Source: Eledone cirrhosa (taxonomy: Eukaryota). Taken from it: 64,000 nucleotides of DNA. The number at the start of each line of letters is the position of its first letter. The first letter of the stretch is position 1. Both the position numbers and the translations under genes were made by a program. Shown piece by piece: positions 1-64,000 of the stretch. The notes beneath the pieces were generated by a model. It had not been told where the DNA came from and did no database searches. It worked only from the letters and a program-made list of their open reading frames with translations. The stretch spans positions 4,588,001 to 4,652,000 of the forward strand of contig OZ024740.1 of NCBI GenBank assembly GCA_964016885.1, read 5' to 3'.

Positions 1-3000
1 GTTAGATTGTTTCACTAGAGGGAACAGACCTGGTTGAGTGGGTTAGAAGGTTTCACTAGACGCAACAGAGCTGGTTGTGTGGGTTAGAAGGTTTCACTAG
101 AGGGAGCAGAGCTTGTTGTGTGGGTTCGAAGGTTTCACTAGAGGGAACAGAGCTGGTTGTGTGGGTTAGAAGGTTTCACTAGAGGGAACAGAGCTGGTTG
201 TGTGGGTTAGAAGGTTTCACTAGAGGGAACAGAGATGGTTGTGTGGGTTAGAAGGTTTCACTAGAGGGGGCAGAGCTGGTTGTGTGGGATAGAAGGTTTC
301 ACTAGAGGAAATAGAGCTGGTTGTGTAGGTTAGAAGGTTTCACTAGATGGAGCAGAGCTGGTTGTGTGGGTTAGAAGGTTTCACCAGAGGGAACAGAGCT
401 TATTGTATGGGTTAGAAGGTTTCACTAGACGCAACAGAGCTGGTTGTGTGGGTTAGAAGGTTTCACTAGAGGGAACAGAGCTGGTTGTGTGGGTTAGAAG
501 GTTTCAGTAGAGGGAACAGAGCTTGTTGTGTGGGTTAGAAGGTTTCACTAGAGGGAGCAGAGCTTGTTGTGTGGGTTAGAAGGTTTCACTAGAGGGAACA
601 GAGCTGGTTGTGTGGGTTAGAAGGTTTCACTAGAGGGAGCAGAGGATGTGGTGTGGGTTAGAAGGTTTCAATAGGGAGAACAGAGCTGGTTGTGTGGGTT
701 AGAAGGTTTCACTAGAGGGAACAGAGCTGGTTGTGTGGGTTAGAAGGTTTCACTAGAGGGAGCAGAGCTTGTTGTGTGGGTTAGAAGGTTTCACTAGAGG
801 GAACAGAGCTTGTTGTGTGGGTTAGAAGGTTTCACTAGAGGGAACAGAGCTGGTTGTGTGGGTTAGAAGGTTTCAATAGAGAGAACAGAGGTGGTGGTGT
901 GGGTTAGAAGGTTTCTCTAGAGGGAGCAGAGCTTGTTGTGTGGGTTAGAAGGTTTCACTAGAGGGAACAGAGCTGGTTGTGTGGGTTAGAAGGTTTCACT
1001 AGAGGGAGCAGAGCTTGTGGTGTGGGTTAGAAGGTTTCACTAGAGGGAGCAGAGCTTGTTGTGTGGTTTAGAAAGTTTCACTAGAGCGAGCAGAGCTTGT
1101 TGTGTGGGTTAGAAGGTTTCAATAGGGAGAACAGAGCTGGTTGTGTGGGTTAGAAGGTTTCACTAGAGGGAACAGAGCTGGTTGTGTGGGTTAGTAGGTT
1201 TCACTAGAGGGAACAGAGCTGGTTGTGTGGGTTAGAAGGTTTCACTAGAGGGAGCAGAGCTTGTTGTGTGGGTTAGAAGGTTTCACTAGAGGGAGCAGAG
1301 CTTGTTGTGTGGGTTAGAAGGTTTCACTAGAGGGAGCAGAGCTTGTTGTGTGGGTTCGAAGGTTTCACTAGAGGGAACAGAGCTGGTTGTGTGGGTTAGA
1401 AGGTTTCACTAGAGGGAACAGAGCTGGTTGTGTGGGTTAGAAGGTTTCACTAGAGGGAACAGAGATGGTTGTGTGGGTTAGAAGGTTTCACTAGAGGGGG
1501 CAGAGCTGGTTCTGTGGGATAGAAGGTTTCACTAGAGGGAACAGAGATGGTTGTGTGGGTTAGAAGGTTTCACTAGAGGGGGCAGAGCTGGTTGCGTGGG
1601 TTAGAAGGTTTCACTAGATGGAGCAGAGCTGGTTGTGTGGGTTAGAAGGTTTCACCAGAGGGAACAGAGCTTATTGTATGGGTTAGAAGGTTTCACTAGA
1701 GGGAACAGAGCTGGTTGTGTGGGTTAGAAGGTTTCACCAGAAGGAACAGGGCTGGTTGTGTGGGTTAGAAGGTTTCACTAGAGGGAACAGTGCCGGTATT
1801 GTGGGTTAGAAAGTTTCACTAGAGGGAGCAGAGCTTGTTGTGTGGGTTAGAAAGTTTCACTAGAGGGAGCAGAGCTTGTTGTGTGGGTTAGAAGGTTTCA
1901 CTAGAGGGAACAGAGCTGGTTGTGTGGGTTAGAAGGTTTCTCCAGAAGGAACAGAGCAGGTTGTGTGGGTTAGAAGGTTTCACTAGAGGGAACAGTGCCG
2001 GTATTGTGGCTTAGAAAGTTTCACTAGAGGGAGCAGAGCTTGTTGTGTGGGTTAGAAGGTTTCACTAGAGGGAGCAGAGCTTGTTGTGTGGGTTAGAAGG
2101 TTTCACTAGAGGGAACAGAGCTTGTTGTGTGGGTTAGATTGTTTCACTAGAGGGAACAGACCTGGTTGAGTGGGTTAGAAGGTTTCACTAGACGCAACAG
2201 AGCTGGTTGTGTGGGTTAGAAGGTTTCACTAGAGGGAGCAGAGCTTGTTGTGTGGGTTAGAAGGTTTCACTAGAGGGAACAGAGCTGGTTGTGTGGGTTA
2301 GAAGGTTTCACTAGAGGGAACAGAGATGGTTGTGTGGGTTAGAAGGTTTCACTAGAGGGGGCAGAGCTGGTTGTGTGGGATAGAAGGTTTCACTAGAGGG
2401 AACAGAGATGGATGTGTGGGTTAGAAGGTTTCACTAGAGGGGGCAGAGCTGGTTGTGTGGGATAGAAGGTTTCACTAGAGGAAATAGAGCTGGTTGTGTG
2501 GGTTAGAAGGTTTCACTAGATGGAGCAGAGCTGGTTGTGTGGGTTAGAAGGTTTCACCAGAGGGAACAGAGCTTATTGTATGGATTAGAAGGTTTCACTA
2601 GAGGGAACAGAGCTGGTTGTGTGGGTTAGAAGGTTTCACTAGAGGGAACAGAGCTGGTTGTGTGGGTTAGAAGGTTTCACTAGAGGGAACAGAGCTGGTT
2701 GTGTGGGTTAGAAGGTTTCACTAGAGGGAGCAGAGCTTGTTGTGTGGGTTAGAAGGTTTCACTAGAGGGAACAGAGCTTGTTGTGTGGGTTAGAAGGTTT
2801 CACTAGAGGGAACAGAGCTGGTTGTGTGGGTTAGAAGGTTTCAATAGAGAGAACAGAGGTGGTGGTGTGGGTTAGAAGGTTTCTCTAGAGGGAGCAGAGC
2901 TTGTTGTGTGGGTTAGAAGGTTTCACTAGAGGGAACAGAGCTGGTTGTGTGGGTTAGAAGGTTTCACTAGAGGGAGCAGAGCTTGTTGTGTGGGTTAGAA

Positions 3001-6000
3001 GGTTTCACTAGAGGGAGCAGAGCTTGTTGTGTGGTTTAGAATGTTTCACTAGAGGGAGCAGAGCTTGTTGTGTGGGTTAGAAGGTTTCAATAGGGAGAAC
3101 AGAGCTGGTTGTGTGGGTTAGAAGGTTTCACTAGAGGGAACAGAGCTGGTTGTGTGGGTTAGAAGGTTTCACTAGAGGGAACAGAGCTGGTTGTGTGGGT
3201 TAGAAGGTTTCAGTAGAGGGAACAGAGCTTGTTGTGTGGGTTAGAAGGTTTCAATAGAGAGAACAGAGCTGGTTGTGTGGGTTAGAAGGTTTCACTAGAG
3301 GGAACAGAGCTGGTTGTGTGGGTTAGAAGGTTTCACTAGAGGGAACAGAGATGGTTGTGTGGGTTAGAAGGTTTCACTAGAGGGAACAGAGATGGATGTG
3401 TGGGTTAGAAGGTTTCACTAGAGGGGGCAGAGCTGGTTGTGTGGGATAGAAGGTTTCACTAGAGGAAATAGAGCTGGTTGTGTGGGTTAGAAGGTTTCAC
3501 TAGATGGAGCAGAGCTGGTTGTGTGGGTTAGAAGGTTTCACCAGAGGGAACAGAGCTTATTGTATGGGTTAGAAGGTTTCACTAGAGGGAACAGAGCTGG
3601 TTGTGTGGGTTAGAAGGTTTCACTAGAGGGAACAGAGCTGGTTGTGTGGGTTAGAAGGTTTCAGTAGAGGGAACAGAGCTTGTTGTGTGGGTTAGAAGGT
3701 TTCAATAGAGAGAACAGAGCTGGTTGTGTGGGTTAGAAGGTTTCACTAGAGGGAACAGAGCTGGTTGTGTGGGTTAGAAGGTTTCACTAGAGGGAGCAGA
3801 GCTTGTTGTGTGGGTTAGAAGGTTTCACTAGAGGGAACAGAGCTTGTTGTGTGGGTTAGAAGGTTTCACTAGAGGGAACAGAGCTGGTTGTGTGGGTTAG
3901 AAGGTTTCAATAGAGAGAACAGAGGTGGTGGTGTGGGTTAGAAGGTTTCTCTAGAGGGAGCAGAGCTTGTTGTGTGGGTTAGAAGGTTTCACTAGAGGGA
4001 ACAGAGCTGGTTGTGTGGGTTAGAAGGTTTCACTAGAGGGAGCAGAGCTTGTTGTGTGGGTTAGAAGGTTTCACTAGAGGGAGCAGAGCTTGTTGTGTGG
4101 TTTAGAATGTTTCACTAGAGGGAGCAGAGCTTGTTGTGTGGGTTAGAAGGTTTCAATAGGGAGAACAGAGCTGGTTGTGTGGGTTAGAAGGTTTCACTAG
4201 AGGGAACAGAGCTGGTTGTGTGGGTTAGAAGGTTTCACTAGAGGGAACAGAGCTTGTTGTGTGGGTTAGAAGGTTTCAATAGAGAGAACAGAGCTGGTTG
4301 TGTGGGTTAGAAGGTTTCACTAGAGGGAACAGAGCTGGTTGTGGGGGTTAGAAGGTTTCACTAGGGGGAACAGAGCTGGTTGTGTGGGTTAGAAGGTTTC
4401 ACTAGAGGGAACAGAGTTGGTTGTGTGGGTTAGAAGGTTTCACTAGAGGGAGCAGAGCTTGTTGTGTGGGTTAGAAGGTTTCACTAGAGGGACAAGAGCT
4501 GGTTGTGTGTGTTGGAAGGTTTCACTAGAGGGAATAGAGCTGGTTGTGTGGGTTAGAAGGTTTCACTAGAAGGAGCAGAGCTGGTTGTGTGGGTTGGAAG
4601 GTTTCACTAGAGGGAACAGAGCTGGTTGTGTGGGTTGGAAGGTTTCACTAGAGGGAACAGACCTGGTTGTGTGGGTTAGAAGGTTTCACTAGAGGGAACA
4701 GACCTGGTTGTGTGGGTTAGAAGGTTTCACTAGAGGGAACAGAGATGGTTGTGTGGGTTAGAAGGTTTCACTAGAGGGAACAGAGCTGGTTGTGTGGGTT
4801 AGAAGGTTTCAATAGAGGGAACAGAGCTGGTTGTGTGGGTTAGAAGGTTTCACTAGAGGGAACAGAGCTGGTTGTGTGGCTTAGAAGGTTTCACTAGTGG
4901 GAACAGAGATGGTTGTGTGGGTTAGAAGGTTTCACTAGAGGAGGCAGAGCTGGTTGTGTGGGATAGAAGGTTTCACTAGAGGGAATAGAGCTGGTTGTGT
5001 GGGTTAGAAGGTTTCAATAGAGGGAACTGGTTGTGTTGGTTAGAGGTTTCACTAGAGGGAGCAGAGCTGGTTGTGTGGGTTAGGTTTCACTAGAGGGAAC
5101 AGCTGGTTGTGTGGGTTAGAAGGTTTCACTAGATGGAGCAGAGCTGGTTGTGTGGGTTAGAAGGTTTCACCAGAGGGAACAGAGCTTATTGTATGGGTTA
5201 GAAGGTTTCACTGGAGGGAACAGAGCTGGTTGTGTGGGTTAGAACGTTTCACTAGAGGGAGCAGAGCTGGTTGTGGGGGTTAGAAGGTTTCACTAGGGGG
5301 ACAGAGCTGGTTGTGTGGGTTAGAAGGTTTCACTAGAGGGTGCAGAGCTTGTTGTGTGGGTTAGAAGGTTTCACTAGAGGGAACAGAGCTTGTTGTGTGG
5401 GTTAGAAGGTTTCACTAGAGGGAACAGAGCTGGTTGTGTGGGTTAGAAGTTTTCACTAGAGGCAACAGAGCTGGTTGTGTGGGTTAGAAGGTTTCGCTAG
5501 AGGGAGCAGAGCTGGTTGTGTGGGTTAGAAGGTTTCACTAGAGGGAACAGAGCTTGTTGCATAGGTTAGAAGGTTTCACTAGAGGGAACAGAGCTGGTTG
5601 TGTGGGTTAGAAGGTTTCACTAGAGGGAACAGAGCTTGATGTGTGGGTTAGAAGGTTTCACTAGAGGGAACAGAGCTGGTTGTGTGGGTTAGAACGTTTC
5701 ACTAGAGAGAGCAGAGCTTGTTGTGTGGGTTAGAAGGTTTCTATATATAACTAGAGGGAACAGAGCTGGTTGTGCGGGTTAGAAGATTTCACTAGAGGGA
5801 TCAGTGCTGTTTGTGTGGGTTAGAAGGTTTCACTAAAGGGAACAGAGCTGGTTGTGTGGGTTAGAAGGTTTCACCAGAGGAAACAGATCTGGTTGTGTGG
5901 GTTAGAAGGTTTAACTAGAGGGAACAGTGCTGGTATTGTGGGTTAGAAAGTTTCACTAGAGGGAGCAGAGCTTGTTGTGTGGGTTAGAAGGTTTCTATAT

Positions 6001-9000
6001 ATAACTAGATGGAACAGAGCTGGTTGTGTGGGATAGAAGATTTCACTAGAGGGAGCAGTGCTGTTTGTGTGGGTTAGAAGGTTTCACTAGAAGGAGCAGT
6101 GCTGGTTGTATGGTTAGAAGTTTTCACTAGAGGGAATAGAGCTGGTTGTGTGGGTTAGAAGGTTTCACTAGAGGGAGCAGAGCTTGTTGTGTGGGTTAGA
6201 AGGTTTCAATAGAGAGAACAGAGGTGGTGGTGTGGGTTAGAAGGTTTCACTAGAGGGAGCAGAGCTTGTTGTGTGGGTTAGAAGGTTTCACTAGAGGGAA
6301 CAGAGCTGGTTGTGTGGGTTAGAAGGTTTCACCAGAAGGAACAGAGCTGGTTGTGTGGGTTAGAAGGTTTCACTAGAGGAAACAGTGCCGGTATTGTGGG
6401 TTAGAAAGTTTCACTAGAGGGAGCAGAGCTTGTTGTGTGGGTTAGAAGGTTTCACTAGAGGGAGCAGAGCTTGTTGTGTGGGTTAGAAGGTTTCACTAGA
6501 AGGAACAGAGCTTGTTGTGTGGGTTAGATTGTTTCACTAGAGGGAACAGACCTGGTTGAGTGGGTTAGAAGGTTTCACTAGACGCAACAGAGCTGGTTGT
6601 GTGGGTTAGAAGGTTTCACTAGAGGGAGCAGAGCTTGTTGTGTGGGTTAGAAGGTTTCACTAGAGGGAACAGAGCTGGTTGTGTGGGTTAGAAGGTTTCA
6701 CCAGAAGGAACAGAGCTGGTTGTGTGGGTTAGAAGGTTTCACTAGAGGGAACAGTGCCGGTATTGTGGGTTAGAAAGTTTCACTAGAGGGAGCAGAGCTT
6801 GTTGTGTGGGTTAGAAGGTTTCACTAGAGGGAGCAGAGCTTGTTGTGTGGGTTAGAAGGTTTCACTAGAGGGAACAGAGCTTGTTGTGTGGGTTAGATTG
6901 TTTCACTAGAGGGAACAGACCTGGTTGAGTGGGTTAGAAGGTTTCACTAGACGCAACAGAGCTGGTTGTGTGGGTTAGAAGGTTTCACTAGAGGGAGCAG
7001 AGCTTGTTGTGTGGGTTCGAAGGTTTCACTAGAGGGAACAGAGCTGGTTGTGTGGGTTAGAAGGTTTCACTAGAGGGAACAGAGCTGGTTGTGTGGGTTA
7101 GAAGGTTTCACTAGAGGGAACAGAGATGGTTGTGTGGGTTAGAAGGTTTCACTAGAGGGGGCAGAGCTGGTTGTGTGGGATAGAAGGTTTCACTAGAGGA
7201 AATAGAGCTGGTTGTGTAGGTTAGAAGGTTTCACTAGATGGAGCAGAGCTGGTTGTGTGGGTTAGAAGGTTTCACCAGAGGGAACAGAGCTTATTGTATG
7301 GGTTAGAAGGTTTCACTAGACGCAACAGAGCTGGTTGTGTGGGTTAGAAGGTTTCACTAGAGGGAACAGAGCTGGTTGTGTGGGTTAGAAGGTTTCAGTA
7401 GAGGGAACAGAGCTTGTTGTGTGGGTTAGAAGGTTTCACTAGAGGGAGCAGAGCTTGTTGTGTGGGTTAGAAGGTTTCACTAGAGGGAACAGAGCTGGTT
7501 GTGTGGGTTAGAAGGTTTCACTAGAGGGAGCAGAGGATGTGGTGTGGGTTAGAAGGTTTCACTAGAGGGAGCAGAGCTTGTTGTGTGGTTTAGAAAGTTT
7601 CACTAGAGGGAGCAGAGCTTGTTGTGTGGGTTAGAAGGTTTCAATAGGGAGAACAGAGCTGGTTGTGTGGGTTAGAAGGTTTCACTAGAGGGAACAGAGC
7701 TGGTTGTGTGGGTTAGAAGGTTTCACTAGAGGGAGCAGAGCTTGTTGTGTGGGTTAGAAGGTTTCACTAGAGGGAACAGAGCTTGTTGTGTGGGTTAGAA
7801 GGTTTCACTAGAGGGAACAGAGCTGGTTGTGTGGGTTAGAAGGTTTCAATAGAGAGAACAGAGGTGGTGGTGTGGGTTAGAAGGTTTCTCTAGAGGGAGC
7901 AGAGCTTGTTGTGTGGGTTAGAAGGTTTCACTAGAGGGAACAGAGCTGGTTGTGTGGGTTAGAAGGTTTCACTAGAGGGAGCAGAGCTTGTGGTGTGGGT
8001 TAGAAGGTTTCACTAGAGGGAGCAGAGCTTGTTGTGTGGTTTAGAAAGTTTCACTAGAGCGAGCAGAGCTGGTTGTGTGGGTTAGAAGGTTTCACTAGAG
8101 GGAACAGAGCTGGTTGTGTGGGTTAGAAGGTTTCAATAGGGAGAACAGAGCTGGTTGTGTGGGTTAGAAGGTTTCACTAGAGGGAACAGAGCTGGTTGTG
8201 TGGGTTAGTAGGTTTCACTAGAGGGAACAGAGCTGGTTGTGTGGGTTAGAAGGTTTCAGTAGAGGGAACAGAGCTTGTTGTGTGGGTTAGAAGGTTTCAA
8301 TAGAGAGAACAGAGCTGGTTGTGTGGGTTAGAAGGTTTCACTAGAGGGAACAGAGCTGGTTGTGGGGGTTAGAAGGTTTCACTAGGGGGAACAGAGCTGG
8401 TTGTGTGGGTTAGAAGGTTTCACTAGAGGGAACAGAGCTGGTTGTGTGGGTTAGAAGGTTTCACTAGAGGGAGCAGAGCTTGTTGTGTGGGTTAGAAGGT
8501 TTCACTAGAGGGAGCAGAGCTTGTTGTGTGGGTTAGAAGGTTTCACTAGAGGGAGCAGAGCTTGTTGTGTGGGTTCGAAGGTTTCACTAGAGGGAACAGA
8601 GCTGGTTGTGTGGGTTAGAAGGTTTCACTAGAGGGAACAGAGCTGGTTGTGTGGGTTAGAAGGTTTCACTAGAGGGAACAGAGATGGTTGTGTGGGTTAG
8701 AAGGTTTCACTAGAGGGGGCAGAGCTGGTTCTGTGGGATAGAAGGTTTCACTAGAGGGAACAGAGATGGTTGTGTGGGTTAGAAGGTTTCACTAGAGGGG
8801 GCAGAGCTGGTTGTGTGGGATAGAAGGTTTCACTAGAGGAAATAGAGCTGGTTGCGTGGGTTAGAAGGTTTCACTAGATGGAGCAGAGCTGGTTGTGTGG
8901 GTTAGAAGGTTTCACCAGAGGGAACAGAGCTTATTGTATGGGTTAGAAGGTTTCACTAGAGGGAACAGAGCTGGTTGTGTGGGTTAGAAGGTTTCACCAG

Positions 9001-12000
9001 AAGGAACAGAGCTGGTTGTGTGTGTTAGAAGGTTTCACTAGAGGGAACAGTGCCGGTATTGTGGGTTAGAAAGTTTCACTAGAGGGAGCAGAGCTTGTTG
9101 TGTGGGTTAGAAGGTTTCACTAGAGGGAGCAGAGCTTGTTGTGTGGGTTAGAAGGTTTCACTAGAGGGAACAGAGCTGGTTGTGTGGGTTAGAAGGTTTC
9201 TCCAGAAGGAACAGAGCAGGTTGTGTGGGTTAGAAGGTTTCACTAGAGGGAACAGTGCCGGTATTGTGGGATAGAAAGTTTCACTAGAGGGAGCAGAGCT
9301 TGTTGTGTGGGTTAGAAGGTTTCACTAGAGGGAGCAGAGCTTGTTGTGTGGGTTAGAAGGTTTCACTAGAGGGAACAGAGCTTGTTGTGTGGGTTAGATT
9401 GTTTCACTAGAGGGAACAGACCTGGTTGAGTGGGTTAGAAGGTTTCACTAGACGCAACAGAGCTGGTTGTGTGGGTTAGAAGGTTTCACTAGAGGGAGCA
9501 GAGCTTGTTGTGTGGGTTAGAAGGTTTCACTAGAGGGAACAGAGCTGGTTGTGTGGGTTAGAAGGTTTCACTAGAGGGAACAGAGATGGTTGTGTGGGTT
9601 AGAAGGTTTCACTAGAGGGGGCAGAGCTGGTTGTGTGGGATAGAAGGTTTCACTAGAGGGAACAGAGATGGATGTGTGGGTTAGAAGGTTTCACTAGAGG
9701 GGGCAGAGCTGGTTGTGTGGGATAGAAGGTTTCACTAGAGGAAATAGAGCTGGTTGTGTGGGTTAGAAGGTTTCACTAGATGGAGCAGAGCTGGTTGTGT
9801 GGGTTAGAAGGTTTCACCAGAGGGAACAGAGCTTATTGTATGGGTTAGAAGGTTTCACTAGAGGGAACAGAGCTGGTTGTGTGGGTTAGAAGGTTTCACT
9901 AGAGGGAACAGAGCTGGTTGTGTGGGTTAGAAGGTTTCACTAGAGGGAACAGAGCTGGTTGTGTGGGTTAGAAGGTTTCACTAGAGGGAGCAGAGCTTGT
10001 TGTGTGGGTTAGAAGGTTTCACTAGAGGGAACAGAGCTTGTTGTGTGGGTTAGAAGGTTTCACTAGAGGGAACAGAGCTGGTTGTGTGGGTTAGAAGGTT
10101 TCAATAGAGAGAACAGAGGTGGTGGTGTGGGTTAGAAGGTTTCTCTAGAGGGAGCAGAGCTTGTTGTGTGGGTTAGAAGGTTTCACTAGAGGGAACAGAG
10201 CTGGTTGTGTGGGTTAGAAGGTTTCACTAGAGGGAACAGAGCTGGTTGTGTGGGTTAGAAGGTTTCAATAGAGAGAACAGAGGTGGTGGTGTGGGTTAGA
10301 AGGTTTCTCTAGAGGGAGCAGAGCTTGTTGTGTGGGTTAGAAGGTTTCACTAGAGGGAACAGAGCTGGTTGTGTGGGTTAGAAGGTTTCACTAGAGGGAG
10401 CAGAGCTTGTGGTGTGGGTTAGAAGGTTTCACTAGAGGGAGCAGAGCTTGTTGTGTGGGTTAGAAGGTTTCACTAGAGGGAGCAGAGCTTGTTGTGTGGT
10501 TTAGAATGTTTCACTAGAGGGAGCAGAGCTTGTTGTGTGGGTTAGAAGGTTTCAATAGGGAGAACAGAGCTGGTTGTGTGGGTTAGAAGGTTTCACTAGA
10601 GGGAACAGAGCTGGTTGTGTGGGTTAGAAGGTTTCACTAGAGGGAACAGAGCTGGTTGTGTGGGTTAGAAGGTTTCAGTAGAGGGAACAGAGCTTGTTGT
10701 GTGGGTTAGAAGGTTTCAATAGAGAGAACAGAGCTGGTTGTGTGGGTTAGAAGGTTTCACTAGAGGGAACAGAGCTGGTTGTGTGGGTTAGAAGGTTTCA
10801 CTAGAGGGAACAGAGATGGTTGTGTGGGTTAGAAGGTTTCACTAGAGGGGGCAGAGCTGGTTGTGTGGGATAGAAGGTTTCACTAGAGGGAACAGAGATG
10901 GATGTGTGGGTTAGAAGGTTTCACTAGAGGGGGCAGAGCTGGTTGTGTGGGATAGAAGGTTTCACTAGAGGAAATAGAGCTGGTTGTGTGGGTTAGAAGG
11001 TTTCACTAGATGGAGCAGAGCTGGTTGTGTGGGTTAGAAGGTTTCACCAGAGGGAACAGAGCTTATTGTATGGGTTAGAAGGTTTCACTAGAGGGAACAG
11101 AGCTGGTTGTGTGGGTTAGAAGGTTTCACTAGAGGGAACAGAGCTGGTTGTGTGGGTTAGAAGGTTTCAGTAGAGGGAACAGAGCTTGTTGTGTGGGTTA
11201 GAAGGTTTCAATAGAGAGAACAGAGCTGGTTGTGTGGGTTAGAAGGTTTCACTAGAGGGAACAGAGCTGGTTGTGTGGGTTAGAAGGTTTCACTAGAGGG
11301 AACAGAGCTGGTTGTGTGGGTTAGAAGGTTTCACTAGAGGGAGCAGAGCTTGTTGTGTGGGTTAGAAGGTTTCACTAGAGGGAGCAGAGCTTGTTGTGTG
11401 GTTTAGAATGTTTCACTAGAGGGAGCAGAGCTTGTTGTGTGGGTTAGAAGGTTTCAATAGGGAGAACAGAGCTGGTTGTGTGGGTTAGAAGGTTTCACTA
11501 GAGGGAACAGAGCTGGTTGTGTGGGTTAGAAGGTTTCACTAGAGGGAACAGAGCTGGTTGTGTGGGTTAGAAGGTTTCAGTAGAGGGAACAGAGCTTGTT
11601 GTGTGGGTTAGAAGGTTTCAATAGAGAGAACAGAGCTGGTTGTGTGGGTTAGAAGGTTTCACTAGAGGGAACAGAGCTGGTTGTGGGGGTTAGAAGGTTT
11701 CACTAGGGGGAACAGAGCTGGTTGTGTGGGTTAGAAGGTTTCACTAGAGGGAACAGAGCTGGTTGTGTGGGTTAGAAGGTTTCACTAGAGGGAGCAGAGC
11801 TTGTTGTGTGGGTTAGAAGGTTTCACTAGAGGGACAAGAGCTGGTTGTGTGTGTTGGAAGGTTTCACTAGAGGGAATAGAGCTGGTTGTGTGGGTTAGAA
11901 GGTTTCACTAGAAGGAGCAGAGCTGGTTGTGTGGGTTGGAAGGTTTCACTAGAGGGAACAGAGCTGGTTGTGTGGGTTGGAAGGTTTCACTAGAGGGAAC

Positions 12001-15000
12001 AGACCTGGTTGTGTGGGTTAGAAGGTTTCACTAGAGGGAACAGACCTGGTTGTGTGGGTTAGAAGGTTTCACTAGAGGGAACAGAGATGGTTGTGTGGGT
12101 TAGAAGGTTTCACTAGAGGGAACAGAGCTGGTTGTGTGGGTTAGAAGGTTTCACTAGAGGGAGCAGAGCTGGTTGTGTGGGTTAGAAGGTTTCATTAGAG
12201 GGAACAGAGCTGGTTGTGTGGGTTAGAAGGTTTCACTAGAGGGAACAGAGATGGTTGTGTGGGTTAGAAGGTTTCACTAGAGGAGGCAGAGCTGGTTGTG
12301 TGGGATAGAAGGTTTCACTAGAGGGAATAGAGCTGGTTGTGTGGGTTAGAAGGTTTCAATAGAGGGAACTGGTTGTGTTGGTTAGAGGTTTCACTAGAGG
12401 GAGCAGAGCTGGTTGTGTGGGTTAGGTTTCACTAGAGGGAACAGCTGGTTGTGTGGGTTAGAAGATTTCACTAGATGGAGCAGAGCTGGTTGTGTGGGTT
12501 AGAAGGTTTCACCAGAGGGAACAGAGCTTATTGTATGGGTTAGAAGGTTTCACTGGAGGGAACAGAGCTGGTTGTGTGGGTTAGAACGTTTCACTAGAGG
12601 GAGCAGAGCTGGTTGTGGGGGTTAGAAGGTTTCACTAGGGAGACAGAGCTGGTTGTGTGGGTTAGAAGGTTTCACTAGAGGGAACAGAGCTCGTTGTGTG
12701 GGTTAGAAGGTTTCACTAGAGGGTGCAGAGCTTGTTGTGTGGGTTAGAAGGTTTTACTAGAGGGAACAGAGCTTGTTGTGTGGGTTAGAAGGTTTCACTA
12801 GAGGGAACAGAGCTGGTTGTGTGGGTTAGAAGTTTTCACTAGAGGCAACAGAGCTGGTTGTGTGGGTTAGAAGGTTTCGCTAGAGGGAGCAGAGCTGGTT
12901 GTGTGGGTTAGAAGGTTTCACTAGAGGGAACAGAGCTTGTTGCATAGGTTAGAAGGTTTCACTAGAGGGAACAGAGCTGGTTGTGTGGGTTAGAAGGTTT
13001 CACTAGAGGGAACAGAGCTTGATGTGTGGGTTAGAAGGTTTCACTAGACGGAACAGAGCTGGTTGTGTGGGTTAGAACGTTTCACTAGAGAGAGCAGAGC
13101 TTGTTGTGTGGGTTAGAAGGTTTCTATATATAACTAGAGGGAACAGAGCTGGTTGTGCGGGTTAGAAGATTTCACTAGAGGGATCAGTGCTGTTTGTGTG
13201 GGTTAGAAGGTTTCACTAAAGGGAACAGAGCTGGTTGTGTGGGTTAGAAGGTTTCACCAGAGGAAACAGATCTGGTTGTGTGGGTTAGAAGGTTTCACTA
13301 GAGGGAACAGTGCTGGTATTGTGGGTTAGAAAGTTTCACTAGAGGGAGCAGAGCTTGTTGTGTGGGTTAGAAGGTTTCTATATATAACTAGATGGAACAG
13401 AGCTGGTTGTGTGGGATAGAAGATTTCACTAGAGGGAGCAGTGCTGTTTGTGTGGGTTAGAAGGTTTCACTAGAGGGAACAGAGCTGGTTGTGTGGGTTA
13501 GAAGTTTTCACTAGAGGCAACAGAGCTGGTTGTGTGGGTTAGAAGGTTTCGCTAGAGGGAGCAGAGCTGGTTGTGTGTTGTTAGAATGTTTCACTAGAGG
13601 TAACATTGCTGGTTGTGTGGGTTAGAAGGTTTCATTAGAGGGAACAGAGCTGGTTGTGTGGGTTTGAAAGTTTCACTAGAGGGAGCAGAGCTGGTTGTGT
13701 GGGTTAGAAAGTTTCACTAGAGGGAACAGAGCTGGTTGTGTGGGTTAGAAGGTTTCACTAGAGGGAACAGAGCTGGTTGTGTGGGTTAGAAGGTTTCACT
13801 AGAGGGAACAGACCTGTTTGTGTGGGTTAGAAGGTTTCACTAGAGGGAACAGAGCTGGTTGTGTGGGTTAGAAGGTTTCACTAGAGGCAACAGAGCTGGT
13901 TGTCTGGGTTAGAAGATTTCACTAGATGGAGCAGAGGTGGTTGTGTGTTGTTAGAAGGTTTCACTAGAGGGAACAGAGCTGGTTGTGTGGGTTAGAAGGG
14001 TTCACTAGAGGGAACAGAGTTGGTTGTATGGGTTAGAAGGTTTCACTAGAGGGAGCAGAGCTGGTTGTGTTGGTTCGAAGGTTTAACTAGAGGGAACAGA
14101 CCTGTTTGTGTGGGTTAGAACGTTTCACTAGAGGGAACAGAGCTGGTTGTGTGGGTTAGAAGGTTTCACTAGAGGGAACAGACCTGGTTGTGTGGGTTAG
14201 AACGTTTCACTAGAGGGAACAGAGCTTGTTGTGTGGTTTACAAGGTTTCACTAGAGGGAACAGAGCTTGTGTGGGTTAGAAGGTTTAACTAGAGGGAACA
14301 GAGCTTGTTGTGTGGATTAGAAGGTTTCACTAGAGGGAGCAGAGCTTGTTGTGTGGGTTAGAAGGTTTCACTAGAGGGAGCAGAGCTGGTTGTGTGGGTT
14401 AGAAGGTTTCACTAGAGGGAACAGAGCTGGTTGTGTGGGTTAGAAGTTTTCACTAGAGGCAACAGAGCTGGTTGTGTGGGTTAGAAGGTTTCGCTAGAGG
14501 GAGCAGAGCTGGTTGTGTGTTGTTAGAATGTTTCACTAGAGGTAACATTGCTGGTTGTGTGGGTTAGAAGGTTTCACTAGAGGGAACAGAGCTGGTTGTG
14601 TGGGTTAGAAAGTTTCACTAGAGGGAGCAGAGCTGGTTGTGTGGGTTAGAAAGTTTCACTAGAGGGAACAGAGCTGGTTGTGTGGGTTAGAAGGTTTCAC
14701 TAGAGGGAACAGAGCTGGTTGTGTGGGTTAGAAGGTTTCACTAGAGGGAACAGAGCTTGTTGTGTGGGTTAGAAGGTTTCACTAGAGGGACAAGAGCTGG
14801 TTGTGTGGGTTGGAAGGTTTCACTAGAAGGAGCAGAGCTGGTTGTCTGGGTTAGAAGATTTCACTAGAGGGAGCCGAGCTTGTTGTGTGGGTTAGAAGGT
14901 TTCACCAGAGGGAACAGAGCTTGTTGTATTGGTTAGAAGGTTTCACTAGAGAGAACAGAGCTGGTTGTGTTGGTTAGAAGGTTTAACTAGAGGCAACAGA

Positions 15001-18000
15001 GCTGTTTGTGTGGGTTAGAAGGTTTCACTAGATGGAACAGAGCTGGTTGTGTGGGTTAGAATGTTTCACTAGAGGGAGCAGAGCTGGTTGTGTGGGTTAG
15101 AAGGTTTCACTAGAGGGAACAGAGCTTGTTGTGTGGGTTAGAAGGTTTCACTAGAGGGAGCAGAGCTTGTTGTGTGGGTTAGAAGGTTTCACTAGAGGGA
15201 GCAGAGCTGGTTGTGTGGGTTAGAAGGTTTCACTAGAGGGAACAGAGCTGGTTGTGTGGGTTAGAAGATTTCACCAGAGGGAACAGAGATGGTTGTGTGG
15301 GTTAGAAAGTTTCACTAGAGGGAGCCGAGCTTGTTGTGTGGGTTAGAAGGTTTCACCAGAGGGAACAGAGCTTGTTGTATTGGTTAGAAGGTTTCACTAG
15401 AGAGAACAGAGCTGGTTGTGTTTGTTAGAAGGTTTCACTAGAGGCAACAGAGCTGTTTGTGTGGGTTAGAAGGTTTCACTAGATGGAACAGAGCTGGTTG
15501 TGTGGGTTAGAATGTTTCACTAGAGGGAGCAGAGCTGGTTGTGTGGGTTAGAAGGTTTCACTAGAGGGAACAGAGCTGGTTGTGTGGGTTAGAAGGCTTA
15601 ACTAGACGGAACAGAGCTGGTTGTGTGTGTTAGAAGTTTTCACGAGAAGGAACAGAGCTTGTTGTGTGGGTTAGAAGGTTTCACTAGAGGGAACAGAGCT
15701 GGTTGTGTGGGCTAGAAGGTTTCACTAGTAGGAACAGAGCTGGTTGTGTGGGTTAGAAGGTTTCACTAGAGGCAACAGAGCTGGTTGTGTGGGTTAGAAG
15801 GTTTCACTAGAGGGACAGTGCTGGTTGTGTGGGTTAGAAGGTTTCGCTAGAGGGAACAGAGCTGGTTTTGTCGGTTAGAAGATTTCACTAGAGGGACAGT
15901 GGTGGTCGTGTGGGTTAGAAGGTTTCACTAGAGGGAACAGAGCTGGTTGTGTGGGTTAGAAGGTTTCACTAGAGGGAACAGAGCTGGTTGTGTGGGTTAG
16001 AAGGTTTCACTAGAGGGAGCAGTGCTGGTTGTGTGGGTTAGAAGGTTTCACTAGAGGCAACAGAGCTGGTTGTGTGGGTTAGAAGGTTTCACTAGAGGGA
16101 ACAGAGCTGGTTGTGTGGGTTAGAAGGTTTAACTAGAGGGAGCAGTGCTGGTTGTGTGGGTTGGAAGGTTTCACTAGAGGGAACAGAGCTGGTTGTGTGG
16201 GTTAGAAGGTTTCACTAGAGGGAGCAGTGCTGGTTGTGTTGGTTAGAAGATTTCACTAGAGGGAGCAGTGCTGGTTGTGTGGGTTAGGAGGTTTCACTAG
16301 AGGGAACAGAGCTGGTTGTGTGGGTTAGAAGGTTTCACTAGAGGGAACAAAGCTGGTTGTGTGGGTTAGAAGGTTTCACTAGAGGGAGCAGTGCTGGTTG
16401 TGTGGGTTAGAAGGTTTCACTAGAGGGAACAGAGCTGGTTGTGTCGGTTAGAAGATTTCACTAGAGGGAGCAGTGCTGGTTGTGTGGGCTAGAAGGTTTC
16501 ACTAGAGGGAGCAGAGCTTGTTGTGTGGGTTAGAAGGTTTCACTAGAGGGAACAGAGCTGGTTGTGTGGGTTAGAAGGTTTCACCAGAAGGAACAGACCT
16601 GATTGTGTTGGTTAGAAGGTTTCACTAGAGGGAACAGACCTGTTTGTGTGGGTTAGAACGTTTCACTAGAGGGAACAGAGCTGGTTGTGTGGGTTAGAAG
16701 GTTTCACTAGAGGGAACAGAGCTGGTTGTGTGGGCTAGAAGGTTTCACTAGTAGGAACAGAGCTGGTTGTGTGGGTTAGAAGGTTTCACTAGAGGCAACA
16801 GAGCTGGTTGTGTGGGTTAGAAGGTTTCACTAGAGGGAGCAGAGCTTGTTGTGTGGGTTAGAAGGTTTCACTAGAGGGAACAGAGCTGGTTGTGTGGGTT
16901 AGAAGGTTTCACCAGAAGGAACAGACCTGCTTGTGTTGGTTAGAAGGTTTTACTAACTAGAGGGAACAGACCTGTTTGTGTGGGTTAGAACGTTTCACTA
17001 GAGGGAACAGAGCTGGTTGTGTGGGTTAGAAGGTTTCACTAGAGGGAACAGAGCTGGTTGTGTGGGCTAGAAGGTTTCACTAGTAGGAACAGAGCTGGTT
17101 GTGTGGGTTAGAAGGTTTCACTAGAGGCAACAGAGCTGGTTGTGTGGGTTAGAAGGTTTCACTAGAGGGACAGTGCTGGTTGTGTGGGTTAGAAGGTTTC
17201 ACTAGAGGGAACAGAGCTGGTTTTGTCGGTTAGAAGATTTCACTAGAGGGACAGTGGTGGTCGTGTGGGTTAGAAGGTTTCACTAGAGGGAACAGAGCTG
17301 GTTGTGTGGGTTAGAAGGTTTCACTAGAGGGAACAGAGCTGGTTGTGTGGGTTAGAAGGTTTCACTAGAGGGAGCAGTGCTGGTTGTGTGGGTTAGAAGG
17401 TTTCACTAGAGGGAACAGAGCTGGTTGTGTGGGTTAGAAGGTTTCACTAGAGGGAACAGAGCTGGTTGTGTGGGTTAGAAGGTTTAACTAGAGGGAGCAG
17501 TGCTGGTTGTGTGGGTTAGAAGGTTTCACTAGAGGGAACAGAGCTGGTTGTGTGGGTTAGAAGGTTTCACTAGAGGGAGCAGTGCTGGTTGTGTGGGTTA
17601 GAAGATTTCACTAGAGGGAGCAGTGCTGGTTGTGTGGGTTAGAAGGTTTCACTAGAGGGAACAGAGCTGGTTGTGTGGGTTAGAAGGTTTCACTAGAGGG
17701 AACAAAGCTGGTTGTGTGGGTTAGAAGGTTTCACTAGAGGGAGCAGTGCTGGTTGTGTGGGTTAGAAGGTTTCACTAGAGGGAACAGAGCTGGTTGTGTC
17801 GGTTAGAAGATTTCACTAGAGGGAGCAGTGCTGGTTGTGTGGGTTAGAAGGTTTCACTAGAGGGAACAGAGCTGGTTGTGTGGGTTAGAAGGTTTCACTA
17901 GAGGGAACAGACCTGTTTGTGTGGGTTAGAACGTTTCACTAGAGGGAACAGAGCTGGTTGTGTGGGTTAGAAGGTTTCACTAGAGGGAACAGACCTGGTT

Positions 18001-21000
18001 GTGTGGGTTAGAACGTTTCCCTAGAGGGAACAGACCCGGTTGAGTGGGTTAGAAGGTTTCACTAGAGGGAACAGAGCTGGTTGTGTGGGTTAGAAGGTTT
18101 CACTAGAGGGAACAGAGCTGGTTGTGTGGGTTAGAAGGTTTCACTAGAGGGAGCAGTGCTGGTTGTGTGGGTTAGAAGGTTTCACTAGAGGCAACAGAGC
18201 TGGTTGTGTGGGTTAGAAGGTTTCACTAGAGGGAACAGAGCTGGTTGTGTGGGTTAGAAGGTTTAACTAGAGGGAACAGTGCTGGTTGTGTGGGTTAGAA
18301 GGTTTCACTAGAGGGAACAGAGCTGGTTGTGTGGGTTAGAAGGTTTCACTAGAGGGAGCAGTGCTGGTTGTGTTGGTTAGAAGATTTCACTAGAGGGAGC
18401 AGTGCTGGTTGTGTGGGTTAGAAGGTTTCACTAGAGGGAACAGAGCTGGTTGTGTGGGTTAGAAGGTTTCACTAGAGGGAACAAAGCTGGTTGTGTGGGT
18501 TAGAAGGTTTCACTAGAGGGAGCAGTGCTGGTTGTGTGGGTTAGAAGGTTTCACTAGAGGGAACAGAGCTGGTTGTGTCGGTTAGAAGATTTCACTAGAG
18601 GGAGCAGTGCTGGTTGTGTGGGCTAGAAGGTTTCACTAGAGGGAGCAGAGCTTGTTGTGTGGGTTAGAAGGTTTCACTAGAGGGAACAGAGCTGGTTGTG
18701 TGGGTTAGAAGGTTTCACCAGAAGGAACAGACCTGCTTGTGTTGGTTAGAAGGTTTCACTAGAGGGAACAGACCTGTTTGTGTGGGTTAGAACGTTTCAC
18801 TAGAGGGAACAGAGCTGGTTGTGTGGGTTAGAAGGTTTCACTAGAGGCAACAGAGCTGGTTGTCTGGGTTAGAAGATTTCACTAGATGGAGCAGAGGTGG
18901 TTGTGTGTTGTTAGAAGGTTTCACTAGAGGGAACAGAGCTGGTTGTGTGGGTTAGAAGGGTTCACTAGAGGGAACAGAGTTGGTTGTATGGGTTAGAAGG
19001 TTTCACTAGAGGGAGCAGAGCTGGTTGTGTTGGTTCGAAGGTTTAACTAGAGGGAACAGACCTGTTTGTGTGGGTTAGAACGTTTCACTAGAGGGAACAG
19101 AGCTGGTTGTGTGGGTTAGAAGGTTTCACTAGAGGGAACAGACCTGGTTGTGTGGGTTAGAACGTTTCACTAGAGGGAACAGAGCTTGTTGTGTGGTTTA
19201 CAAGGTTTCACTAGAGGGAACAGAGCTTGTGTGGGTTAGAAGGTTTAACTAGAGGGAACAGAGCTCGTTGTGTGGGTTAGAAGGTTTCACTAGAGGGAGC
19301 AGAGCTTGTTGTGTGGGTTAGAAGGTTTCACTAGAGGGAGCAGAGCTGGTTGTGTGGGTTAGAAGGTTTCACTAGAGGGAACAGAGCTGGTTGTGTGGGT
19401 TAGAAGTTTTCACTAGAGGCAACAGAGCTGGTTGTGTGGGTTAGAAGGTTTCGCTAGAGGGAGCAGAGCTGGTTGTGTGTTGTTAGAATGTTTCACTAGA
19501 GGTAACATTGCTGGTTGTGTGGGTTAGAAGGTTTCACTAGAGGGAACAGAGCTGGTTGTGTGGGTTAGAAAGTTTCACTAGAGGGAGCAGAGCTGGTTGT
19601 GTGGGTTAGAAAGTTTCACTAGAGGGAACAGAGCTGGTTGTGTGGGTTAGAAGGTTTCACTAGAGGGAACAGAGCTGGTTGTGTGGGTTAGAAGGTTTCA
19701 CTAGAGGGAACAGACCTGTTTGTGTGGGTTAGAAGGTTTCACTAGAGGGAACAGAGCTGGTTGTGTGGGTTAGAAGGTTTCACTAGAGGCAACAGAGCTG
19801 GTTGTCTGGGTTAGAAGATTTCACTAGAGGGAGCCGAGCTTGTTGTGTGGGTTAGAAGGTTTCACCAGAGGGAACAGAGCTTGTTGTATTGGTTAGAAGG
19901 TTTCACTAGAGAGAACAGAGCTGGTTGTGTTGGTTAGAAGGTTTCACTAGAGGCAACAGAGCTGTTTGTGTGGGTTAGAAGGTTTCACTAGATGGAACAG
20001 AGCTGGTTGTGTGGGTTAGAATGTTTCACTAGAGGGAGCAGAGCTGGTTGTGTGGGTTAGAAGGTTTCACTAGAGGGAACAGAGCTTGTTGTGTGGGTTA
20101 GAAGGTTTCACTAGAGGGAGCAGAGCTTGTTGTGTGGGTTAGAAGGTTTAACTAGAGGGAGCAGAGCTGGTTGTGTGGGTTAGAAGGTTTCACTAGAGGG
20201 AACAGAGCTGGTTGTGTGGGTTAGAAGATTTCACCAGAGGGAACAGAGATGGTTGTGTGGGTTAGAAAGTTTCACTAGAGGGAGCCGAGCTTGTTGTGTG
20301 GGTTAGAAGGTTTCACCAGAGGGAACAGAGCTTGTTGTATTGGTTAGAAGGTTTCACTAGAGAGAACAGAGCTGGTTGTGTTGGTTAGAAGGTTTCACTA
20401 GAGGCAACAGAGCTGTTTGTGTGGGTTAGAAGGTTTCACTAGATGGAACAGAGCTGGTTGTGTGGGTTAGAATGTTTCACTAGAGGGAGCAGAGCTGGTT
20501 GTGTGGGTTAGAAGGTTTCACTAGAGGGAACAGAGCTGGTTGTGTGGGTTAGAAGGCTTAACTAGACGGAACAGAGCTGGTTGTGTGTGTTAGAAGTTTT
20601 CACGAGAAGGAACAGAGCTTGTTGTGTGGGTTAGAAGGTTTCACTAGAGTGAACAGAGCTGGTTGTGTGGGCTAGAAGGTTTCACTAGTAGGAACAGAGC
20701 TGGTTGTGTGGGTTAGAAGGTTTCACTAGAGGCAACAGAGCTGGTTGTGTGGGTTAGAAGGTATCACTAGAGGGACAGTGCTGGTTGTGTGGGTTAGAAG
20801 GTTTCGCTAGAGGGAACAGAGCTGGTTTTGTCGGTTAGAAGATTTCACTAGAGGGACAGTGGTGGTCGTGTGGGTTAGAAGGTTTCACTAGAGGGAACAG
20901 AGCTGGTTGTGTGGGTTAGAAGGTTTCACTAGAGGGAACAGAGCTGGTTGTGTGGGTTAGAAGGTTTCACTAGAGGGAGCAGTGCTGGTTGTGTGGGTTA

Positions 21001-24000
21001 GAAGGTTTCACTAGAGGCAACAGAGCTGGTTGTGTGGGTTAGAAGGTTTCACTAGAGGGAACAGAGCTGGTTGTGTGGGTTAGAAGGTTTAACTAGAGGG
21101 AGCAGTGCTGGTTGTGTGGGTTAGAAGGTTTCACTAGAGGGAACAGAGCTGGTTGTGTGGGTTAGAAGGTTTCACTAGAGGGAGCAGTGCTGGTTGTGTT
21201 GGTTAGAAGATTTCACTAGAGGGAGCAGTGCTGGTTGTGTGGGTTAGAAGGTTTCACTAGAGGGAACAGAGCTGGTTGTGTGGGTTAGAAGGTTTCACTA
21301 GAGGGAACAAAGCTGGTTGTGTGGGTTAGAAGGTTTCACTAGAGGGAGCAGTGCTGGTTGTGTGGGTTAGAAGGTTTCACTAGAGGGAACAGAGCTGGAT
21401 GTGTCGGTTAGAAGATTTCACTAGAGGCAGCAGTGCTGGTTGTGTGGGCTAGAAGGTTTCACTAGAGGGAGCAGAGCTTGTTGTGTGGGTTAGAAGGTTT
21501 CACTAGAGGGAACAGAGCTGGTTGTGTGGGTTAGAAGGTTTCACCAGAAGGAACAGACCTGCTTGTGTTGGTTAGAATGTTTCACTAGAGGGAACAGACC
21601 TGTTTGTGTGGGTTAGAACGTTTCACTAGAGGGAACAGAGCTGGTTGTGTGGGTTAGAAGGTTTCACTAGAGGGAACAGAGCTGGTTGTGTGGGCTAGAA
21701 GGTTTCACTAGTAGGAACAGAGCTGGTTGTGTGGGTTAGAAGGTTTCACTAGAGGCAACAGAGCTGGTTGTGTGGGTTAGAAGGTTTCACTAGAGGGAGC
21801 AGAGCTTGTTGTGTGGGTTAGAAGGTTTCACTAGAGGGAACAGAGCTGGTTGTGTGGGTTAGAAGGTTTCACCAGAAGGAACAGACCTGCTTGTGTTGGT
21901 TAGAAGATTTTACTAACTAGAGGGAACAGACCTGTTTGTGTGGGTTAGAACGTTTCACTAGAGGGAACAGAGCTGGTTGTGTGGGTTAGAAGGTTTCACT
22001 AGAGGGAACAGAGCTGGTTGTGTGGGCTAGAAGGTTTCACTAGTAGGAACAGAGCTGGTTGTGTGGGTTAGAAGGTTTCACTAGAGGCAACAGAGCTGGT
22101 TGTGTGGGTTAGAAGGTTTCACTAGAGGGACAGTGCTGGTTGTGTGGGTTAGAAGGTTTCACTAGAGGGAACAGAGCTGGTTTTGTCGGTTAGAAGATTT
22201 CACTAGAGGGACAGTGGTGGTCGTGTGGGTTAGAAGGTTTCACTAGTAGGAACAGAGCTGGTTGTGTGGGTTAGAAGGTTTCACTAGAGGCAACAGAGCT
22301 GGTTGTGTGGGTTAGAAGGTTTCACTAGAGGGACAGTGCTGGTTGTGTGGGTTAGAACGTTTCACTAGAGGGAACAGAGCTGGTTGTGTGGGTTAGAAGG
22401 TTTCACTAGAGGCAACAGAGCTGGTTGTCTGGGTTAGAAGATTTCACTAGATGGAGCAGAGGTGGTTGTGTGTTGTTAGAAGGTTTCACTAGAGGGAACA
22501 GAGCTGGTTGTGTGGGTTAGAAGGGTTCACTAGAGGGAACAGAGTTGGTTGTTTGGGTTAGAAGGTTTCACTAGAGGGAGCAGAGCTGGTTGTGTTGGTT
22601 CGAAGGTTTAACTAGAGGGAACAGACCTGTTTGTGTGGGTTAGAACGTTTCACTAGAGGGAACAGAGCTGGTTGTGTGGGTTAGAAGGTTTCACTAGAGG
22701 GAACAGACCTGGTTGTGTGGGTTAGAACGTTTCACTAGAGGGAACAGAGCTTGTTGTGTGGTTTACAAGGTTTCACTAGAGGGAACAGAGCTTGTGTGGG
22801 TTAGAAGGTTTAACTAGAGGGAACAGAGCTTGTTGTGTGGGTTAGAAGGTTTCACTAGAGGGAGCAGAGCTTGTTGTGTGGGTTAGAAGGTTTCACTAGA
22901 GGGAGCAGAGCTGGTTGTGTGGGTTAGAAGGTTTCACTAGAGGGAACAGAGCTGGTTGTGTGTTGTTAGAATGTTTCACTAGAGGTAACATTGCTGGTTG
23001 TGTGGGTTAGAAGGTTTCACTAGAGGGAACAGAGCTGGTTGTGTGGGTTAGAAAGTTTCACTAGAGGGAGCAGAGCTGGTTGTGTGGGTTAGAAAGTTTC
23101 ACTAGAGGGAACAGAGCTGGTTGTGTGGGTTAGAAGGTTTCACTAGAGGGAACAGAGCTGGTTGTGTGGGTTAGAAGGTTTCACTAGAGGGAACAGACCT
23201 GTTTGTGTGGGTTAGAAGGTTTCACTAGAGGGAACAGAGCTGGTTGTGTGGGTTAGAAGGTTTCACTAGAGGCAACAGAGCTGGTTGTCTGGGTTAGAAG
23301 ATTTCACTAGAGGGAGCCGAGCTTGTTGTGTGGGTTAGAAGGTTTCACCAGAGGGAACAGAGCTTGTTGTATTGGTTAGAAGGTTTCACTAGAGAGAACA
23401 GAGCTGGTTGTGTTGGTTAGAAGGTTTCACTAGAGGCAACAGAGCTGTTTGTGTGGGTTAGAAGGTTTCACTAGATGGAACAGAGCTGGTTGTGTGGGTT
23501 AGAATGTTTCACTAGAGGGAGCAGAGCTGGTTGTGTGGGTTAGAAGGTTTCACTAGAGGGAACAGAGCTTGTTGTGTGGGTTAGAAGGTTTCACTAGAGG
23601 GAGCAGAGCTTGTTGTGTGGGTTAGAAGGTTTCACTAGAGGGAGCAGAGCTGGTTGTGTGGGTTAGAAGGTTTCACTAGAGGGAACAGAGCTGGTTGTGT
23701 GGGTTAGAAGATTTCACCAGAGGGAACAGAGATGGTTGTGTGGGTTAGAAAGTTTCACTAGAGGGAGCCGAGCTTGTTGTGTGGGTTAGAAGGTTTCACC
23801 AGAGGGAACAGAGCTTGTTGTATTGGTTAGAAGGTTTCACTAGAGAGAACAGAGCTGGTTGTGTTGGTTAGAAGGTTTCACTAGAGGCAACAGAGCTGTT
23901 TGTGTGGGTTAGAAGGTTTCACTAGATGGAACAGAGCTGGTTGTGTGGGTTAGAATGTTTCACTAGAGGGAGCAGAGCTGGTTGTGTGGGTTAGAAGGTT

Positions 24001-27000
24001 TCACTAGAGTGAACAGAGCTGGTTGTGTGGGCTAGAAGGTTTCACTAGTAGGAACAGAGCTGGTTGTGTGGGTTAGAAGGTTTCACTAGAGGCAACAGAG
24101 CTGGTTGTGTGGGTTAGAAGGTATCACTAGAGGGACAGTGCTGGTTGTGTGGGTTAGAAGTGTTTCGCTAGAGGGAACAGAGCTGGTTTTGTCGGTTAGA
24201 AGATTTCACTAGAGGGACAGTGGTGGTCGTGTGGGTTAGAAGGTTTCACTAGAGGGAACAGAGCTGGTTGTGTGGGTTAGAAGGTTTCACTAGAGGGAAC
24301 AGAGCTGGTTGTGTGGGTTAGAAGGTTTCACTAGAGGGAGCAGTGCTGGTTGTGTGGGTTAGAAGGTTTCACTAGAGGCAACAGAGCTGGTTGTGTGGGT
24401 TAGAAGGTTTCACTAGAGGGAACAGAGCTGGTTGTGTGGGTTAGAAGGTTTAACTAGAGGGAGCAGTGCTGGTTGTGTGGGTTAGAAGGTTTCACTAGAG
24501 GGAACAGAGCTGGTTGTGTGGGTTAGAAGGTTTCACTAGAGGGAGCAGTGCTGGTTGTGTTGGTTAGAAGATTTCACTAGAGGGAGCAGTGCTGGTTGTG
24601 TGGGTTAGAAGGTTTCACTAGAGGGAACAGAGCTGGATGTGTCGGTTAGAAGATTTCACTAGAGGGAGCAGTGCTGGTTGTGTGGGCTAGAAGGTTTCAC
24701 TAGAGGGAGCAGAGCTTGTTGTGTGGGTTAGAAGGTTTCACTAGAGGGAACAGAGCTGGTTGTGTGGGTTAGAAGGTTTCACCAGAAGGAACAGACCTGC
24801 TTGTGTTGGTTAGAATGTTTCACTAGAGGGAACAGACCTGTTTGTGTGGGTTAGAACGTTTCACTAGAGGGAACAGAGCTGGTTGTGTGGGTTAGAAGGT
24901 TTCACTAGAGGGAACAGAGCTGGTTGTGTGGGCTAGAAGGTTTCACTAGTAGGAACAGAGCTGGTTGTGTGGGTTAGAAGGTTTCACTAGAGGCAACAGA
25001 GCTGGTTGTGTGGGTTAGAAGGTTTCACTAGAGGGAGCAGAGCTTGTTGTGTGGGTTAGAAGGTTTCACTAGAGGGAACAGAGCTGGTTGTGTGGGTTAG
25101 AAGGTTTCACCAGAAGGAACAGACCTGCTTGTGTTGGTTAGAAGATTTTACTAACTAGAGGGAACAGACCTGTTTGTGTGGGTTAGAACGTTTCACTAGA
25201 GGGAACAGAGCTGGTTGTGTGGGTTAGAAGGTTTCACTAGAGGGAACAGAGCTGGTTGTGTGGGCTAGAAGGTTTCACTAGTAGGAACAGAGCTGGTTGT
25301 GTGGGTTAGAAGGTTTCACTAGAGGCAACAGAGCTGGTTGTGTGGGTTAGAAGGTTTCACTAGAGGGACAGTGCTGGTTGTGTGGGTTAGAAGGTTTCAC
25401 TAGAGGGAACAGAGCTGGTTTTGTCGGCTAGAAGATTTCACTAGAGGGACAGTGGTGGTCGTGTGGGTTAGAAGGTTTCACTAGAGGGAACAGAGCTGGT
25501 TGTGTGGGTTAGAAGGTTTCACTAGAGGGAACAGAGCTGGTTGTGTGGGTTAGAAGGTTTCACTAGAGGGAGCAGTGCTGGTTGTGTGGGTTAGAAGGTT
25601 TCACTAGAGGGAACAGAGCTGGTTGTGTGGGTTAGAAGGTTTCACTAGAGGGAACAGAGCTGGTTGTGTGGGTTAGAAGGTTTAACTAGAGGGAGCAGTG
25701 CTGGTTGTGTGGGTTAGAAGGTTTCACTAGAGGGAACAGAGCTGGTTGTGTGGGTTAGAAGGTTTCACTAGAGGGAGCAGTGCTGGTTGTGTGGGTTAGA
25801 AGATTTCACTAGAGGGAGCAGTGCTGGTTGTGTGGGTTAGAAGGTTTCACTAGAGGGAACAGAGCTGGTTGTGTGGGTTAGAAGGTTTCACTAGAGGGAA
25901 CAAAGCTGGTTGTGTGGGTTAGAAGGTTTCACTAGAGGGAGCACTGCTGGTTGTGTGGGTTAGAAGGTTTCACTAGAGGGAACAGAGCTGGTTGTGTCGG
26001 TTAGAAGATTTCACTAGAGGGAGCAGTGCTGGTTGTGTGGGTTAGAAGGTTTCACTAGAGTGAACAGAGCTGGTTGTGTGGGTTAGAAGGTTTCACTAGA
26101 GGGAGCAGACCTGCTTGTGTTGGTTAGAAGGTTTCACTAGAGGGAACAGACCTGTTTGTGTGGGTTAGAACGTTTCGCTAGAGGGAACAGAGCTGGTTGT
26201 GTGGGTTAGAAGGTTTCACTAGAGGGAACAGACCTGGTTGTGTGGGTTAGAACGTTTCCCTAGAGGGAACAGACCCGGTTGAGTGGGTTAGAAGGTTTCA
26301 CTAGAGGGAACAGAGCTGGTTGTGTGGGTTAGAAGGTTTCACTAGAGGGAACAGAGCTGGTTGTGTGGGTTAGAAGGTTTCACTAGAGGGAGCAGTGCTG
26401 GTTGTGTGGGTTAGAAGGTTTCACTAGAGGCAACAGAGCTGGTTGTGTGGGTTAGAAGGTTTCACTAGAGGGAACAGAGCTGGTTGTGTGGGTTAGAAGG
26501 TTTAACTAGAGGGAGCAGTGCTGGTTGTGTGGGTTAGAAGGTTTCACTAGAGGGAACAGAGCTGGTTGTGTGGGTTAGAAGGTTTCACTAGAGGGAGCAG
26601 TGCTGGTTGTGTTGGTTAGAAGATTTCACTAGAGGGAGCAGTGCTGGTTGTGTGGGTTAGAAGGTTTCACTAGAGGGAACAGAGCTGGTTGTGTGGGTTA
26701 GAAGGTTTCACTAGAGGGAACAAAGCTGGTTGTGTGGGTTAGAAGGTTTCACTAGAGGGAGCAGTGCTGGTTGTGTGGGTTAGAAGGTTTCACTAGAGGG
26801 AACAGAGCTGGTTGTGTCGGTTAGAAGATTTCACTAGAGGGAGCAGTGCTGGTTGTGTGGGCTAGAAGGTTTCACTGGAGGGAGCAGAGCTTGTTGTGTG
26901 GGTTAGAAGGTTTCACTAGAGGGAACAGAGCTGGTTGTGTGGGTTAGAAGGTTTCACCAGAAGGAACAGACCTGCTTGTGTTGGTTAGAAGGTTTCACTA

Positions 27001-30000
27001 GAGGGAACAGACCTGTTTGTGTGGGTTAGAACGTTTCACTAGAGGGAACAGAGCTGGTTGTGTGGGTTAGAAGGTTTCACTAGAGGGAACAGAGCTGGTT
27101 GTGTGGGCTAGAAGGTTTCACTAGTAGGAACATAGCTGGTTGTGTGGGTTAGAAGGTTTCACTAGAGGCAACAGAGCTGGTTGTGTGGGTTAGAAGGTTT
27201 CACTAGAGGGAGCAGAGCTTGTTGTGTGGGTTAGAAGGTTTCACTAGAGGGAACAGAGCTGGTTGTGTGGGTTAGAAGGTTTCACCAGAAGGAACAGACC
27301 TGCTTGTGTTGGTGAGAAGGTTTTACTAACTAGAGGGAACAGACCTGTTTGTGTGGGTTAGAACGTTTCACTAGAGGGAACAGAGCTGGTTGTGTGGGTT
27401 AGAAGGTTTCACTAGAGGGAACAGAGCTGGTTGTGTGGGCTAGAAGGTTTCACTAGTAGGAACAGAGCTGGTTGTGTGGGTTAGAAGGTTTCACTAGAGG
27501 CAACAGAGCTGGTTGTGTGGGTTAGAAGGTTTCACTAGAGGGACAGTGCTGGTTGTGTGGGTTAGAAGGTTTCACTAGAGGGAACAGAGCTGGTTTTGTC
27601 GGTTAGAAGATTTCACTAGAGGGACAGTGGTGGTCGTGTGGGTTAGAAGGTTTCACTAGAGGGAACAGAGCTGGTTGTGTGGGTTAGAAGGTTTCACTAG
27701 AGGGAACAGAGCTGGTTGTGTGGGTTAGAAGGTTTCACTAGAGGGAGCAGTGCTGGTTGTGTGGGTTAGAAGGTTTCACTAGAGGGAACAGAGCTGGTTG
27801 TGTGGGTTAGAAGGTTTCACTAGAGGGAACAGAGCTGGTTGTGTGGGTTAGAAGGTTTAACTAGAGGGAGCAGTGCTGGTTGTGTGGGTTAGAAGGTTTC
27901 ACTAGAGGGAACAGAGCTGGTTGTGTGGGTTAGAAGGTTTCACTAGAGGGAGCAGTGCTGGTTGTGTGGGTTAGAAGATTTCACTAGAGGGAGCCGTGCT
28001 GGTTGTGTGGGTTAGAAGGTTTCACTAGAGGGAACAGAGCTGGTTGTGTGGGTTAGAAGGTTTCACTAGAGGGAACAAAGCTGGTTGTGTGGGTTAGAAG
28101 GTTTCACTAGAGGGAGCAGTGCTGGTTGTGTGGGTTAGAAGGTTTCACTAGAGGGAACAGAGCTGGTTGTGTCGGTTAGAAGATTTCACTAGAGGGAGCA
28201 GTGCTGGTTGTGTGGGTTAGAAGGTTTCACTAGAGGGAACAGAGCTGGTTGTGTGGGTTAGAAGGTTTCACTAGAGGGAGCAGACCTGCTTGTGTTGGTT
28301 AGAAGGTTTCACTAGAGGGAACAGACCTGTTTGTGTGGGTTAGAACGTTTCACTAGAGGGAACAGAGCTGGTTGTGTGGGTTAGAAGGTTTCACTAGAGG
28401 GAACAGACCTGGTTGTGTGGGTTAGAACGTTTCCCTAGAGGGAACAGACCCGGTTGAGTGGGTTAGAAGGTTTCACTAGAGGGAACAGAGCTGGTTGTGT
28501 GGGTTAGAAGGTTTCACTAGAGGGAACAGAGCTTGTTGTGTGGTTTAGAAGGTTTCACTAGAGGGAACAGAGCTTGTGTGGGTTAGAAGGTTTAACTAGA
28601 GGGAACAGAGCTTGTTGTGTGGGTTAGAAGGTTTCACTAGAGGGAGCAGACCTGTTTGTGTGGGTTAGAAGGTTCCACTAGAGGGAACAGAGCTGGTTGT
28701 GTGGGTTAGAAGGTTTCACTAGAGGCAACAGAGCTGGTTGTGTGGGTTAGAAGATTTCACTTGAGGGAGCAGAGGTGGTTGTGTGTTGTTAGAAGGTTTC
28801 ACTAGAGGGAACAGAGCTGGTTGTGTGGGTTAGAAGGGTTCACTAGAGGGAACAGAGTTGGTTGTATGGGTTAGAAGGTTTCACTAGAGGGAGCAGAGCT
28901 GGTTGTGTTGGTTCGAAGGTTTAACTAGAGGGAACAGACCTGTTTGTGTGGGTTAGAAGGTTTCACTAGAGGGAACAGAGCTGGTTGTGTGGGTTAGAAG
29001 GTTTCACTAGAGGGAACAGACCTGGGTGTGTGGGTTAGAACGTTTCACTAGAGGGAACAGACCCGGTTGAGTGGGTTAGAAGGTTTCACTAAAGGGAACA
29101 GAGCTGGTTGTGTGGGTTAGAAGGTTTCACTAGAGGGAACAGAGCTTGTTGTGTGGTTTAGAAGGTTTCACTAAAGGGAACAGAGCTTGTGTGGGTTAGA
29201 AGGTTTAACTAGAGGGAACAGAGCTTGTTGTGTGGGTTAGAAGGTTTCACTAGAGGGAGCAGAGCTTGTTGTGTGGGTTAGAAGGTTTCACTAGAGGGAG
29301 TAGAGCTGGTTGTGTGGGTTAGAAGGTTTCACTAGAGGGAACAGAGCTGGTTGTGTGGGTTAGAAGATTTCACCAGAGGGAACAGAGATGGTTGTGTGGG
29401 TTAGAAAGTTTCACTAGAGGGAGCCGAGGTTGTTGTGTGGGTTAGAAGGTTTCACCAGAGTGAACAGAGCTTGTTGTATTGGTTAGAAGGTTTCACTAGA
29501 GAGAACAGAGCTGGTTGTGTTGGTTAGAAGGTTTCACTAGAGGCAACAGAGCTGTTTGTGTGGGTTAGAAGGTTTCACTAGATGGAACAGAGCTGGTTGT
29601 GTGGGTTAGAATGTTTCACTAGAGGGTGCAGAACTTGTTGTGTGGGTTAGAAGGTTTCACTAGAGGCAACAGAGCTGGTTGTGTGGGTTAGAAGGTTTCA
29701 CTAGAGGGAGCAGAGCTGGTTGTGTGGGTTAGAAGGTTTCACTAGAGGGAACAGAGCTGGTTGTGTGGGTTAGAAGGCTTAACTAGACGGAACAGAGCTG
29801 GTTGTGTGGGTTAGAAGGTTTCACTAGAAGGAACAGAGCTTGTTGTGTGGGTTAGAAGGTTTCACTAGAGGGAACAGAGCTGGTTGTGTGGGCTAGAAGG
29901 TTTCACTAGTAGGAACAGAGCTGGTTGTGTGGGTTAGAAGGTTTCACTAGAGGCAACAGAGCTGGTTGTGTGGGTTAGAAGGTTTCACTAGAGGGACAGT

Positions 30001-30883
30001 GCTGGTTGTGTGGGTTAGAAGGTTTCACTAGAGGGAACAGAGCTGGTTTTGTCGGTTAGAAGATTTCACTAGAGGGACAGTGGTGGTCGTGTGGGTTAGA
30101 AGGTTTCACTAGAGGGAACAGAGCTGGTTGTGTGGGTTAGAAGGTTTCACTAGAGGGAACAGAGCTGGTTGTGTGGGTTAGAAGGTTTCACTAGAGGGAG
30201 CAGTGCTGGTTGTGTGGGTTAGAAGGTTTTACTAGAGGGAACAGAGCTGGTTGTGTGGGTTAGAAGGTTTCACTAGAGGGAACAGAGCTGGTTGTGTGGG
30301 TTAGAAGGTTTAACTAGAGGGAGCAGTGCTGGTTGTGTGGGTTAGAAGGTTTCACTAGAGGGAACAGAGCTGGTTGTGTGGGTTAGAAGGTTTCACTAGA
30401 GGGAGCAGTGCTGGTTGTGTGGGTTAGAAGATTTCACTAGAGGGAGCAGTGCTGGTTGTGTGGGTTAGAAGGTTTCACTAGAGGGAACAGAGCTGGTTGT
30501 GTGGGTTAGAATGTTTCACTAGAGGGAACAGAGCTGGTTGTGTGGGTTAGAAGGTTTCACTAGAGGGAGCAGTGCTGGTTGTGTGGGTTAGAAAGTTTCA
30601 CTAGAGGGAACAAAGCTGGTTGTGTGGGTAGAAGGTTTCACTAGAGGGAGCAGTGCTGGTTGTGTGGGTTAGAAGGTTTCACTAGAGGGAACAGAGCTGG
30701 TTGTGTCGGTTAGAAGATTTCACTAGAGGGAGCAGTGCTGGTTGTGTGGGTTAGAAGGTTTCACTAGAGGGAACAGAGCTGGTTGTGTGGGTTAGAAGGT
30801 TTCACTAGAGGGAGCAGACCTGCTTGTGTTGGTTAGAAGGTTTCACTAGAGGGAGCAGATCTGGTTGTGTGGGTTAGAATGTT
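1..30883. repeat. 41-bp tandem satellite array (~750 copies), consensus GTTAGAAGGTTTCACTAGAGGGAACAGAGCTGGTTGTGTGG, with higher-order structure; begins before the window
   Basis: Unit read directly (1-41, next unit starts at 42). It is continuous to the last partial unit ...GGGTTAGAATGTT at ~30883. No ORFs are reported in this region. Confidence 0.99.
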
Positions 30884-30904
30884 ATGGTATTATATTAGTG
30901 TCAA

Positions 30905-31091
30905 AGGGCAGTGAATTAGCAGTATTGGTAGAGGGTTGGACGCCATGCTATGATGCATAGAGTTACGCCCTTTCCATTCTGAGTTCAAATCCTGCTGAGA
31001 TTAACTTTGCGTTTCATCCTTATGGGGTCGATAAAATAAAGTACCAGTAATGTACTGGGTAATTGCTGGCCTTGTGCCAAAAGTAAAAATA
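30905..31091 (+). mobile_element. tRNA-derived SINE (Octopus-type, Nin/Deu-like central domain), diverged, with 16-bp TSD
   Basis: Perfect direct repeat ATTATATTAGTGTCAA at 30889-30904 and 31092-31107. Box-B-like GAGTTCAAATCC is followed by TTTCATCCTTATGGGGTCGATAAAATAAAGTACCAG, resembling the conserved SINE central domain, then an A-rich tail. Family assignment is from recalled consensus, not from a search. Confidence 0.85.
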
Positions 31092-31399
31092 ATTATATTA
31101 GTGTCAACCATGTCACCAATAACGTCACCAAAAACAACCATGATACTATATTAACTACTACCAAATATATTTTTCTTAAGCAATTGGTAAACATGGAAGA
31201 TAGCCATAAATAATGGAATAAAAAGATGAATCTAAGATAGATGATATGCTTCTAGTAAATCAAATAATATAAAAAGTAAGATACTACTATGTCTGAAGTA
31301 CAGAGTGTTTCGACCTGTGTGTCATACAAGTAATTACTTATGGTTGATGACTGAAAACATGGAACAGAAGCTCAGAACATATCAAAGAAATATGAAAAG

Positions 31400-32175
31400 A
31401 TTCATTGGTGAAAAAGGTAGTGCTTGAATTTGAACAGTGAATGCAACCAGCCCTGACAGTAAGGTATTCTGGAAATATGTACACTCAAAGCAGGGACCTC
31501 ACGCTCCAGTTGGTCCTCGTCACAATCTCCACACAAGCCAGATTACTGACGATCCCAAGGAATGCGCAGAACTCATTAGTGAATGCTATGCTGGCATTTT
31601 CACTGTTGAAGACCAGAGTGTACCATCTCCAACACCTCTGACATTGGATTCTATTACAACTATGGAATCTACACCTGCAATGCTGCGACGTCACCTTAAA
31701 AATAAACACAACCATGCCTCTCCTGGTCTTGATGTTGTTACGTACCTGCTTCTCAAACGTGGTGGGTACTTCCTTCTACACCAGCTTTCAATTTTGTCGG
31801 AACAACAGTGCTACTCCAGAACAGTGAAAAACTGCCAGTGTCATTCCTCTGTTCAAAAAGGGTGACCGCACATCACCTGTGAACTGTCGTCCAGTCAGTC
31901 TTATTAGCTGCATTGCCAAACTGATGGAATCCTGTGTCAGAGAAACACTCTAGAACTTCTGGAATTCTCACAGTCTTATCCGGCCCTAGCAATTTGGATT
32001 TATCCCTAACTCAAGATGCTGTGATCAACTTATCAAGTTTGTTGAAGACATCACCCGGATCACTGATGGCAGCTCATGGGTGGATGTTGTTTACCTTGAC
32101 TTTGCTAAAGCTTTCAATTCTGTGCCACACAAAAGACTTATGGCAAAACTCTCTGCAATGGGTGTGAAAGATGAT
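31400..32175 (+). pseudogene. Decayed CR1/Jockey-group non-LTR retrotransposon ORF2 fragment (pre-RT region and RT N-terminal motifs)
   Basis: Motifs across frames: KVFWKYVHSK, SPGLDVV, IPLFKKGDR, CRPVSLISCIAKLME, QFGF, VDVVYLDFAKAFNSVPHKRL. Interrupted by frameshifts and stops, and truncated before YADD. Confidence 0.85.
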
Positions 32176-32715
32176 CTTTCCTGAGACATTCTAACCATAT
32201 GCTCATAGTATTGGAGCTGTAATCTCTTAATTCGGAGAAGTAGCAGCTCTACCTGGAATGACTCTCTAACCTCTGAGCTATGCACTCTATCAAGTAACGT
32301 CACTCCAAAGACCCTTCGGAGGAATCCCATTTTGGCTGCTTGAATTCATGATTGTATTCTTTTGGTCATTACCTAAGATTCATGACCATAGGTAAGGGCT
32401 GGCATGAATACCCAATTGAAGATAGCGAGTTTGGCTTTATGCCTACCTCCCTTCTGATTACTGAATATTGAAGCTGGCACATTACTGCAGCAGCTCCTGC
32501 AATTCTTGCACTGAATTCAGCCTCCTGCCTTCCATCACTTGTGAACACAGCTCTGAGATACTTGAACTTCTTTATCTGCTTCAATGGAACTCCATTCACA
32601 TGTAGAGTGCTCTGCACTGGCTTCCTTGAGAGGACAAGTGTCTCAGTTTTCACAGCACTGATTTTCCTTCCAGCCATGCAGCACTTGGCATCAAATCTAT
32701 CAAGTGCAAATCAAA
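32172..32715 (-). pseudogene. Decayed RTE-clade (Expander/Rex3-like) LINE fragment, C-terminal RT/thumb region
   Basis: ORFs 32369-32677(-) KISAVKTETLVL...FKYLRAVFTSDG and 32091-32330(-) MGFLRRVFGVTLLDRVHSSEVR...QLQYYEHMVRM are typical post-RT RTE motifs, with a frameshift between them. Confidence 0.85.
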
Positions 32716-33305
32716 GATCACCTATTGGATATCAAATATCTAACTCTTTCATTAATTACCTAAAAATTAGAACATTACTAATAATTTCTTTGTTTTCTAG
32801 TTCTTAGTAAGTACTAGCAAAATAAAAACAAAGAAAAAGAAGTAATTTATTGCAAGAAGAGAAGAGAATATTGAAAAACCATTGATAAAGAATGGTAGCT
32901 GAATGTTGTATCATTGATGTTGTATCAGTGATGAGTAGTTTAGAGAAAGTTGGACATCATATTACTGAATTATGCAAATATTAACAACTAGCTGAACCAG
33001 TTAATAACAACAACAACAAAAAGAAAATCTATTTCTACATGAAATATTATTAAGCAAGGAATAATCATCGTTAGAATTAATGGTGTCATTACATCTAAGA
33101 AATGATTGTCGGCAGAGGAAGTTTTACCGAAAAAGTTGGCTGCGGAGAATAATTTTCACTTAAGTTGATTCTCATGTTTGTTTAAAAAAAAAAACAAAAG
33201 TAAAAAAACTCACCAGTGAATATAGAAAAATCAATATCTTTAAATTCAGTGAAATAAATCAAATATTAATGGATTTTCTTGTCCTCCACCTCCTACAATT
33301 GCCTC

Positions 33306-33421
33306 TAATAATAATAATAATGGTGATGATGTTGGTGATGATGATGTTGATGATGATCATCAAGATCATGATGATGGTTGTGGTGGTGGTTTTGATAATG
33401 ATGATGATGATGTTGATGATT
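33306..33421. repeat. (AAT)n/(GAT)n/(GGT)n compound trinucleotide microsatellite
   Basis: Direct reading; it explains the poly-Met ORF 33269-33460. Confidence 0.9.
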
Positions 33422-33812
33422 CCTTTATTAACCACAAGAAGTTTTGCAAAAGCACATTAAGGACTGTACAATAGGATGCAGCACTGTGGTTTTATGAAAA
33501 CATGTAAAAAATGGAAATAATAAGAACAAAATCAAAAATGGGTAACCATAAAAATACAATTCCACAGTATGGGGGAGACTTCCAAGATGTAGACATGGAA
33601 AGCCCCTCCCCCACAAAATGTCATGGTAATCTTGACCAACAAGACAGGAAGTGCCCTCTTCTCCCAGTTGTATTCTTCAGATCCAGAGTTATCTCTTGTT
33701 TAGAAAGTTGAACTGCTTTGTTATGATCACTTTAAAAGTTATCAAATAGGACACTCCCATTTCAGAAATACTAATAAAAACCATTGCTATCTTGCAAGTA
33801 AAAATATTTGTT

Positions 33813-33912
33813 AATCCTGTATACCTTCATAATTATGTACATATCTTCATAATCCTGTATGTACCTTTATAATCCTGTATGTACCTTTATAATCCTGTAT
33901 GTACCTTTATAA
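33813..33912. repeat. 20-bp minisatellite AATCCTGTATGTACCTTTAT (3 perfect plus ~2 degenerate copies)
   Basis: Perfect copies at 33851, 33871 and 33891. Confidence 0.9.
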
Positions 33913-33959
33913 ATTGTTCAAATAATGTTTAGATTGACTTTGTTGGGGACTTAATTGAC

Positions 33960-34143
33960 CTGACTAGTGCTGGTATCAATAATACATCATGTACAGTCTA
34001 GAAAGGGGTTGACATGAGGAAGGGCAACCAGATGTGGAAACCCTGCCCTAAATGGAAGGTATGGACAAAATGTAGCTTTACAACCCAAGTCAGGGACCAT
34101 GATGTCCTGTCAATTGGAAAACGGATATAAACACGATGAGGAT
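33960..34143 (+). mobile_element. Decayed 3' half of an Octopus-type SINE with an RTE-like tail
   Basis: Reads TAGTGCTGGT...GAGGAAGGGCAACCAGATGTGGAAACC...GGAAAACGGATATAAACACGATGAGGAT. The tail resembles the 3' end of the RTE in this window (GGGAAAAGCGGACGTATGATGAT, ~38657-38694). Family identity is from memory. Confidence 0.6.
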
Positions 34144-34516
34144 TTTATATATATAAATTAATTTTATTTATCTATCTATATATTTATTTATCCTTATAAA
34201 TTTCCTAAAGCCTCATTAATAAAATTTAAGAAAATTAGACTAATAAATGCCATTAATAAAATAAGAGAAACCATAAAAATGTATTCAATATTTTGTTTTT
34301 GAGAAGATTTTAAGAATGTAAAAAAAAAATAAGGAAAAAAAAACAATTCTATAACGAGAAAGACATTCTTGAAGATTTTCAACACACATACACACACAAA
34401 CTACATACACACATATGTATATATGTAGTTTGTGGGTGTCTGTGTATATATATATATTTATACATACATGATGATGACATACATATATAAATATATATCT
34501 ATCTATATATATATAT

Positions 34517-34929
34517 GTAGGAGGTGAGTTTTATTGTAGTACAATAAAGCAATGCAAATATCGGATAAGTAGAGACAATATATATTTTTCTCAGTTGTAA
34601 AGGCTATATCTCTCTCTCTATCACCCATCTCTCCTCCTCTCTCCTCCTTCCTTCTTATACTCCTCCCCAACCATTCTCTACTCTCATCTCCTCTTTCTCA
34701 CCCTTTCCAACCCCTCCAACCCCCTCACTTTTTCCCAATCTCATACATCAATCTTAAATTATTTTTCATATGTTGATTTAAAACTTCACTATTCACAAGT
34801 GTTTTTTAACCTTCATATCATGTATCCCTATTTTATCTGATGAAAACTCAGATATCATCTCATGATGATATTTGTTTTTGAAATGCGCATAATAAAATAC
34901 TTGGAACTCTTTTAACCATCTTTTGATCT

Positions 34930-34933
<4 letters not shown>
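34517..34933 (+). mobile_element. Element A (long copy): (TA)n-flanked non-coding hammerhead-bearing repeat, Penelope-like pLTR or retrozyme-like
   Basis: Starts GTAGGAGGTGAGTT after (TA)n and ends at (TA)n. An inverted homologous copy lies at 39368-39540. Contains a hammerhead. Confidence 0.65.
34829..34899 (+). ncRNA. Minimal type I hammerhead ribozyme (family A)
   Basis: Stem I TATTTTAT(34829-36)/ATAAAATA(34892-99); core CTGATGA 34837-43; stem II CAGATATCATC-TCAT-GATGATATTTG; GAAA 34880-83; palindromic stem III ATGCGCAT; predicted cleavage after A34891. Confidence 0.85.

Positions 34934-34934
<1 letters not shown>

Positions 34935-34999
<65 letters not shown>
34935..34999. repeat. (TA)n microsatellite
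   Basis: Direct reading. Confidence 0.95.
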
Positions 35000-35005
<6 letters not shown>

Positions 35006-35136
35006 GTGAGGTTTTTTTTACAAAATGAAAAATAACAGACGTGTCCTACACGAGTGAAAGTATAAAGAAAAAGAGATGAAATCGAAAATGCAACTGGAGT
35101 CTTATTTTTAAAAAAAATATATATATTTATTTGGTT

Positions 35137-35174
35137 CCTTTACCGGTTTCGCAGTTCTTCTGCTTTTCAAAAGG
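35137..35174 (-). ncRNA. Minimal hammerhead ribozyme (family B, U3:A8 core variant), left-arm copy
   Basis: Reverse complement of 36578-36615. Confidence 0.72.
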
Positions 35175-35732
35175 TGAGTTGAGATGGAGGGTCTGTGGTT
35201 TTTCTCACATCTGGTTGGTCTCTGAATGTTACTTGTTTTATATGGAAAAAGTGGCTCGAAATTCCAGGTTTTTCGAGAAGTAATTTGATTGGTTTGTCAA
35301 TAATTATAATAAATTTTGCGTCAGTTCGCGTTACAATAGTTCTTCAAATAAGAGAGGGGGGGGGGGGGGGTTGTCACAGGTTGTTTTTTCATATATGAGT
35401 GTTTGAATTTCTTTTTACTTGAAAAAAGGAGGCTCACGAAGGCTTTTTTTTGGTTGGTTATAAATGAAATTTGGCTGTCACATGAACAAGTTTTCATTAC
35501 ATTTTTGCGCCCTTATTTGGAAAACTATTCTGTAGTCTTTATAGTGAATGTTATGACAATGGAGAGATAGTGGTCAAGAGAAAAGGGATTGGGAGAAATG
35601 TTCTGGTTCAGTGAATATGGCCAGCTCGCCGGGGTGTCAGAGTTCAGATTTTCTATTGCACTGGCAATACAACAGCAAACACGAAAAACTAAGGAAAATA
35701 TGTTCATTCAAAAATATTCCTACTAAAGGAAT

Positions 35733-36062
35733 CACTTTCCTACACACACACATACACACACACACAATATATATATATATATATTCTCTTCATCTTAACA
35801 TGCTAACCATACTCCCACACACATAACACCCATACACACATAACAACCCCCACACCTACAACTCTCTCCCCATTTCTACTAATAGAACCACTTTCCTACA
35901 CACATATATATATATACACACACACAAAATATATATTCTCTCCATCTTAACATACTCGCACACACACACATAACACCCATATACACACACACACAACTCC
36001 CTCCCCCATCTCTACTAATAGAATCATCTTCCAATACACACATACACACACAAAAGCACACA
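35733..36062. repeat. CA-rich imperfect tandem duplication (~140-155-bp unit, ~2.3 copies) in the inverted-repeat spacer
   Basis: CACTTTCCTACACAC...CATCTTAACAT...CTACTAATAGAA recurs at ~35733 and ~35889, and partially at ~36025. Confidence 0.75.
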
Positions 36063-36577
36063 AATAAACATACATATCATCAGTCTCAATAGAAAATCTG
36101 AACTCTGACACCCCCCCCCCCCCCCGCGAGCTGGCCATATTCACTGAACCAGAACATTTCTCCCAATCCCTTTTCTCTTGACCACTATCTCTCCATTGTC
36201 ATAACATTCACTATAAAGACTACAGAATAGTTTTCCAAATAAGGGCGCAAAAATGTAATGAAAACTTGTTCATGTGACAGCCAAATTTCATTTATAACCA
36301 ACCAAATAAAAGCCTTCGTGAGCCTCCTTTTTTCAAGTAAAAAGAAATTCAAACACTCATATATGAAAAAACAACCTGTGACAACCCCCCCCCGCCCTTC
36401 TTATTTGAAGAACTATTGTAACGCGAACTGACGCAAAATTTATTATAATTATTGACAAACCAATCAAATTACTTCTCGAAAAACCTGGAATTTCGAGCCA
36501 CTTTTTCCATATAAAACAAGTAACATTCAGAGACCAACCAGATGTGAGAAAAACCACAGACCCTCCATCTCAACTCA

Positions 36578-36615
36578 CCTTTTGAAAAGCAGAAGAACTG
36601 CGAAACCGGTAAAGG
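36578..36615 (+). ncRNA. Minimal hammerhead ribozyme (family B, U3:A8 core variant), right-arm copy
   Basis: CCTT-TTGAAAA-GCAG-AAGAA-CTGC-GAAA-CCGG-TA-AAGG: stem I CCTT/AAGG, stem II GCAG/CTGC, palindromic stem III ACCGGT, predicted cleavage after A36611. AATAAA follows at ~36620. Confidence 0.75.
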
Positions 36616-36684
36616 AACCAAATAAATATATATATTTTTTTTTAAAATAAGACTTCAGTTGCATTTTCGATTTCATCTCTTTTT

Positions 36685-36728
<44 letters not shown>

Positions 36729-36731
<3 letters not shown>

Positions 36732-36950
36732 GAGGTTATATTTAATTTGTTGGGATTCAACAAGCTTAACAATTCAGGAAGCTCCAACCGTTAAGGTTGT
36801 CTTTTTTTTCCGGGTATGTCAATATTTATTTATAAAACAATCTGTATTTTATCTGATGAAAGCGCACCATAATTTGCCTTGGTTGCCCTTGAAATATGTA
36901 TAATAAAATAAATATGGTTTTATAAATATAGTTTCCATTTATTAATATAT
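36729..36950 (+). mobile_element. Element C: short (TA)n-flanked hammerhead-bearing repeat (Penelope-like or retrozyme remnant)
   Basis: A ~220-bp segment between TA-rich tracts, with a hammerhead near its 3' end. Confidence 0.5.
36845..36910 (+). ncRNA. Minimal type I hammerhead ribozyme (family C, slightly decayed)
   Basis: Stem I TATTTTAT/ATAAAATA; CTGATGA 36853-59; stem II AAGCGCACCA...TGGTTGCCCTT (one mismatch, one bulge); GAAA 36891-94; stem III ATATGTAT; predicted cleavage after A36902. Confidence 0.78.
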
Positions 36951-36977
36951 TGTGTATATATATATATTTATACATAC

Positions 36978-38694
36978 ATGGTGGATCCGACAGAGGGACC
37001 AGCTATTGAGATTGACGAATATAGGGTCCAAGAGGCAATTAGGGAAATGAAAAATGGTAAGGCTGCCGGACCATCGGGAATAGTTGCTGAGATGCTGAAG
37101 GCATCAGGGGACGTAGGCACTAAACTGGTTGCACGCATCATCAATCAGACTATATATGGTGGTGTCATACCCAAAGACTGGTGCAGCAGTATTCTCATAA
37201 ATTGCTACAAAGGTAAAGGGATGCTCTGGAGAGGAGCAATTATAGGGGTATAAAACTGATAGATCACGTTATGAAAGTGGCAGAAAGGATATTAGCACAA
37301 CTAATTAGAGAAAGGGTCAAACTAGATGAGATGCAGTTTGGTTTTGTGCCTAGGAAGAGTACAACAGATGCCCTCTTCTTGGTGAAACAACTACAAGAGA
37401 GGTTCTTAGAGAAGAATAAGTCACTATACTTAGCCTTTGTTGACCTAGAGAAGGCCTTTAATAGGGTACCCCGATCTGTCATCTGGTGGTCCTTAAGGAA
37501 GCTAGGTGTTGAGGAATGGCTCGTGAGGACAGTGCAAACTTTGTACAGAGGTACTCTCAGTAAAGTCAGGGTAGGAATGGAGTTTAGTGAGGAATTCCAG
37601 ATACAAGCAGGAGTACATCAAGGTTCGGTCCTCAGCCCGCTCTTGTTCATTATAGTCCTCCAAGCCACAACAGAGGAGTTTAAGACTGGCTCTCCATGGG
37701 AACTTCTCTACGCTGATGATCTGGTTCTTATAGCAGAATCAGTAGAGGAGCTAGAGAATAAATTCTGGCTATGGAAACAGCAGTTGGAAGCCTGAGAGTG
37801 AACCTAGCTAAGACAAAAGTGTTGATGAGTAGAAAAGAGGACAAAACTCTGATTCCGTCAGGGAAATGGCCATGTTCGATATGCAGAAAAGGAACTGGCA
37901 TAAATTCTATAAAATGCACACAATGCAGATGCTGGGTACACAAGAGATGTAGTGGGATAGCAGGCAAACTAACAGGTAGGGAGAAATATGTATGCAGTAG
38001 ATGTACAGGGAAATTAGACAGTAGAAGTCGCATTGATAGACATATTTTTCAAATGCAGGAGGGCGCTATAGAAGTGGTGGATAGCTTCCAGTTCCTAGGA
38101 GATCAGATTAGCATGGGAGGAGGGTGTTCCGAGGCCATAGTATCTAGAATAAGGACAGGTTGGAAGAAGTTTAGGGAGCTGCTTCCTCTGCTGATGAAGA
38201 AGGGTTTATCCCTGCTTACGAAAGGCCAGTTGTATGATGCCTGTGTGAGGAGCGCGATGCTGCATGGTAGTGAGACATGGGCAGCAACTGCAGAGGATAT
38301 GCGACGGCTGGAGAGAAATGAGGCAAGTATGCTCTGTTGGATGTGCAGTGTCAATGTGCGTAAACGACCCAGCATGAATGTGTTGAGAGAGAAACTGTGT
38401 CTGAGAGGGATAGAATGTAGTGTACGGGAGAGGAGACTGAGGTGGTATGGACATGTAATGCGCATGGAGGATGACCGATCGGTGAAGAAGTGCTAGGAAA
38501 TGCCAGTTGAAGGAAGACGTGGTAGAGGTAGACCACGAAAAACATGGGCGGAGGTGGTGAGAACAGACCTCAGATCGCTGAAGCTCACGGAGAAGGTGGA
38601 TCGTGACGATTCGAGAGATGCTGTGCTGAATAAGACCCGTCCCACCCTTGCAAGCAGGGAAAAGCGGACGTATGATGATGATGATGATGATGAT
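36978..38694 (+). mobile_element. 5'-truncated RTE-clade LINE: RT plus PHD-like finger, (TGA)n tail, inactivated by two frameshifts and a stop
   Basis: Motifs GKAAGPSGI, YKGKG, QFGF, FVDLEKAF, GVHQGSVLSPLLF, YADD (37709-37720), LRWYGHVMR and RGRGRPRKTW. Frameshifts at ~37220 and ~37785, stop at 38494, tail TGATGATGA... at 38672-38694. Confidence 0.95.
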
Positions 38695-38714
38695 ATATAT
38701 AAATATATATATAA

Positions 38715-38767
<53 letters not shown>

Positions 38768-38983
38768 AATATAAATAAAGTGAGAATCTAATTTCGGTGG
38801 GTAGCAAAAGTGAAACGAAACGCAAAATCAGAGTTCTGCTGACAAGGGCTCCATAGTTAAAAAAGCAGAGCTAAACAATATGTGAAGAGGCCATAGGAAA
38901 CTGAAAAAGTGGTCAACAAAGCATTAACCACCTAAGCCAAAAAACAAGTCAAGCTAAACAGGTCACACAAAATAAATGATAAA

Positions 38984-39029
<46 letters not shown>

Positions 39030-39287
39030 TATATATATATCTATATATATATATATATAGTAGAATAATCGAGTATCGAAAAATCGGCGCACGAGTTCAC
39101 GATAAACAAAATTCGAAAATGAGCGGCAGAGGGCTCAATAATTCAGATAAATCAGAGCTATAACTATCGTTAAAATACCGTCACACATAGAACAAGTCTA
39201 TAATCAACCGTACGACCGAAAAATTGCGATCTGGAAGATTCGGAACACTCAGAAAAAATATCAATAAATCAATAAATCAAATGAATG

Positions 39288-39367
<80 letters not shown>

Positions 39368-39373
<6 letters not shown>

Positions 39374-39540
39374 AACAAAAGATGGTTAAAAGAGTTCCAT
39401 GTATTTTATTATGCGCATTTCAAAAACAAATATCATCATGCAATAATATTTGTGTTTTCATCAGATAAAACAGGAGGACATGATATGAAGGCTAAAAAAC
39501 ACTTGTGGATAGTGCAGTTTTAAATCAACTCACCTCCTAC
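39368..39540 (-). mobile_element. Element A (short, internally deleted copy), inverted relative to 34517-34933
   Basis: The reverse complement matches 34517-34530 joined to 34772-34933. (TA)n flanks both sides. Confidence 0.75.
39402..39472 (-). ncRNA. Minimal type I hammerhead ribozyme (family A, second copy)
   Basis: Minus strand reads TGTTTTAT-CTGATGA-AAACACAAATATTATT-GCAT-GATGATATTTGTTTTT-GAAA-TGCGCA-TA-ATAAAATA. The core is identical to the 34829 copy. Confidence 0.85.
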
Positions 39541-39687
39541 ATATATATATATATATATATATATATAAACACATATATATATATATATATACACACATAT
39601 ATATACATATATACATGATGATGACATATAAATATATATATAAATGTCATCATCACCATTGTCATTATTAGCATTTAACAATACTGT

Positions 39688-40280
39688 CATCACTCTCGCA
39701 CTTCCATCACCCTCCCCTTTACCTCACCCTTCCACCACTCCTCCCATCACCTTCACCCTTCCATCACTCTCCCCCTCCATGACTCTCACCCTTCCACCAC
39801 TCACCCCCTCCATCACTTCACCCTTCCATCACTCTCCTCCCTCCATCACCTCTACCACTCTCCCCCTCCATCCCCTTCACCCTTACATCACTCTCCTCCT
39901 GCATCCCCTTCAGCCCCCCCCCCCCCTCCACCCCCTTCCACCACTCTCCTCCTGCATCCCCTTCACCCTTCCATCACTCTTCACCCTTCCATCACTCTCA
40001 CCCTTCCATCACTCTGCCCCTCCATCACCTTCACCCCTCCATCACTCCCTCCCCTCCATCCCCTTCACCCTTCCATCACTCTGCCCCTCCATCACCTTCA
40101 CCCCTCCATCACTCCCTCCCCTCCATCCCCATCACCCCTCCATCACCTTCACCCCTCCATCACCTTCACCCCTCCATCACCTTCACCCCTCCATCACCTT
40201 CACCCCTCCATCACCTTCACCCCTCCATCACTCTCCCCCCTCCACCACTCTCCCCCCTACCATTGCCTCTCTCTCCCATT
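39688..40280. repeat. C-rich degenerate ~18-bp minisatellite (CCATCACCTTCACCCCT-like)
   Basis: Recurrent CCATCAC/TTCACCC modules and almost no G on the + strand. Confidence 0.85.
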
Positions 40281-40329
40281 AATCCTATCCCCTGACACAC
40301 TAAGACACAAAGGTTACCTTAATGTTAAT

Positions 40330-43300
40330 CCTACTCTGTAAAGCTGTGGCATTGATGTCATGATATAATACACCCAGTCCACTCTGTAAAGTGGTGGCAT
40401 TGATGTCATGATATAATACACCCAGTCCACTCTGTAAAGTGGTGGCATGGATGACATGATAAAATACACCCAGTCCACTCTGTAAAGCTGTGGCATTGAT
40501 GACATGATATAATACACCCAGTCCACTCTGTAAAGTGGTGGCATTGATGACATGATAAAATACACCCAGTCCACTCTGTAAAGCTGTGGCATTGATGACA
40601 TGATATAATACACCCAGTCCACTCTGTAAAGTGGTGGCATTGATGACATGATAAAATACACCCAGTCCACTCTGTAAAGTGGTGGCATTGATGACATGAT
40701 AAAATACACCCAGTCCACTCTGTAAAGTGGTGGCATTGATGACATGATAAAATACACCCAGTCCACTCTGTAAAGTGGTGGCATTGATGTCATGATATAA
40801 TACACCCAGTCCACTCTGTAAAGTGGTGGCATTGATGTCATGATATAATACACCCAGTCCACTCTGTAAAGTGGTGGCATTGATGACATGATAAAATACA
40901 CCCAGTCCACTCTGTAAAGTGGTGGCATTGATGACATGATAAAATACACCCAGTCCACTCTGTAAAGTGGTGGCATTGATGTCATGATATAATACACCCA
41001 GTCCACTCTGTAAAGTGGTGGCATTGATGTCATGATAAAATACACCCAGTCCACTCTGTAAAGTGGTGGCATTGATGACATGATAAAATACACCCAGTCC
41101 ACTCTGTAAAGTGGTGGCATTGATGACATGATAAAATACACCCAGTCCACTCTGTAAAGTGGTGGCATTGATGTCATGATATAATACACCCAGTCCACTC
41201 TGTAAAGTGGTGGCATTGATGACATGATATAATACACCCAGTCCACTCTGTAAAGTGGTGGCATTGATGTCATGATATAATACACCCAGTCCACTCTGTA
41301 AAGTGGTGGCATTGATGTCATGATATAATACACCCAGTCCACTCTGTAAAGCTGTGGCATTGATGTCATGATAAAATACACCCAGTCCACTCTGTAAAGT
41401 GGTGGCATTGATGGCATGATAAAATACACCCAGTCCACTCTGTAAAGTGGTGGCATTGATGACATGATATAATACACCCAGTCCACTCTGTAAAGTGGTG
41501 GCATTGATGACATGATAAAATACACCCAGTCCACTCTGTAAAGTGGTGGCATTGATGTCATGATATAATACACCCAGTCCACTCTGTAAAGTGGTGGCAT
41601 TGATGTCATGATATAATACACCCAGTCCACTCTGTAAAGCTGTGGCATTGATGTCATGATAAAATACACCCAGTCCACTCTGTAAAGTGGTGGCATTGAT
41701 GGCATGATAAAATACACCCAGTCCACTCTGTAAAGTGGTGGCATTGATGACATGATATAATACACCCAGTCCACTCTGTAAAGTGGTGGCATTGATGACA
41801 TGATAAAATACACCCAGTCCACTCTGTAAAGTGGTGGCATTGATGACATGATAAAATACACCCAGTCCACTCTGTAAAGTGGTGGCATTGATGGCATGAT
41901 ATAATACACCCAGTCCACTCTGTAAAGTGGTGGCATTGATGGCATGATATAATACACCCAGTCCACTCTGTAAAGTGGTGGCATTGATGACATGATAAAA
42001 TACACCCAGTCCACTCTGTAAAGTGGTGGCATTGATGACATGATATAATACACCCAGTCCACTCTGTAAAGTGGTGGCATTGATGTCATGATATAATACA
42101 CCCAGTCCACTCTGTAAAGCTGTGGCATTGATGTCATGATAAAATACACCCAGTCCACTCTGTAAAGTGGTGGCATTGATGGCATGATATAATACACCCA
42201 GTCCACTCTGTAAAGTGGTGGCATTGATGACATGATAAAATACACCCAGTCCACTCTGTAAAGTGGTGGCATTGATGACATGATAAAATACACCCAGTCC
42301 ACTCTGTAAAGTGGTGGCATTGATGGCATGATATAATACACCCAGTCCACTCTGTAAAGTGGTGGCATTGATGGCATGATATAATACACCCAGTCCACTC
42401 TGTAAAGTGGTGGCATTGATGACATGATAAAATACACCCAGTCCACTCTGTAAAGTGGTGGCATTGATGACATGATAAAATACACCCAGTCCACTCTGTA
42501 AAGTGGTGGCATTGATGTCATGATAAAATACACCCAGTCCACTCTGTAAAGTGGTGGCATTGATGACATGATAAAATACACCCAGTCCACTCTGTAAAGT
42601 GGTGGCATTGATGTCATGATAAAATACACCCAGTCCACTCTGTAAAGTGGTGGCATTGATGACATGATAAAATACACCCAGTCCACTCTGTAAAGTGGTG
42701 GCATTGATGACATGATAAAATACACCCAGTCCACTCTGTAAAGTGGTGGCATTGATGACATGATAAAATACACCCAGTCCACTCTGTAAAGTGGTGGCAT
42801 TGATGACATGATAAAATACACCCAGTCCACTCTGTAAAGTGGTGGCATTGATGACATGATAAAATACACCCAGTCCACTCTGTAAAGTGGTGGCATTGAT
42901 GGCATGATAAAATACACCCAGTCCACTCTGTAAAGTGGTGGCATTGATGACATGATATAATACACCCAGTCCACTCTATAAAGTGGTGGCATTGATGACA
43001 TGATAAAATACACCCAGTCCACTCTGTAAAGTGGTGGCATTGATGTCATGATAAAATACACCCAGTCCACTCTGTAAAGTGGTGGCATTGATGACATGAT
43101 AAAATACACCCAGTCCACTCTGTAAAGTGGTGGCATTGATGACATGATAAAATACACCCAGTCCACTCTGTAAAGTGGTGGCATTGATGGCATGATAAAA
43201 TACACCCAGTCCACTCTGTAAAGTGGTGGCATTGATGACATGATATAATACACCCAGTCCACTCTGTAAAGTGGTGGCATTGATGACATGATAAAATACA

Positions 43301-46300
43301 CCCAGTCCACTCTGTAAAGTGGTGGCATTGATGTCATGATAAAATACACCCAGTCCACTCTGTAAAGTGGTGGCATTGATGACATGATAAAATACACCCA
43401 GTCCACTCTGTAAAGTGGTGGCATTGATGACATGATAAAATACACCCAGTCCACTCTGTAAAGTGGTGGCATTGATGACATGATAAAATACACCCAGTCC
43501 ACTCTGTAAAGTGGTGGCATTGATGACATGATAAAATACACCCAGTCCACTCTGTAAAGTGGTGGCATTGATGTCATGATATAATACACCCAGTCCACTC
43601 TGTAAAGTGGTGGCATTGATGTCATGATATAATACACCCAGTCCACTCTGTAAAGTGGTGGCATTGATGACATGATAAAATACACCCAGTCCACTCTGTA
43701 AAGTGGTGGCATTGATGACATGATAAAATACACCCAGTCCACTCTGTAAAGTGGTGGCATTGATGTCATGATATAATACACCCAGTCCACTCTGTAAAGT
43801 GGTGGCATTGATGTCATGATAAAATACACCCAGTCCACTCTGTAAAGTGGTGGCATTGATGACATGATAAAATACACCCAGTCCACTCTGTAAAGTGGTG
43901 GCATTGATGACATGATAAAATACACCCAGTCCACTCTGTAAAGTGGTGGCATTGATGTCATGATATAATACACCCAGTCCACTCTGTAAAGTGGTGGCAT
44001 TGATGACATGATATAATACACCCAGTCCACTCTGTAAAGTGGTGGCATTGATGTCATGATATAATACACCCAGTCCACTCTGTAAAGTGGTGGCATTGAT
44101 GTCATGATATAATACACCCAGTCCACTCTGTAAAGCTGTGGCATTGATGTCATGATAAAATACACCCAGTCCACTCTGTAAAGTGGTGGCATTGATGGCA
44201 TGATAAAATACACCCAGTCCACTCTGTAAAGTGGTGGCATTGATGACATGATATAATACACCCAGTCCACTCTGTAAAGTGGTGGCATTGATGACATGAT
44301 AAAATACACCCAGTCCACTCTGTAAAGTGGTGGCATTGATGTCATGATATAATACACCCAGTCCACTCTGTAAAGTGGTGGCATTGATGTCATGATATAA
44401 TACACCCAGTCCACTCTGTAAAGCTGTGGCATTGATGTCATGATAAAATACACCCAGTCCACTCTGTAAAGTGGTGGCATTGATGGCATGATAAAATACA
44501 CCCAGTCCACTCTGTAAAGTGGTGGCATTGATGACATGATATAATACACCCAGTCCACTCTGTAAAGTGGTGGCATTGATGACATGATAAAATACACCCA
44601 GTCCACTCTGTAAAGTGGTGGCATTGATGACATGATAAAATACACCCAGTCCACTCTGTAAAGTGGTGGCATTGATGGCATGATATAATACACCCAGTCC
44701 ACTCTGTAAAGTGGTGGCATTGATGGCATGATATAATACACCCAGTCCACTCTGTAAAGTGGTGGCATTGATGACATGATAAAATACACCCAGTCCACTC
44801 TGTAAAGTGGTGGCATTGATGACATGATATAATACACCCAGTCCACTCTGTAAAGTGGTGGCATTGATGTCATGATATAATACACCCAGTCCACTCTGTA
44901 AAGCTGTGGCATTGATGTCATGATAAAATACACCCAGTCCACTCTGTAAAGTGGTGGCATTGATGGCATGATATAATACACCCAGTCCACTCTGTAAAGT
45001 GGTGGCATTGATGACATGATAAAATACACCCAGTCCACTCTGTAAAGTGGTGGCATTGATGACATGATAAAATACACCCAGTCCACTCTGTAAAGTGGTG
45101 GCATTGATGGCATGATATAATACACCCAGTCCACTCTGTAAAGTGGTGGCATTGATGGCATGATATAATACACCCAGTCCACTCTGTAAAGTGGTGGCAT
45201 TGATGACATGATAAAATACACCCAGTCCACTCTGTAAAGTGGTGGCATTGATGACATGATAAAATACACCCAGTCCACTCTGTAAAGTGGTGGCATTGAT
45301 GTCATGATAAAATACACCCAGTCCACTCTGTAAAGTGGTGGCATTGATGACATGATAAAATACACCCAGTCCACTCTGTAAAGTGGTGGCATTGATGTCA
45401 TGATAAAATACACCCAGTCCACTCTGTAAAGTGGTGGCATTGATGACATGATAAAATACACCCAGTCCACTCTGTAAAGTGGTGGCATTGATGACATGAT
45501 AAAATACACCCAGTCCACTCTGTAAAGTGGTGGCATTGATGACATGATAAAATACACCCAGTCCACTCTGTAAAGTGGTGGCATTGATGACATGATAAAA
45601 TACACCCAGTCCACTCTGTAAAGTGGTGGCATTGATGACATGATAAAATACACCCAGTCCACTCTGTAAAGTGGTGGCATTGATGGCATGATAAAATACA
45701 CCCAGTCCACTCTGTAAAGTGGTGGCATTGATGACATGATATAATACACCCAGTCCACTCTGTAAAGTGGTGGCATTGATGACATGATAAAATACACCCA
45801 GTCCACTCTGTAAAGTGGTGGCATTGATGTCATGATAAAATACACCCAGTCCACTCTGTAAAGTGGTGGCATTGATGACATGATAAAATACACCCAGTCC
45901 ACTCTGTAAAGTGGTGGCATTGATGACATGATAAAATACACCCAGTCCACTCTGTAAAGTGGTGGCATTGATGGCATGATAAAATACACCCAGTCCACTC
46001 TGTAAAGTGGTGGCATTGATGACATGATATAATACACCCAGTCCACTCTGTAAAGTGGTGGCATTGATGACATGATAAAATACACCCAGTCCACTCTGTA
46101 AAGTGGTGGCATTGATGTCATGATAAAATACACCCAGTCCACTCTGTAAAGTGGTGGCATTGATGACATGATAAAATACACCCAGTCCACTCTGTAAAGT
46201 GGTGGCATTGATGACATGATAAAATACACCCAGTCCACTCTGTAAAGTGGTGGCATTGATGGCATGATAAAATACACCCAGTCCACTCTGTAAAGTGGTG

Positions 46301-49300
46301 GCATTGATGACATGATATAATACACCCAGTCCACTCTGTAAAGTGGTGGCATTGATGACATGATAAAATACACCCAGTCCACTCTGTAAAGTGGTGGCAT
46401 TGATGTCATGATACAATACACCCAGTCCACTCTGTAAAGTGGTGGCATTGATGACATGATAAAATACACCCAGTCCACTCTGTAAAGTGGTGGCATTGAT
46501 GACATGATAAAATACACCCAGTCCACTCTGTAAAGTGGTGGCATTGATGACATGATAAAATACACCCAGTCCACTCTGTAAAGTGGTGGCATTGATGGCA
46601 TGATAAAACACACCCAGTCCACTCTGTAAAGTGGTGGCATTGATGGCATGATAAAACACACCCAGTCCACTCTGTAAAGTGGTGGCATTGATGTCATGAT
46701 AAAACACACCCAGTCCACTCTGTAAAGTGGTGGCATTGATGGCATGATAAAATACACCCAGTCCACTCTGTAAAGTGGTGGCATTGATGGCATGATAAAA
46801 TACACCCAGTCCACTCTGTAAAGTGGTGGCATTGATGGCATGATAAAATACACCCAGTCCACTCTGTAAAGTGGTGGCATTGATGACATGATAAAACACA
46901 CCCAGTCCACTCTGTAAAGTGGTGGCATTGATGGCATGATAAAATACACCCAGTCCACTCTGTAAAGTGGTGGCATTGATGACATGATAAAATACACCCA
47001 GTCCACTCTGTAAAGTGGTGGCATTGATGTCATGATAAAATACACCCAGTCCACTCTGTAAAGTGGTGGCATTGATGACATGATAAAATACACCCAGTCC
47101 ACTCTGTAAAGTGGTGGCATTGATGGCATGATAAAATACACCCAGTCCACTCTGTAAAGTGGTGGCATTGATGACATGATAAAATACACCCAGTCCACTC
47201 TGTAAAGTGGTGGCATTGATGACATGATAAAATACACCCAGTCCACTCTGTAAAGTGGTGGCATTGATGTCATGATAAAACACACCCAGTCCACTCTGTA
47301 AAGTGGTGGCATTGATGGCATGATAAAATACACCCAGTCCACTCTGTAAAGTGGTGGCATTGATGGCATGATAAAATACACCCAGTCCACTCTGTAAAGT
47401 GGTGGCATTGATGGCATGATAAAATACACCCAGTCCACTCTGTAAAGTGGTGGCATTGATGACATGATAAAACACACCCAGTCCACTCTGTAAAGTGGTG
47501 GCATTGATGTCATGATAAAACACACCCAGTCCACTCTGTAAAGTGGTGGCATTGATGGCATGATAAAATACACCCAGTCCACTCTGTAAAGTGGTGGCAT
47601 TGATGGCATGATAAAATACACCCAGTCCACTCTGTAAAGTGGTGGCATTGATGGCATGATAAAATACACCCAGTCCACTCTGTAAAGTGGTGGCATTGAT
47701 GACATGATAAAACACACCCAGTCCACTCTGTAAAGTGGTAGCATTGATGTCATGATAAAACACACCCAGTCCACTCTGTAAAGTGGTGGCATTGATGGCA
47801 TGATAAAATACACCCAGTCCACTCTGTAAAGTGGTGGCATTGATGGCATGATAAAATACACCCAGTCCACTCTGTAAAGTGGTGGCATTGATGTCATGAT
47901 AAAACACACCCAGTCCACTCTGTAAAGTGGTGGCATTGATGGCATGATAAAATACACCCAGTCCACTCTGTAAAGTGGTGGCATTGATGACATGATAAAA
48001 TACACCCAGTCCACTCTGTAAAGTGGTGGCATTGATGACATGATAAAATACACCCAGTCCACTCTGTAAAGTGGTGGCATTGATGTCATGATAAAATACA
48101 CCCAGTCCACTCTGTAAAGTGGTGGCATTGATGACATGATAAAATACACCCAGTCCACTCTGTAAAGTGGTGGCATTGATGACATGATAAAATACACCCA
48201 GTCCACTCTGTAAAGTGGTGGCATTGATGATAAAATACACCCAGTCCACTCTGTAAAGTGGTGGCATTGATGACATGATAAAATACACCCAGTCCACTCT
48301 GTAAAGTGGTGGCATTGATGACATGATAAAATAACACCCAGTCCACTCTGTAACGTGCTGCATTGATGACATGATAAAATACACCCAGTCCACTCTGTAA
48401 AGTGGTGGCATTGATGGCATGATAAAATACACCCAGTCCACTCTGTAAAGTGGTGGCATTGATGTCATGATAAAATACACCCAGTCCACTCTGTAAAGTG
48501 GTGGCATTGATGACATGATAAAATACACCCAGTCCACTCTGTAAAGTGGTGGCATTGATGACATGATAAAATACACCCAGTCCACTCTGTAAAGTGGTGG
48601 CATTGATGACATGATAAAATACACCCAGTCCACTCTGTAAAGTGGTGGCATTGATGACATGATAAAATACACCCAGTCCACTCTGTAAAGTGGTGGCATT
48701 GATGACATGATAAAATACACCCAGTCCACTCTGTAAAGTGGTGGCATTGATGACATGATAAAATACACCCAGTCCACTCTGTAAAGTGGTGGCATTGATG
48801 TCATGATAAAATACACCCAGTCACTCTGTAAAGTGGTGGCATTGATGACATGATAAAATACACCCAGTCCACTCTGTAAAGTGGTGGCATTGATGGCATG
48901 ATAAAATACACCCAGTCCACTCTGTAAAGTGGTGGCATTGATGTCATGATAAAATACACCCAGTCCACTCTGTAAAGTGGTGGCATTGATGACATGATAA
49001 AATACACCCAGTCCACTCTGTAAAGTGGTGGCATTGATGGCATGATAAAATACACCCAGTCCACTCTGTAAAGTGGTGGCATTGATGACATGATAAAATA
49101 CACCCAGTCCACTCTGTAAAGTGGTGGCATTGATGACATGATAAAATACACCCAGTCCACTCTGTAAAGTGGTGGCATTGATGACATGATAAAATACACC
49201 CAGTCCACTCTGTAAAGTGGTGGCATTGATGACATGATAAAATACACCCAGTCCACTCTGTAAAGTGGTGGCATTGATGGCATGATAAAATACACCCAGT

Positions 49301-52300
49301 CCACTCTGTAAAGTGGTGGCATTGATGGCATGATAAAATACACCCAGTCCACTCTGTAAAGTGGTGGCATTGATGACATGATAAAATACACCCAGTCCAC
49401 TCTGTAAAGTGGTGGCATTGATGTCATGATAAAATACACCCAGTCCACTCTGTAAAGTGGTGGCATTGATGTCATGATAAAATACACCCAGTCCACTCTG
49501 TAAAGTGGTGGCATTGATGTCATGATAAAATACACCCAGTCCACTCTGTAAAGTGGTGGCATTGATGTCATGATAAAATACACCCAGTCCACTCTGTAAA
49601 GTGGTGGCATTGATGTCATGATAAAATACACCCAGTCCACTCTGTAAAGTGGTGGCATTGATGTCATGATAAAATACACCCAGTCCACTCTGTAAAGTGG
49701 TGGCATTGATGTCATGATATAATACACCCAGTCCACTCTGTAAAGTTGGTGGCATTGATGTCATGATAAAATACACCCAGTCCACTCTGTAAAGTTGGTG
49801 GCATTGATGTCATGATAAAATACACCCAGTCCACTCTGTAAAGTGGTGGCATTGATGTCATGATAAAATACACCCAGTCCACTCTGTAAAGTGGTGGCAT
49901 TGATGTCATGATAAAAATACACCCAGTCCACTCTGTAAAGTGGTGGCATTGATGTCATGATATAATACACCCAGTCCACTCTGTAAAGTGGTGGCATTGA
50001 TGTCATGATAAAATACACCCAGTCCACTCTGTAAAGTGGTGGCATTGATGTCATGATAAAATACACCCAGTCCACTCTGTAAAGTGGTGGCATTGATGTC
50101 ATGATAAAATACACCCAGTCCACTCTGTAAAGTGGTGGCATTGATGTCATGATATAATACACCCAGTCCACTCTGTAAAGTGGTGGCATTGATGTCATGA
50201 TAAAATACACCCAGTCCACTCTGTAAAGTGGTGGCATTGATGGCATGATATAATACACCCAGTCCACTCTGTAAAGTGGTGGCATTGATGTCATGATAAA
50301 ATACACCCAGTCCACTCTGTAAAGTGGTGGCATGATGGCATGATATAATACACCCAGTCCACTCTGTAAAGTGGTGGCATTGATGGCATGATAAAATACA
50401 CCCAGTCCACTCTGTAAAGTGGTGGCATTGATGTCATGATATAATACACCCAGTCCACTCTGTAAAGTGGTGGCATTGATGTCATGATAAAATACACCCA
50501 GTCCACTCTGTAAAGTGGTGGCATTGATGGCATGATAAAATACACCCAGTCCACTCTGTAAAGTGGTGGCATTGATGTCATGATAAAATACACCCAGTCC
50601 ACTCTGTAAAGTGGTGGCATTGATGTCATGATATAATACACCCAGTCCACTCTGTAGAGTGGTGGCATTGATGTCATGATAAAATACACCCAGTCCACTC
50701 TGTAAAGTGGTGGCATTGATGGCATGATAAAATACACCCAGTCCACTCTGTAAAGTGGTGGCATTGATGTCATGATAAAATACACCCAGTCCACTCTGTA
50801 AAGTGGTGGCATTGATGTCATGATATAATACACCCAGTCCACTCTGTAAAGTGGTGCATTGATGTCATGATATAATACACCCAGTCCACTCTGTAAAGTG
50901 GTGGCATTGATGTCATGATAAAATACACCCAGTCCACTCTGTAAAGTGGTGGCATTGATGTCATGATATAATACACCCAGTCCACTCTGTAAAGTGGTGG
51001 CATTGATGTCATGATAAAATACACCCAGTCCACTCTGTAAAGTGGTGGCATTGATGTCATGATATAATACACCCAGTCCACTCTGTAAAGTGGTGGCATT
51101 GATGACATGATAAAATACACCCAGTCCACTCTGTAAAGTGGTGGCATTGATGGCATGATATAATACACCCAGTCCACTCTGTAAAGTGGTGGCATTGATG
51201 GCATGATAAAATACACCCAGTCCACTCTGTAAAGCTGTGGCATTGATGTCATGGTAAAATACACCCAGTCCACTCTGTAAAGTGGTGGCATTGATGGCAT
51301 GATAAAATACACCCAGTCCACTCTGTAAAGTGGTGGCATTGATGGCATGATATAATACACCCAGTCCACTCTGTAAAGTGGTGGCATTGATGTCATGATA
51401 AAATACACCCAGTCCACTCTGTAAAGTGGTGGCATTGATGGCATGATAAAATACACCCAGTCCACTCTGTAAAGTGGTGGCATTGATGTCATGATAAAAT
51501 ACACCCAGTCCACTCTGTAAAGTGGTGGCATTGATGTCATGATATAATACACCCAGTCCACTCTGTAAAGTGGTGGCATTGATGTCATGATAAAATACAC
51601 CCAGTCCACTCTGTAAAGTGGTGGCATTGATGGCATGATAAAATACACCCAGTCCACTCTGTAAAGTGGTGGCATTGATGTCATGATAAAATACACCCAG
51701 TCCACTCTGTAAAGTGGTGGCATTGATGTCATGATATAATACACCCAGTCCACTCTGTAAAGTGGTGGCATTGATGTCATGATATAATACACCCAGTCCA
51801 CTCTGTAAAGTGGTGGCATTGATGTCATGATAAAATACACCCAGTCCACTCTGTAAAGTGGTGGCATTGATGTCATGATATAATACACCCAGTCCACTCT
51901 GTAAAGTGGTGGCATTAATGTCATGATAAAATACACCCAGTCCACTCTGTAAAGTGGTGGCATTGATGTCATGATATAATACACCCAGTCCACTCTGTAA
52001 AGTGGTGGCATTGATGACATGATAAAATACACCCAGTCCACTCTGTAAAGTGGTGGCATTGATGGCATGATATAATACACCCAGTCCACTCTGTAAAGTG
52101 GTGGCATTGATGGCATGATAAAATACACCCAGTCCACTCTGTAAAGCTGTGGCATTGATGTCATGGTAAAATACACCCAGTCCACTCTGTAAAGTGGTGG
52201 CATTGATGGCATGATAAAATACACCCAGTCCACTCTGTAAAGTGGTGGCATTGATGGCATGATATAATACACCCAGTCCACTCTGTAAAGTGGTGGCATT

Positions 52301-55300
52301 GATGTCATGATAAAATACACCCAGTCCACTCTGTAAAGTGGTGGCATTGATGGCATGATAAAATACACCCAGTCCACTCTGTAAAGTGGTGGCATTGATG
52401 TCATGATAAAATACACCCAGTCCACTCTGTAAAGTGGTGGCATTGATGGCATGATAAAATACACCCAGTCCACTCTGTAAAGTGGTGGCATTGATGGCAT
52501 GATAAAATACACCCAGTCCACTCTGTAAAGTGGTGGCATTGATGTCATGATAAAACACACCCAGTCCACTCTGTAAAGTGGTGGCATTGATGTCATGATA
52601 AAACACACCCAGTCCACTCTGTAAAGTGGTGGCTTTGATGTCATGATAAAATACACCCAGTCCACTCTGTAAAGTGGTGGCATTGATGACATGATAAAAT
52701 ACACCCAGTCCACTCTGTAAAGCTGTGGCATTGATGGCATGATAAAATACACCCAGTCCACTCTGTAAAGTGGTGGCATTGATGTCATGATAAAATACAC
52801 CCAGTCCACTCTGTAAAGTGGTGGCATTGATGTCATGATATAATACACCCAGTCCACTCTGTAAAGTGGTGGCATTGATGGCATGATATAATACACCCAG
52901 TCCACTCTGTAAAGTGGTGGCTTTGATGTCATGATAAAATACACCCAGTCCACTCTGTAAAGTGGTGGCATTGATGGCATGATAAAATACACCCAGTCCA
53001 CTCTGTAAAGTGGTGGCTTTGATGTCATGATAAAATACACCCAGTCCACTCTGTAAAGTGGTGGCATTGATGTCATGATATAATACACCCAGTCCACTCT
53101 GTAAAGTGGTGGCATTGATGACATGATAAAATACACCCAGTCCACTCTGTAAAGTGGTGGCATTGATGGCATGATAAAACACACCCAGTCCACTCTGTAA
53201 AGTGGTGGCATTGATGGCATGATATAATACACCCAGTCCACTCTGTAAAGTGGTGGCATTGATGGCATGATAAAATACACCCAGTCCACTCTGTAAAGTG
53301 GTGGCATTGATGGCATGATAAAATACACCCAGTCCACTCTGTAAAGTGGTGGCATTGATGGCATGATATAATACACCCAGTCCACTCTGTAAAGTGGTGG
53401 CTTTGATGTCATGATAAAATACACCCAGTCCACTCTGTAAAGTGGTGGCATTGATGGCATGATAAAATACACCCAGTCCACTCTGTAAAGTGGTGGCTTT
53501 GATGTCATGATAAAATACACCCAGTCCACTCTGTAAAGTGGTGGCATTGATGGCATGATAAAATACACCCAGTCCACTCTGTAAAGCTGTGGCATTGATG
53601 GCATGATAAAATACACCCAGTCCACTCTGTAAAGTGGTGGCTTTGATGACATGATAAAATACACCCAGTCCACTCTGTAAAGTGGTGGCATTGATGGCAT
53701 GATATAATACACCCAGTCCACTCTGTAAAGTGGTGGCTTTGATGTCATGATAAAATACACCCAGTCCACTCTGTAAAGTGGTGGCATTGATGGCATGATA
53801 AAATACACCCAGTCCACTCTGTAAAGTGGTGGCTTTGATGTCATGATAAAATACACCCAGTCCACTCTGTAAAGTGGTGGCATTGATGGCATGATAAAAT
53901 ACACCCAGTCCACTCTGTAAAGCTGTGGCATTGATGGCATGATAAAATACACCCAGTCCACTCTGTAAAGTGGTGGCTTTGATGACATGATAAAATACAC
54001 CCAGTCCACTCTGTAAAGTGGTGGCATTGATGACATGATAAAATACACCCAGTCCACTCTGTAAAGTGGTGGCATTGATGGCATGATAAAATACACCCAG
54101 TCCACTCTGTAAAGTGGTGGCATTGATGACATGATAAAATACACCCAGTCCACTCTGTAAAGTGGTGGCTTTGATGTCATGATAAAATACACCCAGTCCA
54201 CTCTGTAAAGTGGTGGCATTGATGTCATGATAAAATACACCCAGTCCACTCTGTAAAGTGGTGGCATTGATGGCATGATAAAATACACCCAGTCCACTCT
54301 GTAAAGTGGTGGCTTTGATGTCATGATAAAATACACCCAGTCCACTCTGTAAAGTGGTGGCATTGATGACATGATAAAATACACCCAGTCCACTCTGTAA
54401 AGCTGTGGCATTGATGGCATGATAAAATACACCCAGTCCACTCTGTAAAGTGGTGGCATTGATGACATGATAAAATACACCCAGTCCACTCTGTAAAGTG
54501 GTGGCATTGATGGCATGATAAAATACACCCAGTCCACTCTGTAAAGTGGTGGCATTGATGACATGATAAAATACACCCAGTCCACTCTGTAAAGTGGTGG
54601 CATTGATGACATGATAAAATACACCCAGTCCACTCTGTAAAGTGGTGGCATTGATGGCATGATAAAATACACCCAGTCCACTCTGTAAAGTGGTGGCATT
54701 GATGTCATGATAAAATACACCCAGTCCACTCTGTAAAGTGGTGGCATGGATGTCATGATAAAATACACCCAGTCCACTCTGTAAAGTGGTGGCTTTGATG
54801 TCATGATAAAATACACCCAGTCCACTCTGTAAAGTGGTGGCATGGATGTCATGATAAAATACACCCAGTCCACTCTGTAAAGTGGTGGCATGGATGTCAT
54901 GATAAAATACACCCAGTCCACTCTGTAAAGTGGTGGCATGGATGTCATGATAAAATACACCCAGTCCACTCTGTAAAGTGGTGGCATGGATGTCATGATA
55001 AAATACACCCAGTCCACTCTGTAAAGTGGTGGCATGGATGTCATGATAAAATACACCCAGTCCACTCTGTAAAGTGGTGGCATGGATGTCATGATAAAAT
55101 ACACCCAGTCCACTCTGTAAAGTGGTGGCATGGATGTCATGATAAAATACACCCAGTCCACTCTGTAAAGTGGTGGCATGGATGTCATGATAAAATACAC
55201 CCAGTCCACTCTGTAAAGTGGTGGCATGGATGTCATGATAAAATACACCCAGTCCACTCTGTAAAGTGGTGGCATGGATGTCATGATAAAATACACCCAG

Positions 55301-58300
55301 TCCACTCTGTAAAGTGGTGGCATGGATGTCATGATAAAATACACCCAGTCCACTCTGTAAAGTGGTGGCATTGATGTCATGATAAAATACACCCAGTCCA
55401 CTCTGTAAAGTGGTGGCATGGATGTCATGATAAAATACACCCAGTCCACTCTGTAAAGTGGTGGCATTGATGGCATGATAAAACACACCCAGTCCACTCT
55501 GTAAAGTGGTGGCATTGATGTCATGATAAAACACACCCAGTCCACTCTGTAAAGTGGTGGCATTGATGTCATGATAAAATACACCCAGTCCACTCTGTAA
55601 AATGGTGGCATTGATGACATGATAAAATACACCCAGTCCACTCTGTAAAGTGGTAGTGCTGTTGTCATGATAAAATACACCCAGTCCACTCTGTAAAGTG
55701 GTGGCATTGATGACATGATAAAATACACCCAGTCCACTCTGTAAAGTGGTGGCATTGATGACATGATAAAATACACCCAGTCCACTCTGTAAAGTGGTGG
55801 CATTGATGACATGATAAAATGCACCCATTTTACTCTGTAAAGTGGTAGTGCTGATGTCATGATAAAATGCACCCAGTCCACTCTGTAAAGTAGTACTGCT
55901 GATGTCATGATAAAATACACCCAGTCCACTCTGTAAAGTAGTACTGGTGATGTCATGGTAAAATGCACCCAGTCCACTCTGTTAAGTGGTAGTGCTGATG
56001 TCATGATAAAATGCACCCAGTCCACTCTGTAAAGTGGTGGCATTGATGACATGATAAAATACACCCAGTCCACTCTGTAAAGTGGTAGTGCTGATGTCAT
56101 GATAAAATGCACCCAGTCCACTCTGTAAAGTAGTACTGCTGATGTCATGGTAAAATGCACCCAGTCCACTCTGTAAAGTGGTAGTGCTGATGTCATGATA
56201 AAATGCACCCAGTCCACTCTGTAAAGTGGTGGCATTGATGACAAGATAAAATACACCCAGTCCACTCTGTAAAGTGGTGGCATTGATGACATGATAAAAT
56301 ACACCCAGTCCACTCTGTAAAGTGGTAGTGCTGTTGTCATGATAAAATACACCCAGTCCACTCTGTAAAGTGGTGGCATTGATGACATGATAAAATACAC
56401 CCAGTCCACTCTGTAAAGTGGTGGCATTGATGACATGATAAAATGCACCCAGTCCACTCTGTAAAGTGGTAGTGCTGATGTCATGATAAAATGCACCCAG
56501 TCCACTCTGTAAAGTAGTACTGCTGATGTCATGATAAAATACACCCAGTCCACTCTGTAAAGTGGTAGTGCTGATGTCATGATAAAATGCACCCAGTCCA
56601 CTCTGTAAAGTAGTACTGCTGATGTCATGGTAAAATGCACCCAGTCCACTCTGTAAAGTGGTAGTGCTGATGTCATGATAAAATGCACCCAGTCCGCTCT
56701 GTAAAGTGGTGGCATTGATGACATGATAAAATACACACCAGTCCACTCTGTAAAGTGGTAGTGCATATGTCATGATAAAATGCACCCAGTCCACTCTGTA
56801 AAGTAGTACGGCTGATATCATGGTAAAATGCACCCAGTCCACTCTGTAAAGTGGTAGTGCTGATGACATGATAAAATACACCCAGTCCACTCTGTAAAGT
56901 GGTAGTGCTGATGTCATGATAAAATGCACCCAGTCCACTCTGTAAAGTAGTACTGCTGATGTCATGGTAAAATGCACCCTGTCCACTCTGTAAAGTGGTA
57001 GTGCTGAAGTCATGATAAAATGCACCCAGTCCACTCTGTAAAGTGGTAGCATTGATGACATGATAAAATACACCCAGTCCACTCTGTAAAGTGGTGGCAT
57101 TGATGACATGATAAAATACACCCAGTCCACTCTGTAAAGTGGTGGCATTGATGACATGATAAAATACACCCGGTCCACTCTGTAAAGTGGTAGTGCAGAT
57201 GTCATGATAAAATGCACCCAGTCCACTCTGTAAAGTGGTAGCATTGATGACATGATAAAATGCACCCAGTCCACTCTGTAAAGTGGTGGCATTGATGTCA
57301 TGGTAAAATGCACCCAGTCCACTCTGTAAAGTGGTAGTGCTGATGTCATGATAAAATGCACCCAGTCCACTCTGTAAAGTGGTAGTGCGGATGTCATGAT
57401 AAAATACACCCAGTCCACTCTGTAAAGTGGTGGCATTGATGACATGATAAAATGCACCCAGTCCACTCTGTAAAGTGGTAGTGCTGATGTCATGATAAAA
57501 TACACCCAGTCCACTCTGTAAAGTGGTGGCATTGATGACATGATAAAATGCACCCAGTCCACTCTGTAAAGTGGTACTGCTGATGTCATGATAAAATACA
57601 CCCAGTCCACTCTGTAAAGTGGTGGCATTGATGGCATGATAAAACACACCCAGTCCACTCTGTAAAGTGGTGGCATTGATGGCATGATAAAACACACCCA
57701 GTCCACTCTGTAAAGTGGTGGCATTGATGGCATGATAAAATACACCCAGTCCACTCTGTAAAGTGGTGGCATTGATGTCATGATAAAATACACCCAGTCC
57801 ACTCTGTAAAGTGGTGGCATTGATGTCATGATAAAATACACCCAGTCCACTCTGTAAAGTGGTGGCATTGATGTCATGATAAAACACACCCAGTCCACTC
57901 TGTAAAGTGGTGGCCTTCGTGGCATGATAAAATACACCCAGTCCACTCTGTAAAGTGGTGGCATTGATGTCATGATAAAACACACCCAGTCCACTCTGTA
58001 AAGTGGTGGCATTGATGTCATGATAAAATACACCCAGTCCACTCTGTAAAGTGGTGTGGCATTGATGACATGATAAAATACACCCAGTCCACTCTGTAAA
58101 GTGGTGGCATTGATGGCATGATAAAATACACCCAGTCCACTCTGTAAAGCTGTGGCATTGATGGCATGATAAAATACACCCAGTCCACTTTGTAAAGTGG
58201 TGGCATTGATGGCATGATAAAATACACCCAGTCCACTCTGTAAACTGGTGGCATTGATGACATGATAAAATACACCCAGTCCACTCTGTAAAGTGGTGGC

Positions 58301-61300
58301 ATTGATGTCATGATAAAATACACCCAGTCCACTCTGTAAAGTGGTGGCATTGATGTCATGATAAAATACACCCAGTCCACTCTGTAAAGTGGTGGCATTG
58401 ATGTCATGATAAAATACACCCAGTCCACTCTGTAAAGTGGTGGCATTGATGGCATGATAAAATACACCCAGTCCACTCTGTAAAGTGGTGGCATTGATGG
58501 CATGATAAAATGCACCCAGTCCACTCTGTAAAGTGGTAGTGCTGATGTCATGATAAAATACACCCAGTCCACTCTGTAAAGTGGTAGTGCTGTTGTCATG
58601 ATAAAATACACCCAGTCCACTCTGTAAAGTGGTGGCATTGATGACATGATAAAATGCACCCAGTCCACTCTGTAAAGTGGTAGTGCTGATGTCATGATAA
58701 AATGCACCCTGTCCACTCTGTAAAGTAGTACTGCTGATGTCATGATAACATACACCCAGTCCACTCTGTAAAGTAGTACTGGTGATGTCATGGTAAAATG
58801 CACCCAGTCCACTCTGTTAAGTGGTAGTGCTGATGTCATGATAAAATGCACCCAGTCCACTCTGTAAAGTGGTGGCATTGATGACATGATAAAATACACC
58901 CAGTCCACTCTGTAAAGTGGTAGTGCTGATGTCATGATAAAATGCACCCAGTCCACTCTGTAAAGTAGTACTGCTGATGTCATGGTAAAATGCACCCAGT
59001 CCACTCTGTAAAGTGGTAGTGCTGATGTCATGATAAAATGCACCCAGTCCACTCTGTAAAGTGGTGGCATTGATGACAAGATAAAATACACCCAGTCCAC
59101 TCTGTAAAGTGGTGGCATTGATGACATGATAAAATACACCCAGTCCACTCTGTAAAGTGGTAGTGCTGATGTCATGATAAAATGCACCCAGTCCACTCTG
59201 TAAAGTGGTAGCATTGATGACATGATAAAATACGCCCAGTCCACTCTGTAAAGTGGTGGCATTGATGTCATGATAAAATACACCCAGTCCACTCTGTAAA
59301 GTGGTGGCATTGATGTCATGATAAAGTACACCCAGTCCACTCTGTAAAGTGGTAGTGCTGATGTCATGATAAAATACACCCAGTCCACTGTGTAAAGTGG
59401 TAGTGCTGTTGTCATGATAAAATACACCCAGTCCACTCTGTAAAGTGGTGGCATTGATGACATGATAAAATACACCCAGTCCACTCTGTAAAGTGCTGGC
59501 ATTGATGACATGATAAAATGCACCCAGTCCACTCTGTAAAGTGGTAGTGCTGATGTCATGATAAAATGCACCCAGTCCACTCTGTAAAGTAGTACTGCTG
59601 ATGTCATGATAAAATACACCCAGTCCACTCTGTAAAGTGGTAGTGCTGATGTCATGATAAAATGCACCCAGTCCACTCTGTAAATTAGTACTGCTGATGT
59701 CATGGTAAAATGCACCCAGTCCACTCTGTAAAGTGGTAGTGCTGATGTCATGATAAAATGCACCCAGTCCACTCTGTAAAGTGGTGGCATTGATGACATG
59801 ATAAAATACACACCAGTCCACTCTGTAAAGTGGTAGTGCATATGTCATGATAAAATGCACCCAGTCCACTCTGTAAAGTAGTACGGCTGATGTCATGGTA
59901 AAATGCACCCAGTCCACTCTGTAAAGTGGTAGTGCTGATGTCATGATAAAATGCACCCAGTCCACTCTGTAAAGTGGTGGCATTGATGACATGATAAAAT
60001 ACACCCAGTCCACTCTGTAAAGTGGTAGTGCTGATGTCATGATAAAATGCACCCAGTCCACTCTGTAAAGTAGTACTGCTGATGTCATGGTAAAATGCAC
60101 CCAGTCCACTCTGTAAAGTGGTAGTGCTGAAGTCATGATAAAATGCACCCAGTCCACTCTGTAAAGTGGTAGCATTGATGACATGATAAAATACACCCAG
60201 TCCACTCTGTAAAGTGGTGGCATTGATGACATGATAAAATACACCCAGTCCACTCTGTAAAGTGGTGGCATTGATGGCATGATAAAATACACCCAGTCCA
60301 CTCTGTAAAGTGGTGGCATTGATGGCATGATAAAATGCACCCAGTCCACTCTGTAAAGTGGTAGTGCTGATGTCATGATAAAATACACCCAGTCCACTCT
60401 GTAAAGTGGTAGTGCTGTTGTCATGATAAAATACACCCAGTCCACTCTGTAAAGTGGTAGTGCTGATGTCATGATAAAATGCACCCAGTCCACTCTGTAA
60501 AGTGGTGGCATTGATGACATGATAAAATGCACCCAGTCCACTCTGTAAAGTGGTAGTGCTGATGTCATGATAAAATACACCCAGTCCACTCTGTAAAGTA
60601 GTACTGCTGATGTCATGATAAAATACACCCAGTCCACTCTGTAAAGTAGTACTGGTGATGTCATGATAAAATGCACCCAGTCCACTCTGTTAAGTGGTGG
60701 CATTGATGACATGATAAAATACACCCAGTCCACTCTGTAAAGTGGTAGTGCTGATGTCATGATAAAATGCACCCAGTCCACTCTGTAAAGTAGTACTGCT
60801 GATGTCATGGTAAAATGCACCCAGTCCACTCTGTAAAGTGGTAGTGCTGATGTCATGATAAAATGCACCCAGTCCACTCTGTAAAGTGGTGGCATTGATG
60901 ACAAGATAAAATACACCCAGTCCACTCTGTAAAGTGGTGGCATTGATGACATGATAAAATACACCCAGTCCACTCTGTAAAGTGGTAGTGCTGATGTCAT
61001 GATAAAATGCACCCAGTCCACTCTGTAAAGTGGTAGCATTGATGACATGATAAAATACACCCAGTCCACTCTGTAAAGTGGTGGCATTGATGACATGATA
61101 AAATGCACCCAGTCCACTCTGTGAAGTGGTAGTGCTGATGTCATGATAAAATGCACCCAGTCCACTCTGTAAAGTAGTACTGCTGATGTCATGATAAAAT
61201 ACACCCAGTCCACTCTGTAAAGTGGTAGTGCTGATGTCATGATAAAATGCACCCAGTCCACTCTGTAAAGTAGTACTGCTGATGTCATGGTAAAATGCAC

Positions 61301-64000
61301 CCAGTCCACTCTGTAAAGTGGTAATGCTGATGTCATGATAAAATGCACCCAGTCCACTCTGTAAAGTGGTGGCATTGATGACATGATAAAATACACACCA
61401 GTCCACTCTGTAAAGTGGTAGTGCATATGTCATGATAAAATGCACCCAGTCCACTCTGTAAAGTAGTACGGCTGATGTCATGGTAAAATGCACCCAGTCC
61501 ACTCTGTAATGTGGTAGTGCTGATGTCATGATAAAATGCACCCAGTCCACTCTGTAAAGTGGTGGCATTGATGACATGATAAAATACACCCAGTCCACTC
61601 TGTAAAGTGGTAGTGCTGATGTCATGATAAAATGCACCCAGTCCACTCTGTAAAGTAGTACTGCTGATGTCATGGTAAAATGCACCCAGTCCACTCTGTA
61701 AAGTGGTAGTGCTGAAGTCATGATAAAATGCACCCAGTCCACTCTGTAAAGTGGTAGCATTGATGACATGATAAAATACACCCAGTCCACTCTGTAAAGT
61801 GGTGGGATTGATGACATGATAAAATACACCCAGTCCACTCTGTAAAGTGGTGGCTTTGATGACATGATAAAATACACCCGGTCCACTCTGTAAAGTGGTA
61901 GTGCTGATGTCATGATAAAATGCACCCAGTCCACTCTGTAAAGTGGTAGCATTGATGACATGATAAAATGCACCCAGTCCACTCTGTAAAGTGGTGGCAT
62001 TGATGACATGGTAAAATGCACCCAGTCCACTCTGTAAAGTGGTAGTGCTGATGTCATGATAAAATGCACCCAGTCCACTCTGTAAAGTGGTAGTGCGGAT
62101 GTCATGATAAAATACACCCAGTCCACTCTGTAAAGTGGTGGCATTGATGACATGATAAAATGCACCCAGTCCACTCTGTAAAGTGGTAGTGCTGATGTCA
62201 TGATAAAATACACCCAGTCCACTCTGTAAAGTGGTGGCATTGATGACATGATAAAATGCACCCAGTCCACTCTGTAAAGTGGTACTGCTGATGTCATGAT
62301 AAAATACACCCAGTCCACTCTGTAAAGTGTTGGCATTGATGACATGATAAAATGCACCCAGTCCACTCTGTAAAGTGGTAGTGCTGATGTCATGATAAAA
62401 TACACCCAGTCCACTCTGTAAAGTGGTGGCATTGATGAAATGATAAAATACACCCAGTCCACTCTGTAAAGTGGTAGTGCTGACGTCATGATAAAATGCA
62501 CCCAGTCCACTCTGTAAAGTGGTGGCATTGATGACATGATAAAATGCACCCAGTCCACTCTGTAAAGTGGTAGTGCTGATGTCATGATAAAATGCACCCA
62601 GTCCACTCTGTAAAGTGGTAGTGCTGAGTCATGATAAAATACACCCAGTCCACTCTGTAAAGTGGTGGCATTGATGAAATGATAAAATACACCCAGTCCA
62701 CTCTGTAAAGTGGTAGTGCTGATGTCATGATAAAATGCACCCAGTCCACTCTGTAAAGTAGTAGTGCTGATGTCATGGTAAAATACACCCAGTCCACTCT
62801 GTAAAGTGGTAGTGCTGATGTCATGATAAAATGCACCCAGTCCACTCTGTAAAGTGGTGGCATTGATGACATGATAAAATACACCCAGTCCACTCTGTAA
62901 AGTGGTGGCATTGATGACATGATAAAATACACCCAGTCCACTCTGTAAAGTGGTAGTGCTGATGTCATGATAAAATGCACCCAGTCCACTCTGTAAAGTG
63001 GTGGCATTGATGACATGATAAAATGCACCCAGTCCATTCTGTAAAGTGGTAGTGCTGATGTCATGATAAAATGCACCCAGTCCACACTGTAAAGTGGTGG
63101 CATTGATGACATGATAAAATGCACCCAGTCCACTCTGTAAAGTGGTGGCATTGATGACATGATAAAATACACCCAGTCCACTCTGAAAGTGGTATTGATG
63201 ATGTCATGATAAAATGCACCCAGTCCACTCTGTAAAGTAGTAGTGCTGATGTCATGGTAAAATACACCCAGTCTACTCTGTAAAGTGGTTGTGCTGATGT
63301 CATGATAAAATGCACCCAGTCAGTCCACTCTGTAAAGTGGTGGCATTGATGACATGATAAAATACACCCAGTCCACCCTGTAAAGTGGTAGCATTGATGA
63401 CATGATAAAATACACCCAGTCCACTCTGTAAAGTGGTAGTGCTGATGTCATGATAAAATGCACCCAGTCCACTCTGTAAAGTGGTGGCATTGATGACATG
63501 ATAAAATGCACCAAGTCCACTCTGTAAAGTGGTAGTGCTGATGTCATGATAAAATGCACCCAGTCCACACTGTAAAGTGGTGGCATTGATGACATGATAA
63601 AATGCATCCAGTCCACTCTGTAAAGTGGTGGCATTGATGACATGATAAAATGCACCCAGTCCACTCTGTAAAGTGGTGGCATTGATGACATGATAAAATG
63701 CACCCAGTCCACTCTGTAAAGTGGTGGCATTGATGTCATGATAAAATGCACCCAGTCCACTCTGTAAAGTGGTACTGCTGATGTCATGATAAAATACACC
63801 CAGTCCACTCTGTAAAGTGTTGGCATTGATGACATGATAAAATGCACTCAGTCCACTCTGTAAAGTGGTAGTGCTGATGTCATGGTAAAATACACCCAGT
63901 CCACTCTGTAAAGTGGTGGCAATTGATGACATGATAAAATACACCCAGTCCACTCTGTAAAGTGGTGGCATTGATGTCATGATACAATACACCCAGTCCA
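40330..64000. repeat. 48-bp tandem satellite array (~490 copies in the window), consensus CACCCAGTCCACTCTGTAAAGTGGTGGCATTGATG(A/T/G)CATGATAAAATA; continues past the window end
   Basis: Unit read directly (e.g. 40371-40418). All ORFs over this region show 16-aa periodicity. Confidence 0.99.

Follow-up and report, generated by a model that had tools for sequence, protein, structure and literature searches.

Hydra-clade Penelope-like elements (PLEs), to which Hydra-1_Obim of Octopus bimaculoides belongs, combine DKT, RW and linker motifs and CxxC/CxH residues with (TA)n insertion and a 3ʹ hammerhead ribozyme, and are generally, though not strictly, shorter than 3 kb (Craig et al. 2021, PMC8557442). 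Neptune and Nematis PLEs share a reverse transcriptase (RT) with DKG, a CX2-5CxxC linker, a GIY-YIG endonuclease at the C terminus and a (TA)n bias. The minimal PLE hammerheads (Cervera & de la Pena 2014, PMC4209133) have a tiny palindromic stem III and are mostly found singly or as opposite-strand pairs. In the Anolis Poseidon element PAc (Frangieh et al. 2024, PMC11167929), two internal RT starts defined the tail in vitro and both strands were extended; the main substrate was uncleaved RNA, and the ribozyme was protein-assisted. Metazoan non-LTR retrozymes (PMC7229834) are short non-coding copies with a type I hammerhead, arranged as 150–450-nt tandem arrays bounded by cleavage sites.

Here, we analysed a hammerhead cluster in the Eledone cirrhosa genome, lying in a window that comprises the whole 64,000-nt stretch under study, and found that its five motifs lie in the pseudo-LTRs of three protein-coding PLE families of the same genome, A, B and C.

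Five hammerhead motifs in four insertions

A descriptor scan of positions 30883–40333 detected exactly five hammerhead motifs (Table 1), at all five positions given in an earlier note on this DNA and in agreement with its starts of the predicted cleavage products (34892, 36612 and 36903), while 200 block-wise dinucleotide shuffles gave a mean of 0.02 motifs and a maximum of 1. All five have the core boxes, 3-8 Watson-Crick pair, GAAA, U-H and three stems of the minimal type I PLE hammerhead, and the palindromic stem III was borne out. Stems I and II were recovered by MFE folds, with z values of -2.3, -0.9, -2.0, -0.7 and -0.7. Both B motifs belong to a single inverted insertion, one in each arm, so that the five motifs represent four insertions and not five.

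Table 1. Features of the hammerhead cluster (positions in the window)
Feature	Position	Strand	Evidence and details
Hammerhead motif cores	34837, 35170, 36582, 36853, 39464	+, -, +, +, -	descriptor scan
30-nt stretch	34441..34470	+	exact repeat at 36951-36980
Family A insertion 1, inverted partial tail arm	34517..34572	-	start-site-2 end joined to (TA)n; 97-98% to tail of full-length A copies
Family A insertion 1, 5ʹ-truncated 3ʹUTR/pseudo-LTR arm of Hydra-clade PLE, no tail	34572..34929	+	hammerhead core 34837-34891
Family B insertion, tail-bearing arm	35000..35658	-	tail 35000-35064; hammerhead core 35170-35141, U3-A8
Family B insertion, longer tail-less arm	35656..36687	+	3ʹUTR with ~150-nt internal repeats and pseudo-LTR; core 36582-36611
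Family C insertion, inverted partial tail arm	36729..36769	-	–
Family C insertion, tail-less pseudo-LTR arm (second Hydra-clade PLE)	36769..36952	+	core 36853-36902
Broken LINE fragment with (GAT)n end	36981..38690	+	RVT_1 E=6.7e-24; ORFs; unrelated to motifs
Family A insertion 2 (other subfamily), pseudo-LTR arm	39372..39529	-	starts near common 5ʹ boundary; core 39464-39410; 97% to L177
Family A insertion 2, inverted arm (final 12-14 nt of tail)	39527..39540	+	sequence

The 30-nt repeat is likely the target-site duplication of the first A insertion, which B, C and the LINE, which we take to be RTE-like, would have entered later. The short second A insertion was considered as an internal deletion of the first, and turned out to be a separate twin-arm insertion of another subfamily.

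The core of B is UUGAAAA rather than CUGANGA and has U3-A8, the same swap as in the Schistosoma Cercyon variant (PMC4209133). With positions 3 and 8 left free in the search pattern, U3-A8 was present in 99 of 100 B matches, among the matches listed. B retains the G10.1-C11.1 closing pair, whereas A and C differ from the minimal PLE hammerheads of PMC4209133 by A10.1-U11.1. They also differ from the hammerheads of Hydra-1_Obim and the other Hydra elements listed in PMC8557442 by a 3-bp stem, a conserved C.C/C.U mismatch and a long stem II (31–36 nt). Covariation was assessed on 151 distinct A/C-like motifs (64 end-types, B excluded) chosen without requiring pairing. Positions 10.1-11.1 were A-U in 110, G-U in 21 and G-C in 11; each of 8 stem positions could pair in 141–147 motifs, with exchanges among A-U, G-C and U-A, and stems I and II paired at 88–89% in register compared to 48–59% when slid. 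The compensatory changes that the earlier note had proposed to look for were thus found across these A/C-like families. The cleavage triplet was AUA or AUC in 151/151, where the pattern itself required U-H.

The Rfam hammerhead models gave zero matches to the window motifs at E<=10, so the model run that had been proposed came out negative, and an Rfam scan of a 612-nt side element found no match either. Rfam hammerhead models are built on canonical forms.

We infer that the ribozyme is under structural selection, although it is not required for making the short copies, and it is probably weak by itself, so that cutting would require a dimer or the assistance of a protein. As an unlikely but not negligible alternative, the motifs may be non-cleaving structural relics whose fold serves as a protein-binding or promoter element. 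This reading, which is compatible with our preferred explanation below, gains from the missing G10.1-C11.1 in A and C, the poor in vitro cleavage of minimal PLE hammerheads (PMC4209133) and mostly uncleaved templates. Against it, B altered both partners of the catalytic-core 3-8 pair, the stems covary and the triplet is AUA or AUC throughout.

Three protein-coding PLE families

An RT-endonuclease ORF adjoined the motif without interruption in 9/12 long loci of B, 18/20 of A and 14/16 of C, confirming the PLE pseudo-LTR setting that had been suggested. The earlier note had also regarded the motifs as a separate non-autonomous or retrozyme-like set mobilised in trans, which is not supported, given this contiguity in other copies. 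TA flanks on copies of A, B and C bear out (TA)n targeting, and the layout seen was that of PLEs, with partial tandems as pseudo-LTRs, an inverted truncated copy and an optional tail.

B is an RT + GIY-YIG element with a 775-aa open frame, and its 3ʹUTR/pseudo-LTR is contiguous with this ORF in L091, L099 and other loci. ORF2 contains RT, DKG, GxKF, a CGRSNCGTC linker and GIY-YIG (PF01541), and B shows the Neptune features of a CX2-5CxxC linker ahead of GIY-YIG, DKG and CCHH, which are shared with Nematis; by its motifs it is of Neptune/Nematis type. It differs from these PLEs by its U3-A8 hammerhead, a 65-nt tail and an upstream ORF1 whose overlap with ORF2, in the -1 frame, falls at a T-TTT-TTA heptamer, where frameshifting would occur.

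A and C, with open frames of 821 and 743 aa and 49% ORF identity, are two families of the Hydra clade, a naming that, as for B, rests on motifs rather than a tree. Pfam returned no significant family for the A and C ORFs, and their DKT, RW motif, CxCx5C linker and CxxC and CxH around the endonuclease E/N were read by eye from L173/L175 and L151/L322, the linker of L322 being partly deleted. These features agree with the Hydra clade (RWK-like motif present as RWT/RWI/RWR, no CCHH), as do the (TA)n insertion and hammerhead, and the RT motif order matches that of Hydra-1_Obim as given in the PMC8557442 supplement. However, A/C units of about 3.3–3.9 kb (the pseudo-LTR to pseudo-LTR spacing in A) lie outside the clade's tendency to stay below 3 kb.

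Our literature searches found no paper on the three families or on PLE twin priming, although Repbase/Dfam or the repeat library of PMC13282606 may hold the families. The suggestion that they are new was judged probable; A, B and C are probably undescribed families of a known PLE kind.

One tail per pair of arms

In all three families, the tail is the spacer between pseudo-LTR and ORF start, 65 nt in B and 91–96 nt in A and C, and each family has two discrete 3ʹ ends. The full B tail stood immediately before ORF1 in 25/30 loci and the tail end in 29/30, and in tandem A copies the tail runs on into the ORF 5ʹ region. As a separate observation, the reversed tail ends resemble splice donors; these ends run antisense to the element and had no exon partner in common.

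Among 32 diverging pairs within 6 kb, 25 were tail/no-tail, 1 was tail/tail, none was no-tail/no-tail and 6 were unclassified or had a tandem arm. Exactly one arm thus carried the tail in 25 of the 26 classifiable head-to-head pairs (binomial 4e-7). Arms differed by 0.6% within pairs and 3.5% across pairs in A (15 pairs; 0/20,000 permutations), and by 2.4% and 4.2% in B (10 pairs; p=0.001). This similarity might also reflect gene conversion or a shared source locus, so descent from one RNA molecule is not proven by it. The arms reached equally far 5ʹ in 15 pairs, the no-tail arm was longer in 7 (2–3 of them limited by reference mismatch) and the tail arm in 3.

The inverted arm of the same PLEs might instead stem from fold-back self-priming, for instance of the kind proposed on an antisense template for Adineta PLEs. 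The endonuclease, resolving the intermediate at its TA sites, would then set the tail ends in place of primer annealing. Antisense self-priming is proposed in PMC3846280 and PMC8557442, and it agrees with palindromic junctions (one centred on the 5ʹ boundary of A), the 15/25 pairs of equal reach and the arm identity; the enzyme's TA preference would likewise place ends at TA runs. We nevertheless consider it improbable, since pairs in which either arm is longer are hard to obtain by arm-to-arm copying, as are tail-only inverted arms without sequence common to the direct arm, which were found for A1, A2 and C in the window and in further cases elsewhere.

Fixed 5ʹ ends and the state of the template

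Ends were mapped at the start of one contig (C1) only, in copies chosen for intact motifs and including the window's own five. About 45% of 5ʹ ends fell at one site upstream of the ribozyme, at -65 to -75 in A (21/49) and at -37 to -43 in B (27/57); 6/9 A and 3/8 C reference copies were usable, and the C 5ʹ extents are unreliable because 5/8 C references dropped out. A second A cluster at -297 to -320 (9/49) was traced to a subfamily difference from the references and is not a true end. A hairpin-induced RT stop was not supported either, as no stable hairpin was found just upstream of the fixed A and B ends.

Alternating TA runs follow 5 of the 6 start sites, with lengths of 6, 2, 4, 7, 5 and 6 nt over the six, which are not independent because A and C are related; at the distal A site the match is 2 nt only, rising to no more than 4 nt in some junctions. 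Contigs from three sequencing runs, whose kind is unrecorded, have loose ends at both B 3ʹ sites that agree with the start sites; these contigs serve for their loose ends only, as their depth does not give a copy number and they do not reveal starts.

The upstream part was intact in 79 of 82 distinct 3ʹ halves, so the cleavage site does not delimit the copies. Because copies keep the ribozyme intact across this site, the template would mostly have been uncleaved RNA. Cleaved RNA may sometimes have served for B, since B ends joined to (TA)n at the cleavage site outnumbered those at a control position by a factor of about 3–4 (26 vs 9, reverse strand).

Copies that are short and end at a fixed 5ʹ position are very common and retain the presumed promoter region, and a 2026 preprint (10.64898/2026.07.22.740005) traces animal retrozymes to PLE pseudo-LTRs. 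The short copies could accordingly be separate, self-transcribed non-autonomous elements (SINE-like solo pseudo-LTRs or retrozymes) mobilised in trans, possibly via circular RNA. This is very improbable, as short copies and ORF-linked ends have identical sequence variants, the cleavage site does not bound them, and 118 position-ordered motifs included no same-strand neighbours within 3.3 kb and none of the 150–450-nt head-to-tail repeats of retrozymes, from which A, B and C also differ by direct ORF linkage.

A proposed model of twin priming

One-tail pairs, shared arm variants, either arm being longer, TA runs at the starts and fixed 5ʹ ends fit twin priming in which uncleaved sense RNA is the template and copying runs off at the start of the transcript. 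We hold with good confidence that the motifs are hammerhead-shaped pseudo-LTR sequences of three protein-coding PLE families, in four truncated insertions nested in TA repeats that likely arose when the elements' own enzyme began copying uncleaved RNA at two fixed points simultaneously. In this model, the GIY-YIG domain would nick both (TA)n strands. One nick would prime at the proximal site (the pseudo-LTR end) and the other 65–96 nt downstream at the tail end, aided by base pairing to short stretches of TA in the RNA. The two cDNAs would extend toward the RNA 5ʹ end and be joined head-to-head by microhomology. The presumed transcription start lies in the 5ʹ pseudo-LTR, only ~150–270 nt away from the start sites, so that run-off there would yield mostly short products.

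PAc shares the two tail-defining RT starts, extension of both strands and uncleaved RNA with this scheme. According to PMC11167929, however, PAc starts lie inside the ORF at sites non-homologous to the cut DNA, which counts against annealing, whereas those of A, B and C lie in the non-coding pre-ORF spacer and are followed by target-matching TA runs. More tentatively, and at slightly under an even chance, PLE insertion would be obligate twin priming, in which a dimeric RT-endonuclease anneals two nicked (TA)n strands to two TA patches of one sense RNA in a telomerase-like manner. Every inverted insertion would then have one tailed and one tail-less arm, and transcript-start run-off would generate about 10^5 hammerhead-bearing 'strong-stop' copies.

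Abundance and implications

Two exact patterns gave 22,616 and 12,166 motifs in the genome and their reversed controls gave 0; the total of 34,782 is a lower bound, as only exact matches were counted. About 9,000 copies in Xenopus and 4,000 in Latimeria were called remarkable in PMC4209133, and here there are at least 34,782. Together with TA flanks and linkage to PLE ORFs, this high copy number answers the genome-wide check that the earlier note had proposed. Because of this total and the 14 motifs in 39 arbitrary 10-kb stretches, the window cluster is ordinary nesting in (TA)n, and the locus is unexceptional for the genome. The giant satellites said to adjoin it are real (41-bp and 48-bp repeats), but no link between them and the motifs was found.

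The hammerhead load of one animal genome is suggested to be roughly 59,000–180,000, and all window motifs escaped Rfam. A and C widen the set of Hydra-clade hammerheads to ones in which a C.Y mismatch is conserved. PLEs are the sister group of telomerase, and for the question of how their head-to-head inverted ends and one-sided tail arise, an in vitro PLE system is called for in PMC8557442. Being young and abundant, A, B and C offer countable rules (one tail per pair, a fixed 5ʹ stop and TA patches at the starts) and intact reading frames for tests of this mechanism.

Results

Five hammerhead motifs and their host elements

A descriptor scan returned five hammerhead motifs, all inside the 9.4-kb mixed stretch and at the positions claimed in the earlier note, against a mean of 0.02 in 200 shuffled sequences; an Rfam search of the window gave zero hammerhead matches. 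A1 and A2 are insertions of one family, A, which shares its stem I with C. The B pair forms a single inverted repeat, with one motif in each arm and the arms 98-99% identical. The exact 30-nt repeat fits a target duplication of A1 that would have been entered later by B, C and a LINE, which we take to be RTE-like.

Features of the window
Feature	Position	Strand	Remarks
41-bp satellite	1-30883		753 copies within the window
Mixed sequence	between the two satellites		9.4 kb
Decayed LINE-like fragment	31434-32184	+	weak RVT_1 match at 31990-32181
Decayed LINE-like fragment	32091-32710	-	
Exact 30-nt repeat	34441 and 36951		
Hammerhead core, A1	34837	+	
Hammerhead core, B	35170	-	
Hammerhead core, B	36582	+	
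Hammerhead core, C	36853	+	
LINE, presumably RTE-like	36981-38690		broken; RT and PHD-like fingers; in the likely target duplication
TA-flanked repeat like the ~612-nt element	38779-38986		77-89% matches in four other loci
Piece of ~612-nt non-coding, (TA)n-targeted repeat	39060-39290	-	also at loci L345/L346, L350, L351
Hammerhead core, A2	39464	-	
48-bp satellite	40333-64000		493 copies within the window

All three families are repetitive in the 3.0-Gb host genome (40 candidates scored for each), and their motifs are almost certainly Penelope-like element (PLE) pseudo-LTR ends. RT/endonuclease frames lie upstream of B in 9 of 12 long loci; at locus L091 the frame is uninterrupted (775 aa), with DKG, a CxxxxCxxC linker and a GIY-YIG domain. 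There ORF1, in the -1 frame, overlaps it, and the overlap contains a heptamer that looks slippery, T-TTT-TTA (L091 3061-6179; L101 from 2746), which suggests a possible -1 ribosomal frameshift. Among named proteins, the nearest relative of the B ORF comes from Octopus bimaculoides (74% over 55%), which makes an octopod host probable. A sits after a Hydra-type ORF in 18/20 loci (821 aa at L173; 150/150 scored ORF matches at 93% or above), and C after a second one in 14/16, the two ORFs being 49% identical. Their Hydra assignment is by motif, judged against section 11 and the supplement of PMC8557442; the octopus family listed in that supplement, Hydra-1_Obim, is a different one.

The ~612-nt repeat (1,974 first-look candidates; the 40 scored at 98-100%) has PLE-like partial tandems, and its 3' end is followed by a run of TA. 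Neither a hammerhead nor an Rfam match was seen in it; it resembles a PLE passenger that is truly non-autonomous.

Selection on the hammerhead fold

Covariation was assessed in 151 distinct A/C-like motifs, drawn from 337 loci by core boxes and stem III context with pairing not required. Each of eight stem positions is paired in 141-147 of them, A-U, G-C and U-A replacing one another, which makes selection on the fold evident. A C.C or C.U mismatch occupies the fourth stem II position in 141 of the 151. In B, U3-A8 occurs in 99 of 100 listed matches, a swap previously reported for Schistosoma Cercyon (PMC4209133). The stem II closing pair of A and C is A-U, and stem III has two base pairs in the monomer; computed pairing between molecules gives -12.5, -4.2 and -10.3 kcal/mol. 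Both features, together with the poor in vitro cleavage of such motifs described in the same paper, argue against strong ribozyme activity.

Several further hammerhead families occur at random loci (L244, L251, L257, L261 and others), and many of them keep the C.C/C.U mismatch at the fourth stem II position.

Abundance and nesting

One exact pattern each for the A/C-type and B motifs gave 22,616 and 12,166 genome matches, and the reversed-pattern controls gave 0. Of 40 arbitrary 10-kb stretches requested, one was absent; the remaining 39 held 14 motifs (control 0), one stretch holding three and another four, which extrapolates to ~108,000 motifs in the genome (Poisson 59,000-180,000, a range that clustering widens). 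Because motifs are so dense across arbitrary stretches, five within 5 kb is nesting. Each insertion supplies (TA)n flanks, themselves targets for the next.

Ends of the insertions

Ends were mapped in 118 motifs, collected by position from the beginning of contig C1, an intact motif being required and the window's five included. In every family the 3' ends joined to (TA)n fall at two discrete points, the end of the pseudo-LTR and the end of a tail that reaches 65 nt (B), 94-96 nt (A) or 91-96 nt (C) beyond it. Where copies are in tandem, this tail forms the spacer running to the ORF and is whole in 25 of 30 B loci.

Among 32 diverging pairs, 25 combined a tailed with a tail-less arm, one had two tails, none had two tail-less arms, and six had an unclassified or tandem arm; the two-tail pair, its arms 3.5 kb apart, probably represents two separate events. 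Arms were more alike within than across pairs. Their 5' reach was equal in 15 pairs, longer in the tail-less arm in seven (reference mismatch limits two or three of them) and longer in the tailed arm in three. Fold-back self-priming of the inverted arm accounts for the symmetric pairs but leaves unexplained both the pairs with either arm longer and the tail-only arms, such as the inverted arms of A1, A2 and C in the window.

The 5' ends cluster at -65..-75 in A (21/49 motifs), at -37..-43 in B (27/57) and at -81..-83 in C (5/12, where mapping is unreliable); no stable hairpin was found in the sequence just upstream of these boundaries. Genome-wide counts of B 5' ends adjoining (TA)n, made on the reverse strand only to avoid counting twice, were 431 for the -37..-43 boundary, 26 for the cleavage site and 9 for a control site; the cleavage-site excess is only a hint, since that site has TA microhomology. 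Alternating TA follows the six start sites for 6, 2, 4, 7, 5 and 6 nt, with a local chance of 0.4-3% each except at the A distal site (22%), families A and C not being independent of each other.

Discussion

It is reasonably likely that twin priming and run-off explain the insertions: the two nicks would prime at different sites on the sense RNA, and short copies would be run-off products reaching the transcript start. TA pairing would help priming at both sites, an annealing step to which we give less credence. Earlier work (PMC11167929) has established two internal RT start sites that create the tail, cutting and extension of both strands, uncleaved RNA as the substrate and a protein-assisted ribozyme. 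The promoter lies inside the pseudo-LTR (PMC2377424), and a tail is 'often' confined to a single end (PMC8557442, PMC3846280).

The earlier note had regarded these copies as non-autonomous, self-cleaving elements that accumulate in TA microsatellites and are mobilised in trans, a reading that was partly right. A retrozyme reading fails: no short same-strand tandem array, the defining trait of such elements (PMC7229834), was seen among the 118 position-ordered motifs.

Neither hammerheads in PLE pseudo-LTRs nor the U3-A8 swap is new, and inverted ends, tails and the occurrence of Hydra and Neptune-type elements in (TA)n are known as well. No description of families A, B and C was found in a search of the published literature. 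What is new here is the quantitative pattern of the ends and the scale of hammerhead numbers.
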